Source: Bryobacterales bacterium
GTDB lineage: Bacteria; Acidobacteriota; Terriglobia; Bryobacterales; Bryobacteraceae
Direction: 5' to 3'
Assembly: GCA_003166875.1 (NCBI GenBank)
Contig: PMUN01000341.1
Span: forward strand, 1-57,879
Length of the DNA: 57,879 nucleotides
The notes beneath the pieces are model-generated. The model was not told the DNA's origin. It worked only from the letters and a program-made list of their open reading frames with translations, and made no database searches. Below, in pieces: positions 1 through 57,879 of this stretch (position 1 is its first letter; the number at the start of each line of letters is the position of its first letter). The translations under genes and the position numbers were made by a program.

Positions 1-19
1 GCGAGCGTAAGCGACCGGT
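1..19. repeat. Truncated copy (right arm) of the palindromic REP-like element seen complete at 46956-47037
   Basis: gcgagcgtaagcgaccggt at 1-19 is identical to 47019-47037. The window edge cuts the element. Confidence 0.6.
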
Positions 20-241
20 GATCGCCGCCCTGCTCCATAGGCTGGAGAAAATCGATACGCTCCCCGCGCATCAGCAGAACGCCGTTTTGAGAAGCATCGG
101 CCGCTGATAACTGAAGGAGCCCACGAGCACGCTTATCGCCGAGAAGTCGCTGCCCGAAGCCTTGTCCTTGCAAAGCGAACAGCAATGGTTAGAGCAAATG
201 TGTCTCCGGTGTGCGACACCTCCAGGCGCAAGCAGAAATCC

Positions 242-667
242 TCACGATAGCCGCGCACTCCCGCCACTTTCTGCCGCTCCCAGTAGTTGCTTGGCGGCGC
301 CGCCAACCGTCGCCAGAAACTCCGAGAGTCCGGTCGGCTTGGTGATGTATAAATTGGCGCCGAGCCGGTACGCCTTTTCTCTATCCTCCGGCGAATTGGA
401 TGAGGTGAGAACGGCCACCGGCACTTGAGCCAGATGGGGCCAGGATCGAATCATCCGCAGTATCTCCAGGCCATCCGCTTTAGGCAGATTGATATCCAGG
501 AAAATAAGATCGGGCACGCCGCCGCTTGTGGCATCGATAAGATAGACCCGCGCGGCGTTTCCATCGTTAATCTGGGTAAGTTCGAATGGGACACCGCTGG
601 CTCGCAACGCTTCCTTCACCAGGTAAACATCCGGTGCGTGATCCTCGACGATTAGAACCCGAGCCAT
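242..667 (-). CDS. Single-domain response regulator (CheY-like receiver, no output domain)
   Basis: ORF 242..778. Preferred start is MARVLIVEDH (ATG at 667), 1 nt after the kinase stop. Receiver motifs present: IVEDH, LIFLDINLP, VLTSS, ITKP. Confidence 0.85.
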   Translation of the reverse strand: MARVLIVEDHAPDVYLVKEALRASGVPFELTQINDGNAARVYLIDATSGGVPDLIFLDINLPKADGLEILRMIRSWPHLAQVPVAVLTSSNSPEDREKAYRLGANLYITKPTGLSEFLATVGGAAKQLLGAAESGGSARLS

Positions 668-668
668 G

Positions 669-2798
669 CTACCCGGCTGCGCCGCCGGACGCTCCCTTCG
701 TAGAAATGGAAAACTTGAAAGTAGATCCACGGCCTGGCTCCGATTCCACCCAAATGCGGCCACCGTGCCTCTCGACAATGCTCTTGCAGATTGCCAAACC
801 TACGCCGGTTCCTGCTCGCGTATTGCCATGCAGGCGCTTGAATACTCCGAACACATACTCTTTGTATTCGGCAGGAATCCCAATGCCATTATCGCATACG
901 CTTAGCACCCATTCCTCGCCATTTTGCTCCGCCGTAATGCGGATCATCGGAGCCTGGTCACTCCTATACTTGATGGCGTTGCTGATCAGGTTTTGAAAAA
1001 GCTGAATCATTTGCACTTTATCGGCGTGCAGGGTCGGCAGCGGTCCGGTTTCGAGCGCCGTCCCGCTCTCCTCAATGGCAAGCTGGAGATTATGCACCGC
1101 CAGATCCACGGCGTCCTTCAAGGCAAACTCCTTGAGCGGCACGTCTTCGTGATGAACAGTGCGGGAATAGGTTAGTAAGTCAGTAATCAAAAGCCGCATC
1201 CGGGTAGCAGCGGAAATCACATAACTCATGAATTCGTTTGCTTCTCCGTCCAGCTTTTCTCCGTACCGGTCCGCCAGCAACTGAGTGAACGTAACCACTG
1301 TCCGCAGGGGTTCCTGCAAATCGTGCGACGCAGCGTAGGTGAACTGTTGCAGGTTGGCATTGGACCGCGCCAACTGGTCGGCATGCTGGGCGATGGATTT
1401 GATCGCGAGCGCGCGCTCGGTGATATCCCGCGCTATCTTGGAAGCTCCCACAATTTTCCCGGACGCATCCAGGATGGGCGAAACAGTCAGCGAGACATTC
1501 ACCAGACGGCCATCCTTTCCCCGCCGGATGCTCTCGAAATGCTCTACCCGCTCCCCCTGTTTGATGCGTTCCAGAATTGCAAGCATTTCACCGGCGCGAT
1601 CGGGCGCCGCAAGGAGGGAGATAGGCCGGCCAATCATCTCGGCAGCCGAATAACCAAAGAGCCGTTCCGCGCCTTTGTTCCAGCTAGTGATCAAGCCATT
1701 GAGATCCTTGCTGATAATGGCGTCATCGGAAAATTCCACCACGTCGGCCAGCAAGCGAGTGGCCTCTTCGACCTGCTTGCGCTCGGTGATATCGCGGAAC
1801 ACCAACACTGTGCCGCGAACTTTTCCGTCTACTCCGCGAACTGGGGCGCCGCTATCGTCAATCGGGATTTCGGTCCCATCTTGTGCGATGAGAATGGTGT
1901 GGTTCGCGAGCCCCACCACCGTGCCTTCCCGCATGACCTTCCGAACGGGGCTTTCGACAGTCGCGCGAGTATGTTCGTTCACGATTCGAAACACATCATC
2001 CAGAGGCAGGCCTCCCAGATCAGCCTCGCCGGTGCGGAGCAAGGCGCGGGCCGTTGGGTTGGCAAACTCGATGCGACCTTGTGCATCGGTGGCGATGACC
2101 GCGTCTCCGATGCTGGTCAGGGTGGTTTGAAGCATGTCGCGGGCTTCGCGAGTTTCTCCCAGGGATTGTTCCCGGGCGAGAACCGCACGATTCGTCATCA
2201 CGCTGGCCGCGATGAGAAAAGCGAAGAGAATCAGCGAGCCCGCGATCATCACCAACTCGGTCTGCCGCGCGTACATCTTTTCGTGGCGAGATGCGTCAAT
2301 CAGCGCCGAGTATTCCCGTTTCTGAATTCCGGTGCACAGTTCGCGAATCTGATCCATCAACTGCTTACCCCGGCCGGTATGGACAACGGCCAGCGCGGCT
2401 TCCAGGCTTTGGCTCTGGCGGAGCTCGACGGTTTTGTGAAGCTCGGCGAGTTTTTGATCCAGCAGCGCGCTTAGGCGCGACGCGTCCTCGGGCTGATCGC
2501 CCGTTCGAGTGAGAAGGCTCTTCAATTTCGCCATCTCGCCGGAGGCAAGCTGGATGGCCAGGTAATACGGCGCCAGGTATTTCTCTTCGCCCGTGAGCAG
2601 GTATCCGCGTTGCCCGGTCTCGGCATCCTGAACGGTGGAAAAGAGGCGCTGTGTGGAGTCTAGAATCCCACGCGTGTGCTCCTCGTCGGCGCTTGCGCCA
2701 CGATACTGAGCCCAGTCGCGAAAGAACATCCCTCCCATGGCCAGCAATATCAGTGCCGCGATCGCCAGCATCACAGAGTCCGGCCGTAACCGCTTCAC
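669..2798 (-). CDS. Sensor histidine kinase: TM, CHASE3-like, TM, two PAS, HisKA, HATPase_c
   Basis: 709-aa ORF. N-terminal TM followed by ETGQRGYLLTG (CHASE3-like). Two PAS blocks (DAVIATD..., DAIISKD...). H-box ASHDLQEPLRTV. N/G boxes NLISNAIKY, DNGIGI, GTGVGLAICK. Confidence 0.9.
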   Translation of the reverse strand: MKRLRPDSVMLAIAALILLAMGGMFFRDWAQYRGASADEEHTRGILDSTQRLFSTVQDAETGQRGYLLTGEEKYLAPYYLAIQLASGEMAKLKSLLTRTGDQPEDASRLSALLDQKLAELHKTVELRQSQSLEAALAVVHTGRGKQLMDQIRELCTGIQKREYSALIDASRHEKMYARQTELVMIAGSLILFAFLIAASVMTNRAVLAREQSLGETREARDMLQTTLTSIGDAVIATDAQGRIEFANPTARALLRTGEADLGGLPLDDVFRIVNEHTRATVESPVRKVMREGTVVGLANHTILIAQDGTEIPIDDSGAPVRGVDGKVRGTVLVFRDITERKQVEEATRLLADVVEFSDDAIISKDLNGLITSWNKGAERLFGYSAAEMIGRPISLLAAPDRAGEMLAILERIKQGERVEHFESIRRGKDGRLVNVSLTVSPILDASGKIVGASKIARDITERALAIKSIAQHADQLARSNANLQQFTYAASHDLQEPLRTVVTFTQLLADRYGEKLDGEANEFMSYVISAATRMRLLITDLLTYSRTVHHEDVPLKEFALKDAVDLAVHNLQLAIEESGTALETGPLPTLHADKVQMIQLFQNLISNAIKYRSDQAPMIRITAEQNGEEWVLSVCDNGIGIPAEYKEYVFGVFKRLHGNTRAGTGVGLAICKSIVERHGGRIWVESEPGRGSTFKFSISTKGASGGAAG

Positions 2799-2977
2799 AC
2801 TCAGAGTTGACGCTCTTTCGACATATGTTGTTTCAGGGTATAACGAACCCTGAAGTCGAGGAATTCAAGAATTCAGGAAGTCGAGGAAGGTGGAAGGGCT
2901 TCTTTTATTCTATAAGATCAATGAAATTGCTTCGTGAGGGCGTACCGTAAGGGGAACGCCACACGTCAGGGAGAATT

Positions 2978-5377
2978 ATGTTTCGACTTCACTCCCTATG
3001 CGCCGTGTCTCTTTTTCTGATGCTCGCGCCGGCGCCCGCTCAGGAAACCAGCGATGCCAACAAGCTGCCCGTGAAGCGCGTGGTTCTTTATAAGAACGGC
3101 GTCGGGTACTTCGAGCATCTGGGCCAGGTTCGCGGCAACCAAGACGTCTCCATTCCCTTCACATCCGGTCAGCTCAACGATGTTCTCAAGACGCTCACGG
3201 TGCTGGATCTCAACGGAGGCCGCATCGCCGGAGTGGCCTATGGAACGGCGGCTCCGCTGGATCGCCAACTGGGCGATTTGCGCCTTCCATCCAGCGACAA
3301 GACTACGCTCGCGGAGTTTCTGGGCGCTCTGAGGGGAACGCGCCTGGAAGCTCGCAACGGAACAACCACAATAACCGGCCGGCTGCTCAGCGTGGAGCAC
3401 AAGACGCGCGTTTCCGGCGGGACCACCCTCGAAGTCGACTACATTTCGCTGATCACCGACTCGGGCGAGATCAAGACCACTGAGGTATCACCGGCGTTTT
3501 CGGTCCGGCTGTTGGAGCATGGTCTGGCGGGCAAAGTGGATAGGCTGCTGGATCTGGTCTCAGCCGAACGCGAAGCAGACGTGCGCCGCATGGTGGTGTC
3601 CACGCAAGGGTCGGGCGACCGTTCTTTGTTCGTCAGTTACATCAGCGAGGTTCCCGTATGGAAGGCCACCTACCGCATCGTGCTCAACTCCAAAGGACAG
3701 GATCATCTGCTGCAAGGCTGGGCCATTGTAGACAACACCACCGGGCAGGACTGGGAGAATATCCATTTGTCGCTGGTGGCGGGCGCGCCGCAGAGTTTCA
3801 TCCAGAATCTTTCGCAGCCTTACTATTCCAGACGGCCGGTGGTGCCGTTACCGGAAAGCGTGCTCAGCACTCCCCAGACGTTTGAGTCGACACTGATCCC
3901 CGGTGCGGCTGTGCTCAGCGGGACCATTAATGACCCAAGCGGCGCTGTAGTCGCTCAAGCTACTGTAATAGCCGTCGCAAACGGTGCCCGCGTGGGTGAG
4001 GCAAGAACGGATCCTTCGGGCCGGTACGAATTTCAGACGCTGCCTGATGGTCCAGTGCAATTGCAAGTCGAGGCTCCGGGCTTCCAGCGCACGGTGATCA
4101 ACGGCGTGCTGATTGCGCCTGGAAGAACGGCGCAACAGGATGCTACTCTTCACGTTGGTTCGGTCAGCGAAACTGTATCCGTGAACGCGGCCGTTGGTAC
4201 GGCGGTTCAGACAGAAACCGCGGAGGTAAGTGCATCTCGCACGGCCGGAAGCGGCAGAATGCTTGGGACAGGAGCGGCCTTGGGTGCATCCGGCCGCGGG
4301 GGTGGATTCGGATCGGGCGCTGGCGGCAGCTTTGGAGGCGGCGCCTACGCTGTTGGCGCGGCACGGACCCGCGCGGGATCGGCTGCCATGGCACAAGACC
4401 TGGGCGACCTCTTTGAATACAAGCTCAAAGATCCGATCACTATCCTCAAGAACCGCTCGGCTCTGGTCCCCATTGTCCAATCCAATATTGCCGGCGAGAA
4501 AGTTTCCATCTGGAACGAATCGGCCGGATTACCTCGGCCGCAGCGCGCACTTTGGCTCACCAACTCGAGCGGACTAACTCTGGATGGCGGGAGTTTCAGC
4601 GTGCTTGAAGACGAAACCTTCGCCGGTGAAGGCGTCTTCGATCCGATTCGCCCCGGCGAGAAACGCCTGATTTCGTATGCCACGGATCTTGCTCTCAATG
4701 TTCGGTCGAAGCAAGGGAGCGAGGCGCAGCGTGTCTCCCAAGTGCTGGTGAGCCACGGCATGATGACGCACATGAGCGAGATGCGCGAAAGCAAAACCTA
4801 TACGTTCCGCAACGAAGACAGCTCGCCCAGAACGGTAATCGTGGAACATCCGGTTCGAAACGGGTACACGCTACGCAGCGAGGCGCAGCCTGTGGAAACC
4901 AGCGCCGGCTGGATGCGATTCCGGATAGAAGTGGCGCCCAAGCAGACTGCGTCGCTCGGGATTGATGAAGCGCGGCCGATTCAATCGAGCTACCAGCTCA
5001 CTAACATTACGGATGCGCAGGTGAGCTTGTTCGTGCGTGAGAATTCCATAGATAAAACTGTAGAAGCCGCGCTCCGGCGTATTCTCGCGCAGAAGGATGT
5101 GATTGCGGATCTCGAGTCACAGAAGGAAGACCGCGAAGGTCAGATGGGAAAGATTTTCGACGACCAACAGCGGCTGCGGGAAAACATGAAGGCTCTCAAA
5201 GGCAGCGCGGAGGAGAAAGCGCTGCTGCAACGTTACACCCAGCAACTGAACGAACAGGAGAATCGCCTGGAAACGCTACGCAAGGAGAGCCAGCAACTAG
5301 AAGCGCAGAAGGACAGTGCCCAAGCGGCGCTCGACAAAATGATCCAGGAGTTGTCGTTTGATGTGAGGTTGACGTAG
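2978..5377 (+). CDS. Secreted DUF4139-like protein with an inserted carboxypeptidase-regulatory-like domain, a Gly-rich linker and a C-terminal coiled coil
   Basis: 799-aa ORF with signal peptide MFRLHSLCAVSLFLMLAPAPAQ. VVLYKNGVGYFEH resembles the DUF4139 family N-terminus. CarboxypepD_reg-like block LSGTINDPSGAVVAQATV...RTDPSGRYEFQTLPDGPVQLQVEAPGF. GSGRGGGFGSGAGGSFGGG tract. Heptad-rich Q/E/L tail. Confidence 0.7.
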   Translation: MFRLHSLCAVSLFLMLAPAPAQETSDANKLPVKRVVLYKNGVGYFEHLGQVRGNQDVSIPFTSGQLNDVLKTLTVLDLNGGRIAGVAYGTAAPLDRQLGDLRLPSSDKTTLAEFLGALRGTRLEARNGTTTITGRLLSVEHKTRVSGGTTLEVDYISLITDSGEIKTTEVSPAFSVRLLEHGLAGKVDRLLDLVSAEREADVRRMVVSTQGSGDRSLFVSYISEVPVWKATYRIVLNSKGQDHLLQGWAIVDNTTGQDWENIHLSLVAGAPQSFIQNLSQPYYSRRPVVPLPESVLSTPQTFESTLIPGAAVLSGTINDPSGAVVAQATVIAVANGARVGEARTDPSGRYEFQTLPDGPVQLQVEAPGFQRTVINGVLIAPGRTAQQDATLHVGSVSETVSVNAAVGTAVQTETAEVSASRTAGSGRMLGTGAALGASGRGGGFGSGAGGSFGGGAYAVGAARTRAGSAAMAQDLGDLFEYKLKDPITILKNRSALVPIVQSNIAGEKVSIWNESAGLPRPQRALWLTNSSGLTLDGGSFSVLEDETFAGEGVFDPIRPGEKRLISYATDLALNVRSKQGSEAQRVSQVLVSHGMMTHMSEMRESKTYTFRNEDSSPRTVIVEHPVRNGYTLRSEAQPVETSAGWMRFRIEVAPKQTASLGIDEARPIQSSYQLTNITDAQVSLFVRENSIDKTVEAALRRILAQKDVIADLESQKEDREGQMGKIFDDQQRLRENMKALKGSAEEKALLQRYTQQLNEQENRLETLRKESQQLEAQKDSAQAALDKMIQELSFDVRLT

Positions 5378-5420
5378 GACAAGCCTCCCGCTTGTCCAGT
5401 TGGCAAGCCGGAGGCTTGCC
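5377..5420. terminator. Two adjacent GC-rich hairpins between convergent genes (bidirectional terminator or REP-like)
   Basis: ggacaagc-ctccc-gcttgtcc (5377-5397) and ggcaagc-cggag-gcttgcc (5402-5420). aagcctcc and ggaggctt can also pair across the two hairpins. Confidence 0.45.
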
Positions 5421-5494
5421 CTACGCTCCCTTAAACATGAGGATCTTTGAAGAACCGCGAGCGTAACTCTGATGCGCGGGGCTTCGACCTGCAA

Positions 5495-6304
5495 CTAGAC
5501 CGCGATCAAGTCGATTCTATGGACCACCGCTACAAAATCTTGCGGGCGCCGCGCGGGATCTTTGTCCGTCAGCTCCTGAATCAATTCCAGGAGCCGAGGA
5601 GGCGCTCCCAATCGCGCGAGCGGTTCCAGATCCACGGGCTGGTGCAGAATCAAATCGAAGATCCCGTCCACGGTCGGCGCTTCAAACGGCCGCGTCCCGG
5701 AGAGCAGCTCGAACAGCAGCACTCCGAAGGCGTATACGTCCACCAGGTGCGTTGGTTTCAGACCGCGGATTTGTTCCGGCGCCATGTAATAGGGCGTGCC
5801 GACCGTGAAACCGGCGCCGGTGAGCGAGAGATCCTCCGACTTGGCAATGCCGAAATCCACCAGCTTCACCTGGCCCGTGATGTCCACCCGGATATTGTCG
5901 GGTTTGACATCGCGATGGATGATGCCCTTCGAATGAACGTAGGCAAGCGCGCATGCAATCTGGCGCACCAAGGCAAGCTTCGAGCGCAGATCGCCGCTTC
6001 GCCCTTCGCGAATCTGTTTGCGCAGGCTTTCTCCCGCCAGGTACTCCATAACCAGGAACGGGCGTCCGTCCACTTCGCCGTAATCGTAAAACGCGATAAC
6101 GTTTTCGTGCGTGAAGCTTCCGGTGAGGCGGGCTTCGGCGAGAAAGCGAGCTTTGGTCTCCTGGTCGGCCAGGCCGGTTTCGGAGAGAATCTTGAAGGCC
6201 ACGGTGCGGCCCAGGTTGCGATCACGCGCCCGGTACACCTGGGCCTCGGTCCCGCCCAGGCATTCGAGCAGGTCGTACTTTCCAACGTGGTGCGGAAGTT
6301 GCAC
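5495..6304 (-). CDS. Ser/Thr protein kinase, catalytic domain only
   Basis: 269-aa ORF with Hanks motifs VAFKIL, HRDVKPDNI, DFGIA, MAPEQ. No TM, sensor or repeat domain. Confidence 0.9.
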   Translation of the reverse strand: MQLPHHVGKYDLLECLGGTEAQVYRARDRNLGRTVAFKILSETGLADQETKARFLAEARLTGSFTHENVIAFYDYGEVDGRPFLVMEYLAGESLRKQIREGRSGDLRSKLALVRQIACALAYVHSKGIIHRDVKPDNIRVDITGQVKLVDFGIAKSEDLSLTGAGFTVGTPYYMAPEQIRGLKPTHLVDVYAFGVLLFELLSGTRPFEAPTVDGIFDLILHQPVDLEPLARLGAPPRLLELIQELTDKDPARRPQDFVAVVHRIDLIAV

Positions 6305-6389
6305 GTTCGCCTTGATTATTCAAGAGTATAGCCTTAGCGAAGGCGGGGGGCGTAATAGTTTTGAAGAATTTGCCGATAGAGAAGGTGAG

Positions 6390-6725
6390 ATGCGCCGTCA
6401 AGAGAGAGCCGAGGTCGTAGTCGAGGTAGATGTCATGTGGACGGACCGCCAGGGGCATGAACGATTCGCCACTGCGCGCGCCATCGATATTTGCGAGTCC
6501 GGCATTCGGGTCCAGGTGCCGGAAGCTCTCCCGGAGCGTTCCTTTGTCAGATTGCGCGCAGACAAGATTGGATTGGCCGGCTCGGCGTCCGTGCGAAGCT
6601 GCATCAAGAAGGGCACCAAGTTCCTGGTTGGGCTGGAGTTCAGCGGAGGGATGAGGTGGAAGCGCCCAGCCGCCGTCAAAACACAGGCTGCGCCGGTCGA
6701 GACCCCGCTGCCGGTTGCCCGATAG
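6390..6725 (+). CDS. PilZ-domain protein (putative c-di-GMP receptor)
   Basis: Start chosen at ATG 6390 (MRRQERAEV). The longer ORF from 6111 overlaps the kinase gene on the other strand. RxxxR (RRQER) and DxSxxG-like (DICESG) motifs present. Confidence 0.7.
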   Translation: MRRQERAEVVVEVDVMWTDRQGHERFATARAIDICESGIRVQVPEALPERSFVRLRADKIGLAGSASVRSCIKKGTKFLVGLEFSGGMRWKRPAAVKTQAAPVETPLPVAR

Positions 6726-6760
6726 AAACTTCCTATCTGCCCGATAGAACTTTCCGATAA
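6718..6760. promoter_or_regulatory. Array of GATAG/CTATC motifs, including two near-identical 16-mers, upstream of amtB
   Basis: cccgatagaaacttcc (6718-6733) and cccgatagaactttcc (6740-6755). ctatc at 6733-6737 and gataa at 6756-6760. Confidence 0.35.
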
Positions 6761-6791
6761 TGTCCGCCTCTCTGTTAGAGGATCATGGACT

Positions 6792-8174
6792 ATGCCTTAT
6801 CGATTCTGGCTGGCGCTCGTGGCGCCGGCCCTTGCCGTGGCGCAAGCCCTGCCTCCGGCTACCGAGACTCGCCTCAGCAATCTGGAAGCTGCGGTCAAGT
6901 CGGCGCAGAGTGCCGGCGACAATGCCTGGATGCTGGTCAGCGCGGCGCTGGTTCTGATGATGACCGGTCCCGGCCTGGCCTTGTTCTATGGCGGGCTGGT
7001 GCGGCGCAAGAATGTCCTCAGCACCATGATGCACAGCTTCGCCCTGATGGCTGTGGTCAGCATCGTGTGGGCCATCGTCGGCTACAGTTTGGCTTTCGGC
7101 GAAGGGAACGCTTTCTTCGGCGACCTCCGTTATTTATTTCTTAACGGCGTGGGCGCCGCGCCGAATGCCGATTATGCGGGCACCATTCCGCAGCAGACCT
7201 TCATGATCTACCAGCTCATGTTCGCGATCATTACGCCCGCGCTGATTTCGGGGGCATACGCCGAGCGCATGAAATTCAGCGCCATGCTGCTGTTCACGGT
7301 GCTGTGGCTGCTGATTGTTTATTTCCCGCTGGCGCACATGGTGTGGGGAAAGGGCGGCTTCTTGAACGCGTTCTTAGGTGGAAAAGTCCCGTGCTTGGAT
7401 TTCGCGGGCGGGACGGTGGTGCACATCAGCTCCGGAGTCTCGGCCCTGGTGTGCGCTCTGTATCTTGGAAAGCGGCGCGGCTATATGACCGAGCCGATGA
7501 AGCCGCACAGCCTGGTGATCAGCGTTATCGGCGCCTGTTTGCTGTGGGTGGGTTGGTTCGGTTTTAATGCCGGCAGCGCGCTAGCGGCTTCGCCGCTGGC
7601 CACCAGCGCATTCGTGGCCACGCATTTCGCAACCGCCGCGGCGGCGCTGGGCTGGATGTTCGCCGAATGGATCAAGAATGGCAAGCCCAGCATGTTGGGC
7701 GCAATCTCCGGCGCAGTTGCGGGATTGGTTGCTATCACGCCCGCATCCGGATTCGTGAAACCGTTCCCGGCCATGCTGATCGGATTGGTGGCCGGGGTGC
7801 TGTGCTACTTCATGGTCACGGCCGTTAAAAGCAAGTTCGGCTATGATGACACTTTGGACGCCTTCGGAGTGCATGGCGCGGGCGGGACCATCGGCGCGCT
7901 GCTGACCGGCGTCTTCGCAACCAACCTGGTCAACGACGGATTGAAGGATTCAGCCGGCAAGGTTCTTCCTTTGGGAATGGTGGACGGCAACGGCGGCCAG
8001 GTGCTGAATCAGGCCATCGGCGTGCTGATTTCCTGGGCGCTGGCCATCGTAGGGACACTTATCATTTTGAAGATTTGCGACGCGTTGCTAGGCGTCCGTG
8101 TCTCGGCTGAGCAGGAGCTCGAAGGACTGGACGTGAGCATGCACGGTGAAGAAGGATATAATCTCGAAACGTAG
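6792..8174 (+). CDS. amtB: Ammonium transporter (Amt family)
   Basis: 460-aa ORF with a signal-like N-terminus and multi-TM profile. Typical Amt blocks DFAGGTVVHISSG and AFGVHGAGGTIGALLTG. Followed by a PII gene. Confidence 0.95.
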   Translation: MPYRFWLALVAPALAVAQALPPATETRLSNLEAAVKSAQSAGDNAWMLVSAALVLMMTGPGLALFYGGLVRRKNVLSTMMHSFALMAVVSIVWAIVGYSLAFGEGNAFFGDLRYLFLNGVGAAPNADYAGTIPQQTFMIYQLMFAIITPALISGAYAERMKFSAMLLFTVLWLLIVYFPLAHMVWGKGGFLNAFLGGKVPCLDFAGGTVVHISSGVSALVCALYLGKRRGYMTEPMKPHSLVISVIGACLLWVGWFGFNAGSALAASPLATSAFVATHFATAAAALGWMFAEWIKNGKPSMLGAISGAVAGLVAITPASGFVKPFPAMLIGLVAGVLCYFMVTAVKSKFGYDDTLDAFGVHGAGGTIGALLTGVFATNLVNDGLKDSAGKVLPLGMVDGNGGQVLNQAIGVLISWALAIVGTLIILKICDALLGVRVSAEQELEGLDVSMHGEEGYNLET

Positions 8175-8210
8175 TAGGGAAACACGTAGGGAAACACATA
8201 GGGAAACCAG
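8175..8210. repeat. Three tandem 12-mers TAGGGAAAC(ACG/ACA/CAG) in the amtB-glnK spacer
   Basis: tagggaaacacg, tagggaaacaca, tagggaaaccag, directly after the amtB TAG stop. Each unit starts with an in-frame TAG. Confidence 0.7.
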
Positions 8211-8231
8211 GCGCGACATCATAAACCAGCC

Positions 8232-8570
8232 ATGAAAAAAATTGAAGCTATCATCCAGCCCCACAAACTGGAGGACGTCAAGGAGGCGCTGAAGGCCATC
8301 GGCATCGACGGGATGACCATCACCGAAGTCCGTGGGCACGGGCGTCAGAAGGGTCATAAAGAGGTCTATCGCGGCATGGAATACCAGGTGGATCTCTTGC
8401 CCAAGGTGAAGGTGGAGATGGTGGTCCCCGATGGCCGCGCCGACGAAGTGATCCATACGGTAGTGGCGAGCGCGCGCACCGGTAAAATCGGAGACGGCAA
8501 GGTTTTCATCTACGATGTGGCCGAAGCTATCCGCATCCGCAACGACGACCGAGGCGAAGGGGCGCTGTAA
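8232..8570 (+). CDS. glnK: Nitrogen regulatory protein P-II
   Basis: 112 aa with canonical PII sequence MKKIEAIIQPHKLEDVK...TEVRGHGRQKGH and T-loop YRGMEY. Linked to amtB. Confidence 0.95.
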   Translation: MKKIEAIIQPHKLEDVKEALKAIGIDGMTITEVRGHGRQKGHKEVYRGMEYQVDLLPKVKVEMVVPDGRADEVIHTVVASARTGKIGDGKVFIYDVAEAIRIRNDDRGEGAL

Positions 8571-8581
8571 CCCCAAAACCC

Positions 8582-8641
8582 GTTTCTCGTTTCTCGTTTC
8601 TCGTTAGGAACGCAGCACCGTGCGAACCAGAAACGAGAAAC
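8582..8641. terminator. GTTTCTC heptamer x3 plus inverted copy: long hairpin after glnK
   Basis: gtttctc at 8582, 8589 and 8596. agaaacgagaaac at 8629-8641 is the exact reverse complement of gtttctcgtttct. Confidence 0.5.
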
Positions 8642-8664
8642 TTTTGTTCCCAGCCAGTGTTAGT

Positions 8665-10134
8665 ATGCGCTGTATGGCGAAACTCTGGCTACTTGTTGTC
8701 TTCACTTTTGCTCAGGCCTTTGCTCAACCCCAAATTGGGGGAGGCACCTGTAGCACGGTTTCTTTGAGCGGAAACTACGCGGTGACGCTCACGGGCCGGC
8801 AAGCCTCATCGACTGCATTCACGAGTGTTTACCAGGCAAATGGCGTGGCCAACTACGACGGCCAGGGACATGTCACTTTCACGCTCACCGCCAACAGTAA
8901 CGTGAGTGCGGTGCAGCCGGTGAAGGAAGCCGGCACGGTCAGCATTTCTTCGAATTGTACGGGGACGTTGACCTTTCCGACCGAGACCTTCAACCTGGCT
9001 GTTTACAACCAAGGCAAAGGGTTCCTCTTTTCGGGAACCGACAACACATCCTCGTTCTCCGGCACCGGTAGCACGCAGCCGGCTGCGTGCGTCACCGCAA
9101 CGCTGTCGGGAGTGTACGCTTTCAGCGCCAATGGATTTAATCTCAGCGGCACTGCGATATCCAGCGTCGCGGACTTGACGGGGCTTCTCCAGTTCGATGG
9201 GGTAGGCAAGCTGACCGGTAATTGGACCACGACCTCCGGCACCACCATGACCCAGGTTGCCGCCACTGGAACATACGCCGTCAACACTCCCAGCAGTTGC
9301 CTGGGCACGGCCACACTGGCCGACGCCAACGGCAAAGCATATACATTCGCTTTCAGCCTTAACGATCCAACGGGCGCGAATTTTCTTTTGCTCGCCTCCG
9401 GTCCGGAGATAACTTTTTCGGGGAACGGACACTCCTCCTATCTGAACCCCAGCCAGTCCGTCAGCAACGGGGCGAGCTTCAAGGCCGGCGAGACTGCGCC
9501 GGGATCGATTTTCTCGATCTTTGGGGAAAACCTGGGAGCGGCTCCGGGCGTGGATGCTGCGGTACTGCCGCTGCCGGGAAACATTGGTCCAGCGCACGTG
9601 ACCGTCAATGGCGAAACGGCTCCCCTTTTCTACGCGGGCCCGGGACAAATCAATGCGCAGATGCCTCTGGATATCCCGCCTGGTTTGGCAACGATCGTTG
9701 TCACCAATGGAAATGCGAAGAGCAATGCTGCCGCGGTGACGATTCCTCAGGCGGCGCCCGGGATTTTTATTTATGGGCCTGACAATCACGCTGTCGTCAT
9801 CAATCCAAGCGGGGCCACCAACGCGGACGGCGTACCGGCGCATGTCGGCGAAACTGTTGTGGCATACTTCACCGGCGGCGGACCGGTGACGCCATCCGGG
9901 ACGTGGGCCACTGGGGACGCTTCGCCGGACGGGAAGTCGCCAGTGACTTCCACCAACTCTGTTACTGTGAACGGCAAGGCCGCCGATGTCATTTATGTGG
10001 GTCTGTCGGGAGGCTCGGTGGGACTTTATCAGGCGAATTTTGTGATTCCCCAGGTGGCCGCAGGCGATCACCCGCTGGTGATTACTATCAACGGAGTGAA
10101 GTCGAACTCGGCTGCGATTACTGTGGCTGAATAA
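8665..10134 (+). CDS. Secreted protein with Solibacter-type C-terminal Ig-like domain (TIGR03437-like)
   Basis: ORF 8620..10134. The GTG at 8620 lies inside the hairpin, so ATG 8665 or 8674 is preferred (signal peptide MAKLWLLVVFTFAQAFAQ). C-terminal blocks SVSNGASFKAGETAPGSIFSIFGENLG...TVNGETAPLFYAGPGQINAQMP...AAPGIF. Confidence 0.7.
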   Translation: MRCMAKLWLLVVFTFAQAFAQPQIGGGTCSTVSLSGNYAVTLTGRQASSTAFTSVYQANGVANYDGQGHVTFTLTANSNVSAVQPVKEAGTVSISSNCTGTLTFPTETFNLAVYNQGKGFLFSGTDNTSSFSGTGSTQPAACVTATLSGVYAFSANGFNLSGTAISSVADLTGLLQFDGVGKLTGNWTTTSGTTMTQVAATGTYAVNTPSSCLGTATLADANGKAYTFAFSLNDPTGANFLLLASGPEITFSGNGHSSYLNPSQSVSNGASFKAGETAPGSIFSIFGENLGAAPGVDAAVLPLPGNIGPAHVTVNGETAPLFYAGPGQINAQMPLDIPPGLATIVVTNGNAKSNAAAVTIPQAAPGIFIYGPDNHAVVINPSGATNADGVPAHVGETVVAYFTGGGPVTPSGTWATGDASPDGKSPVTSTNSVTVNGKAADVIYVGLSGGSVGLYQANFVIPQVAAGDHPLVITINGVKSNSAAITVAE

Positions 10135-10165
10135 GCGTTGCCGGAACTAGAAAGGCACCGACCGG

Positions 10166-12835
10166 TTACTGGCTGGCTAAGGCCTCCATCGGCGAAATCC
10201 GTGCAGCGCGATGCGATGGCACCAGACACGCGACGAGAGACACCACGCCGATGATCGCGGCCGCGCCAGCCAGGATCGCCGGGTCAACCGGGGGCACATG
10301 ATACAGGACCGCCCGCATGGCTCGGCCCGCGAGCAAGCCTCCCAGGATGCCAAGCGTCGTGCCCGCGGCTAGCAAGCGCAGAGCGAGAGAGAAAAATTGG
10401 TTGCGGATCTGTTCCGGCCGCGCTCCCAATGCCATGCGAACGCCGATCTCCCGGCGGCGCTCGGTAACGGCGTAGCTCAATACGCCATAGGTGCCAATGG
10501 CGGTCAGCAGCAGAGCGATCGCCGAAAAGATGCCCGCCAGCAAAGCCGGTGAGCGGCGAGTTGTCAGGCTATCGGCGATGCGGGTTTCCATGGACCGGAG
10601 ATCGCTCACCGGCAACTCCGGGTCAATTCGCCTGACGGTCTCTTGCATCATCGACGCCATCGACTCCGGAGATAAGCTGGTGCGCGCAGTTATGAAAATG
10701 TCATCGCCGGCGCGGAAGATGTAGGGATAGTAGACCGCGCCTTGTGCGGCGTCGTCCGTAAGTCCAGCTTGCTTCACGGCACCTACTACGCCGACGACTG
10801 TGAATGCCTCGGCATCGGCTCTGGCTTCGCCGCCTTCGAACAAACGTTGGCCGACAGCGCTGGAATTTGGCCAATAATAACGAGCGAAGTCTTCATCCAC
10901 GACGCAGACCCGCTGGGTGCGGCGCGAATCGGCGGGCGTGAGGAAGCGGCCGGCCTGCAAGGAAAAGCCGAGAGCGCTGAAGTAATCGCCGCCCACGCCA
11001 TAAGAATAGTGACCGCGCAGAGTCTGGCCAGGCCGCAGGACGTAGCCTTTCACGGCAGCGGCACTTTTGCCGCTGTTGCCGCTTAGCGGAACATTGTTCA
11101 CTACGCCAGCCGTCAACACTCCCGGCAGTTGGCCGATTTCCTTGGTGAGCCTTTCAACGAACTGAAGGCGTGCCGTCGCGTCCGGATAGCTCTTCCAGGG
11201 AAGGGAAATGCGGCCTGTGAGAACATGTTCCGGACGGAAACCAGGCGCGACGGCTGTGGCCCGTTCGAGACTCAAGCCCAGCAATCCTGCGCCGGTCAAT
11301 AAAGATAACGCTAAGGCAATCTGCCCGACAATGAAACCATGCCGCAAACGTTGAGCGGCACGGCCGCTGGTTCCACCGCGACTTTCAGCTTGCAGCCTGT
11401 TGGTAAGGTGGTCACGAAGATTGAACCAGGCGATCGGCGCCGACAGCATGATCCCGATCAGGACGGCTCCAACAAGCGCAACTACTGCCAATCGCGTATC
11501 GAAGGCGATGCTGGCTCCCAGCGGTAAGCGATCCACGCCCAGCCGGGTCAGCAGACGGATTCCGCCAGCGCCGAGGCCGAGGCCGAGCAGTCCTCCAGTT
11601 AGAGCGAGCAGCGTAATTTCGACCATTACTTCGCTCACCACGTGTCGGCGGTTCGCGCCCAGCGCCTGCCGGACTGCCATTTCCTTGCTCCGGCCGTTGG
11701 CGCGGATGAGCAGCAGGTTTACCAGGTTGATTGCTCCTATCAGCAATAGAGCCAGCGCGCCCGATTGCATCAATAGCAACGTGGGACGGATCTCGGCAAC
11801 ATGATCGGCGTGGAGGGGGATCACGATCGATCGAAAACCGGCGTCGGCCATCGTCTTGGCCTGGGGATCGTCCACTTCCAGTGTGGCGTTCTGCGCGTCG
11901 ATTTGCGATTGAGCTTGCGCCAGCGTGGCGCCCGGTTTGAGGCGGGCGATCAACTGTTTGGAGTTGCCTCCCGAATGCCGCTCGGAGGGAGCGCGGTCTT
12001 GCGGGCGAGAGGCGAACGGCAAATAAAGCCGGGACTCCGAGGATAGAAAACGGAAGTCGGGAGGCAATACGCCGATTACGGTTTTCGGAACGCCGTCCAC
12101 GCGGATTTGGCGGCCGATCACGTGCGGATCGGTGTTGAAGCGCTGGCGCCAATAGACGTCGGTCAGAATGGCGACGTTGTCGGTTTCATAGGTAGTTTCG
12201 GCTTCTGTAAAAGTGCGCCCGAAACGAGGCCCGACACCGAGCGTAGTGAAAAACTCGGGAGAGACCCGCGTAATTTGCGCGCGTTCCGTGGAGCCGGTCT
12301 CGCCAATAATCCCCGTACCAAAGTTGTAGAGGGAGAGCGATGCGAAAGCTGGAATGCGACCGCGCCGTTCGTAGTAATTGGTGATGGAGGACCCATCGCG
12401 GTCAACGCCCGCTTTCGGGTAAGTGTTGAACATTGTGACCAGGCGGCTGGCCTCGGGAAACGGGAGCGGGCGGAGCAGGATGGAGTCCATCACGGCGAAA
12501 ATCGTGAGGTTGGCCCCGAGACAGATGGCCAGAGTGAGCAGGGCTGTGGCTGTGAATCCGGGCGTTTTTCGCAGCAGGCGGGTGGCGTATCGCAATTCCC
12601 GCAGAAGCTCGTCCAGCAAGTGCAGACCGCGCGCCTCGCGGCAGTCGCTCTTGACATTCTGCAGGCTTCCGAACTCAATGCGAGCCAGACGGGAGGCTTC
12701 TTCGGGCGCCACTCCTCGGCTCACCAGGTCGTCCGCGAATTGCTCCATGTGGAAACGCAACTCTTCGGACATGCCGTCCTCGAACTCGCGCCGAAACGTG
12801 AGTATGCGAAACAGTGAACGACTGCGCTTCCACAT
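10166..12835 (-). CDS. ADOP-family permease (MacB-like periplasmic domain plus FtsX, duplicated; no ATPase domain)
   Basis: 889-aa ORF with two FtsX-type 4-TM modules and large periplasmic loops. N-terminus FEDGMSEELRFHME...LRYATRLLRKTPGFT is typical of ADOP. Start is 1 nt after the padR stop. Confidence 0.9.
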   Translation of the reverse strand: MWKRSRSLFRILTFRREFEDGMSEELRFHMEQFADDLVSRGVAPEEASRLARIEFGSLQNVKSDCREARGLHLLDELLRELRYATRLLRKTPGFTATALLTLAICLGANLTIFAVMDSILLRPLPFPEASRLVTMFNTYPKAGVDRDGSSITNYYERRGRIPAFASLSLYNFGTGIIGETGSTERAQITRVSPEFFTTLGVGPRFGRTFTEAETTYETDNVAILTDVYWRQRFNTDPHVIGRQIRVDGVPKTVIGVLPPDFRFLSSESRLYLPFASRPQDRAPSERHSGGNSKQLIARLKPGATLAQAQSQIDAQNATLEVDDPQAKTMADAGFRSIVIPLHADHVAEIRPTLLLMQSGALALLLIGAINLVNLLLIRANGRSKEMAVRQALGANRRHVVSEVMVEITLLALTGGLLGLGLGAGGIRLLTRLGVDRLPLGASIAFDTRLAVVALVGAVLIGIMLSAPIAWFNLRDHLTNRLQAESRGGTSGRAAQRLRHGFIVGQIALALSLLTGAGLLGLSLERATAVAPGFRPEHVLTGRISLPWKSYPDATARLQFVERLTKEIGQLPGVLTAGVVNNVPLSGNSGKSAAAVKGYVLRPGQTLRGHYSYGVGGDYFSALGFSLQAGRFLTPADSRRTQRVCVVDEDFARYYWPNSSAVGQRLFEGGEARADAEAFTVVGVVGAVKQAGLTDDAAQGAVYYPYIFRAGDDIFITARTSLSPESMASMMQETVRRIDPELPVSDLRSMETRIADSLTTRRSPALLAGIFSAIALLLTAIGTYGVLSYAVTERRREIGVRMALGARPEQIRNQFFSLALRLLAAGTTLGILGGLLAGRAMRAVLYHVPPVDPAILAGAAAIIGVVSLVACLVPSHRAARISPMEALASQ

Positions 12836-12836
12836 G

Positions 12837-13178
12837 TCACACCTCCTCCGGCGTTGTATTCAAGGCCGAAGCGATCGCGGACGCAAGCCGGTTCCAACCG
12901 GCCGTTTCTTCACGCAGGCGGCGACGGCCCGCGGCGGTTAAGGTGTAATACTTCGCGCGGCGATTGTTCTCGGTTTGTCCCCATTCAGCCACGATGAGAT
13001 CCTGATGTTCCAGCCGATAGAGCGCCGGATACAAGGACCCTTGCGGAATTTCAAGCGCGTCGCCCGAGATCTGTTGAATGCGAAGCAACACGCCATATCC
13101 ATGCAGAGGTTTCAAGGAAACCGCCTTGAGGATCAGCATGTCGAGCGTGCCGGGGAGCAGGTCTGCGGTTTTGCCCAC
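12837..13178 (-). CDS. PadR-family transcriptional regulator (acidobacterial ADOP-associated type)
   Basis: 113 aa. LDMLILKAVSLKPLHGYGVLLRIQQISGDALEIPQGSLYPALYRLE is a PadR winged helix. GTG start, with junction TGAcATG to the permease. Confidence 0.9.
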   Translation of the reverse strand: MGKTADLLPGTLDMLILKAVSLKPLHGYGVLLRIQQISGDALEIPQGSLYPALYRLEHQDLIVAEWGQTENNRRAKYYTLTAAGRRRLREETAGWNRLASAIASALNTTPEEV

Positions 13179-13189
13179 GTTCTGGTCGT

Positions 13190-13208
13190 CTCCTAGTCTA
13201 ACTAGGAG
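13190..13208. promoter_or_regulatory. Perfect palindrome CTCCTAG-N5-CTAGGAG just upstream of padR (candidate operator); extra half-site at 13221-13227
   Basis: ctcctagtctaactaggag lies 12-30 nt upstream of the padR GTG and overlaps the likely GGAG Shine-Dalgarno. Confidence 0.4.
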
Positions 13209-13242
13209 TATAACTCATCTCTCCTAGTTTGACAAGAGGAGA

Positions 13243-13752
13243 TCAGTCTTTCTTGGCGATCCAACTTAAATAGGGTTTGTATTCAGCGCCGGGCGGCGCC
13301 ACTTCAAACTTGCCGTTGAGCGAGGGTCCGTCGAGGGAATAGAACAATCGGAAGCGCGGCCCGGGCTGGGTCCCGTCCGATTCGAAGACTGCTTTATTGG
13401 TGGCGGGGAAGGACAGGTTGTAGCGGATGACGTGCCCTTCGGTATCGAAATAAATAGCGCGCGGCGAATCATTCGGCGCATCGAGATAAATCACCATCAG
13501 GTCATCGTGCTGCGCCCCGGAGTTATACCCGGCATGATTGCGGCGCACGATTATTTTACGATTCAATTCCGGTTCGAAGGAGAAGCCGCCCTGACCGGCG
13601 CCTTGAGGCGTGTCTTTTTCGCCCGCGATGCCGGTCCATTTGCCCAACAGGAATTCGAGCTTGCTCCAGGAAGTATCGGCGGTGCTTTGACACCAAAGCG
13701 GCGGAGCGCTGAATAACACCGCGCTCAGGATGAAGTTGGTCAGGGTGCGCAT
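13243..13752 (-). CDS. Hypothetical secreted protein
   Basis: ORF 13243..13848. Start moved to ATG 13752 (MRTLTNFILSAVLFSAPPLWCQ signal peptide), because the longer form reads through the 32-bp inverted repeat. Confidence 0.55.
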   Translation of the reverse strand: MRTLTNFILSAVLFSAPPLWCQSTADTSWSKLEFLLGKWTGIAGEKDTPQGAGQGGFSFEPELNRKIIVRRNHAGYNSGAQHDDLMVIYLDAPNDSPRAIYFDTEGHVIRYNLSFPATNKAVFESDGTQPGPRFRLFYSLDGPSLNGKFEVAPPGAEYKPYLSWIAKKD

Positions 13753-13765
13753 AGCCAATATTCTG

Positions 13766-13859
13766 GCACTGTCCCCTTGCTCACGCGCGGGGCTACAAAT
13801 CGGACGGGTCGGCATAACATGAGTCGATGTAGCCCCGCGCGTGTGCAAGGGGACAGTGC
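13766..13859. repeat. 32-bp inverted repeat (31/32 match) with 30-nt spacer between two co-directional genes
   Basis: gcactgtccccttgctcacgcgcggggctaca (13766-13797) versus the reverse complement of 13828-13859. Confidence 0.8.
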
Positions 13860-14248
13860 TAGCGTTGCACCGTAATATCGAGCGATGCCGTCACTGCCTT
13901 GTGGTCCGCGCCTTCGGCCGTGAGCGTGTAATGCGTGGTTTTGGCCGGTGCAACGTCGAAGCAGCGGCTCAGGGATGGCCAGACTTTTTCAACGGGCGGA
14001 TCCAACCGCACTTCTTTCGCATTCACTACACCGTAACAGAGTTGCGCCTTTCCGCTAGCCGCGATGATGCCGTTGCTCGAGTAGAACTGGAAAATTTCGA
14101 CATGTCCGGCGTACTTTGCCAGCGGATCGCTGGTCACGGGCGGGCGCGCGGCTGCGATCTGAGAGGCGTGACGCTGCCACAAGACCCAGCCTACGTACAG
14201 GGCTGTAACGAGAACTGGGATCCACATCAGCTGGACCAGATTCTTCAC
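13859..14248 (-). CDS. Hypothetical membrane-anchored protein
   Basis: 129-aa ORF with N-terminal TM LMWIPVLVTALYVGWVLW. No recognisable family. Confidence 0.5.
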   Translation of the reverse strand: MKNLVQLMWIPVLVTALYVGWVLWQRHASQIAAARPPVTSDPLAKYAGHVEIFQFYSSNGIIAASGKAQLCYGVVNAKEVRLDPPVEKVWPSLSRCFDVAPAKTTHYTLTAEGADHKAVTASLDITVQR

Positions 14249-14313
14249 GCTTTTATCTTAACGGACGGTTAACACCCTTCTCTTGGGAGCGTCTTTTGGA
14301 CCAGGGAGGCTCA

Positions 14314-16779
14314 ATGCTGGACAATCTTTGGCGGGATCTGCACTACACATTCCGGATGTTCGCGAGAAATCCCGGTTTCACAGTGATTGTCGTGGCCACG
14401 CTAGCGTTGGGCATCGCGGCCAATACGGCTGTCTTTAGTATAGTCAGCGCCATCCTGTTGCGGCCGCTGCCCGGCATCAGCGAACCCGACAGATTGTTAT
14501 CGCTGTATCGCGTCCAGAACGGCCAAACATTCGACAACATGGGCTACCCGGACTATCGCGATTACCGCGACCGGAATCAATCCCTGACCGGTCTCGCGGC
14601 TCATTCCGCAGTCGCGCTGAGCTTCAATTCCGGGACGCCCGAGCGTCTGATCGGCGACCTGGTTACCGGCAATTACTTCGATGTGCTTGGCGTGCGCCCC
14701 GCAGCCGGACGGTTGCTTGTAGAAGATGACGATTCGGCCGCCGTGATCAGTTATGGCCTGTGGCAGCGAAAATTTGGCGCGAGCGCCAGTGCGATCGGCG
14801 CAAAAGTGGAATTGAACGGTTATCCGTTTACTGTCGTCGGCGTCGCGGATAAGGGATTCCGCGGGACCGTCGTCTCTCTTCCGTTTGAAGTTTGGGTGCC
14901 GCTTCGGACACAGCCGCGCACGTTCTCCCGGCTATCGAGCGGCATTTTCGAGAACCGCAGCTCGGGATGGTTGTCGCTGTTTGGGCGTTTGAAGCCTGGC
15001 GTAGACGTCCGGCAAGCAGATGCGGAGATAAGGACCATCGCCATTCAGCTCGCACACGCCTATCCGCTCACCAACAGCAAACGAACCGCTGCGACCGCCG
15101 GCGGTGTGGGAATGTACCCGGACGATCGGGCTGAAGTGGGCGGACTGCTCGCGTTGCTTTCAGGCGCTGTGGTGCTGTTGCTGCTGATTGCTTGCGCAAA
15201 TGTGGCGGGGATGCTGCTGTTGCGCGCCATGGGCCGAACGCGCGAAATGGCAATACGACTGGCCACGGGCGCAACGCGAAAGCGCATTGTGTGCCAACTT
15301 CTCACCGAAGGTTCGGTGCTGGCTTTGATTGCTGGCGCGATCGGCGTGTTACTGGCGGCATGGGCCACTCAGGCAATCGTTGCATCGAGTGAAGGCACGG
15401 CGACATCGTTAGTACGTCACGCGGGGGCCGGCATCAACGGAATGGTGCTCGCGTTTACGCTGCTCGCCACCATGGCGACAGGTTTGCTGGTGGCCCTGGC
15501 GCCCGCGATGCAATCTTTGAAGGTGGATCTGATAAATTCGCTCAAGAGCGGACTTCCGGGGTCGGGCTTTCGCGGCACGCGGCTGCGATCGGTGCTGGTA
15601 GCCGGGCAGGTGGCTGTTTCTCTCGTGCTTCTGAGCGGAGCTGGCCTGCTGTTGCGCGGTCTCCATCGGATCGTGACAGCTGACGCGGGCTTTGACTCGA
15701 ATAATATCGCGATGGCCGCCGTCGATTTGAATCTCGAACGGTATTCCGAGGAGCGGGGCCAGGCGTTCTATCGGGAGGTGCTCGAGCGGCTAAACGCGAT
15801 GCCGGGCGTGGTTTCCGCGAGTCTGGCATTCTCGATTCCGCCCACCGAGTGGCCAGGCGCGGTCTCCATTTTCCATCCGGGACAGGAGCCGTCGCCAGCC
15901 GAGTTGCAAGGCCATGAGTTCGAAATGGGCCTGCGCGTCAACATCAACCATATTTCGCCGAACTATTTCCGGACGCTCCGCATTCCGCTTCTCGCAGGGC
16001 GCGATTTCACGAATCGCGATCGCGTGGGGGCGCCAGGTGTGGTTATCGTCAGCCACCAGGTAGCCCAAAAAATGTGGCCGGGTGAGAATCCCGTCGGCCA
16101 GCGGATCGCCTATCCACAGTGGGCCGGGCCGCGACGGCCACCGTTTGAAGTGATCGGTGTTGCGAGGGATGTGCGGCATCTCGCATTGACCAGTCAGGCG
16201 CCGCTGCTGATGTACGTTCCACTCGCTCAAGAATACGACGGACGCGTGCGCGTGGTGGTTCGAACCGCATCGGGCAACCGCGACGGAATCGCGATGATTC
16301 AACGCGCGGTGGCTGCGACAGACAAGAATGTGGCCGTCTATGCCGCCGAAACCGGTCCTCAGCATTCCGCCGATTCGTTGTGGCAGCAGCGTATGGCCGC
16401 GAGCTGGATCGGTGCATTCAGCTGCATGGCGCTTCTGCTGGCCGCGGTCGGCCTGTATGCCGTCATCGCGCAATCAGTTGCACAGCGGACGCGCGAAGTT
16501 GGCATTCGCATCGCATTGGGCGCGAATCGAAGCTCGGTAGCCGCGCTCGTGATCAAGCAGGGCCTGCTGCTGGCCGCGGCTGGAATCTTACTAGGACTTC
16601 CCGCCGCAGTTGGATTTAATAGCCTGGTGCGGCGTTATCTCGCAGGTATTGACGGAAGCGACCCTGGAGGCCTGGCCGCAATCTCGATATTCCTGGTAGT
16701 GGTGATGCTAAGCGCCTGTTGGATTCCGGCGCGCCGGGCATCGCGCATCGATCCCATGCAGGCGCTGCGCTCTGAATAG
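14314..16779 (+). CDS. ADOP-family permease (MacB-like/FtsX, duplicated)
   Basis: ORF from 14296 (TTG). ATG 14314 is preceded by GGAGG. MLDNLWRDLHYTFRMFARNPGFT N-terminus and two FtsX modules. Confidence 0.9.
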   Translation: MLDNLWRDLHYTFRMFARNPGFTVIVVATLALGIAANTAVFSIVSAILLRPLPGISEPDRLLSLYRVQNGQTFDNMGYPDYRDYRDRNQSLTGLAAHSAVALSFNSGTPERLIGDLVTGNYFDVLGVRPAAGRLLVEDDDSAAVISYGLWQRKFGASASAIGAKVELNGYPFTVVGVADKGFRGTVVSLPFEVWVPLRTQPRTFSRLSSGIFENRSSGWLSLFGRLKPGVDVRQADAEIRTIAIQLAHAYPLTNSKRTAATAGGVGMYPDDRAEVGGLLALLSGAVVLLLLIACANVAGMLLLRAMGRTREMAIRLATGATRKRIVCQLLTEGSVLALIAGAIGVLLAAWATQAIVASSEGTATSLVRHAGAGINGMVLAFTLLATMATGLLVALAPAMQSLKVDLINSLKSGLPGSGFRGTRLRSVLVAGQVAVSLVLLSGAGLLLRGLHRIVTADAGFDSNNIAMAAVDLNLERYSEERGQAFYREVLERLNAMPGVVSASLAFSIPPTEWPGAVSIFHPGQEPSPAELQGHEFEMGLRVNINHISPNYFRTLRIPLLAGRDFTNRDRVGAPGVVIVSHQVAQKMWPGENPVGQRIAYPQWAGPRRPPFEVIGVARDVRHLALTSQAPLLMYVPLAQEYDGRVRVVVRTASGNRDGIAMIQRAVAATDKNVAVYAAETGPQHSADSLWQQRMAASWIGAFSCMALLLAAVGLYAVIAQSVAQRTREVGIRIALGANRSSVAALVIKQGLLLAAAGILLGLPAAVGFNSLVRRYLAGIDGSDPGGLAAISIFLVVVMLSACWIPARRASRIDPMQALRSE

Positions 16780-16783
16780 CCGG

Positions 16784-19243
16784 CTACTCGCTGCGCAACG
16801 CTGTCGCCGGGTGCACGCGCGTGGCGCGCCAGGCTGGAATCGCGCAAGCTGCTATCGCCACTGAGAGCAGCAATACTGGTACCGCAATAAATGTCGCTGG
16901 ATCGCGTGTGCTGACGCCAAACAACAGCGTTCGCAAAAACTGCGTGGCCCAGGCAGCGCCGATGATGCCCAGAATCACACCCGCCAGCGCAGGCCGCATT
17001 CCTTCCAGCAATACCAGGCGGCGAACCTGGGAATGCGCGGCTCCCAGCGCCATCCGAATGCCGATCTCGGCCGTGCGTTGCGCGACCGCGTAAGAGAGAA
17101 CTCCATAGAGCCCGACTGCGGCCAGGGCCAGCGCCAACGCCGCGAACATCCCCAGCAAGAACGCCGTGAACTCGCGGCGCGCGGCCGATTCGTCCAGAAC
17201 GCTCGCCATCGTACGGATCTCGAAGGCTGGAATGTCCGGGTCGAGGCCGCTGATCGCTTGACGCACCGCGCCTGCAATCGCCACCGGGTCACCTGAGGTG
17301 TGAATCAGGGCGTGGAAGTCTGTCTCAGAGCCTTCGTACAAAGACGTGTACAGGGCCGGTTGGGGATCCTCATCAAGGCGGATCCGAACGTCGCCTACAA
17401 TGCCGACCACCCGATAGTGCGGTCCCTTTTCGTCGCCGAAACGAATTCGCTGGCCGAGCGCGTCCTGGTTGGGCCAGAATTTTCGAGCCATGGATTGACT
17501 GATTACCACCGCGCTGTCTCGTGGATGTTCATCGTCAAAACCAATATTGTCCTGCTGGTTGAGCGTTCGACCCGCCAGGAGAGGGATGCCCGCGGCGGCG
17601 AAGTAGCCGGGACTAACCGCGCGGTACAGCGCATACACAAACTCGCCGGGCGGTTGTGGCGTGCCATCGATATTGAAGATGCGGTCACCGCAGTAGCCAC
17701 CTACCGGCAGGCACGAAACCAATCCCGCGGAACGAACGCCCGGCAAGCTCTGCAGACGATCCACCACTTGGCGCGCGAATGCGGACACCTGTTCGCGTTT
17801 TGCATAGCGAGCCTCGGGCAGAGACAAACCAGCGGTCAGAACCCGGTCGATATTGACGCCTGGATTCACGTTCCGCAATTCGCCGAAGCTTCGCAGCAAT
17901 AGCGCGGCGGCCACCAATAAAACCACTGAGAGCGCAACCTCAACCATTACCAGCGTGCCCCGGAAGCGGCGTTGCGAGCGGTTGGCCGTGGAGGATCTTC
18001 CGCTTTCCTTCAAGCCCGCCGTCAAGTCGGTTCGTGCAGCTTGCCACGCTGGGACCAAGCCGGTGGCCAGACCCGTTAACAGGGCTACGCCGGCCGTAAA
18101 CAGAAACACCCAGATATCCAGGCCGATCTCGGCGGTAGTGTCGATGTCGCTGCGCTGGAGAAGCACCGGCGCGCGCGCAGCCAGAAAAGTGGTGAATCCG
18201 TAAGCCAATACGAGACCCACCGCGGCTCCGAGCAGCGAAAGAAGCACGCTTTCGGTGAGCAATTGACCTTGCAACCGTGCCCGTCCTGCGCCCAGAGCTG
18301 CACGGATGGACATCTCGCGCCGGCGTTCCGATCCTCGCGCCAGAAGCAGGTTGGCGATGTTCACGCAGGCAATCAGCAACAAGCAGCCGACGGCGCCAAA
18401 CAGCACCAGCAACGCGGTCTTGCTATCCCGGCTTCCCTCTTCCGACAATGGCCGCATGGCAGCGCCGCGTCCTATTAACGCGCCGGGATGCGCCCGGTAC
18501 ACCTGGTTAGCGATGGCATCTAATTCGGCCAGCGCCTGCTGGCGGCTGATGCCGTCACGAACGCGGGCGATTACATAAAACTGGTGGCTGCCGCGGCCTG
18601 AGATTTCACCGGCACTTAAAACATGTTGCACGGGCGCCCAAACATCCACTTTGCGCTCGGGATAGCTGAATCCGCGCGGCATCACGCCGATGATGTCGTA
18701 GTTCTCGCTATCCAACCGGATTTGGCGATTCAGGACATCGCGCGAACCTCCGAACCTGCGCTGCCACAAGCCGTAGCTGATGACGGCCACGGCCCGCGCT
18801 CCGTGTTTGTCCTCCTCGCGAGTGAATGGCCGGCCGAGCAGTGGTTGCACGCCGAGGCTCGGGAACAAACTCCACGAGCAAATGGCCCCTTCGATTCGTT
18901 CCGGCATAAAGCCGCGTTCCGCGCCGCCCAGGTTGAATTGATTCTCGCGTTCGGCGGCCATAGCCGCGAAGCTGTGGCTTTGCGCCTGCCAGTCGAGAAA
19001 ATTGGCCAGTGCCGCCGGACCCGGCCCGCTGCTCTCCTTCACTACGGCCCGTTCAAACAGCAGGACCAGTTGGTCCGGCTTCGGGTACGGAAGATCCTTG
19101 AGCAAAGCGGCATTGATGACGCTGAAGATGCTGGAATTCGCTCCAATGCCGAGCGCCAGCGTCAGGAGGGCCACCAGCGTAAAGCCTGGCGATTTTGAGA
19201 GCGTGCGCCAGGAATAACGGATGTCCTGAATGAGTCGTTCCAT
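16784..19243 (-). CDS. ADOP-family permease (MacB-like/FtsX, duplicated)
   Basis: 819-aa ORF. MERLIQDIRYSWRTLSKSPGFT N-terminus and two FtsX modules. Convergent with the previous permease, with only 4 bp between the stops. Confidence 0.9.
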   Translation of the reverse strand: MERLIQDIRYSWRTLSKSPGFTLVALLTLALGIGANSSIFSVINAALLKDLPYPKPDQLVLLFERAVVKESSGPGPAALANFLDWQAQSHSFAAMAAERENQFNLGGAERGFMPERIEGAICSWSLFPSLGVQPLLGRPFTREEDKHGARAVAVISYGLWQRRFGGSRDVLNRQIRLDSENYDIIGVMPRGFSYPERKVDVWAPVQHVLSAGEISGRGSHQFYVIARVRDGISRQQALAELDAIANQVYRAHPGALIGRGAAMRPLSEEGSRDSKTALLVLFGAVGCLLLIACVNIANLLLARGSERRREMSIRAALGAGRARLQGQLLTESVLLSLLGAAVGLVLAYGFTTFLAARAPVLLQRSDIDTTAEIGLDIWVFLFTAGVALLTGLATGLVPAWQAARTDLTAGLKESGRSSTANRSQRRFRGTLVMVEVALSVVLLVAAALLLRSFGELRNVNPGVNIDRVLTAGLSLPEARYAKREQVSAFARQVVDRLQSLPGVRSAGLVSCLPVGGYCGDRIFNIDGTPQPPGEFVYALYRAVSPGYFAAAGIPLLAGRTLNQQDNIGFDDEHPRDSAVVISQSMARKFWPNQDALGQRIRFGDEKGPHYRVVGIVGDVRIRLDEDPQPALYTSLYEGSETDFHALIHTSGDPVAIAGAVRQAISGLDPDIPAFEIRTMASVLDESAARREFTAFLLGMFAALALALAAVGLYGVLSYAVAQRTAEIGIRMALGAAHSQVRRLVLLEGMRPALAGVILGIIGAAWATQFLRTLLFGVSTRDPATFIAVPVLLLSVAIAACAIPAWRATRVHPATALRSE

Positions 19244-19278
19244 TGTAGCTACCGCAAGCCTAGCTCCTAGACGCGAGA

Positions 19279-19316
19279 CTTGTGAAAAGGTTAGCCTTGT
19301 GAGAACGTTAGCCTTG
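19279..19316. promoter_or_regulatory. About 2.2 tandem copies of a 17-mer CTTGTGARAASGTTAGC in the divergent ADOP/Rieske promoter region
   Basis: cttgtgaaaaggttagc (19279-19295), cttgtgagaacgttagc (19296-19312), cttg... (19313-). Confidence 0.45.
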
Positions 19317-19353
19317 ACCGTAACACCGGTTGAGGATACAGTAAAGACAAAAA

Positions 19354-19869
19354 ATGGACGACCAACATCAATCGCATGAAGTGGCCGACGATCTATCCCC
19401 GACGCGGCGATCCTTTTATATCAAGTTTATCTACGGCATCATGACTGCGATCGGCGCGGCGCTGGCCGCTCCGGCTGCCATCTACCTGCTCTTTCCACCC
19501 AAAATCCCAAAAGAGGGCCAGTGGGTGGACGCGGCCGATCTTGCGAGTCTTCCCACCGGCACGCCGGAGGAAATCTCCTACCAGCGCACTCGCGTGGACG
19601 GCTGGAAAGTCACCAGCGAAAAAGCGACAGCCTGGGTTCTGAAGAAGCCGGACAACCAGGTGATAGCGTTCGCGCCGCAGTGCACGCATCTGGGCTGCGC
19701 TTATCATTGGGACGATCCCAGCCACACGTTCATCTGCCCCTGCCATACGTCGGCGTTTTCCATCGACGGAAAAGTTCTGGCCGGCCCCGCGCCGCGGCCG
19801 CTGGATCGCTATGAAGTGAAAGTGGAGGGGAGCAGGCTGCAGCTTGGGCCGTTGGAGCCGCATGCATAA
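19354..19869 (+). CDS. Rieske [2Fe-2S] subunit of a cytochrome bc/b6f-type complex
   Basis: 171 aa. Tat-like PTRRSFYIKF followed by a TM. Cluster ligands CTHLGC and CPCHTSAF. Confidence 0.9.
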   Translation: MDDQHQSHEVADDLSPTRRSFYIKFIYGIMTAIGAALAAPAAIYLLFPPKIPKEGQWVDAADLASLPTGTPEEISYQRTRVDGWKVTSEKATAWVLKKPDNQVIAFAPQCTHLGCAYHWDDPSHTFICPCHTSAFSIDGKVLAGPAPRPLDRYEVKVEGSRLQLGPLEPHA

Positions 19870-21502
19870 CAAGATCATCGAGTGGCTGGAGCATCGCACC
19901 GGCATTCAGACCGCTATCAAGAATTTCCTCTACGAGGATATTCCGGCGTCGAGCGGCTGGCATCAGGTGATCGGCAGCATGGCCGTGTTCTTTTTCATCA
20001 TCCAGGTATTCACCGGCGGACTTCTGGCATTCAATTACGCACCTACGCCCGGCGAAGCTTACAACAGCGTGAAGTACATCATGACGGAGCTAACCGGCGG
20101 CAGCTTGATTCGCGGGCTGCATCATTGGGGCGCCAGCATGATGCTGATTATCGTGGTGCTGCACATGTTGCAGGTATTCCTGTATGGCTCTTACAAGAAG
20201 CCGCGCGAGGCTACCTGGATGATGGGCGTCGTTCTGTTGCTGATCACGCTGGCATTTGGGTTGACCGGCTATTTGCTGCCGTGGGACAACCGCGCCTATT
20301 GGGGAACTGTGGTGACCACGCAAATCGCTGCACAAGCCCCGCTAGCCGGTCCTTACCTGACGCGATTACTAGGCGGCGAGGGCAGCGTCGGAAATGTTAC
20401 GTTCTCGCGTTTCTATGCGCTGCACACGGTGCTGCTGCCTCCGTTCACCATGATCCTCATCGGGATTCACATTTATCTGGTTCGCAAACATGGAGTGACA
20501 CCGGCGGTGAACGACACAGCGCCACGCCGCAAGTTTTTCCCCGAGCAGGTCTTCAAGGATACTGTTGGCGTCTCGATCGCATTTCTGATTTTGTTCATGA
20601 TGGCGGTGTTCGCGCGGGTCCCGCTGGGAAGGTTGGCGGATCCCACGGATACGAATTTCATCCCGCGTCCGGAATGGTATTTCCTGTTCCTGTTTCAGAC
20701 GCTGAAATTCTTCAAAGGACCGCTGGAGGCCATCGGCAGCGTGGTTTTGCCCGGAGTCGCGGTGCTGACATTGTTCCTGATCCCGTTCATTGACCGGGCG
20801 CCCCTGGTTCGGTTGGGCAAGCGCACGTTCGCGTTTACTTTTGCGGCGCTGGCCTTGATTGCCTGGACCGGACTCACCACGGCCGCTATCGTAACGACGC
20901 CCAAAACTACCGAAGCCGATGAGACCGCCCCGGGCGCGGAAAGTCTGCAAGCGTGGCAGCAATTAACGCCCGAGGAATTGCAGGGCTTGGCTTACTTCCA
21001 GAAGGAGAAATGCAAGGCGTGCCATCCGGGCGCGGGCAAACGCGGGATCGGACCGGACTTGACGCAGATGATTCCGGCGCATCGCGACGCCGCATGGATG
21101 ATTCCGCATTTCAAGAACCCGGCTCAGGTTGTACCGGGCAGCTCCATGCCGCCGGTGCAGCTGGACGATGCGGGACTGAACGCTTTATCAGCATTCGTGC
21201 TGAAGCTGACGCCCCAGAACGAACAAGGGCTACTCTCGGCGCCCGATTTCGCCGTTCAAGGCGCACTGATCTATCAATCCAAGCATTGCGACGCTTGCCA
21301 TCAGATAGCGGGCGCCGGAAAAAAGATTGGCCCGCCACTCGACGGTGTCGGCCAGCATCGCGATCGCGCGTGGCTGGAGAAACATTTCGTGGATCCAAAA
21401 AGCACGTCGCCGGGAAGCATGATGCCGCCGTACAAATTCACGCCGCAGGAGATGGACGCGATTTGTAGGTACTTGTTGCAGTTGCCGAAGGCGGGCGGAT
21501 GA
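19862..21502 (+). CDS. Cytochrome b (b6 plus subunit IV-like) fused to a C-terminal di-haem cytochrome c
   Basis: ORF 19844.. The ATG at 19862 overlaps the Rieske stop (ATGCATAA). bis-His haem blocks HHWGASMM...VVLH and ALHTVLLP...GIHIYL. Qo motif PEWYFLF. Two CxxCH motifs (CKACH, CDACH). Confidence 0.9.
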   Translation: MHNKIIEWLEHRTGIQTAIKNFLYEDIPASSGWHQVIGSMAVFFFIIQVFTGGLLAFNYAPTPGEAYNSVKYIMTELTGGSLIRGLHHWGASMMLIIVVLHMLQVFLYGSYKKPREATWMMGVVLLLITLAFGLTGYLLPWDNRAYWGTVVTTQIAAQAPLAGPYLTRLLGGEGSVGNVTFSRFYALHTVLLPPFTMILIGIHIYLVRKHGVTPAVNDTAPRRKFFPEQVFKDTVGVSIAFLILFMMAVFARVPLGRLADPTDTNFIPRPEWYFLFLFQTLKFFKGPLEAIGSVVLPGVAVLTLFLIPFIDRAPLVRLGKRTFAFTFAALALIAWTGLTTAAIVTTPKTTEADETAPGAESLQAWQQLTPEELQGLAYFQKEKCKACHPGAGKRGIGPDLTQMIPAHRDAAWMIPHFKNPAQVVPGSSMPPVQLDDAGLNALSAFVLKLTPQNEQGLLSAPDFAVQGALIYQSKHCDACHQIAGAGKKIGPPLDGVGQHRDRAWLEKHFVDPKSTSPGSMMPPYKFTPQEMDAICRYLLQLPKAGG

Positions 21503-21511
21503 TTTTTGGCC

Positions 21512-21567
21512 GCGAATGAACGCGGATGAACGCAAATGTTTTATTCGCGTTAAGTAGCGTTCATTCA
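21512..21567. repeat. REP-like palindromic element / terminator after the cytochrome b gene
   Basis: gaatgaacgc and ggatgaacgc form a tandem (21514-21533). gcgttcattc (21558-21567) is the reverse complement. gcgaat and attcgc form an inner pair. Confidence 0.5.
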
Positions 21568-21652
21568 CGGCCGATGTCCATGCGCGTAGTCCAGGACAAA
21601 TAGCCCGAGTGATCTCATTGCGCCAATCGGCAAGTTGCCTTAATGTTGAGGT

Positions 21653-21886
21653 ATGACTGCGGAACACAAGCGCCGGCTTGATGAGGTGGTCTGGGTTAAT
21701 CCCCAGCGAATGAGCGGTGCGCCGTGCTTCCGTGGTACTCGCCTGCCCGTTCAGAGTCTGGTCGACTTTCTCGAGGGTGGTGAAACGATCGACCAATTCG
21801 TTCAACTGTATCCCTCCATCACACGACAGCAGGTACTAACAGTGCTCGACTTTGCAAATGACCACATCCTGAACGTCTTCGATTAG
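21653..21886 (+). CDS. DUF433-domain protein (antitoxin-like), apparently without a partner
   Basis: 77 aa. NPQRMSGAPCFRGTRLPVQSLVDFLEGGETIDQFVQLYPSITRQQV matches the DUF433 pattern as I recall it. Confidence 0.75.
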   Translation: MTAEHKRRLDEVVWVNPQRMSGAPCFRGTRLPVQSLVDFLEGGETIDQFVQLYPSITRQQVLTVLDFANDHILNVFD

Positions 21887-21952
21887 GGCACTGGAATCGG
21901 AAAGACCTGTATTCCCGCGCTTAGCGTCACGAAGCTTTACCAGTTGACGGCG

Positions 21953-21976
21953 CTCCCTTCCGGTCGCGGCTCGGCT
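21953..21976. repeat. Solitary half-copy of the 46956-47037 REP-like element
   Basis: ctcccttccggtcgcggctcggct versus ctcccttacggtcgcggctcagct at 46982-47005. Confidence 0.5.
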
Positions 21977-22061
21977 ACACTCTCGAACATCCCGCATAAG
22001 CCGATAGTTGGGCGCGGCCAGTGAACCGAGGAACCGAACAACCGAATAACTGAAGAACCGC

Positions 22062-23315
22062 TTATTCGATCGGCGTTTCCGGATCGATGAACGGCCAGAT
22101 CAGCGTGCCTGAAAGATACACTGCGGCTAAAACGTAGAGGAAAACGTTCCAGTCCCGGCCAGTGGCAGCCAGGATATAGCCGCCGACTACCGGCGACACG
22201 TAACCGGCCAGGTTTCCCATCATGTTCATCGAGCCTGAAACTGTTCCCGCGTATTTGCCGCCGATGTCCATGCAGGCGGCCCAGGACGGCGGCATCGCAA
22301 GATCGTTGCAGAAGCTGGCCATGCCCATGGAGAGCATGGTCCATTTCGGATCGTGGAATTGGATTGAAAGCGCCAGAAAAATCGCGGCGCCCAGGAATCC
22401 GGAAGTAGCCAGGATACGGCGGCTTTGGGCCAAGCCGGCTCGCCGCGCAAATCGCGCCGAGATGGAACCACAGAATAGCGCCCCCAATCCGCCGAAGAAC
22501 AACGGCAGAATGGCGTACCGCGCGGCTTCCGACGGCGCCAGCTTCCAGTGCTGCTGCAGATACGTGGGTAACCAAGTGATGTTGAAATACCAAGGGAACG
22601 ACGAGCAGAAATACTGCAGCCACAGCAGCCAGATCGAGCGCGAGTGCAGCAGCTTCGCCCAGGGAACTTTGGCGTGGCCGGCGGCCAGACGCTCCGAGCC
22701 TTGGAGCAACGCCAGCTCAGCGGCATTCACGGAGGGGTGATCGCGCGGATTGTCCCGATACCAGCGGTAGAAAAAGCTCGCCCACACTACGCCCAGTCCC
22801 CCGAATAGCACGAAAGCCCAGTGCCAGTTCACGAAACGCAAGACCCATACCACCAGCACCGGCGTAAAGGCGCCGCCCCAGCGCGCGAAGGTCCACATGA
22901 TGCCCTGCGCCCGCACATGTTCCACCTTGGGTAGCCAGGTGGTGAATGCTTTGGTGAGGTTCGGAAAGCCGCCCGCTTCGCCCGCGCCAAAGAAGAATCG
23001 AGCCAGCCACATGGAGGTGAAATTCCACATGCCGCCCGTGATCGCGGTAAACGCCGACCACCACAGCACGATGCGCAACAGCACCTTGCGGGGGCCGATC
23101 CAATCTCCGAGCCAACCGCTGGGAACCTCGAACAGCGCGTAGGAGAGCGCAAAGGCGCCGAAAATCTTGCCCATCTGGACGTCGGTGAATTTCAGATCGC
23201 GCGTGATTTCGGGCGCGGCCTGTGAGATGGCCACCCGGTTGATGTAAGAAAGGATCGCCAACGTGACGGCGTAGAAGATTACCCAATAGCGGGCACGCGT
23301 GGGGCGTTGGGTCAT
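22062..23315 (-). CDS. MFS transporter (anion:cation symporter-like)
   Basis: 417 aa with a 12-TM profile. N-terminal block RYWVIFYAVTLAILSYINRVAIS...GKIFGAFALSYALFEVPSGWLGDWIGPRK. Confidence 0.9.
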   Translation of the reverse strand: MTQRPTRARYWVIFYAVTLAILSYINRVAISQAAPEITRDLKFTDVQMGKIFGAFALSYALFEVPSGWLGDWIGPRKVLLRIVLWWSAFTAITGGMWNFTSMWLARFFFGAGEAGGFPNLTKAFTTWLPKVEHVRAQGIMWTFARWGGAFTPVLVVWVLRFVNWHWAFVLFGGLGVVWASFFYRWYRDNPRDHPSVNAAELALLQGSERLAAGHAKVPWAKLLHSRSIWLLWLQYFCSSFPWYFNITWLPTYLQQHWKLAPSEAARYAILPLFFGGLGALFCGSISARFARRAGLAQSRRILATSGFLGAAIFLALSIQFHDPKWTMLSMGMASFCNDLAMPPSWAACMDIGGKYAGTVSGSMNMMGNLAGYVSPVVGGYILAATGRDWNVFLYVLAAVYLSGTLIWPFIDPETPIE

Positions 23316-23644
23316 GAGTCCAGTCCGGCGGCCAATTCACGTTCCATCCATGCCAGGTAAGGTTCGGAGCCTTCCACCACCGGTATCGCGATTGCCTCCG
23401 GGAGTTCGTAGGAATGCATTCGTTCCAGCTCGATGCGCAACTGATTGAACAGCGCGCGGCTGGATTTGATCAGCAGCAGGACCTCGGATTCATCTTCTAT
23501 CGCGCCCTTCCATCGGTAGATGCTGCGGACGCCGGGGAGCACGTTCACGCACGCCGCCAATCGCTTTTCCACCAATCCGCGAGCGATCCGCGCCGCCTCG
23601 TCGGGTGAGGCGCAGGTGCTCAGGACAACAATCTTGTCGGTCAT
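23312..23644 (-). CDS. cutA: Divalent-cation tolerance protein CutA
   Basis: 110 aa. VVLSTCASPDEAARIARGLVEKRLAACVNVLPGVRSIYRWKGAIE...HSYELPE. 4-nt overlap with the MFS gene. Confidence 0.9.
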   Translation of the reverse strand: MTDKIVVLSTCASPDEAARIARGLVEKRLAACVNVLPGVRSIYRWKGAIEDESEVLLLIKSSRALFNQLRIELERMHSYELPEAIAIPVVEGSEPYLAWMERELAAGLDS

Positions 23645-23723
23645 TTGAATTTTTTCGGCTTTCCTACTGGATCTTTTCGCAAAAGAGGATTATAAACAAA
23701 TGTAAGGACTCACATCGCTCGAA

Positions 23724-24071
23724 ATGAAAAACGCTGTTCGGCGCACGGTCTTCTTGCTGGTGGTCGGCCTGATAGGGGTGTACGGCTACCTGGTGTTGCG
23801 AGGACCGCAAGGCATTCCGGCGTTGCGCGAGAAATGGCGCGAGATTCGTACGCTCGAAGAAGACAACACCAATCTGCAACGCGAGAATCAATATCGGCGC
23901 GACCGCATCAAGAAGCTGGAGGAGAATCCGTCCGCGCAGGAGCTGGAAATTCGCAAGAAGCTGAAGCTGGTGCGACCGGGCGAGACGTCGTTCATTCTTC
24001 CGGACCAGCCGAAGGCGGATCAAACGAAGCCCGATCAACCCAAGCCGGAAGCACTGCCCGAGCCAAAGTAA
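23724..24071 (+). CDS. ftsB: Septum formation initiator (FtsB/DivIC family)
   Basis: 115 aa. N-terminal TM, coiled coil LEEDNTNLQRENQYRRDRIKKLE, then ELEIRKKLKLVRPGE and a PDQPK-repeat tail. Confidence 0.75.
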   Translation: MKNAVRRTVFLLVVGLIGVYGYLVLRGPQGIPALREKWREIRTLEEDNTNLQRENQYRRDRIKKLEENPSAQELEIRKKLKLVRPGETSFILPDQPKADQTKPDQPKPEALPEPK

Positions 24072-24075
24072 TTCC

Positions 24076-24870
24076 TCACCCATTGGCCGCCGCGTGATGA
24101 TTCACCGGTCCTGAGCCACGGCCCAATCCTGGATTCGTTCGAATCGCCTCGGTGATATACCGCTTGGCATTCCGGACGGCCGTTGGAAGATCGTCGCCGG
24201 CCGCGAGCGACGCTGTTATCGCCGCTGAATAAGTGCAGCCCGTGCCGTGTGTATGGCGGGTTTCGACGCGTGGCGCCGTGAACTCGGTCCATTCGCCCTT
24301 GTAAAGAAGCACGTCGATGGCGTCGCCGGCTAGATGTCCTCCCTTCACCAATACGGCTTGAGGACCCAGTTCCAGGATTTTCCGTGCGGCTGCACGCATG
24401 GAAGCGACATCGTGCACGTCCATGCCGGCCAGCATAGACGCCTCTTCGAGGTTGGGGGTAACCAGAAACGCGCAGGGCATCAATCGCGTCTTCAGAATTT
24501 CGAGTGCGTCGGGGGCGAGCAGCGCCGCGCCGTGTTTGCTCACCAGCACGGGATCCACAACAAGCGGAAACTGGAAGTCCGCGGCTAACTCGGCGACGGC
24601 CTGCGTGATTTCCCGATTGCCGAGGGCGCCGGTTTTGGCAGCGCCGGGCGGGATATCCGTGATGACGGCGCGAATCTGTTCGATCACGAGATCTGGCGGC
24701 AGGCATTCGATCCGAGTGACGCCCACAGTGTTCTGTACGGTGAGGAGCGTGATCGCCGCCTCACCGTACACGCCGAACTGATGGAAGGTTTTAAGATCCG
24801 CCTGGATGCCCGCGCCGCCGCTGGGATCGGACCCGGCGATGGTAAGGGCAACCGGAACAGCTACGCCCAC
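24076..24870 (-). CDS. thiD: Hydroxymethylpyrimidine/phosphomethylpyrimidine kinase
   Basis: 264 aa. [21 protein letters not shown]...VKGGHL...[15 protein letters not shown]. Confidence 0.9.
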
Positions 24871-25166
24871 TTCTTTCCCAACGCGTCCAGATTGGCGCGC
24901 CCGAGGTCTTCGGGCGTCATCGCAACCCGAAACTCAACATGGGCGTTGAACGTTAGGAACCACGGTTCGGCCAGCACCGGGATATCGGAAGCTTGGTTGA
25001 CGTTGACGACTAGCGTGCCGCCACGATGGCCGTTGTGTTCGCAGAAATAAGCGGCTTCGGGTTTGATGGCCTCGAGAATCTTTTGGATCTTCTGTCCGGC
25101 CGATCCGTCTCGAACGGCAGCGTTGAATGGTTCGAGCGGAAATTGAAGGTGCATGAGCATGCGCAT
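24861..25166 (-). CDS. Hypothetical small protein
   Basis: 101-aa ORF overlapping the thiD start by 10 nt. Protein-like composition but no family recognised. Confidence 0.45.
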
Positions 25167-25195
25167 CCTATGACGCTAGCACGATCGTCGATCAG

Positions 25196-26968
25196 TTATT
25201 GCTGGGCCATCGGCAGAAACCCGGAGGCGTAATTCCCGGCTTGAGGATTTTCCGCCTGGCCGCAAGCCAGGTAGGCACCACCGACGGATGGAGAGGCGGG
25301 CAGCAGAATGTCGAGCTGAAATAGTCCGATCCAACCCGGCGCGAGGCCGGCAAACCGGATATTGGCCGAGACCAGTGTGGTGGAATTGTCACCCACCAGC
25401 CCGCAAGCTAGCGGAGTGGTGATTCGCGAAAGTGGGTTTGCGGACGCGGGCTGCCCCAGCGCGGGCACCGGCGCCACCGGTCCGAAACCACTCCCGTAAG
25501 CGTGGATGATCTCGCCGGGATGGGCGGGATTTGCGAGGGTGACCGGCCCGGAGAAGTCCTGATGCAACGCGGCGACGTCGTTGCCCACAGAGAACCATGC
25601 TGGGGCGAAGGCGGAAACCTGGATGGGAAGGTTCCAAAGCATCGCGCTTTCGAAGGGACCGTCCGACTGCTGCTTGAGGACGGCGTCGGGCCAACCGGTC
25701 CCCTTGGGAATGTCATACGGGACTTCCAATTCGATCGCGCTCGGGCTGGCGTTGAGGATTGCCAGATCGTACCCGAACAAGCTGATGGATTGGATTTCCG
25801 GGATGGGCTGCGTACCCGAGTCTACCTGACAGAGCGAGCCGGGCGTCACGATGCCGCCGAAACTTAAGTTGAGATAAAGGCCTGTCGCGACCGGCGTAGC
25901 GGGGATGATCTCCTCCACTGTCAGGGTGCTCAGGTTGATGCGAAGCATGCGTGATGCGCTGGTAATTGCGAACAGGTGACTGCCGCTGCCTGAAAGCGCG
26001 ATCTCGACAATAGGGTCCGGTATGTTCGTCACCTGCACTAGACCGCTTCCATCGCTATGGACGATCCATGCTTGACCAAGCTGAACGAACGCGGCGAGCG
26101 AGCCGTCGTCGGTGATGTCGAAGGGCACCGCGGCGCCCGCTGCTGTTTCAACCGTGGTAATTTCCGTGCTGGCGCCCGTCGTAACGTCCAAAGCCATTAG
26201 GTCAATCAGGGGGTTGGGCGAAGCATTGTCGTCGGCTTCATAGAACAGGTGAGTCGCCGAAGCGTCAATCAGCGGCACGCTAAAGCCGCCCCAATCGAGA
26301 GGGAACGGCGCATTCAGAGGCACTGTGGCTCCCGACCATGGTTGCAGCTCGACGGAAGACGGGAAGTTCGGATTGTAGAGGACGACTGTCCCGTCATTTG
26401 CAACGCCGTGGAGGCGAGGGAAATTGGACCCGTCCGTCAGGTGCTGTTGTTGTCCGGTGGAGAGGTCCAGCACCGTCAACTCCTGCGTTTCGCCCGGCTG
26501 GAAGGCGAGCACTATGGGCGAGCCCAGCGCGACAAAGCCTCCATTCGGACTGACCGAGGGCACGCCGCTCATCACCAATGGCGCGCCACCGGCCACACGG
26601 ATTTCCGCTTGGTATCTGTTCATGTCTATAGCGCAGGGAGTCCCATAGGTGCAATCGGACAGGCCGGTTATGGCAATTGTGCGACCGTCCGAACTGACGG
26701 ATGGCGCCACAAGATTATAGGCTGTGGTAGAGCTCCAACCTTCGCCACCCTCATTGATGATGGTGGGCGGCTGCTGCTCGTACAACTGGACGCCACCCTT
26801 TTCGCTCCACAAGAAGATTTTCGGCTGGCTGGGATACTGGCTGGTTCCTTTCATCCGCAACGAAGAGGAAAAGTACACCACCGATCCGTCGCCGGTGGGA
26901 GCGAGGTTCTGAAAGGCCGGCTGGGCCCACATTGCGGCGGCGAGGAGAAATCCGGACAAAATACGCAC
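25196..26968 (-). CDS. Secreted beta-propeller-like protein with Solibacter-type C-terminal domain
   Basis: 590 aa with signal peptide MRILSGFLLAAAMWAQP. Repeated S/T/G-rich beta-strand segments. C-terminal PGEIIHAYGSGFGPV...IRFAGLAPGWIGLFQLDI. Confidence 0.7.
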   Translation of the reverse strand: MRILSGFLLAAAMWAQPAFQNLAPTGDGSVVYFSSSLRMKGTSQYPSQPKIFLWSEKGGVQLYEQQPPTIINEGGEGWSSTTAYNLVAPSVSSDGRTIAITGLSDCTYGTPCAIDMNRYQAEIRVAGGAPLVMSGVPSVSPNGGFVALGSPIVLAFQPGETQELTVLDLSTGQQQHLTDGSNFPRLHGVANDGTVVLYNPNFPSSVELQPWSGATVPLNAPFPLDWGGFSVPLIDASATHLFYEADDNASPNPLIDLMALDVTTGASTEITTVETAAGAAVPFDITDDGSLAAFVQLGQAWIVHSDGSGLVQVTNIPDPIVEIALSGSGSHLFAITSASRMLRINLSTLTVEEIIPATPVATGLYLNLSFGGIVTPGSLCQVDSGTQPIPEIQSISLFGYDLAILNASPSAIELEVPYDIPKGTGWPDAVLKQQSDGPFESAMLWNLPIQVSAFAPAWFSVGNDVAALHQDFSGPVTLANPAHPGEIIHAYGSGFGPVAPVPALGQPASANPLSRITTPLACGLVGDNSTTLVSANIRFAGLAPGWIGLFQLDILLPASPSVGGAYLACGQAENPQAGNYASGFLPMAQQ

Positions 26969-27066
26969 GTGGATTGTAAGAGCACGGCGAAGGCCGCTGG
27001 AATTGTCGGTAGAATCAATGAGTTTTGTTTAAAATTGAGGTATTTTGACACGCCTCTGACCGAGGA

Positions 27067-27714
27067 TCATCGGTAAACAGCGCAGCCACGCGACTCTAGC
27101 GTCTCAAGCCAGGGCGGAGGGGCGAGCGTTGTCACCCATCGCAAATCGAGCTTGTCGAGGCGAGGCAGGGTGGTGATGGCCGCAGGCAGGTGCGTGAGCT
27201 GATTGCCGCGCAGATCGATCTGCCGCAGCTCGCGCAGCATTTCGATCGATTCTGGCAGCGTGGTCAGCCGGTTGTTTCTGAGGTGCAATTCGCGCAAGTT
27301 GGTCAGGCGGCCGATTGAATCCGGGAGCGACGTTAGTTGATTATCGGTGGCGCGAAGCTCTATCAGGCTCGCCATTCCCGAAACGCACTCCGGAAATACT
27401 TCGAAGGCGTTCTCGCTGATGTTGAGGTAGCGGAGCTTTGTGAGGCGCGCGAGAGAGGCGGGCAGGGAGGCTAATCGATTGTCGTGCAGGTAGAGGAAAT
27501 CGGTGAGGCCGTCGAGATCGGCCAGGGTATCCGGCACGCGCGTCAATTGGTTATGCCCTAGATCGAGCATGCGTAGTTTCCGCAGGCGGCCGATCTGATC
27601 GGAAATTTCGGACAGGTCGTTGTCGGCCAGCACCAGGGTTTCGAGATCGGCCTGGTTCCACACCGATTCGGGCACGTGACCGAGGTACTTTTTCCATAGG
27701 TTCAAATCCGGCAT
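27067..27714 (-). CDS. Leucine-rich-repeat protein (cytosolic, about eight 23-residue LRRs)
   Basis: 215 aa. Repeated LxxLxLxxNxLxxLPxxI units (LRKLRMLDLGHNQLTRVPDTL, LTNLRELHLRNNRLTTLPESI, and others). No signal peptide. Confidence 0.85.
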   Translation of the reverse strand: MPDLNLWKKYLGHVPESVWNQADLETLVLADNDLSEISDQIGRLRKLRMLDLGHNQLTRVPDTLADLDGLTDFLYLHDNRLASLPASLARLTKLRYLNISENAFEVFPECVSGMASLIELRATDNQLTSLPDSIGRLTNLRELHLRNNRLTTLPESIEMLRELRQIDLRGNQLTHLPAAITTLPRLDKLDLRWVTTLAPPPWLETLESRGCAVYR

Positions 27715-27753
27715 ACAGGCGATGCTAACAGAGATACTGAAGGTGAGGATTCC

Positions 27754-28515
27754 ATGACTACCGCAGAGGTTGAGGCACTCTTTGCGCGGACGCTCGCCGG
27801 CGACTACGAGGCGGAGGACGCGTGGGATGCTGTCCGGGCGTTGCGTCTAAATGGCAGCCGGGAGATCTTCGAGCATGCCGCGGCGTGGTGTTTGGCTGAG
27901 GATCAGCGAAAAAGAGGGCGAGCGGCGGATGTTTTATGCCAGCTTCAAGCGAGTGGTGACCGGAAGTTCTGCGACGAATCCTATACGCTTCTCGCGAAGA
28001 TGCTGGAGAAAGAGCAGGACCCCAACGTCCTTGATGCCATTCTCGTCGGCCTTGGTCATCTGGATAATCCTACAGCGGTGCCTCTCATACTGCGGTACCT
28101 GGATCACCCGGATCGGCTCGTCCGCTTTGCCGTGGCTGTCGCGCTCGGGCATTTTTCGAACGATGCGCAATCGGCGGGAGGGTTACTGAAACTCACATCG
28201 GATCCGGAGGACGAGGTCCGCGATTGGGCGGTCTTTGGGCTCGGAGTGATGGGAGATGCCGACTCACCTGAGATTCGCGAGGCGCTTCTTCGATGTTTGA
28301 ACGACGAGGATGACGATGTTCGGGAGGAAGCCGCGGTTGGGCTGGGGATGCGCCGGGACCCGCGCCTGATTCCTGTGCTTCTCACGATGCTAGAGGCCCC
28401 CAGCATCAAGGTTCGAGTGGCAGAAGCTGCGGCCGCACTATTAGGAATGGACAAAGATCCTCCGGAGTGGACTGCGGCAGATTACCGCGCCGCCGTGGCG
28501 AAAATTGAGGAATGA
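27754..28515 (+). CDS. HEAT-repeat protein
   Basis: 253 aa. Repeated DP/DE..VR..A...LG units (DPDRLVRFAVAVALG, DPEDEVRDWAVFGLG, DEDDDVREEAAVGLG). Confidence 0.8.
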   Translation: MTTAEVEALFARTLAGDYEAEDAWDAVRALRLNGSREIFEHAAAWCLAEDQRKRGRAADVLCQLQASGDRKFCDESYTLLAKMLEKEQDPNVLDAILVGLGHLDNPTAVPLILRYLDHPDRLVRFAVAVALGHFSNDAQSAGGLLKLTSDPEDEVRDWAVFGLGVMGDADSPEIREALLRCLNDEDDDVREEAAVGLGMRRDPRLIPVLLTMLEAPSIKVRVAEAAAALLGMDKDPPEWTAADYRAAVAKIEE

Positions 28516-28523
28516 GAATCCTG

Positions 28524-28970
28524 TCACACTAATTTCGCCCGCACCTTTTCGCTCAGCGCCTTGCCATCCACCCGCTTCCCCGCCAGCTTGGCTTGCGTGG
28601 CTTTCATCACTACGCCCATTTGCTTTGCGGACGTCACGCCGGTCTCCGCGAGAGCGGCCGTGATGGCGGCGTCGATCTCGGCATCGGACGGCGCCGCCGG
28701 CATGTAGGATTCCACCAGTTTGAGCTCAGCTTCTTCTTTCTCAGCCAGCTCGGGGCGCGCGCCCTTGCGGAACATTTCGGCCGCTTCGCGCCGCTGTTTT
28801 ATGAGCGTGCTCAGGATTTGCAGCTCGGTGGTTTCATCCAGAGGCTTCATGGAATCCACCTCATGTTTCTTGAGCGCGGTCTTGATCAGGCGGATGGCGT
28901 TGAGACGCGCTTCGTCCTTGGCGCGCATGGCCGCCACCATGTCAGTTTGAATCCGTTCCAGTAAAGCCAT
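28524..28970 (-). CDS. GatB/YqeY-domain protein
   Basis: 148 aa. RIQTDMVAAMRAKDEARLNAIRLIKTALK...ILSTLIKQRREAAEMF...MGVVMKA. Confidence 0.85.
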   Translation of the reverse strand: MALLERIQTDMVAAMRAKDEARLNAIRLIKTALKKHEVDSMKPLDETTELQILSTLIKQRREAAEMFRKGARPELAEKEEAELKLVESYMPAAPSDAEIDAAITAALAETGVTSAKQMGVVMKATQAKLAGKRVDGKALSEKVRAKLV

Positions 28971-28999
28971 GTTTGGTATCCTTAGTGTTAATCCCTCTC

Positions 29000-30172
29000 A
29001 TGTATATCAAGAAACAACGCTTACTGACACCTGGCCCCACGCCGCTCCTGCCCCAGGCGCTGCACGCGATGATGGGGTCCGACATTCATCACCGCACCGA
29101 AGACTTCCGCAAGATGTACCGCGCTGTTCTGGCGGACCTGAAGGAAGTGATGGGCACATCGAACGATGTGCTGGCGCTGGTTTCCTCCGGGACCGGCGCG
29201 ATGGAAGCTTCGGTGGCGAATCTGTTTTCTCCAGGCGATCGCGTAATCGTTTGCACGGCCGGAAAATTCGGCGAGCGCTGGGCTGAGATTGTGAAGGCCT
29301 TCGGCCTGAGTGCCACGGTGCTGGAGGAACCCTACGGCGGAGTGGTGAGCCCGCAACGCGTCATCGACGCGCTGAAATCCGAACCAAACGCGCGAGGCGT
29401 GTTTGTGCAGGCGTCCGAGAGCTCCACGGGCGCGGCGCACGACGTGCGCGCGATGGGTGAGGCCATCAAGAAAACGGAAGCGATTTTCGTGGTGGATGCG
29501 ATCACCGGGCTCGGCACCATGCCGCTGGATATCGATGGCTGGGGCCTGGACGTGGTGATCGGCGGATCGCAGAAAGCCTTCATGATCCCGCCCGGGCTCG
29601 CGTTTCTCTCCGTCAGTCCCAAGGCGTGGGCATTTGCGGAGAACTCCAAGCTGCCGCGCTATTATTTCAATCTCAAGAAGGAAAAGAAGAACGCGGCCAA
29701 CGGCGAATCCAGTTGGACGCCTGCCACTTCGCTGCTACTGGCGCTAGCGGAATCTTTGAAGTACGTCAAATCCATCGGAATGGACAAGCTGGTGGCCAAC
29801 GCGCAAATGTTGGCGCAGGCCACGCGCGCTGCCGTTACGGCGCTGGGTTTGGAATTGTTTGTCCCACATTCGCCGGGGTCCGCGGTGACAGCCGTGAAAG
29901 CGCCGAAGGGGATGGATTCCAAGGTAATCGTGAAGGAATTTCGGAATCGCTTCGGGTCCATCATCGCCAACGGCCAGGGATCGATGCAAGGGCAGATTTT
30001 CCGCATCGCGCACTTGGGCTATTTCGACTTTCCGGATCTGTTCGCGGTGATCGCGGAACTGGAGATCATTCTAGCGGCCAATGGAGTTCCGGTGAAGTTT
30101 GGGACCGGCGTGGCGGCGGTACAGAACGTATACGCAGAAGCCGCGCTGGCGAAAGAAACAGCCACGGTTTGA
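29000..30172 (+). CDS. Class V aminotransferase (serine-glyoxylate / phosphoserine aminotransferase-like)
   Basis: ORF from 28973 (TTG). ATG 29000 is preferred (MYIKKQRLLTPGPTP). PLP lysine context GGSQKAFMIPPG. Lies upstream of serA. Confidence 0.85.
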   Translation: MYIKKQRLLTPGPTPLLPQALHAMMGSDIHHRTEDFRKMYRAVLADLKEVMGTSNDVLALVSSGTGAMEASVANLFSPGDRVIVCTAGKFGERWAEIVKAFGLSATVLEEPYGGVVSPQRVIDALKSEPNARGVFVQASESSTGAAHDVRAMGEAIKKTEAIFVVDAITGLGTMPLDIDGWGLDVVIGGSQKAFMIPPGLAFLSVSPKAWAFAENSKLPRYYFNLKKEKKNAANGESSWTPATSLLLALAESLKYVKSIGMDKLVANAQMLAQATRAAVTALGLELFVPHSPGSAVTAVKAPKGMDSKVIVKEFRNRFGSIIANGQGSMQGQIFRIAHLGYFDFPDLFAVIAELEIILAANGVPVKFGTGVAAVQNVYAEAALAKETATV

Positions 30173-30197
30173 CCAACCTCGGCCTAACCAACGACTC

Positions 30198-31772
30198 ATG
30201 CTAATTCTCATTGCAGAACCGCTGGACAGCGCGGCTGTGAAACTCCTGGAGCAACAGCCAGGGTGGGACGTGGTGGTATCGAATCCGAAAGAGTACTCCC
30301 AACACCTGGCGAATGCCGACGCGTTGATTGTCCGTAGCGCTGTGATGGTGAACGGCGGAATACTTTCGGCGGCGCCGAAACTGCGCGTGATTGGCCGCGC
30401 CGGCGTGGGCGTGGACAACATCGAGCTTCCGGCGGCGACGGCTGCCGGCGTACTGGTGATGAACACGCCGGGCGGCAATGCGGTCTCGGTGGCCGAGCAT
30501 ACTCTGGCGCTGATGCTCTCCCTGGCGCGCTCCATTCCACGGGCCAGCGCGTCCACCAAGTCGGGCAAATGGGAGAAGCGTAAGTTCATGGGAACCGAGC
30601 TGCGCGGTAAAACGCTCGGCATAGTCGGCCTGGGAAGCATTGGGCGCGAGGTGGTGAAACGCGCGGCGGCGTTCGAGATGAAGATCATTGCCAGCGACCC
30701 TTACGTCCACTCGCAGACTGCCAAGGATGTGGGTGTGGAGCTGGTATCGCTGCCCACTCTATACTCACTCAGCGACTACATTACACTGCACACCGCGTTG
30801 ACTCCCGAATCGAACCGTATGCTTTCGCACGATGCTTTCGCGCGGATGAAGAAGGGCGTCCGGATTATCAACTGCGCGCGCGGTGAGTTGATCGATGAAG
30901 GGGCCCTCAATGAGGCGCTGGCCTCAGGTAAAGTGGGCGGCGCTGCATTGGATGTCTTCGAGACGGAGCCGCCGGAGCCGAGCGACCCGATCCTGGCCAT
31001 GGACAACTTCATCGGCACTCCGCACATCGGCGGCTCGACGGAAGAAGCGCAAGCGATTGTCGGAGTGCGCATCGCGGAGCAGATCGTCGAATATTTGCAG
31101 CACGGAGTAGCGTTGAACGCGGTGAACATGCCCGCGCTGACGCCGGAACAATACCGGACGCTCGGTCCTTACAGCCAATTGGCGGAACGGTTGGGTAAAT
31201 TTGCGTCGAACATCTCGACTGGAAATCCGAAAACGGTCCGCATGCTGTATTTTGGAAAAATCGCGGAGTTGAACACCCACCTGGTTCGCAATGCGGGACT
31301 GGCGGGAGTGCTGCAGCGGTCGCTGGCGGGGAAAGCGAATTCGATAAACGCCATGCAGATCGCGGGGGACCGCGGGCTGACGGTGGCGGAACGTCACGAC
31401 AAGCGAACCGCGCACGTCGATTCGGTGCGCCTGGAACTCGAGACCGATACCGGTACAACGGCTGTCGAAGGAGCGGTGGTGTTGGATCAGCCACGTCTCA
31501 TCCAGGTGGACGGCATTTATTGTGAAGCTCCGCTGGACGGCAACCTGGTGTTCCTGAAAAACGAGGATGTGCCGGGTGTGATCGGGTTCCTGGGCGGCGT
31601 GCTGGGGAAAAATGGGATTAATATCGCGACTTTTTCCTTAGGACGCAGGCACGCTGGCGCGGAAGCGGTTTCGGTCATCCAGACCGATCAGCCGGTGCCG
31701 GACAACGTGCTGCAGGAGCTGTTGAAGAATCCGGCGGTGACGGTGGCGCGGTCGGCGAAGTTCACGAATTAA
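30198..31772 (+). CDS. serA: D-3-phosphoglycerate dehydrogenase (long form with ACT domain)
   Basis: ATG 30198 (MLILIAEPLD). NAD motif GIVGLGSIGREV. Catalytic region CARGELID...TPHIGGST. C-terminal ACT-like VPGVIGFLGGVLG. Confidence 0.9.
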   Translation: MLILIAEPLDSAAVKLLEQQPGWDVVVSNPKEYSQHLANADALIVRSAVMVNGGILSAAPKLRVIGRAGVGVDNIELPAATAAGVLVMNTPGGNAVSVAEHTLALMLSLARSIPRASASTKSGKWEKRKFMGTELRGKTLGIVGLGSIGREVVKRAAAFEMKIIASDPYVHSQTAKDVGVELVSLPTLYSLSDYITLHTALTPESNRMLSHDAFARMKKGVRIINCARGELIDEGALNEALASGKVGGAALDVFETEPPEPSDPILAMDNFIGTPHIGGSTEEAQAIVGVRIAEQIVEYLQHGVALNAVNMPALTPEQYRTLGPYSQLAERLGKFASNISTGNPKTVRMLYFGKIAELNTHLVRNAGLAGVLQRSLAGKANSINAMQIAGDRGLTVAERHDKRTAHVDSVRLELETDTGTTAVEGAVVLDQPRLIQVDGIYCEAPLDGNLVFLKNEDVPGVIGFLGGVLGKNGINIATFSLGRRHAGAEAVSVIQTDQPVPDNVLQELLKNPAVTVARSAKFTN

Positions 31773-31779
31773 CCATCCC

Positions 31780-31804
31780 CTCCCAAATACGTCCAAATTG
31801 GGAG
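31780..31804 (+). terminator. Hairpin after serA
   Basis: ctcccaa-N11-ttgggag, 8 nt after the serA stop. No clear U-tract. Confidence 0.35.
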
Positions 31805-31845
31805 TAAAATACGAACCAAGGTTCCGAATCTAAGGAGGAACTTCC

Positions 31846-33972
31846 GTGCGTGCTTCGATACTCGCGATTGCTATTTTTTCGCTGGCCGGGATTTGCTCCG
31901 CCCAGTCGTCTTTACCAGGCTGCGAAGCTCGTCCGGAGGTTCGGCAGGCGCTGCAGGAAAAGCTCCGGTCCCGGGATCTCGACAAGCTGAAATATGTCGA
32001 TCGAGTCGCCCTCCAGCACGCCGTTCTGGACGATTTGATCGCCAAGTATCCCCGTGAGCTGGAACCTTACCGCCGACTGATCAGTTTCGTACACTACGAG
32101 ACCGACGATTACCCGGCGCTCCAGGCGCGTTACCGGGAGCAGGCCAAGCAGCATCCGGACGATCCGCTAGCGTTGTATCTGGCTGGAGCGGTTTTGTTCC
32201 ATGCCGATACACCGGAAAGCATTCGCCTGCTGGACGCGGCCAACGCCAAGGCGCCGGGCTTCGTCTGGCCGAATCTCAAACTGGCTGATGTCTATTCGAG
32301 CGGAAAGCGGGTGGATAAGAAAAAGGCGGCCGAATATCTGGCGGCGTTCTTCACGGCTTGCCCCGGTTCTACGGATCGCGGAGCGCATTGGATGCTTGCC
32401 CAGGTAGGAGACAGCACGCTGCAAACTCGTGTCGCCACCGATCTTCGAAAACGCCTCGCCTCTGAAACTGATTTGGAAGAACTGAAACAGTACGAGACGT
32501 TATGGGGACTCGAGTTTCGCACTCACCCCCCTCAAGAACATGCGGCTGTGCGACAGCAGGTCTCCGAAGACTTGAAGCGCCTGGAGGCTCTCAACTCGAA
32601 GCCAGACGACGATTGGACGGCGCTGTTGAGGAAAGGTTACAAGCAGAGCGGCGCTCCCGAGGCAACGCTTACCGCACTGGACGATCGGATACTAAAGGAG
32701 TTCCCTTCCTCGGAGACAGCCTTTGGAGTTGCCAACGAGCGTTGGAAGAAAGTTCATAAAGAACCGGAGGACCAGAATGACGCTAAAGCATGGGCCGCTT
32801 ACAATCAGGTTCACAAGGAAGCGCTGAAGGGCTGGATCCGCGATTTCACCGATGTAACGTATCTTCCGCGCCAGTCTTGGTTCTTCGAGATCTTCAACGA
32901 CGATGCGGTTCCGGAGAAGGAAGGTATTGCGGCGGCGGAGCATTTCCTTAAAGCAGAACTGGACTACGATCGGCCGGCGTCCAACCCATATCTCGACTCG
33001 GCTGAGTATTTGCTCCAGCACAAATGGGAGACCAAGCGCGCACTGGAGCTGTTGCACAAGGCCCAGCCGTTGGTCGCCAAGGAAATCGATGAGGAGGGCC
33101 GCGATGATAACCGGACTGCGGACAAGCAGGAAGAATCGGAAAAGTACGTTGTCTACGAACAGCAAAACCTGGCGGGTCTGACGCTTCGCGCGGCTCGCAT
33201 GGCGGGGAAGCCGGTAGAGGCTCAAGCGTTGCGCGCCTCCGTTGAGGGACCGCCGCCCAAGGCCAAGACGCGTGAATCCAACTACTGGCTAAATCGAGCA
33301 CGTTTGGCTGTGCTCGAGAACCGCAAAGCGGACGGCTTGACCTATTATCAACTGGCGTTACAGACTCGCGTTTCGCCTCCGACGCCCTGGCACGGAAAGC
33401 TGGAGGATAATCTCACGGATGAGGCGCGCCTTTTATGGAAGGACATAGGAGGCACGGAAGTAGCTTGGAATGTTTGGAGCAAACCGCCCGCCGCCAAACC
33501 TGCTGAGCTGGCCGAGGGCCGCTGGGAAAAGCCCAAGAAACCGATTCCTTCGTTTGAACTGGCGGACCTGTCCGGCAAGACCTGGAAGCTGAAGACGCTG
33601 GAAGGGAAAACGATCCTGATCAACTTGTGGGCCACCTGGTGCGGACCCTGCAACGCGGAGCTCCCACACTTCCAGAAGCTCTACGAAAAAGTGAAGGACC
33701 GTCCGGATTTTCAGATCCTGACCTTCAATATCGACGAGGACCTTGGACTGGTGGAACCTTTTATGAAGGACAAGGGCTACACATTCCCGGTGCTGCCGGC
33801 GTATAGTCTGGTGGTGAACTTACTGGATGGTTACGCCATTCCTCAAAACTGGGTGGTCGATCCGCAAGGGACTTGGCGGTGGACCCAGATAGGTTTCGAT
33901 GGAGCGCCGGATTGGATTGAAAGCATGATCCAGCGCATGGAGGCGTTGAAGAAGAGCGAGGGCGGGCTGTAG
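31846..33972 (+). CDS. Secreted helical-repeat (TPR-like) protein fused to a C-terminal TlpA/ResA-type thioredoxin domain
   Basis: 708 aa. GTG start preceded by AAGGAGG. Signal peptide present. C-terminal LINLWATWCGPCNAELPHF (CxxC). Confidence 0.8.
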   Translation: MRASILAIAIFSLAGICSAQSSLPGCEARPEVRQALQEKLRSRDLDKLKYVDRVALQHAVLDDLIAKYPRELEPYRRLISFVHYETDDYPALQARYREQAKQHPDDPLALYLAGAVLFHADTPESIRLLDAANAKAPGFVWPNLKLADVYSSGKRVDKKKAAEYLAAFFTACPGSTDRGAHWMLAQVGDSTLQTRVATDLRKRLASETDLEELKQYETLWGLEFRTHPPQEHAAVRQQVSEDLKRLEALNSKPDDDWTALLRKGYKQSGAPEATLTALDDRILKEFPSSETAFGVANERWKKVHKEPEDQNDAKAWAAYNQVHKEALKGWIRDFTDVTYLPRQSWFFEIFNDDAVPEKEGIAAAEHFLKAELDYDRPASNPYLDSAEYLLQHKWETKRALELLHKAQPLVAKEIDEEGRDDNRTADKQEESEKYVVYEQQNLAGLTLRAARMAGKPVEAQALRASVEGPPPKAKTRESNYWLNRARLAVLENRKADGLTYYQLALQTRVSPPTPWHGKLEDNLTDEARLLWKDIGGTEVAWNVWSKPPAAKPAELAEGRWEKPKKPIPSFELADLSGKTWKLKTLEGKTILINLWATWCGPCNAELPHFQKLYEKVKDRPDFQILTFNIDEDLGLVEPFMKDKGYTFPVLPAYSLVVNLLDGYAIPQNWVVDPQGTWRWTQIGFDGAPDWIESMIQRMEALKKSEGGL

Positions 33973-34014
33973 GCACAAAAGGAGAAGGTTGGGCGTCCAA
34001 CTCGCGGACGGACC

Positions 34015-34043
34015 TTGTACAATCGAATTGCGCTTCGTAGAAT
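34015..34043 (+). promoter_or_regulatory. Near-consensus sigma70-type promoter abutting the 34047 ORF (leaderless or very short leader)
   Basis: TTGTAC (34015-34020), 17-nt spacer, TAGAAT (34038-34043). ATGs at 34047 and 34056. No Shine-Dalgarno. Confidence 0.35.
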
Positions 34044-34046
34044 GCC

Positions 34047-34496
34047 ATGGCGGATATGGAAATCACGCAGATTGAGGCTGATGCGCTGATAGCCATGGAA
34101 AAACACCGCGTCGACGACACGGAATGGTTGTTTTCTGCTCCGGGCGGTAGGCTTGCAATTCTCCTTCTTTCATCGGACAAACGAGAACACTTCATCCTCG
34201 ACATCAGTCGCGCCCAGATAAAGCTAACGAAGGCAACATACCAGAACCGAGCCCGTCAGGCGATTATCTTGATTCGGCTTGATCTCGACGGCCGGCCGCA
34301 TCGTAACCCCGACGGCATAGAGATCCCTTGTCCTCACCTGCACATATACCGCGAAGGCCACGGCGATAAATGGGCGATCCCGGCTCCCGCAGATAGATAT
34401 ACGAACACGTCGGATCTTCTCTTCACTTTCGAAATCTTCATGGCACACTGCAACATCACGACGCCACCGATTATCCAGAGAGGGCTTTTCTCGTGA
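34047..34496 (+). CDS. Hypothetical His-rich protein, first gene of a two-gene cassette
   Basis: 149-aa ORF with coding-like composition. Block [25 protein letters not shown]. Its stop overlaps the next gene's start (GTGA). I cannot name a family. Confidence 0.6.
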
Positions 34497-35266
34497 CCAT
34501 ATTGCAAGAAATCGAAAAACTTCTTAATGACTACCGTGCCTGGTTGAAGGACAAAACCACCCTGCGGGAAGTGAACGGCTCTTGGGTTGAGATTACGACC
34601 CCTTACCTCGACCGGCATAACGATGCGCTGCAGATCTATGCGCGGCAAGAGAACGGGGGGTACGTCTTGACGGACGACAGTTACACAATACACGACCTTG
34701 AAAGCTCCGGCTGCAACCTCAACACGGAGAAGCGGCGGGACCTTCTGAAGATGACTCTCAACGGCTTTGGCGTAAAGCTGAACTCGGAAGCCCTGGAAGT
34801 GCACGCTACAGCGGAAAATTTCCCGGTTCACAAGCACAATCTCCTTCAAGCCATGCTTGCGGTGAACGATCTGTTCTATCTTGCAAAGCCGGTTGTGGAG
34901 AGCCTGTTCTATGAAGACGTGGTTACGTGGCTTGACGCGAATGACATCCGATACACCCCTAAAGTTAAGTTCACCGGCACAAGCGGTTACGATCATTTGT
35001 TCGATTTTGTTGTCCCGAAATCTCGAAAGCAGCCGGAGCGTATCCTGCAGGCGATCAACCGCCCTATCGGCGACACAGCAAAGTTGTTTATCCTTGCTTG
35101 GCTCGATACCCGGCAAGTGCGCCCTCCCGAATCAAAGGCATACGTCGTCCTGAATGATAATGAGCAGACGATCTCAAGCGCCGTGCTAGAGGCTTTCCGC
35201 AGCTATCAGATCCAGCCCGTGCCATTCAGTCGCCGCGCTGACGTCGTGACTGAGCTTGCCGCCTAG
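34493..35266 (+). CDS. DUF1828/DUF1829-type protein (function unknown)
   Basis: 257 aa. N-terminal [18 protein letters not shown]...[14 protein letters not shown] and C-terminal [15 protein letters not shown] resemble the DUF1828 plus DUF1829 architecture as I recall it. Confidence 0.7.
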
Positions 35267-35453
35267 GCCTACTGAGCGCCAGAACCACGGGTCACCGGGC
35301 CATTACTACTGATTCTTCTTCGTAAACATCAGGTTACGCAAAACTTTCTGTTTACCAATTGCCTTCTCGTGTGATACGATAAAGAAGCTTCGTGGATCGC
35401 ATCCGGGAAGCGGTCTTGCCAAATCCCCAAAAACGGAGTAACGACGCGCCAGA

Positions 35454-35870
35454 ATGAGCTTCACAGTTTTCCTCGGAAATTTGCCTGCCTGGGTTACCAA
35501 AGACGACATCAAGTCTTGGCTCAACGCAGAAAACCTTGTATACGACGACGTAAAAGTGATTCGCAACCCCGAGACGCAGGAATCGAAGGGATTCGCGTTT
35601 ATCGATACGCCGAACGCGGAAGAGATGAATTCAATCATCCGCCGCTTTGATCGCGCACCACTCGAAGACAGGCTGTTGCGAGCCAATCAGGCGCAGCCGC
35701 CCAAATCGAAAGGCCCAGGAGTCGGACCGAGCGGTCCGGTGAATCGAACCGCAGCCGGTCCAGGTCCACGGCGGGAGCGAGGCGGGCGAAAGCATAAGCG
35801 CCCAGGTAACCAGAACGGACCGCAGGGGCCTGCCAGCGCATTTGCGGAAGAATTAGCCAAGGCTCTGTAA
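35454..35870 (+). CDS. RRM-type RNA-binding protein with a basic Arg/Gly/Pro-rich tail
   Basis: 138 aa. RNP2 VFLGNL and RNP1 KGFAFI. Tail RRERGGRKHKRPGNQNGPQGP. Confidence 0.85.
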   Translation: MSFTVFLGNLPAWVTKDDIKSWLNAENLVYDDVKVIRNPETQESKGFAFIDTPNAEEMNSIIRRFDRAPLEDRLLRANQAQPPKSKGPGVGPSGPVNRTAAGPGPRRERGGRKHKRPGNQNGPQGPASAFAEELAKAL

Positions 35871-35874
35871 ACCT

Positions 35875-35912
35875 CCCCCTTCGCTCCGCCGTTCCGGGGG
35901 CGTTTCTTTTTT
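35875..35912 (+). terminator. Intrinsic terminator candidate after the RRM gene
   Basis: GC-rich stem (ccccc...ggggg, or cgcc...ggcg) followed by tttctttttt. Confidence 0.5.
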
Positions 35913-35943
35913 CTCCTTCCTTCTGTAACTTCCCTCCCATCAG

Positions 35944-35952
35944 TGCTATACT
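35944..35952 (+). promoter_or_regulatory. Extended -10 element TGcTATACT upstream of the PIN/TRAM-ispDF genes
   Basis: tgctatact at 35944-35952. No convincing -35 element. Confidence 0.3.
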
Positions 35953-36028
35953 CAATGGCACACAATTGTAACCTAATTTCATCTTGCGGCGCGATAGCAG
36001 ACAAACCGCTCGATGGGGGGTAGTGCAG

Positions 36029-37132
36029 GTGAATAGCGTGCTGGTCATACGCGTCCTCTTTATCTTGCTGCTGGCAGGGTGCGCCTGGTATTTGCGCCCT
36101 TTCGATCTTCCGGGGTATTACGCAGCAGCCACCGGCCTCGTTTTCGGGATAGCAATCGTCATCTTCGAAATCCAGGTACGGAAAACTACACTGAAGCGCC
36201 TGTTCGGCGCAGCCTTTGGATCGCTTCTTGGCATCATCGGAGCTTATCTGATCTCTCTGATCCTGGGCCGCGCCCTTCCCGGCAATTCATCCACCATCGC
36301 TTTTGTGCAGCTCCTGTTGCTGCTGTGGATGGGTTATGTGGGCTTGGCGGTAGGCGCCAGCAAGGGCGAGATGCTCAACCTGGGCGCCCTGGGCGGATTG
36401 TTCGGCGGAGAGCAGTCCTCCAGCCAGTCCTTCAAGATCCTGGATACCAGTGTCATCATTGATGGCCGGATCGCGGACATCGTGGAGACCGGTTTTCTGG
36501 ACGGGACGCTGGTGATCCCGCAATTCGTGCTGAGGGAACTTCAATTGGTGGCCGACTCGGCCGATTCCCTCAAGCGCAATCGGGGCCGCCGCGGGTTGGA
36601 TGTCCTGCAGCGGGTGCAGAAGATGACCCAGCTCAACATCCAGATTCTGGAAGACGATTTCCCCAATGTTCACGAAGTGGACATGAAGCTGATCGAGCTG
36701 GCCAAGGTTTACAACTGCAAGATCGTGACCAACGATTTCAACTTGAACAAAGTCGCGCAACTGCATGGCGTTGAAGTTTTGAATATTAACGAGCTGGCCA
36801 ATGCGCTGAAACCGGTGGTACTGCCTGGCGAAATCATGCGCGTCTTCATCCTGAAGGAAGGCAAAGAGTACAACCAAGGGGTGGCGTATCTGGATGACGG
36901 GACCATGGTGGTGGTGGACAATGCCAAGAAGATGATCTCCCGCACCATCGACATTGCGGTCACCAGCGTTCTGCAGACCACCGCCGGTAAAATGATTTTC
37001 GGAAGATTTGACGAGCGCGTGCACTCCGTCCATGACAAGAGTCATTCGGATCGGCATAGCAGCGCGCCGCGCGAACCGGCTGCGGGACCGCAAGCAGCGG
37101 AGGCTCGCGGCTCAGGTGTCGGAGCCAGTTAA
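36029..37132 (+). CDS. PIN/TRAM-domain membrane protein (YacL-like)
   Basis: ORF from 35984 (TTG). GTG 36029 follows a G-rich Shine-Dalgarno, and 36023 or 36038 are also possible. N-terminal TMs. PIN block FKILDTSVIIDGRI...IPQFVLRELQ...NDFNL. C-terminal TRAM-like region. Confidence 0.85.
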   Translation: MNSVLVIRVLFILLLAGCAWYLRPFDLPGYYAAATGLVFGIAIVIFEIQVRKTTLKRLFGAAFGSLLGIIGAYLISLILGRALPGNSSTIAFVQLLLLLWMGYVGLAVGASKGEMLNLGALGGLFGGEQSSSQSFKILDTSVIIDGRIADIVETGFLDGTLVIPQFVLRELQLVADSADSLKRNRGRRGLDVLQRVQKMTQLNIQILEDDFPNVHEVDMKLIELAKVYNCKIVTNDFNLNKVAQLHGVEVLNINELANALKPVVLPGEIMRVFILKEGKEYNQGVAYLDDGTMVVVDNAKKMISRTIDIAVTSVLQTTAGKMIFGRFDERVHSVHDKSHSDRHSSAPREPAAGPQAAEARGSGVGAS

Positions 37133-37144
37133 TAGAGTGGTGAA

Positions 37145-37870
37145 ATGAACGTTTCTGTAATCCTCCCAGCCGCAGGTCTCGGAACCCGAATGGGGCGCAG
37201 TGTCCCGGAGAAGGCAGGCACCAGCCGTAAGCAGTTTATGCTGCTGGATGGCTCACCCATACTTCTGCATACCATCCGGAAGTTTGCTTCCTCGCCCTCG
37301 GTGAAGGAAATCGTGGTGGCTTTGCGCGGCGAAGATATGGAGTGGGTGAGAGATCTGCTGGGGAAGGAAAACTTCGGCAAGCCGGTGCGGTTGGTGGAAG
37401 GCGGCGATAGCCGGCAGGAATCCGTGGAGCATGCCTTGGCGACGCTGGGCGAAGACACGGACCTGGTGGCCGTGCACGATGCCGTCCGGCCATTTATTGA
37501 GCTCTCCACTCTCTCTAGCGTGTTCGCCGAAGCGGCTGAATGTGGCGGCGCCATCGTCGGCATTGTCCCGGTAGACACCGTGAAGCAGGTCCATAAGAAC
37601 AAAATCCGGCAGACTATACCGCGCGAGCGGTTGGTGCTGGCGCAGACTCCGCAGGTTTTCCGATTCGATCTACTGAAGCGCGCATTCGCAAAAGCGCGCG
37701 AAGACGGGTTTGCGGGCACCGATGAATCCAGCCTGGTTGAGCGGCTGGATCAGGTAGAAGTCAGCGTGGTTCCGGGCAGCGATCGGAATATCAAGATCAC
37801 CAAGCTTTCCGACATGGATCTCGCCAAGCTATTTCTGGCCGAGGAAATGGCCATTCGGGAATCGTCTTGA
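37145..37870 (+). CDS. ispD: 2-C-methyl-D-erythritol 4-phosphate cytidylyltransferase
   Basis: 241 aa. VILPAAGLGTRMG...VHDAVRPF...AQTPQVF. Confidence 0.9.
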   Translation: MNVSVILPAAGLGTRMGRSVPEKAGTSRKQFMLLDGSPILLHTIRKFASSPSVKEIVVALRGEDMEWVRDLLGKENFGKPVRLVEGGDSRQESVEHALATLGEDTDLVAVHDAVRPFIELSTLSSVFAEAAECGGAIVGIVPVDTVKQVHKNKIRQTIPRERLVLAQTPQVFRFDLLKRAFAKAREDGFAGTDESSLVERLDQVEVSVVPGSDRNIKITKLSDMDLAKLFLAEEMAIRESS

Positions 37871-38367
37871 GCGATCTGGTAGCCGGCCACCTTCGCGTGG
37901 GCCAGGGTTGGGACGTTCATCGCATCGTGGCTGGCCGGCCTTTGATTTTAGGCGGCGTATCTATTCCTTCCGAGTTCGGCTTGGAAGGACACTCCGATGC
38001 CGACGTACTTTCGCACGCCATTACCGACGCGTTGTTGGGAGCGGCCGCGCTGGGGGATATCGGAATGCACTTTCCCGATACTGACCCGCGCTGGAAGGGC
38101 GCCGATAGCCTCAAATTTCTGCAGCACGCTCGAGATTTGGCCGCTGAAATTGGCTATTCCATCGTCAACGTGGATTCGACGGTGATTCTCGAGCGCCCCA
38201 AGCTTAAGGATTTTCGAACCGCGATTCGTGAGAAGCTGGCCGAGACTCTCGATCTTGAGGCTGACCAGGTCTCGGTGAAGTTCAAAACGGCTGAGAAAGT
38301 GGGGCCGGTGGGCGAAGGCCATTCCGCCGAGGCGCAGGCTATAGTAATGCTATGCCGACCGCGTTGA
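37867..38367 (+). CDS. ispF: 2-C-methyl-D-erythritol 2,4-cyclodiphosphate synthase
   Basis: 166 aa. GQGWDVHR...GHSDADVLSHAITDALLGA. TTG start overlapping the ispD stop. Confidence 0.9.
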   Translation: MSDLVAGHLRVGQGWDVHRIVAGRPLILGGVSIPSEFGLEGHSDADVLSHAITDALLGAAALGDIGMHFPDTDPRWKGADSLKFLQHARDLAAEIGYSIVNVDSTVILERPKLKDFRTAIREKLAETLDLEADQVSVKFKTAEKVGPVGEGHSAEAQAIVMLCRPR

Positions 38368-39107
38368 TCACCGGTGCTTCGGGTGGAATCGGACTCGAAC
38401 TGGCACGAATTTTCGCGGAGCAAGGTTACGCGCTGGTATTGGTGGCGCGGAACCGCGAGCGCCTGGAAGAGATCGCCGTCGAGCTGAAGCCCACGCCAGT
38501 TCAGGTGCTCGCCAAAGACTTGGCCCTGGTGGGCGCGGCGGAGGGGATTCATCGGGAAGTTCCCAAAGTGGATGTGCTGGTGAACAACGCGGGCTATGGC
38601 GTCTACGGTCCGTTTGTCAAGACCCCGCTGGACGACGAGCTGGGGATGCTGCAGCTCAATATGACGGCGCTGGTGGTGCTCACCAAGCTGTATCTGCCCG
38701 CGATGGTGGCTTCGAAAAACGGGAAGATCCTCAATGTAGCGTCGACGGCCGCGTTCCAGCCGGGTCCGTTGATGGCGCTTTATTACGCCACCAAAGCCTT
38801 CGTGCTTTCTTTTTCCGAAGCTATCGGGAATGAGCTGGAAGGAACTGGCGTGACGGTGACTGCGCTGTGTCCTGGTCCCACGGCGACTGGATTCCAGGCG
38901 CGCACCAAGCTCGAAAAATCGCGGCTAATCAAACGCATGAAGGTGATGGACGCGCGCACCGTAGCGGAAGCCGGCTATCGCGGATTAATGGCCGGCAAGC
39001 CGGTGGTGATCCCCGGTCTGATGAACAAGCTTCTAGCGCAATCCGTGCGCTTCAGTCCCCGTTGGATGGTGACGAAGATCGCGCGGATGATGCAGGAAGA
39101 AGCCTGA
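38352..39107 (+). CDS. SDR-family oxidoreductase
   Basis: 251 aa. ITGASGGIG, NNAG, and YYATKAF (YxxxK). Confidence 0.85.
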   Translation: MPTALITGASGGIGLELARIFAEQGYALVLVARNRERLEEIAVELKPTPVQVLAKDLALVGAAEGIHREVPKVDVLVNNAGYGVYGPFVKTPLDDELGMLQLNMTALVVLTKLYLPAMVASKNGKILNVASTAAFQPGPLMALYYATKAFVLSFSEAIGNELEGTGVTVTALCPGPTATGFQARTKLEKSRLIKRMKVMDARTVAEAGYRGLMAGKPVVIPGLMNKLLAQSVRFSPRWMVTKIARMMQEEA

Positions 39108-39153
39108 CGACGTCAGGGGCTCGGGACTTGGGACTAGGGGCTGCGGAGCAGCC
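39103..39153. terminator. Palindrome and hairpin between convergent genes
   Basis: cctgacg-a-cgtcagg (39103-39117) and ggctgc-gga-gcagcc (39139-39153). Confidence 0.35.
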
Positions 39154-39177
39154 GAGGTCGTTTCGAGTCCATGAAAC

Positions 39178-41535
39178 CTAGTGAATCGACAACGTCGCAT
39201 TGGCCGGGCTCTGGGCGGTCCCGACGGTTACACTCACGGGTACCGCTGTGCCAGTCGGAGCATTGGCCGGAATCTGGACATTGAGCTGCATCACGCCGGC
39301 GAGTTCACCGGGAGCCGCGCCATAGTATTGGAGAGTGGCCGGCACTCCGCCGATTGTGACAGACACAGGCAGCACCGGTTGCGGGTAGGGAGTGGAATTA
39401 GCCAGAGCGCCGTCGATTCCGGCAGGATTGGTCTGGCCCTCGCCAGTTGCGAACATGATTAGCGTGTTGCCTCGTGACTCGGGATTCTTGGGCGAGTTGG
39501 GCGTACCATCAGCATTGTTGGCGGCGACCTGCGTCTTGCTGAATCCAGGCGCCATGAAAAACGCGGGATTGGATGCCGCCACGGGGATGGCAACGGCCTG
39601 CGAGTAGATGCCCTCGTACAACACTTGAACCTGTGTCGACGTCTCGCCCGCGACAGCGTAAGGAACAACGCCGGTGATCTGGCCGGGAGAGGTGTAAACC
39701 ATGGGCGCCGGAACGCCATCGAACAGCACCTCAGTGCCATTGACGGCTCCGATAAAGCGCTGGTCCCAGCTCAGGTCATCGTGAAAAGTGAGCGTAGCTG
39801 GCCCGAGGTTGGAACCGAAGATGGTGAACATTTCGCCGGGCGATACGGCCCCGGAGGCAAAACTCGCGCCATTCACCACAGACCCAACGATGGGCCGCGG
39901 TGTGTTGTGCACTATGCCAAGGGCGTTCACGGCATCGATCTTTCCGTAACCCCACGTCGCGCTTGGCAATGCTCCCGTGAAGGAATCGGACCGCGCCGAT
40001 TTGTGCAAAATATCTTTCACCGTGAAGGCATCCAGCTTGGGATTCAATTGGAGCATCAGCGCGATGATGCCCCCGGTGACTGGGTTCGCCGAACTGTTCG
40101 CCCCGGCCGCTCCGTAAAATCCCTTACCATCTTGGATTTCATTGCCGATAAACTGGCTGCTGCCCCAGTAAGAATTCGGATCGTAGGCGGTCATGATGGT
40201 TTCCGCGGGGGAGCTGACGTCGATCCCACGCCGTCCATCGAAAGTGGGCCCGAGACTTTGGCCCGCCCAAATCTGCCCGATGCTGCCCTGATTGGCAGGC
40301 AGGCCGTAAGGGTGGCCGTTCACGGACGTCCAATTGGTGCGGATCACGTAACACGCATCGACGACGGCATTGCGGGTTGCGCCGTAATCCGAGATGCTGC
40401 CCGGGACGGCGTAGTTTTCAAAGTAATTGAGCGTGGAGGCGGCCTGGTCCGAAGGATTCATGGTTACATCGAAGTGGCCGTTCACCACCGTTCGCCCGAT
40501 CAGAGTGATGGAGTATTCGCCATTCGGGCTGTTGGCATTCAAGTTAATCTCTACCTCGCGCTTGCCGTTGAGGGCGCCCGCAGCATTCAGTACATTCGCG
40601 CCCCAGGCATAGTAGCCCAGCTCCGAAAGGTTGGTTTCGAAATCGCCGGAGTCGTTGGCGGGCGCCGTAAATGGGCCGTACGATGCGTCGGGCGTCTGGA
40701 TCTTCACGTCGAACGCATCCGTGCCGGCGTACCACATGTCGATAATTGCTCCGCCGGTCATCTCCTTTTTCAGTTTCAACGTCAGACTGCCACCGGCTGG
40801 CACACTGGCCGCGGCGTGGTTGGCCGAGCTCCCGTCGTCGCCCGAAGCCGCGATGAAGATCACGCCGGGTTGACTACCAACCGCCGCGTCAATGGTGCGC
40901 GAAACGGTGCTGGTGCCATCCGTCGGGCCGCCAATGGATCCAATGTCCATGAGCATTACCACTGGCATGTTAAGCTCTTTGGCTTTGTCGACAACGAACT
41001 GGATCGCAGTCGGAATCAGGTTCAGAGGCTGAAATTGGGGAACTGCGGGTGTACTCCCATAGGCGGGTGTCGGACTGTTTAGGAGTTTCACGGTAATAAT
41101 AGTCGCCTCCGGCGCGATGCCGTGATACTTGTAAACATTGCTGCCGTTGCCCGCTGCAACCGCAGTGTTGGCCGTTCCGTGGCCCAGGTAATCGCGCTCT
41201 GGTATGGCCGTGCCGCCCTTGAGCGCCTGGTTGATCTGGGCTTGAGTGTAGATAGTGCCTGCGCCGTAAGGATTGTTCGACGCATTGGCGCCGGTGCTGT
41301 CGGTCAAGTCGAAGATATAAGCAATGCGGGTGGTACCGTCGGCATTGCGAAAATCGTTGTTCTGCCAATCGATCCCGCGGTCGATCATGGCATAGATGAC
41401 GCCTTTTCCGCTGACCCCATACTGGGAGGAAGCCTGATCGGACCGGGTTTCAACCCGCACCAAGTCGAGACCTGGAAGACTGGCGGCCGCCACGGCCAAA
41501 TAAATCATGAATCTGCTCAGAACTGATAAAGACAT
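39178..41535 (-). CDS. Secreted S8 (subtilisin-like) peptidase with Solibacter-type C-terminal domains
   Basis: 785 aa with signal peptide. D (AMIDRGIDW), H (GHGTANTAVAAG), S-region (GANSSANPVTGGIIAL). C-terminal SVVNGASFASGAVSPGEMFTIFGSNLG...PGQITGVVP...GVMQLNVQIP. Confidence 0.8.
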   Translation of the reverse strand: MSLSVLSRFMIYLAVAAASLPGLDLVRVETRSDQASSQYGVSGKGVIYAMIDRGIDWQNNDFRNADGTTRIAYIFDLTDSTGANASNNPYGAGTIYTQAQINQALKGGTAIPERDYLGHGTANTAVAAGNGSNVYKYHGIAPEATIITVKLLNSPTPAYGSTPAVPQFQPLNLIPTAIQFVVDKAKELNMPVVMLMDIGSIGGPTDGTSTVSRTIDAAVGSQPGVIFIAASGDDGSSANHAAASVPAGGSLTLKLKKEMTGGAIIDMWYAGTDAFDVKIQTPDASYGPFTAPANDSGDFETNLSELGYYAWGANVLNAAGALNGKREVEINLNANSPNGEYSITLIGRTVVNGHFDVTMNPSDQAASTLNYFENYAVPGSISDYGATRNAVVDACYVIRTNWTSVNGHPYGLPANQGSIGQIWAGQSLGPTFDGRRGIDVSSPAETIMTAYDPNSYWGSSQFIGNEIQDGKGFYGAAGANSSANPVTGGIIALMLQLNPKLDAFTVKDILHKSARSDSFTGALPSATWGYGKIDAVNALGIVHNTPRPIVGSVVNGASFASGAVSPGEMFTIFGSNLGPATLTFHDDLSWDQRFIGAVNGTEVLFDGVPAPMVYTSPGQITGVVPYAVAGETSTQVQVLYEGIYSQAVAIPVAASNPAFFMAPGFSKTQVAANNADGTPNSPKNPESRGNTLIMFATGEGQTNPAGIDGALANSTPYPQPVLPVSVTIGGVPATLQYYGAAPGELAGVMQLNVQIPANAPTGTAVPVSVTVGTAQSPANATLSIH

Positions 41536-41627
41536 GGATATCCTTCAGCTACATAGCGCAAGCCGCTTCCGAAACGCCTCACTCTTGTTTGATATAAAAT
41601 ACTATTAACCCCTGAGCATTCCGATTC

Positions 41628-42218
41628 ATGCCACCCGACGTTCCGGTTGAGCGCGAGATTACCCGGCTCTTGCACCGATGGAAGGAAGGCGACCGCGAGG
41701 CCCTGGCTAGCCTGGCGTCGCTGGCTTATGAGGACCTGCACGCCATCGCCATCGGCTACCTGCGGCGGGAGGTTGCCGGCCACACTCTGCAAGCCACCGG
41801 ATTGGTGAATGAGTTGTACCTACGCCTCGCACAAGTTCGGGGCGTCCAATTAACCAACCGGCGGCACTTCTACACCTTCGCCGCGCAGTTGATGCGGATG
41901 ATTCTCATCGACCACGCGCGCCAGACACGGGCTTTGAAACGGCCAGGATCGGGCGTCCGAGTGCCGTTGCATGAGGAAATGGCGTGGATCGATGCGTCCA
42001 GCGATGAAATGCTCGCGCTGGATGTCGCTCTGGATCAGTTGGAAGCTCTCGAGGAACGGAAAGTGCGCGTGATCGAGCTGCGATTCTTCCTGGGATGCAC
42101 CAATGAGGAGACTGCCCAGCTTCTGGACGTTTCTCGCGCAACGATCGACCGCGACCTGGAATTCGCCAAGACCTGGCTGTACCGGCGGCTTTCCGCACCA
42201 CCACCATCCGGCGGATAA
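41628..42218 (+). CDS. ECF-type sigma-70 factor of the kinase-associated class
   Basis: 196 aa. N-terminal ITRLLHRWKEGDREALASL. Region 2 YEDLHAIA...LVNELYLRL and region 4 EETAQLLDVSRATIDRDL. Followed 20 nt later by a Ser/Thr kinase gene. Confidence 0.9.
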   Translation: MPPDVPVEREITRLLHRWKEGDREALASLASLAYEDLHAIAIGYLRREVAGHTLQATGLVNELYLRLAQVRGVQLTNRRHFYTFAAQLMRMILIDHARQTRALKRPGSGVRVPLHEEMAWIDASSDEMLALDVALDQLEALEERKVRVIELRFFLGCTNEETAQLLDVSRATIDRDLEFAKTWLYRRLSAPPPSGG

Positions 42219-42238
42219 GATGAGCTGATTCGCTCCCA

Positions 42239-44668
42239 ATGGCCAGAATCGATCAAGTCGAAGCTTTGTTTCACGAAGCCCGCTCGTTGCCTAATGGCGA
42301 AGACCGCTTGGTTTGGCTCGAAGCCCGTTGCCAGGGGGACGCCGAGCTGATGGAAGAGGTCGCATCTTTGTTGCAAGCGAATGCGGCACTGCGGAATGCC
42401 GCGGCGGTCCCGCCCGCAGCCTTGCTCGCCGTTCCCACCGCCAAGTTCGGCGCATATCGGGCGGTGGAATTGCTTGGACGCGGAGGCATGAGCACCGTCT
42501 ATCGGGCTGAGCGCGCCGATGGCCAGTTTGAACAAACGGTAGCCTTGAAAATCATGGCCGCACACCTGGGCGGACCGGAGTTCCTGCGGCGATTTGAAAT
42601 CGAGCGCCAATTGCTGGCCACACTGAGCCACAACAACATCACGCGGCTGCTGGACGGCGGAGTTTCCTCGACCGGCGATCCGTATCTGATTACCGAGTAC
42701 GTAGAAGGACAGCCGCTGGACCGCTATTCGGACTCACGAAAGCTGGACGTGGACGCCCGTCTAAGTCTGTTCCTGCAGGTCCTGGAAGCAGTGGACTATG
42801 CGCACCGCAACCTGATTGTGCATCGCGATCTGAAGCCTGGCAACATCCTGGTAGACACCGAAGGCACGGTGAAGCTGCTGGATTTCGGCACGGCCTCGCT
42901 AATAGCCCGGCCGAGCGACATCACGCTAACGCGTGTCCGCATGCTCACTCCCCGTTACGCCAGTCCGGAACAACTGAAGGGCGAACGGCTCAACATCGCT
43001 ACCGACATCTATTCGCTGGGTGTGGTTCTCTATGAGCTGTTGTGCGGGGGCTGGCCGTTTGGCGATCCTAACTCGGTATTGAGCGAGCTGAATCGCGCCA
43101 CGGGAGATGTGGTCCCAACGCCGCCCGCAACGGTGCTCACGGAAGAAGCGGCCAGCAGCCGCTCGGCTTCTTACCAAAATCTGCGTGGGCTGCTGAACGG
43201 CGATCTATCCACCATTTTGCTAAAGATGCTGGAGAATGAACCCACCCGGCGGTATGGTTCCGTGCGGCAGGTGGCGGACGATATCGAGCGATATCGCGAT
43301 GGCCGTCCGATTCTGGCGCGGCCTCAAACCGCCTGGTACGCGACGCGCAAGTTCGTGAGCCGGCATTGGCTCGCGGTGTCTGCGGCCTGCGCGGCCGTCC
43401 TGGCGCTGACCGGATTGACCATTTTTTCGCTGCATGAAGCCGCGCAGGCCCGCGAACAAGCTGCGCGCGCGCAACGCGTCAGCGATTTTGCTAAGAATAC
43501 ATTTCTTTCGGCCAGTTCCACCTGGACCAGCCCGTTACGCGGGCAGAGCCGCGCTATCCAGTTCAACGACATTCTCGACAACGCCGCCGAGCGAGTCCCA
43601 CGAGAATTGGCGAACGATCCAGCCGCAGAGGCGGATTTGCTCGGAACGCTGGGAAGTACTTACGCGATTCTGGGAAATCCGGTGAAGGGAGAAGCCTTGA
43701 TACGGCAGGCCCTGGAGGTGCTCAGGCGAGCCTGGGCGGGATCTTCGCGCAAGGCGGCCGACCTTAATGCTGGTCTGTGCAATGCATGCTCCTATCAGGG
43801 TCACTATGCCGAAGCGCTGGTGGCATGCCGTGAGGCCATGGCGCTGGCACGGGTCTACGGCTCAGATATGAGTCTCGGCTCGATCATCAACAATACTGCA
43901 TTCATGGCGGCGAAAAGCGGGGCTCCTTTGGAAGAAGCCGAGAAGCTTTTCCGGGAGGCAGCGGCGAACGGCCCAACCCAGCCAGACCAGGCGAAGCTGT
44001 GGCCGGCGATTAATAACACCCGCATTGGAGCGCTGCGTCTGCGCCTTGGCGACTTAACGGAAGGCGAACGGCTGCTCGGAGAATCTGAGCGGATCTTACG
44101 CGCTGAACCCGGTCCGCCGATCGAGATCCTGCCTACGCTGGACGGGCTGGCTGTGGGCGCGAGGATTCGGGGAGACTATGCCGAAGCCATGCGTCGGCTC
44201 CAAGAAGCGCTCGATCTTCTGAATCAGCGGCCGACCGCGTATATGGGGAGCGGCGGCCAACTGGAGATCGAGCTCGCCGCGGACGAAGCGCTCGCCGGCA
44301 AGCCACACGCGTTGGCTCGTCTCGAAAGGGTGAGCGCGCAAGTCCGGGCCGATTCGACCGCGCCGACGGATCAAGTCCGGTTCCATCTGCTGTCAGGAAT
44401 CGTGGAGGCGGCCAGCGGCTCGTACGACTCCGCCGAGCGCGACCTCCGAGCTGCATTGGAAACGAGCGAGAAGGAACTGCCTCGCCAACCGGCGGATCGA
44501 GTCGAGATCTATTTGCGACTCGCCAAGTTGCTGGCGGTTTCACATCGGGAGCAAGAGTCTTCTGATGTGGCGCGCCAAGGCTTGCGATGCGCCGAGTCGA
44601 GCTACGGCAAGTTCTTCGCGCAACACCCGTTTGTTGCGGAATTACGGAGTATCATGCATGCCTACTAA
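42239..44668 (+). CDS. Ser/Thr protein kinase with N-terminal helical extension, one TM and a C-terminal TPR-like region
   Basis: 809 aa. GRGGMSTVY, VALKIM, HRDLKPGNIL, DFG, SPEQ. TM WLAVSAACAAVLALTGLTIF. Helical repeats after the TM. Confidence 0.9.
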   Translation: MARIDQVEALFHEARSLPNGEDRLVWLEARCQGDAELMEEVASLLQANAALRNAAAVPPAALLAVPTAKFGAYRAVELLGRGGMSTVYRAERADGQFEQTVALKIMAAHLGGPEFLRRFEIERQLLATLSHNNITRLLDGGVSSTGDPYLITEYVEGQPLDRYSDSRKLDVDARLSLFLQVLEAVDYAHRNLIVHRDLKPGNILVDTEGTVKLLDFGTASLIARPSDITLTRVRMLTPRYASPEQLKGERLNIATDIYSLGVVLYELLCGGWPFGDPNSVLSELNRATGDVVPTPPATVLTEEAASSRSASYQNLRGLLNGDLSTILLKMLENEPTRRYGSVRQVADDIERYRDGRPILARPQTAWYATRKFVSRHWLAVSAACAAVLALTGLTIFSLHEAAQAREQAARAQRVSDFAKNTFLSASSTWTSPLRGQSRAIQFNDILDNAAERVPRELANDPAAEADLLGTLGSTYAILGNPVKGEALIRQALEVLRRAWAGSSRKAADLNAGLCNACSYQGHYAEALVACREAMALARVYGSDMSLGSIINNTAFMAAKSGAPLEEAEKLFREAAANGPTQPDQAKLWPAINNTRIGALRLRLGDLTEGERLLGESERILRAEPGPPIEILPTLDGLAVGARIRGDYAEAMRRLQEALDLLNQRPTAYMGSGGQLEIELAADEALAGKPHALARLERVSAQVRADSTAPTDQVRFHLLSGIVEAASGSYDSAERDLRAALETSEKELPRQPADRVEIYLRLAKLLAVSHREQESSDVARQGLRCAESSYGKFFAQHPFVAELRSIMHAY

Positions 44669-45641
44669 TCCCAGCGAGTACATTTGGCCCGGCGTTATTG
44701 CCGCGCAGGCCATGTATACCGCAGCCAAACTGCGCATTCCCGACCTGCTTGCTTCCGGCCCCAAGACCGCCGTCGAGCTGGCGTCTGAATGCGGCGCGCA
44801 CGCACCAACGCTGGAGCGTCTATTGCGCTCTCTTGCTACGCTCGAAATGTTCGCGGCCACACCCGACGGCCGTTTCTCGAACACGCCGCTTACAGAAGCG
44901 CTGCGCGCGGATCATCCCCAATCGCAACGCGACTTCACAATGTTTTTAACCGCACCGTTTCTTTGGCGGCCGCTCGGAGAGCTTTACGAATCGGTTCGCA
45001 CCGGCGAACCCGCGTTCGAACGTATTTTCGGCGAGCGCTTTTTCGAGTACCTGGCCTCGCATGCGGAGGACGCGGCACTGTTCAATGCTGTCATGACGCA
45101 GGGCACCCAATGGAGCAGCCAGGCGCTGCCGGCCGCCTATGACTTCTCGCGCTTCGAGCGATTAGTGGACGTGGGAGGCGGAGAGGGCGGGCTGCTACGA
45201 GGCATTCTTGAAGCTACGCCGCGGCTCCACGGGGTCCTTTTCGATCTGCCCTCGGTGGTAGCGGGGGCTGCAAGCATCTTGAAAGGCGAAATCGCGGAAC
45301 GCTGTCAGATCGTGGGTGGCGACTTCTTTGAATCCGTGCCGGAAGGCGCCGACGCATATTTGATGAAGGGCATCATACACGATTGGCCGGACGATGATGC
45401 CGCCAAGATTCTGCGCAACGCGCGCCGCGCCATCCGCCCCGGCGGCACGCTGCTTTTGTGCGAGAGCACAGTTGATTCGTCCTCATATCCAGCCGGTCTT
45501 ATGGAACTGCTGATGTTGGTGCTCGGCGGGCGCGAACGCAGTGAAGCGGAGTTTCGCGCGCTGCTGGCTGCTACGGGCTTCTCACTGACTCGCGTGATCC
45601 CAACGGAAATGCATTCGCTGATCGAGTGCCATCCGGTGTAG
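44658..45641 (+). CDS. SAM-dependent O-methyltransferase (COMT/Methyltransf_2-like with dimerisation domain)
   Basis: ORF from 44565. ATG 44658 (MPTNPSEYIWPGV) overlaps the kinase end by 11 nt. Motif I LVDVGGGEGGLL. Confidence 0.85.
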   Translation: MPTNPSEYIWPGVIAAQAMYTAAKLRIPDLLASGPKTAVELASECGAHAPTLERLLRSLATLEMFAATPDGRFSNTPLTEALRADHPQSQRDFTMFLTAPFLWRPLGELYESVRTGEPAFERIFGERFFEYLASHAEDAALFNAVMTQGTQWSSQALPAAYDFSRFERLVDVGGGEGGLLRGILEATPRLHGVLFDLPSVVAGAASILKGEIAERCQIVGGDFFESVPEGADAYLMKGIIHDWPDDDAAKILRNARRAIRPGGTLLLCESTVDSSSYPAGLMELLMLVLGGRERSEAEFRALLAATGFSLTRVIPTEMHSLIECHPV

Positions 45642-45644
45642 CGC

Positions 45645-46922
45645 TTACCGGCGTTTGTACGTCACCAGGTCGTCGCCAGCCTCGGAATCCGAATAGGAGA
45701 CGTGGTGCCCGCCGAGGTCTTCGAATTCCGACAGCTTGATACTTGACGAAATGCCATTCGAGATCAAGATTCCACCGCTTGCCAGCATGCGGGCGATGCT
45801 GGTAAGAGCGAGCGTTTGCTCGACACGCGTGTAGTAAGCGAATAGATTGGTTGCCACCACCAGGTCGAATTCCTGACCTGGAATTGTTTCGAGCGTTTGC
45901 GTGACGATATTCAGATCATCCACGGTCATGCGGGCGGTGATTTGGGGTTTCACCGCAACCGCGCGCAGCTCCGTGCCGGAAGGAGCGGCGAGAGGTGCGG
46001 CGGGTGCGCCGATGGTATCTCCGAAATGTTGCCAATAGGAGATTGCAGCGGCATTCCAGCCGGCCGGATGCGGAAGTTGGAGCACGTAGCTGTGCCCGGC
46101 CTGAGCCTTCACCACCGAAGTTCGCAGGTGCGAGACAACTAGCGGATTGAAATCGACCGCCGTGAGTTGGACCTCGGTGGGTGTCGCGACACCCAAGCGC
46201 AGAACAGCTTCGAGTACCGCAAAGGGCTGGATGGATTGCGGAGGACAAAAATCATTGACGTCGGGATCACCCGCCAAATCCAGGCCCGGGCCAATCACAG
46301 CGATGCGCTGGATGTGTGCTGGAAGAGCGCGGCTGCTCTTCAAAGCGCGTAGCGTTTCTTCGATGGCGTAGTTGATGAGCAGTGATGTTTCCGGGGACAC
46401 GCCCACGTCGGCGCGGGCCTGTTTCTTCTTTAAGCCGGCTTCTTCCAGTGCGAAGCGGCGCACAATACCGGAAAGGAAAGCCGGCAGCTCATCCTGCGTG
46501 ACGCGCTGGCGGCGCAGGAATTCGAGGACAATGCGAAACCGCTCGCTGTCGATCTGATCGATGGCTTGGATGAATGCATCCAGGCGCGCGCGGGCGTTGG
46601 CGGTCAAATCTCCGGCGGCATTCACCGCGTCGGCCGCTGCGGCTAACTTAGGCGGTGCAGGAAAGGACGTCCCAAACAGGATGAGCTCGCTGAGCGAATC
46701 TTCAATGCCGTGATCGATGCGGCCACGGATTACCGCGTCACGCTCGCGAATCCAGGTGTCCCAGTCCGTTGCATCTGTGAATTCTGGTAGCTTCTCGGGC
46801 CCTGCGGCAAGAGCTGCGGTGACCGCTTGAACATCGGTCGCGCGTAGAAAACGGACGGGGTTAGTGCCCGCGAATATCCACGCGGACGTCGCTAGACAAA
46901 GGACTGCACACCGGCGGCGCAT
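45645..46922 (-). CDS. Hypothetical protein, possible class I methyltransferase fold
   Basis: ORF to 46973. ATG 46922 is preferred (MRRRCAVLCLATSAWIFAG). IAVIGPGLD and DLVVATNLFAYY...LASGGILI resemble SAM-methyltransferase motifs. Confidence 0.5.
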   Translation of the reverse strand: MRRRCAVLCLATSAWIFAGTNPVRFLRATDVQAVTAALAAGPEKLPEFTDATDWDTWIRERDAVIRGRIDHGIEDSLSELILFGTSFPAPPKLAAAADAVNAAGDLTANARARLDAFIQAIDQIDSERFRIVLEFLRRQRVTQDELPAFLSGIVRRFALEEAGLKKKQARADVGVSPETSLLINYAIEETLRALKSSRALPAHIQRIAVIGPGLDLAGDPDVNDFCPPQSIQPFAVLEAVLRLGVATPTEVQLTAVDFNPLVVSHLRTSVVKAQAGHSYVLQLPHPAGWNAAAISYWQHFGDTIGAPAAPLAAPSGTELRAVAVKPQITARMTVDDLNIVTQTLETIPGQEFDLVVATNLFAYYTRVEQTLALTSIARMLASGGILISNGISSSIKLSEFEDLGGHHVSYSDSEAGDDLVTYKRR

Positions 46923-46955
46923 CGGTATAGCTAGTCTAGCAGTCTGTGGCAAAAA

Positions 46956-47037
46956 CCGACTCCCTCGGCGCAAGGCACCGACTCCCTTACGGTCGCGGCT
47001 CAGCTCCGTTACCGAGCCGCGAGCGTAAGCGACCGGT
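46956..47037. repeat. Palindromic REP-like element (complete copy)
   Basis: ccgactccct appears twice (46956, 46978). Left arm ccgactcccttacggtcgcggctc, loop agctccgttacc, right arm gagccgcgagcgtaagcgaccgg. Confidence 0.7.
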
Positions 47038-47048
47038 TAGACTGTAGG

Positions 47049-48395
47049 TTGCAGATCACAGTGCAAAAGCCTCGCGGGCCGAGGAATCTTCCAATTCTCG
47101 GAAGTCTACCTTCCTTCCGCGCCAGGCCGATCGAGTTCTTATGCGAGACTGCTAAGAAATATGGCGATCTTCCGTATTTCCGGCTGGGTCCGTACGACGC
47201 CTACCTGGTGAACCATCCTGATTTCGTGCGGGACATTTTGGTGACGAATCAGGCCAATTTCACCAAAAGCCGCGCTCTGCAACGCGCGCGGATCCTGCTC
47301 GGCCAGGGCTTGCTGACCAGTGAGGGCAAACTCCACCTGCGCCAGCGCCGCTTAGTCCAACCCGCTTTTCATCGAGACCGGCTGGCGGGATATGCGGCGG
47401 TAATGACCGATTATGCCGTGCGGGTGCGCGAGCGCTGGGAGCCTCAAAGCACGCTGGACATCTCGAACGAAATGATGCGGCTGACGCTCGGGGTGGTTGG
47501 CAAAACACTATTCAGCGCGGATGTGGAATCCGAGGCGCCGGAAATCGGCCAAGCGCTGACCACCGTGCTGAAGATGTTCCGCATGCTGATGATGCCGTTC
47601 TCGGAATATCTGGAGAAACTGCCGCTGCCCTCCATTCGCCGCTTCGAAAAAGCGCGCGACCGCCTGGATCAGACCATCTACGGCCTCATCCGCGACCGGC
47701 GCAAGAGTGGAGAGGATACCGGCGACCTGCTCTCCATGCTTTTGTTGGCGCAGGACGAAGAAGGCGATGGCGCCGGCATGACGGACACACAAGTGCGCGA
47801 CGAAGCGCTGACTCTATTTTTGGCCGGTCACGAGACCACCGCGAATGCGCTCACTTGGACCTGGTACCTGCTGTCGCAGAATCCCGAATGCGAAGCGCGA
47901 CTGCATGAGGAAATCGATTCGGTGCTGAAGGGCCGTGTTCCGCAAATGGCGGACATGCCTCAGCTACGTTACACCGAAATGGTGTTCGCGGAAGCCATGC
48001 GCCTGTATCCGCCTGCGTGGGCCATTGGGCGCATGTCCAAAGAGCCCTTCGAACTGGGAGGCGTCCACATTGCAGCCAAATCGATCTGCATTTTGAGTCC
48101 GTATGTCATGCAACGAGATCCGCGCTGGTTTCCGGATCCCGAACGCTTCGATCCCGAGCGTTGGACGCCGGGGGCACGCGAGGCCCGCCCGAAGTTTTCT
48201 TATTTTCCATTCGGCGGAGGCGCGCGCGTTTGCATCGGCGAACGATTCGCATGGATGGAAGGCGTGCTGATATTAGCGACGCTGGCGCAGAAATGGAAAC
48301 TCCGACTGGCCGAAGGTCAGCGAGTTGAACCGTTACCGCTCATCACCCTTCGGACTAAGTACGGGATGAAAATGCAACTCGTTTCTCGTTTCTAG
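47049..48395 (+). CDS. Cytochrome P450
   Basis: 448 aa. [12 protein letters not shown] (I-helix), EAMRLYPP (ExxR), [16 protein letters not shown] (haem Cys). The TTG start is uncertain. Confidence 0.9.
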
Positions 48396-48404
48396 TTTCT
48401 CGTT
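48381..48404. repeat. Second copy of the GTTTCTC heptamer block, embedded in two convergent gene ends
   Basis: gtttctcgtttctagtttctcgtt matches 8582-8605 in 23 of 24 positions. The central CTAG gives TAG stops on both strands. Confidence 0.7.
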
Positions 48405-49039
48405 GGGAGCTTTCGTAGAACGGCTCGTGCTGGGGCGCCGTCGCTTCCCACGATCTTTAGTGGCAAGCAAATCAGTTCGTAAGCTCCTGGCTCCACATGT
48501 TCCAGATTCAAGCCTTCGATTAGCCAGATGCCGGCCGCGAGCAGTGCGCGATGGGTTTCGGCGCTGTCGGTTTCGTAGCCGCCCACCGAGAGATAATCCA
48601 CGCCAACGGTTTGGACTCCACACTTCGCCAAATAGTGGGCGGTTTCTTCCGGGATGTGCACGAACTTTTCCTGGAAGGCGTGGGTTTTCCAGTGGTGCTC
48701 GGAGTTCTTGGTCCTGAAGAGAACGCGCTCGCCCTTTTGCAGATGATGAGGCTCGAGCTCCTGCACTTGAATTAACTCGGGATGTTGAATGGCGATCACT
48801 CGCGCGGGGCCGATGGTTGCTTCGATTGGCATGGTCTCCATGCCCTTCCCGTCGGCTAGGAAATGGCGCGGCGCGTCCATATGAGTGCCGATGTGCGCGC
48901 TGGTCGAGATTTGCGAGAGATTGCAGACGTCGCCGTTCGAGATGTGTAGTGTCTGCAGGCGGTGGAACGGAGCGTCGCCCGGCCAGTACACCATGTCGTT
49001 GCGCAGCGGGATGGAGACATCGATAAACTCGCGACTCAT
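48392..49039 (-). CDS. Cyclase-family protein (kynurenine formamidase-like)
   Basis: 215 aa. IDVSIPL...GTHMDAPRHF...VGVDYLS. Confidence 0.85.
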   Translation of the reverse strand: MSREFIDVSIPLRNDMVYWPGDAPFHRLQTLHISNGDVCNLSQISTSAHIGTHMDAPRHFLADGKGMETMPIEATIGPARVIAIQHPELIQVQELEPHHLQKGERVLFRTKNSEHHWKTHAFQEKFVHIPEETAHYLAKCGVQTVGVDYLSVGGYETDSAETHRALLAAGIWLIEGLNLEHVEPGAYELICLPLKIVGSDGAPARAVLRKLPTRN

Positions 49040-50151
49040 GACGCCACCACCACAACGTTTTTAATACCGCCGGCGTCGTTTGAAAGCGGCAGGAGCGCAT
49101 GCTCGATGGGAAAGCGCGCGGTGATTAGCGAGCGGACCGCGTCCGGCCATTTTTGGACGAACGTGCCGAGATCGCGGATGGCCGCCTGAAAAGAGTGCGG
49201 CGGAGCATTCACGCTGCCCAGGATCACCTGGTTCTTCAATACGACATCTTTCATGATGTAATCCGTGTCCACTTCTAGCGGTCCTTTCCTGCCGGGCACG
49301 CCCGTAAAGATGAAAACCCCGTTGGGGCCAAGATGCTGGATAACGTCGAATGCCACACCCGAGGCGCCCACCGCTTCATACACAACGTCGATCGATCCGA
49401 CGGCGATGGCCAACTCGTCCACCGAGTGCGTCTCGGCGGCGATGTAGCGCGCGCCTATGGTGCTGACGATGGGGTTGTTCTCATCGTGCGTGCGCGATCG
49501 AGAATAAACTGTGACATCGAAACCCGCGATACGCAACGCCATCGCGCCCAGCAGCCCCACCGGGCCCGCGCCCAGCACCACCGCGCGATGACAATGCTCG
49601 CGAAGTTTGCCAGGTTCCACCGGACAAGCCCACGGCAATCGCTGCTGGATCAGCCAGAGCTGTTCGAGCGATTTTTCCGCGATGGTGAGCGGTTCTACTA
49701 AGACGCCCACGTCCCGTAGCGCGCGCGGGACAGCGTTAATGTAGCACTCCTCCTCGATTACAAATTCAGTCATGAAGCCATGCTGCTGCTTGATGCCGCG
49801 CTCGGTGAAATCGCCGGTGTAGCAGAAATCTTGGCGGCCATCGCGGCAGGCAACACACTCGGGATGCGGGCACGGACGCCGGACCGTCATCACCACCAGC
49901 TCGCCCGGCTTCACTTTGGAGACTTTTGATCCGGCCTCCACCACTTCGCCCAGCGATTCGTGGCCGAGGATCAGGTAGTCGAATCCATCGGGCGGCGTGC
50001 CGTACTCGAACGATATGATCTCTCGGTCGGTGCCGCAGACGCCGACATCCAGCATCTTTATCTTGGCCTGGGTGGGCGAAGCAAGCTGCGGTTCGGGATG
50101 ATCGATCACCCGTACTTCGTGTTTGCCGGGGAAGACGGCGACGGCTTTCAT
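49036..50151 (-). CDS. Zn-dependent medium-chain dehydrogenase (glucose/alcohol dehydrogenase family)
   Basis: 371 aa. VGVCGTDREI, GHESLGEV, Cys-rich structural Zn loop CPHPECVACRDGRQDFC, NAD(P) motif VLGAGPVG. Confidence 0.9.
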   Translation of the reverse strand: MKAVAVFPGKHEVRVIDHPEPQLASPTQAKIKMLDVGVCGTDREIISFEYGTPPDGFDYLILGHESLGEVVEAGSKVSKVKPGELVVMTVRRPCPHPECVACRDGRQDFCYTGDFTERGIKQQHGFMTEFVIEEECYINAVPRALRDVGVLVEPLTIAEKSLEQLWLIQQRLPWACPVEPGKLREHCHRAVVLGAGPVGLLGAMALRIAGFDVTVYSRSRTHDENNPIVSTIGARYIAAETHSVDELAIAVGSIDVVYEAVGASGVAFDVIQHLGPNGVFIFTGVPGRKGPLEVDTDYIMKDVVLKNQVILGSVNAPPHSFQAAIRDLGTFVQKWPDAVRSLITARFPIEHALLPLSNDAGGIKNVVVVAS

Positions 50152-50181
50152 TCAATTCAGAATACTAGGTATCCGAGGCTG

Positions 50182-52635
50182 CTACTCCACGCGCAATGCA
50201 CTCACGGGATCCAGGTGAGCAGCCCGCCACGCTGGAGCGGCGCTCGCGGCAATGCCGGTGGTCGCCAGAACGAAGGCAGCCAATGCAAGACTGGCGGGAT
50301 CTACGGGCGAGAGTCCGAACAGCATGCTCGAAGCGGCTTTCGTGAACGCGACAGCGCCGGGAATGCCGACGATCACGCCGAACAACACCAGACGCATGCT
50401 CTCATTCAGCACCAGCCGAACGATACCAGCTGGCGCCGATCCAACGGCCATCCGAATTCCGATTTCGCGTGTGCGCCGGACTACGGAATAAGCCATCAAT
50501 CCATACAATCCAACAATGATCAGTAACAGGGCCAGCGCTCCGAAAAGGCTGGAGACTTGCATGCGAAGACGGTCGCTGTGCAGAGTTGCGGCTATTTCGT
50601 CCTGGAGTGTGCTCGCGGATTGGACCGTCACGGGCAGATGCCCGGCGCGAATTCGGGATTGCAGAATGGACGCTAGAGCTCCGGGGCTTAACGAACTGCG
50701 AATCTGCACAATCACGTCCGAACTGTGCTCGGTTCCTTGCAGCAGGGGCACGAACACAATTTCCGGAGCTTGCTCGGCGAGGCTTCCGGACTTGGTGTCA
50801 TTCACCACGCCGATCACTTGCGTTTGGATCGCAGGAGAGCCCAGGAGGATGCTATGACCCACAGGGTTCTGATTTGGGAACAAGCGTCGCGCCGCCCGCT
50901 CGTTCAGAATGGCGACGTTGGGAGCGCCCTCGGTATCGCGAGGTTCGAAGGGCCGGCCGGTGAGCAAATGTATTCGGAGTGTATTGAAGTAACCTTGGTC
51001 CACGTGCAACACATTCGAATATTGCCTGCGATCAACGGGAACGCCGGGTTTCGTCATCGAGATACCGGCGGAGCTATCGTTGAATGCGACGAAATCCGAT
51101 AATCCAGCCGATTCCACCCCTCGTGCGCGACGCAGCGAGTCCACCAGGCCCAGCGCCTCACGGACGGGGGCAGCCCGCTCCTGGTCCGGATCTTGTCCCG
51201 AAGTCAGTCGGACGACCGAAACATGGTCCGGAGAAAATCCGGCGGGCACCGAGCGCAGATTCTGAAAGCTGCGTGTGAATTCGGCCGCGCCCGCCACCAT
51301 CATCAGGGAGAGCGCGATCTCTACCACCACCAGCGCCTTTCCGGAGAGCAAGCGTGGCGCCGTGCTTTCCTGATTGAGCGCGACGCGCGCGCCTCGGAGC
51401 AGTTGGACGGCCGGCAGCAGACCGACCAGAATGCCGGTCGCCAGCGATACCCCGAGCCCGAATGTCAGGACGCGCCAATCGGGAGAAAGATCGATGGGGC
51501 GCTCCTTCCATTCGAACGCGATCAGCAGCAAACGGTCCGCCCAAAATGCGACAGCCAGTCCGGCGGTTCCACCCAGTAGCGACAACAGGCAGCTCTCCGT
51601 CAGGGATTGCCGGAGAATGTGCGTCTTGCTTGCGCCGAGCGAAAAACGGATAGAGATTTCGCGCCTTCGCGCCACGCCGCGGGCAATCATGAGACACGCG
51701 ACGTTGGCGCAACCCACCAGCAGCAACAGCCCGACAATCGCCGAGAGCAGGAACAGCGAACGCCGTTTCTCTCCTTCCGTGCCGGCATAGCCGGCTGCTC
51801 CGTTCTGCAGCTCAATGCGCGAACCAGCGACTTCTCTTGCGAAGTCTGCGCTTTTGCGTTCCGCGATCTGCACGCTGAGGTGTTGCTTCAACAGTACCTG
51901 GAGATTGCTTTGAGCCTGGATCGCGGAAACTCCAGGCTTCAACCTGCCAAACACCTCCATGAAGCCGCCTCCCTCAGTGAGCGGGTCGAAGCTGAAGAGC
52001 GCCGGCAGGCTTCCAAGTGGCACGTAGAGATCGGGATCATCTCCCTTGCGGATGCCGTAAAAGCCGGCGGGCAACACCCCCACGATGGTGAAGGGCACGT
52101 TGTTGAGATACATGATGCTCGCGAGCGCGCCCGGCGCCTGATTGTAGCGCCTGCGCCAAAAACTGTGGCTCGCGACGGCTACATGCGAGGTGCCTCCGCG
52201 GATATCGTCGGCAGGGCTGAGAAGGCGTCCCAAGTTTGGACGCACACCCAGGACATCGAAGAAATTCCCTGAAACGGCGGTTGCCTGGGCGGGATGCTCC
52301 ATTCGCTGGTGTGCGCGCCGCTCGCGAATGGCCAGCACTGCTTCGGCCGCCAGTTCTGAGGTCTGGTTGCGGTCGCGAAAGTAGGAATAACCCTCGTATG
52401 AGGATGTCTGCCCGTTTCTGAGCTCGTCGCCGCGTCCAACCACACGGCCCCATTCTGTGACCAGCACCAACTGCGACGGCTTTGGAACGGGCAGCGGCTG
52501 GAATAGCAGGCGATCCAGGAACGTAAACACGGCGGTGGTGGCGCCAATGGTCAGCGCCAGTATAGTGACGACGGTCGCGGTAGAAGCCTTGGCCTTGAAG
52601 AGAACCCGGATGGCGTATTTCAGGTCGCGCAGCAT
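50182..52635 (-). CDS. ADOP-family permease (MacB-like/FtsX, duplicated)
   Basis: ORF runs to 53076, but its first 147 codons are antisense to blaI. ATG 52635 (MLRDLKYAIRVLFKAKAS) gives the family-typical N-terminus. Confidence 0.9.
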   Translation of the reverse strand: MLRDLKYAIRVLFKAKASTATVVTILALTIGATTAVFTFLDRLLFQPLPVPKPSQLVLVTEWGRVVGRGDELRNGQTSSYEGYSYFRDRNQTSELAAEAVLAIRERRAHQRMEHPAQATAVSGNFFDVLGVRPNLGRLLSPADDIRGGTSHVAVASHSFWRRRYNQAPGALASIMYLNNVPFTIVGVLPAGFYGIRKGDDPDLYVPLGSLPALFSFDPLTEGGGFMEVFGRLKPGVSAIQAQSNLQVLLKQHLSVQIAERKSADFAREVAGSRIELQNGAAGYAGTEGEKRRSLFLLSAIVGLLLLVGCANVACLMIARGVARRREISIRFSLGASKTHILRQSLTESCLLSLLGGTAGLAVAFWADRLLLIAFEWKERPIDLSPDWRVLTFGLGVSLATGILVGLLPAVQLLRGARVALNQESTAPRLLSGKALVVVEIALSLMMVAGAAEFTRSFQNLRSVPAGFSPDHVSVVRLTSGQDPDQERAAPVREALGLVDSLRRARGVESAGLSDFVAFNDSSAGISMTKPGVPVDRRQYSNVLHVDQGYFNTLRIHLLTGRPFEPRDTEGAPNVAILNERAARRLFPNQNPVGHSILLGSPAIQTQVIGVVNDTKSGSLAEQAPEIVFVPLLQGTEHSSDVIVQIRSSLSPGALASILQSRIRAGHLPVTVQSASTLQDEIAATLHSDRLRMQVSSLFGALALLLIIVGLYGLMAYSVVRRTREIGIRMAVGSAPAGIVRLVLNESMRLVLFGVIVGIPGAVAFTKAASSMLFGLSPVDPASLALAAFVLATTGIAASAAPAWRAAHLDPVSALRVE

Positions 52636-52687
52636 GGCAGCAGTCTGGCACAGCGCCCCTGAGAATTCAAGGGGGTGCGTTTTCCGC

Positions 52688-52723
52688 TTGACATTTGGCT
52701 CGTTTAGTACTAAATAATTAGTA
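52688..52723. promoter_or_regulatory. Promoter (TTGACA -35) plus perfect 12-bp palindrome TTTAGTACTAAA and an extra TTAGTA half-site abutting the blaI ATG
   Basis: ttgaca at 52688-52693, tttagtactaaa at 52703-52714, ttagta at 52718-52723, ATG at 52723. No Shine-Dalgarno. Confidence 0.45.
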
Positions 52724-53100
52724 TGCGACCAAAAAGCCCGACCTTGACCGAGCAGGAGCTGGAGATTATGAAGATTGTCTGGGCGCGCGAGGTGGCCACC
52801 GTGCGGGATGTTTATGAAGCGTTGCTGGAGCGCCGCAAGATCGCATACACCACCGTGATGACCATGATGAAAATCCTGGAACAGAAAAAGTATCTGCTCA
52901 AGACCCAGGAAGACCGGGCCTATATCTACCGTCCGGCCAAGCCCAAGAACCAGGTGATCAAGGGCATGGTCCGGGAGTTTGTGAATCGTGTATTCAACGG
53001 TTCGGCTGAGCCTCTGTTGGTGCATTTGATCGAAGACCGGCGGCTTTCCCAGAAAGATCTGGAAGAGATCACGCACATGATTCGCCGAAAGGAGGCCTGA
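52723..53100 (+). CDS. BlaI/MecI/CopY-family transcriptional repressor
   Basis: 125 aa. LTEQELEIMKIVW...ATVRDVYEAL...IAYTTVMTMMKILEQKKYL...R.YIYRP. Confidence 0.9.
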   Translation: MRPKSPTLTEQELEIMKIVWAREVATVRDVYEALLERRKIAYTTVMTMMKILEQKKYLLKTQEDRAYIYRPAKPKNQVIKGMVREFVNRVFNGSAEPLLVHLIEDRRLSQKDLEEITHMIRRKEA

Positions 53101-53101
53101 G

Positions 53102-54874
53102 ATGCCCGGCTTGTGGTTGCAGAATCTGGCCTTTTATAGCTTGCAGATTGCGGGCGTCGCCGCGGCCGGCGCGCTGCTTCTGCGCCTGCTTCAAATCCGC
53201 ATTCCAACCATCCGTTTGATGTGTTGGCAGGCCTTGATCGCGGCCTGTATCGCGCTGCCCGCTATTCAGCCGTGGCTCACCGCGAAGACGAACGCCAACG
53301 TTCAAATATCCATGGGACCTGCGATGGCGGCTGGTGCGGCGGCGGGTTCACGCGGGATGGCTTTCCCTGTGGTGGGAATCGTTCTTCTGCTGGTGGGAGC
53401 GGGCGCGGCGGTTCGATTCGGGATTCTGGGGCTAGGGCTCTTGCGGCTCCGGCGATATCGGCGCAATTCCACTTTCGTGCCCGGTGCTTTTGACAATCTG
53501 CAGCGGCGGCTGGGAGTTTTCGCCGACGTGCAGATGTCGGCTGAGGTCACAGGTCCGGTGACGTTCGGGTTTCTGCGTCCAGTGATTCTTCTTCCAGAAG
53601 CGTGTATCGAGGACGAATCCATCGCCTGTCACGAACTGGTCCACGTGCGCCGGCATGACTGGCTGTTCACGGTGATCGAAGAGTGCATTTTATCGGTGTT
53701 CTGGTTCCACCCAGCGATGTGGTGGATGATTGCGGAAATCCAATTGGCGCGCGAGGAAGCGGTGGATCGCGAAGTAGTCGCCATTTTGAATTCGCGCGAT
53801 CAGTACTTGGAGTCGTTGCTGGCCTTGGCCGCGTCGCGCGCGGGTTTCGACCTGGCGCCGGCCTCGCCCTTCTTGAGAAAGCGACATTTACAAAAACGAG
53901 TAGCTTCTCTGCTGAAAGAGGTTTCCATGTCTAAATTTCGATTGACTTCTTCGCTGGCTGCGTTCGCGGCCGTGCTCACGCTAGCCGCATGGTTGGGCGT
54001 GCGTTCGTTCCCGTTGCAGGCCGCGCCGCAGGAAAACGATTCGTCCAATATCACGGTCCATTCCGGTCCGTTGCCGCTTCTTCATCGCGCGGCCGTGCAG
54101 TATCCGAAGAATGCAATGGCCAAGCACATTGAAGGGACGGTAGTGCTGGAGCTCACCTTAAGCGAAACAGGGACCGTTACCGACGCGCGCGTACTGAGCG
54201 GACCGGAAGAGTTGCGCGGGGCGGCGCTACAGTCGGTCCTGGAATGGCATTTTGCCAGCGATGCGCAGCCCAAAACTCAGGTCAGCATCGATTTCAGGTT
54301 GCCCTCGGCAGAGGCGGTGCCGGGAACTTTGATGGCGCCTCCCGAAGACCAAGCCAGGCTGGACCGCCTGTTCATCCAGGCGCCGGATTCGATCAAGCAG
54401 AAGCTGGAAGGTCACTTGCCGTTGCGGGAAGGTGACCGGATTACCCAGAGCGCGCTGAACGATCTATCGGCAGCGCTTAGAGACGTGGACGAACATCTGA
54501 GGGTCACGATACATCCAAATGCGGACAAAACTGGCTCGATGATTTTCATTGCGCTTAATAGCGCTGGACCGGGTGAGGCTCCTAAGAGGATCCGCGTGGG
54601 CGGAAACGTGGAGGCTGCCAATATCGTTCAAAAAGTGACTCCGATTTATCCGGCTGAGGCGAAGGCGAACCGCGTCCAGGGCAGCGTCCGCTTCACCGTT
54701 GTCATCGGTAAAGACGGAAGAGTGCAGAGCGTGACGCTTGTCTCCGGAGATCCGGTGCTGGCTCAGGCCGCCAAAGATGCGGTGCAGCAATGGGTCTACA
54801 AGCCGACCTTGCTGAATGGCGATCCAGTGGAAGTTATGACTCAAGTGGACGTAAACTTCACACTGAGCCAATAA
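53102..54874 (+). CDS. BlaR1-like M56 peptidase membrane sensor fused to two TonB C-terminal domains
   Basis: 590 aa. Four N-terminal TMs and HELVHVRRHDW (HExxH). TonB-C-like blocks YPKNAMAKHIEGTVVLELTLSETGTVTDARVLSG and YPAEAKANRVQGSVRFTVVIGKDGRVQSVTLVSG. AGGAGG Shine-Dalgarno, with the start 1 nt after the blaI stop. Confidence 0.85.
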   Translation: MPGLWLQNLAFYSLQIAGVAAAGALLLRLLQIRIPTIRLMCWQALIAACIALPAIQPWLTAKTNANVQISMGPAMAAGAAAGSRGMAFPVVGIVLLLVGAGAAVRFGILGLGLLRLRRYRRNSTFVPGAFDNLQRRLGVFADVQMSAEVTGPVTFGFLRPVILLPEACIEDESIACHELVHVRRHDWLFTVIEECILSVFWFHPAMWWMIAEIQLAREEAVDREVVAILNSRDQYLESLLALAASRAGFDLAPASPFLRKRHLQKRVASLLKEVSMSKFRLTSSLAAFAAVLTLAAWLGVRSFPLQAAPQENDSSNITVHSGPLPLLHRAAVQYPKNAMAKHIEGTVVLELTLSETGTVTDARVLSGPEELRGAALQSVLEWHFASDAQPKTQVSIDFRLPSAEAVPGTLMAPPEDQARLDRLFIQAPDSIKQKLEGHLPLREGDRITQSALNDLSAALRDVDEHLRVTIHPNADKTGSMIFIALNSAGPGEAPKRIRVGGNVEAANIVQKVTPIYPAEAKANRVQGSVRFTVVIGKDGRVQSVTLVSGDPVLAQAAKDAVQQWVYKPTLLNGDPVEVMTQVDVNFTLSQ

Positions 54875-54880
54875 GCCGCT

Positions 54881-55210
54881 ATGCCAAGAAGATCTTTACT
54901 GATACTTGCCGGAATGTTTGCGTTTGCGGGATGGGCTTCGTCATAGACGCAACAAACACTGAAGCTGATTCATTCCGTCGCGCCCAAGTACCCGCAGGAA
55001 GCTCGGGACAAGAAAATCGAGGGCGATGTCGTGCTGCATATCGAAATCAACGAAGAGGGCGCGGTTCACGACCCTTGGGTCATCAGTGGTCCGAAAGAGT
55101 TGCGCGATGCGGCGCTGGCGGCGGTGAAAGAGTGGAAGTACTCGAAAGATGGGCCGCTGCCGGCGTCGAGTGAGGTTACGCTCGCGTTTCAGCTACCGAA
55201 GAAGGATTAG
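54881..55210 (+). pseudogene. Small secreted TonB-C-domain gene interrupted by one in-frame TAG (codon 22)
   Basis: ATG 54881 gives MPRRSLLILAGMFAFAGWASS, then TAG (54944-54946). The same frame continues TQQTLKLIHSVAPKYPQEARDKKIEGDVVLHIEINEEGAVHDPWVISGPKELRDAALAAVKEWKYS... to TAG 55208-55210. Confidence 0.5.
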
Positions 55211-56453
55211 TCCCCTGACTGACGCGCGCGGCTTCGTGCCGCGGCAGAATGGCGATCGCTAACGCTCCGATCAGCGCCACCGCGAGCACGGTTCCCATGG
55301 CGATCGTATAATTTCCTGCCTGGTCCCGCAGAATGGAGACGAAGTACGGAAACCAAGTCTGCCCAATAGTGTTCACCGGCAGAATCACGGCCATCGCTCG
55401 GGCCAGCGAGTTCACGCCGAACTGCTCGGCGGCCATCAGCGGGATCAGCATGTAATCCGCGCCCATTCCGAATCCGAACAAAACCGCGAAGGCGTATAGA
55501 AATGTTTCGTTGGACGGCCGGACCATTAGCAGGATCGGAATGGTTCCCGCCACCAGGAAATATGTGCCTGTCATGACCCACTTCTTTGAGAAGCGATCCG
55601 CCAGGCCGCCAATCAGCAAACGCCCGCCAATGCTGGACCACAGCACCAACACCGACGCCGTACGCCAGGCTGCATCCACGCTGGGCCCTTTCTGGAAGCC
55701 CGCGTCGAGAAACACAAACTTCATGTGAAAATTGACTGCGCCGATAGATCCGATGGAGCAAAAGCTGCCGATAAGCAGCAGCCAGAAAGGCCAGCTTCCC
55801 AGTAACTGCCCAAAAGTGTGGGACTGGATTTTGGTTTCAGCGGGAGGCTCGGCGGCGCCGTCGGGATTTTGGCCGATGTCCGAAGGCCTGTCTTTCAAGA
55901 CAAACAGCACGATGGGCCAAGCCAATAAAATCAAGGCCGCCAGCACCATCAGAGCCGCGTGATAACCGAACTTCTCGGTGAGCGGCTTCACCAGAAACGA
56001 GCCGAGCGACCCCATCAGTCCCACGCCGACATAGACGATGCCCATGGCTTTTCCGCGATTCAGCCGGAACCAGTGCGAAACGATCAACTGATGCGGAATC
56101 GGGCCGGAGAGGATGTAGCCAATGGTGTAGAGCACCCAGAAACCGTAATAGACGAAAAGTGCGCCGCCCATGTTGGCGAAGCCGGTTAACGCGACGATGG
56201 TGAGGATTGTTCCCACCAGAATCAACTTGCGCGGGCTAAAGCGATGGATGACGATGGGGCCGAACCAGATGGTCAGCGCGGCGGCCAGTGGAAAGCCGAG
56301 TGTGATCTCGGCGCGCGACCAGTGGAACTCGCGTTGGAAGTAATCGTAAAAAAAACCGATGTTGTAGTACGGAATGCCGACTGACAGTCCAAATGTTATG
56401 AAGGTGGCTGCGGCGATCCACCGGCCGAAGAACTTGCGGGGCATTGGGTACAT
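55176..56453 (-). CDS. MFS transporter (oxalate/formate antiporter-like)
   Basis: 425 aa with a 12-TM profile. Family assignment by overall resemblance only. Confidence 0.85.
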   Translation of the reverse strand: MYPMPRKFFGRWIAAATFITFGLSVGIPYYNIGFFYDYFQREFHWSRAEITLGFPLAAALTIWFGPIVIHRFSPRKLILVGTILTIVALTGFANMGGALFVYYGFWVLYTIGYILSGPIPHQLIVSHWFRLNRGKAMGIVYVGVGLMGSLGSFLVKPLTEKFGYHAALMVLAALILLAWPIVLFVLKDRPSDIGQNPDGAAEPPAETKIQSHTFGQLLGSWPFWLLLIGSFCSIGSIGAVNFHMKFVFLDAGFQKGPSVDAAWRTASVLVLWSSIGGRLLIGGLADRFSKKWVMTGTYFLVAGTIPILLMVRPSNETFLYAFAVLFGFGMGADYMLIPLMAAEQFGVNSLARAMAVILPVNTIGQTWFPYFVSILRDQAGNYTIAMGTVLAVALIGALAIAILPRHEAARVSQGTNPSSVAETRA

Positions 56454-56464
56454 TGTGGCACGAG

Positions 56465-57235
56465 CTACAAGCCTCTTATATGGAACCCGCCGTCCACATC
56501 GATCACCTGGCCGGTAGAATAATCCAGCAATCCGTCGGCGATCGCGCGGATCACGCGCGCTACGTCTTGTGGTTCTCCCATGCGGCGCTGGGGGAGCAGA
56601 CCGGCTGCGATTTTATCCTCGTAGCTTTTTTCCACCGCGGCGATCATGTCCGTGCGCACGATGCCCGGGCGGATCTCGAAAACCTGCACGTTGTCGGCAG
56701 CCAGCCTTAGAGCGAATAACGCGGCGCTCATGCTAAGGCCCGCCTTCGAGATGCAATATTCGGCGCGATTGGTGGACGCAGTGTAACTCGAGATGGACGT
56801 GATGAAGACGATCCGGCCGCGCCGCTGCTCAATCATCCAACGGGCGATTTGCTGGGTCAGGAAATGCGGGCCTTTCAGGTTGGTTCGGAGCAGTTCGTCG
56901 TAGCTCGATTCGGTGGCTTCCAACATATCGCGGCGTTTGCGCGGCGCCATGCCGGCATTATTCACCAGCAGATCCAGGCGGCCGTAGTTAGCTTTTAGAT
57001 GGGCCACCAGTTCGTCGCGATTGGAGAAAGAACCGATATCGCTGCGAATAATCTCAGCGCCGGTCTCTTTGCGCAGCGACTCCGCTGCTTCCTGATTCTC
57101 AAGGTAGGTGGCTACCACCGAGTGAGATTTCGAAAGTTCGACTGCGATGGCTCGGCCAATTCCGCGGCTCGCGCCGGTTACCAGAGCGACGGGTTTATTT
57201 GGCTGCGGCAAGTTCGGTGTCGATGGCTTTGGCAA
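56465..57235 (-). CDS. SDR-family oxidoreductase (3-oxoacyl-ACP reductase-like)
   Basis: 256 aa. VTGASRGIG, NNAG, YCISKAG (YxxxK). Overlaps the upstream gene by 41 nt, or by 17 nt if TTG 57211 is the start. Confidence 0.85.
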   Translation of the reverse strand: MPKPSTPNLPQPNKPVALVTGASRGIGRAIAVELSKSHSVVATYLENQEAAESLRKETGAEIIRSDIGSFSNRDELVAHLKANYGRLDLLVNNAGMAPRKRRDMLEATESSYDELLRTNLKGPHFLTQQIARWMIEQRRGRIVFITSISSYTASTNRAEYCISKAGLSMSAALFALRLAADNVQVFEIRPGIVRTDMIAAVEKSYEDKIAAGLLPQRRMGEPQDVARVIRAIADGLLDYSTGQVIDVDGGFHIRGL

Positions 57236-57773
57236 CGTCTTCCACGACGATGGTCTCGACGAACGGCCGCCCGTTGACCAGAACGGTGGGAGTGTGGGCG
57301 ATGCCGCGCGCCACGCCTTCCTGGTAATCTTCTTCCACCAATGCGGCCAGGCGCGCGTCGTCGAGAGAGGCCACAGCCTTCGAGGGATCCACTCCGTGTT
57401 CTTTGGCGAATCGGGAAAGACGATCGTTGAAATTGTCTGCCGTGATCTCGCGCAGGTTCATCAAGGAATATTTCCGGTACGCCAGGCCGAGGCCCGGCTT
57501 ATTCTCTTCAAAGAACCGCGCCGCAATGGCTGCCTTCCGCGCCCAGGCGTGTTTGGCGAGCGGAAAATCGCGATGCTCGAACCGGACCGTGGAGGCGTAG
57601 CGCGGAAGCAATTTCTCATCCAACATCACGCGGAAATCCGCGCAATCCGGGCACTGGAGATCCTCATAGATCACCACCCGCACGGGGCTTTGCGCCGCAC
57701 CTTCGATCAAATGTTGAGCCGCCGGATATGCAGACATGGCAGTCAGAATAGCAGCCCCTAGGAGCCGCCTCAT
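57195..57773 (-). CDS. DsbA/thioredoxin-fold thiol:disulfide oxidoreductase
   Basis: 192 aa with signal peptide. CPDC active site and DsbA-like tail GIAHTPTVLVNG. Confidence 0.8.
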   Translation of the reverse strand: MRRLLGAAILTAMSAYPAAQHLIEGAAQSPVRVVIYEDLQCPDCADFRVMLDEKLLPRYASTVRFEHRDFPLAKHAWARKAAIAARFFEENKPGLGLAYRKYSLMNLREITADNFNDRLSRFAKEHGVDPSKAVASLDDARLAALVEEDYQEGVARGIAHTPTVLVNGRPFVETIVVEDVAKAIDTELAAAK

Positions 57774-57879
57774 AGCTGCGCCGGCTGTTGCAGCGTGAAC
57801 GTCAAGCGCGTTTCTGAGGGGATCTTGACAGTCTGGCCTTTGGTGAGCACCTCGGCGCCGGTGCCCACTGCAGCGCCTG
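57770..57879 (-). CDS. 3' end of an upstream CDS (partial, function unknown)
   Basis: Open frame on the minus strand ending ...KGQTVKIPSETRLTFTLQQPAQL, with TGA overlapping the dsbA-like ATG (ATGA). Confidence 0.3.
   Translation of the reverse strand, partial: GAAVGTGAEVLTKGQTVKIPSETRLTFTLQQPAQL

Follow-up and report, generated by a model that had tools for sequence, protein, structure and literature searches.

Which system do two small overlapping genes form among the housekeeping genes of a Bryobacterales bacterium, and how did they come to lie there? The window, i.e., the whole stretch of DNA analyzed here, comprises 57,879 nt of the forward strand of contig PMUN01000341.1 (GCA_003166875.1). 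An earlier note, made from the sequence alone, had presented the pair as an undescribed, AT-rich cassette that was leaderless, translationally coupled and horizontally acquired as a self-contained module, with a possible phage-defense or toxin-antitoxin-like role.

Identity and layout of the two-gene cassette

The basic layout was as described, with two open reading frames that overlap by GTGA (Table 1). The MAD... N-terminus of gene 1 is conserved, which places its start codon at the position given in the table. The cassette is surrounded by PGDH, thioredoxin fusion, RRM, PIN-TRAM, IspD, and IspF genes, and the neighbors named before, a thioredoxin-fusion gene and an RNA-binding protein gene, were found to encode a 708-aa thioredoxin/AhpC fusion on one side and an RRM protein on the other. 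The left junction has no sequence in common with other cassettes. On the right, the native region upstream of the RRM gene starts at about 35289 (35370 against more distant relatives) and is kept in relatives without the cassette. No tRNA or Rfam family was detected across the whole 57.9-kb window, no integrase or prophage gene was present within 8 kb on either side of the cassette, and the only flanking repeats were short and chance-like, in agreement with the earlier reading of the edges.

Table 1. Positions of the cassette, its parts and its junctions in the window
Feature	Position	Strand	Length, basis or remark
Gene 1, DUF6978 / PADLOC PDC-M24A	34047..34496	+	149 aa; Pfam, PADLOC, homologs
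Gene 2, DUF1828-DUF1829 / PADLOC PDC-M24B	34493..35266	+	257 aa; PADLOC, Pfam
GTGA start/stop overlap of gene 1 and gene 2	34493..34496	+	Sequence; ATGA equivalent in most relatives
Family signature H-x-N-P-D ... H-x-H-x-Y-x-E-G	34299..34373	+	Gene 1 codons 85-109
DUF1828 domain of gene 2, residues 36-124	34598..34864	+	Pfam, conservation
DUF1829 domain of gene 2, residues 162-248	34976..35236	+	Predicted PD-(D/E)xK fold; AF2, Foldseek, Pfam clan
Promoter-like site TTGTAC-17-TAGAAT	34015..34043	+	Consensus match only
Left junction, intergenic after thioredoxin-fusion gene	33973..34046	+	Hairpin at 33988-34001
Right junction	35267..35288	+	Cassette similarity stops at stop codon

The description of the pair as an undescribed system did not hold, since both proteins matched profiles of one PADLOC entry over nearly their full lengths. 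Gene 1, which could not be placed in any nameable family before, belongs to Pfam DUF6978 (PF22398; E = 1.1e-43; 149.1 bits, cut-off 29.6; profile positions 1-133 of 133) and matched PDC-M24A (PDLC04538; E = 4.3e-56) over residues 4-148 and profile positions 1-145 of 146. For gene 2, the proposed DUF1828 plus DUF1829 architecture was recovered (E = 2.3e-29 and 2.6e-29; 102 bits each, cut-offs 22 and 22.2), and the protein matched PDC-M24B (PDLC04539; E = 2.5e-104; residues 6-257; profile positions 3-255 of 255). Judged by these profile matches, the window pair is a further member of the known, uncharacterized candidate family PDC-M24. This family is one of 145 'phage defence candidates', which were nominated computationally because they are embedded in BREX, DISARM, or type I RM loci, and cassette CAS_00098 was assigned to it (Payne et al. 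2024, bioRxiv 10.1101/2024.01.29.577857, supplement file 8). Our literature search found no experimental report on PDC-M24 or DUF6978. The family is abundant, with about 3,500 clusters of gene 1 homologs (3458) and about 5,900 clusters of gene 2 homologs (5872) at 90% identity.

The compact His/Asp block seen earlier in gene 1 turned out to be the family signature. Among 98 diverse representatives sharing 37 to 60% identity, H85, N87, P88, H97, and H99 were kept in 97 to 99%, and K19, R68, and R77 were kept in 95 to 99%. Such a conserved His/Asn/Asp/Glu cluster points to a possible site for a metal or a nucleotide. Only one of five AF2 models of gene 1 was confident. The best Foldseek matches of the model in PDB and BFVD had E values of 0.13 to 0.25 and TM-scores of at most 0.4, so no fold could be assigned; no relative of gene 1 was found in the PDB by sequence or in PDB and BFVD by structure. 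Searches of PDB sequences with each of the two proteins and with the family profiles gave no matches, and gene 1 contains no recognizable DNA-binding domain. An HIT hydrolase was considered, but the likeness is confined to the local PHLHIY, which resembles H-phi-H-phi-H-phi-phi, and no HIT protein was among the Foldseek matches; hhalign against human HINT1 gave a probability of 0.6%, and the HIT-like reading was therefore rejected. Cupin (HxHx3E) and JAMM-like motifs were also weighed and found no Pfam or Foldseek support. Likewise, hhalign gave no sign that the two proteins are homologous to each other (probability 0.3%), and this idea was discarded.

In gene 2, the C-terminal part was modeled with high confidence (AF2 pLDDT about 86-95 over DUF1829; about 90 over residues 150-257) and is predicted to have a PD-(D/E)xK restriction-endonuclease-like alpha/beta fold. 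The Foldseek matches of the model were Can2/Card1, VC1899, the R2 restriction-like endonuclease, McrC, Bax1, and MspJI, and DUF1829 is assigned to Pfam clan CL0236 PDDEXK (DefensePredictor Table S5, PMC13092281). The nuclease-fold check proposed earlier thus came out positive for the model of gene 2. Four residues, E141, D142, E182, and R183, are invariant, and D171 almost reaches this level. In the sequence alignment, I or V stands two positions after E182 (E182-R183-I/V), where the lysine of a canonical (D/E)xK motif would be expected. In DUF1828, D40, D44, D61, R81, K114, H115, and Q119 are invariant, as is D126 just beyond the Pfam match. This domain was modeled with moderate confidence (pLDDT 58-76). 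Its predicted secondary structure, four strands, two helices, and two strands, is not Rossmann-like, and a CARF-like N-terminus was dismissed, as Pfam gave no CARF match and the predicted order of elements is not beta-alpha-beta.

The region upstream of gene 1 had been read as a promoter of a leaderless transcript. The letters, spacing and 3-nt gap were correct, with TTGTAC at 34015-34020, a 17-nt spacer, TAGAAT at 34038-34043, and GCC before the ATG at 34047. A promoter scan read the same site as TGTACA-16-TAGAAT with a score of 9 of 12, and the site contains the palindrome TTGTACAA. However, the match was not above chance, since the 2.1 kb scanned held three promoter-like sites against 1.4 +/- 1.3 in shuffles. 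A gap of 3 nt between a -10 hexamer and the ATG is too short for canonical sigma-70 transcription to begin on the first base of that codon. As claimed, no GGAG/GAGG/AGGA/AAGG-type Shine-Dalgarno sequence lies within 20 nt of the gene 1 start. Leaderless expression as a trait of the cassette was not upheld: 48 of 81 loci of the family carry a Shine-Dalgarno-like sequence, a -10-like hexamer at 3 nt from the ATG occurs among these 81 only in the window, and the promoter-like site is kept neither in the syntenic locus of the sister species (L011) nor in other loci. When the loci were compared, the surroundings of the cassettes had neither a promoter or leader in common nor shared terminal repeats or a target motif. 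A leaderless promoter is a putative feature confined to the window lineage. Translational coupling fared somewhat better; a 4-nt overlap of the two genes is common in the family, but the coupling is not obligatory because the genes are convergent in 12 viral loci.

Pairing, spread and genomic contexts

The link between the two genes was examined in 80 loci of GTDB species representatives, which were retrieved with gene 1 alone by a genome scan using close relatives. Gene 2 lies directly 3' of gene 1 in all 80, and the suggested co-occurrence across phyla was thereby borne out. In IMG/VR contigs, nearly all full-length gene 2 relatives adjoin a DUF6978 gene. In addition, the identities of gene 1 and gene 2 co-vary (r = 0.84). 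By these counts, the A-B pairing is essentially obligate across phyla. Truncation or a frameshift seems to affect about 7 of the 80 copies; damage to gene 1 beside an intact gene 2 occurs among them, as does the opposite case, and both may stem from assembly errors. Fused DUF6978-DUF1828 frames (P0272 and P0359) were considered as a Rosetta-stone link and set aside; they are truncated fragments at contig ends, and frameshifting where the genes overlap by 4 nt could be enough to produce them, so they were given little weight.

The cassette occupies a different genomic site in nearly every species, as its 619 flanking ORFs fell into 542 clusters. DNA similarity between cassettes ends at the stop codon and 0 to 30 nt from the ATG, and even between copies that are 85 to 92% identical it stops a few nucleotides beyond the coding sequences. 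PDC-M24 spreads as a unit that barely exceeds its own coding sequences. The cassette proteins are better conserved across orders than the housekeeping genes of the same contigs; on a Terracidiphilus contig, the cassette proteins share 72% and 77% identity with those of the window, compared with 52% for IspD and 49% for IspF. Base composition also sets the cassette apart. Its GC content is 53.2% against 59.0% for the window, which places it at the 1.3th percentile among 1220-nt windows and as the sole such GC minimum in the 57.9 kb; across the family, the cassette has lower GC than its flanks in 74 of 74 loci, with a mean gap of 7.0 points. The AT-richer stretch was thus real, but codon usage was not clearly foreign. 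The deficit lies mostly at codon positions 1 and 2, and GC3 is 0.61 in gene 1 and 0.66 in gene 2 compared with 0.60 to 0.74 in the neighbors.

The history of the site was followed in the relatives of the window organism. One sister Bryobacterales species alone has the cassette at the same site (L011). There, the cassette proteins are 79% and 86% identical to those of the window, the thioredoxin-fusion gene 77%, and the other neighbors 86 to 93%, so that at this distance the cassette is not better conserved than its neighbors, with the exception of the thioredoxin-fusion gene. Among 80 more distant metagenome relatives (PIN-TRAM 64 to 89% identical), none has a cassette upstream of the RRM gene, and in several of them PGDH directly adjoins RRM. 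In contrast, the cassette was present in 24 of 24 contigs read with an identical RRM protein. Never was more than one copy per genome found among the 80 retrieved loci. Altogether, the pairing, the shifting sites, the sharp ends of similarity, the low GC content, and the conservation across orders indicate horizontal spread, and the sequence comparisons support the view of the cassette as a real, horizontally acquired, self-contained module.

At least 226 species-representative genomes carry PDC-M24, which also occurs in prophages, phage satellites, and plasmids. Candidate orthologs include an E. coli pair with WP_000968518.1, ORF031-ORF014 of Staphylococcus phage 37, and a pair on plasmid pRSB223; viruses also carry ORFs with DUF1828 alone, which might act as anti-defense decoys. 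By these surveys the family is notably common and well conserved in soil Acidobacteriota. All 18 matched GenBank phage records were temperate phages, prophages, or satellites of Firmicutes, and in Staphylococcus phage 37 and Streptococcus prophage Javan642 a distant pair lies between the repressor and the integrase. By raw counts, restriction families are the commonest recurrent direct neighbors of the cassette. Six loci have an MmeI-type IIG restriction gene, intact or decayed to a remnant, immediately upstream; loci L026, L044, and L019 adjoin MmeI type IIG genes, and locus L088 has a reverse-transcriptase gene upstream and a type I HsdR gene downstream. The cassette is intact where the adjacent MmeI restriction genes decay, and some copies carry along the 3' end of the neighboring MmeI gene. 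With regard to defense genes nearby, restriction genes recur beside the homologs, but the window and most acidobacterial loci have housekeeping neighbors rather than defense genes.

Possible functions of the gene pair

A phage-defense or toxin-antitoxin-like role, as first suggested, is still the leading reading. More specifically, we consider it on balance probable that the pair, a resident copy of the horizontally spread PDC-M24, acts in defense against phages or mobile elements through a two-protein complex. The cassette would have entered the PGDH-RRM gap before the window organism and the one sister Bryobacterales species diverged, in their shared ancestor, and would have been retained there ever since. 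In such a complex, PDC-M24B would contribute DNA binding or cleavage through its PD-(D/E)xK-type domain, and its N-terminal DUF1828 domain would probably sense or regulate. PDC-M24A would be the obligate small partner and would act on the nuclease-fold protein as a trigger, a restraint, or a complement. Points in favor are the restriction genes beside several homologs, the distant pairs between repressor and integrase in Firmicutes phages, the temperate, prophage, or satellite nature of all matched phage records, the predicted nuclease fold, the DUF1829 domain in the validated DS-6 system, and the E. coli DUF1828-DUF1829 protein listed as a predicted defense gene. Identities of 70 to 86% across many genomes are unusually high for a defense gene and, together with the housekeeping neighbors, count against this reading. 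The lack of a lysine at the usual (D/E)xK position and the antitoxin-like model of a DUF1829 protein in HipAD speak against a nuclease role, and gene 1 is without a detectable structural or sequence relative in PDB/BFVD, a further point on the opposing side.

A selfish addiction module, in which one protein is toxic, the other neutralizes it, and no real phage protection results, is a rather unlikely explanation. Such a module would persist and spread because its loss is costly, and a compact operon whose two genes overlap by 4 nt with the smaller one first, strict A-B pairing, arbitrary intergenic sites amid housekeeping genes, persistence beside decaying MmeI genes, and occurrence on plasmids would all fit, as would the antitoxin-like role proposed for the DUF1829 protein of HipAD (PMC13092281). 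However, neither protein matched a toxin or antitoxin family at the thresholds of Pfam, NCBIfam, or PADLOC, with Ntox24 remaining below its cut-off (E = 0.052; 14.3 bits, cut-off 24), and gene 1 has no DNA-binding domain that could be recognized. The 12 convergent viral loci are atypical for type II toxin-antitoxin operons, degraded loci include copies with damage to either gene (assembly errors being possible), and toxin-antitoxin action and abortive-infection defense can coexist.

That two co-evolving genes simply serve the cell in an ordinary way, for example in DNA repair or nucleic acid processing, is very unlikely. Fixation in the 24 contigs with an identical RRM protein, retention from a time before the sister species branched off, high amino acid conservation, and GC3 values largely converged on the host value agree with this reading, but other close relatives lack the cassette at this site, its distribution is patchy across phyla and its identities greatly exceed those of housekeeping genes, it is found in prophages, satellites, and plasmids, and truncations or frameshifts seem to be present in about 7 of 80 copies. 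The least probable of the readings is a minimal self-mobilizing element, in which the nuclease-fold protein and its His-motif partner would insert little beyond their own two coding sequences into new, arbitrary intergenic sites without a dedicated recombinase. This would explain the species-specific sites, the end of similarity at start and stop codons (within a few nucleotides even for copies 85 to 92% identical), and the absence of integrase, tRNA, or edge repeats in the window, and the predicted nuclease fold of gene 2 is compatible with it. However, no conserved ends, target-site duplications, or shared target motif were seen, genomes in the 80 loci never held more than one copy, and the MmeI 3' ends carried along fit passive transfer on larger fragments followed by deletion. 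Moreover, many defense and toxin-antitoxin cassettes display the same scattered-site pattern.

The near-obligate pairing, the size of the mobile unit, the abundance in soil Acidobacteriota, and the conserved His/Asn/Asp/Glu cluster of DUF6978 are the points that this analysis adds. If the defense reading is true, PDC-M24 would bring a new effector of the nuclease fold and, with it, a novel type of partner, and the residues to mutate are already known. If it is not, the cassette would offer a clean case for the persistence and movement of small cassettes.

Comparison with known systems

Among validated systems, the two-gene anti-phage system DS-6 (HipAD) is similar in that its non-kinase partner, DS-6B, contains DUF1829 (PMC13092281). 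However, the N-terminus of DS-6B is DUF3037 and its partner is a HipA-family kinase, whereas the window pair has DUF1828 and a DUF6978 partner. The DUF1829 protein of HipAD was modeled as a DNA-binding, antitoxin-like partner and not as a nuclease, and in the same study an E. coli DUF1828-DUF1829 protein was listed as a 'predicted novel defense gene' (DefensePredictor Table S5, PMC13092281). Can2, Card1, and VC1899, the CARF-nuclease effectors of type III CRISPR systems, ranked first among the structural matches of the gene 2 model (Foldseek E = 2e-4 to 2e-3, probability 0.99-1.0; TM-scores about 0.35). They have a PD-(D/E)xK nuclease domain in common with the model, but Can2 and Card1 carry a CARF domain; gene 2 has none according to Pfam, and its neighborhood contains neither cyclase nor CRISPR genes.

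Type II toxin-antitoxin operons resemble the window pair in their two small genes, the 4-nt overlap, and the patchy, mobile distribution including plasmids and prophages; the pair differs in lacking a toxin or antitoxin family match and a DNA-binding antitoxin domain, and some PDC-M24 relatives differ in their convergent arrangement. Distant homologous pairs hold the same position between repressor and integrase as the defense genes of prophage lysogeny modules, whereas the window copy is chromosomal. With PADLOC PDC-M24 itself, the window pair shares the same two full-length HMM matches in adjacent genes in the order A-B. That family was nominated from restriction and BREX loci, and the window copy lies among the housekeeping genes of a Bryobacterales-like acidobacterium.

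Family assignment and layout of the cassette

The gene 1 protein (protein A) matched Pfam DUF6978 (PF22398, 1.1e-43), and the gene 2 protein (protein B) matched DUF1828 plus DUF1829. In PADLOC-DB v2, the two showed full-length matches to PDC-M24A (4.3e-56) and PDC-M24B (2.5e-104), respectively; NCBIfam held no model for either protein, and their matches in PHROGs were families of unknown function. The PDC label covers 145 untested candidates for phage defence, nominated by "guilt by embedding" within loci of the BREX, DISARM and type I restriction types; supplement file 8 of the source study (Payne et al., bioRxiv 10.1101/2024.01.29.577857) enters the cassette CAS_00098 as "Assign as candidate PDC-M24". 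Thus, the cassette is not undescribed, as the earlier note had proposed, but is an additional member of the catalogued, uncharacterised candidate family PDC-M24. No experimental test of PDC-M24 or DUF6978 was found in the literature searched. In addition, Table S5 of DefensePredictor lists WP_000968518.1, an E. coli protein with DUF1828-DUF1829 architecture, as a "predicted novel defense gene", and DS-6B of the validated HipAD system contains DUF1829 (PMC13092281); these two independent computational links hint at defence.

The sequence observation of the earlier note (two ORFs, a GTGA overlap, a GC minimum and no tRNA or integrase nearby) was largely correct. The GC content was 53.2% for the cassette and 59.0% for the window (1.3th percentile), the sole minimum of such kind across 57.9 kb. 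The deficit fell chiefly on the first two positions of the codons, and codon usage was not clearly foreign. The whole window contained no tRNA and matched no Rfam family, no integrase lay within 8 kb of the cassette, and the repeats around it were just short, chance-like ones.

No Shine-Dalgarno-like tetramer was found within 20 nt of the gene 1 start. The promoter-like site scored 9/12, with 3 such sites per 2.1 kb against 1.4 ± 1.3 in shuffles. The 3 nt that separate the -10 element from the ATG are too few for canonical initiation at the A of this codon, and any transcript arising here would more likely start inside or just past it. Because the N-terminus MAD... was kept in all gene 1 relatives, 34047 is the conserved start codon. 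Among 81 loci, an SD-like sequence was present in 48, and the 3-nt spacing between a -10-like hexamer and the ATG was unique to the window. The region 5' of gene 1 was unconserved even in L011, the locus of a sister Bryobacterales species; this confines the proposed leaderless promoter to the window lineage, and leaderlessness as a design feature was not upheld. A perfect palindrome, TTGTACAA, overlaps the -35-like hexamer, and L011 retains TGTACAAT 27 nt farther from the ATG; the palindrome could be an operator or chance.

Coordinates of features in the window and in related loci outside it (L-numbers)
Feature	Sequence	Position	Strand	Remark
Thioredoxin/AhpC-fusion gene	window	31846-33972		708 aa
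Promoter-like site: TTGTAC, 17 nt, TAGAAT, GCC, ATG	window	34015-34020 (TTGTAC), 34038-34043 (TAGAAT)	+	consensus match only
Palindrome	window	34015-34022
Gene 1	window	34047-34496	+	ORF, 149 aa
GTGA overlap common to genes 1 and 2	window	34493-34496	+	ORF sequence
Gene 2	window	34493-35266	+	ORF, 257 aa
Palindrome counterpart	L011	about 7941-7950
MmeI-type IIG gene	L044	495-3281		intact
MmeI-type IIG gene	L026	3313-6074		broken/frameshifted
MmeI-type IIG gene	L019	5320-7946		broken/frameshifted
Reverse-transcriptase-domain gene	L088	6050-7984		645 aa
Type I HsdR	L088	9208-12297
Third ORF	L003	9217-9804	same as cassette	195 aa
DUF1828-only ORF	L233	6007-6402

Pairing and genomic surroundings

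Homologues of genes 1 and 2 formed 3458 and 5872 clusters at 90% identity, respectively, with 1059 clusters at the 50% level for gene 1. Searching the GTDB species representatives with only gene 1 as query gave 226 loci; most of the related loci were metagenome-assembled. The best 80 of the 226 were in the majority Bryobacterales and Terriglobia and also held, at about 58-65% identity, Verrucomicrobiota, Planctomycetota, Kiritimatiellia, Gammaproteobacteria, Thermodesulfovibrionales and others. A gene 2 homologue lay directly downstream of gene 1 on the same strand in all of these best 80, which bears out the suggested co-occurrence across phyla, and the identities of the two proteins co-varied (r = 0.84). 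Truncated or frameshifted-looking copies, possibly assembly errors, occurred in about 7 of the 80. In IMG/VR viral contigs searched with gene 2, a DUF6978 gene adjoined nearly every full-length relative, usually upstream. In 12 of these loci (L186, L192-L194, L198, L202, L203, L212, L220, L225, L229 and L234), it lay directly 3' of the DUF1828-DUF1829 gene, encoded on the other strand; since these convergent loci keep both genes, the pairing persists where the operon, and with it translational coupling, has been lost.

Stand-alone DUF1828-only ORFs were seen in seven IMG/VR contigs, with no DUF1829 domain in these ORFs and no detectable DUF6978 ORF in their loci. Those of L201, L230, L232, L233, L235 and L237 were 53-68% identical to gene 2 residues 3-124/131, and that of L239 was weaker (40%, residues 7-137). 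The two inspected (L201 and L233) stop right past the 'AVNDLF' helix, and the L201 ORF adjoins a 572-aa serine recombinase. They could represent anti-defence decoys of phages or fragments of genes at attachment sites.

By raw recurrence, without a formal background, the Pfam/PADLOC families seen most often among 149 genes next to a cassette were MmeI-type IIG restriction-methylases and type I specificity subunits; the remainder were scattered housekeeping genes, e.g., PolA, RecA, AcrB, RseP and PheT. An MmeI-type gene lay directly 5' of the cassette in L044, L026 and L019, and remnants of one in L029, L021 and L032; outside L044 these genes were decayed to varying degrees, and the adjoining cassettes were intact. 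A short stretch resembling a leader, 'CCAAGGAGACGAACGTAAA', is conserved at these loci and is apparently the MmeI-type gene's 3' end. In L088, a Kiritimatiellia MAG, the cassette lies between a reverse-transcriptase-domain gene upstream and HsdR downstream, and this locus is a small defence island. In L003, a 6.6-Mb acidobacterial genome, it sits amid integrase, serine recombinase and IS91-type genes; a third ORF there, with no Pfam match, begins 4 nt before the gene 2 stop and is a possible accessory gene in that lineage. The cassette was also found on one IncP and one Acetobacter plasmid. Each of the 18 matching GenBank phage records was a temperate phage, a prophage or a satellite from Firmicutes. 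In Staphylococcus phage 37 and Streptococcus prophage Javan642, the co-directional pair lies between repressor and integrase, the classical site of prophage-encoded defence genes.

Horizontal spread and history of the window site

The surroundings differed almost everywhere, with 619 flanking ORFs, called by a simple greedy rule, falling into 542 clusters. DNA similarity among cassettes stopped at the stop codon and 0-30 nt from the ATG, even at 85-92% identity, and the cassettes were poorer in GC than their flanks in all 74 loci compared (mean difference, 7.0 points). Between a Terracidiphilus contig and the window, identities were 52% for IspD and 49% for IspF, and 72% and 77% for the cassette proteins; under vertical descent, in the L011 comparison, the cassette was conserved no better than most neighbours. 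Horizontal transfer is therefore the simplest explanation of these sequence comparisons. The claim of a horizontally acquired, self-contained module is thus supported by strict pairing, differing sites, cassette-free relatives and lower GC than the flanks.

Full synteny with the window was found in one species only, that of L011 (Bryobacterales MAG MFD05521.bin.2.108), with identities of 91% for PGDH, 77% for the thioredoxin fusion, 79% for gene 1, 86% for gene 2, 93% for RRM, 92% for PIN-TRAM, 93% for IspD, 86% for IspF and 89% for SDR. The cassette was present in 24 of 24 contigs read with an identical RRM protein, and neither gene lay upstream of the RRM gene in 80 metagenome relatives (PIN-TRAM 64-89% identical). 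Absence from relatives was thus confirmed at this site, with L011 sharing the cassette. In several cassette-free relatives PGDH abuts RRM, and in others unrelated genes lie in between; the native RRM upstream region, from about 35370, or 35289 in the closest relatives, is kept in them. These site comparisons indicate that gene content between PGDH and RRM is variable and that the cassette, apparently with the thioredoxin fusion, came in there before the window species and L011 split.

The thioredoxin-fusion gene is absent where PGDH adjoins RRM (L103, L104, L107, L116 and L136), an unrelated 295-aa gene takes its position in L095, and its identity to L011 is the lowest of the flanking genes (the others, 86-93%); it also looks like a lineage-specific insertion. 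The ~165 nt 5' of RRM (35289-35453) matched L094 at 84% over 192 nt and L095, L098, L099 and L120 at about 80% over 110 nt, and no Rfam family. Intergenic DNA is seldom so well conserved, which suggests that the RRM gene has a conserved regulatory element or 5' UTR here.

Predicted structures and candidate mechanism

The AF2 model of protein B was confident for residues 150-257 (pLDDT about 90), and its Foldseek matches (Can2, Card1, VC1899, R2 restriction-like endonuclease, McrC, Bax1 and MspJI) were every one a PD-(D/E)xK nuclease. DUF1829 is given as Pfam clan CL0236 in DefensePredictor Table S5 (PMC13092281). Across sequences 31-86% identical, E141, D142, E182, R183, N221 and D222 were invariant and D171 nearly so, and the canonical lysine at E182 + 2 was absent; protein B may plausibly be catalytically competent. 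Within the N-terminal DUF1828 domain, a separate set of polar residues was invariant (D40, D44, D61, R81, K114, H115, Q119 and D126). For protein A, one of five AF2 models was confident (pLDDT 79), beta-rich with helices at the termini, and no relatives by structure or sequence were found in PDB or BFVD. The fold check thus assigned the C-terminal part of protein B but not its DUF1828 domain, and gave no structural match for protein A. The signature of protein A (K19, R68, R77, H85-x-N-P-D and H97-x-H99-x-Y-x-E-G) was kept in 87-99% of diverse representatives. HIT-like, cupin-like and JAMM-like assignments were unsupported by Foldseek, and HIT also by profile alignment.

The earlier note had left the choice between phage defence and a toxin-antitoxin-like pair. 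A purely selfish addiction module is unlikely; an ordinary cellular function is very improbable, and a self-mobilising nuclease cassette is the least probable explanation. The reading with the best support is a defence module of two proteins, in which protein B would provide a nuclease-type domain for DNA binding or cutting, behind a sensor/regulatory domain, and protein A, probably with a metal or nucleotide site, would be its obligate partner. Alternatively, by analogy with HipAD, protein B could serve as the regulator and protein A as the toxic enzyme.
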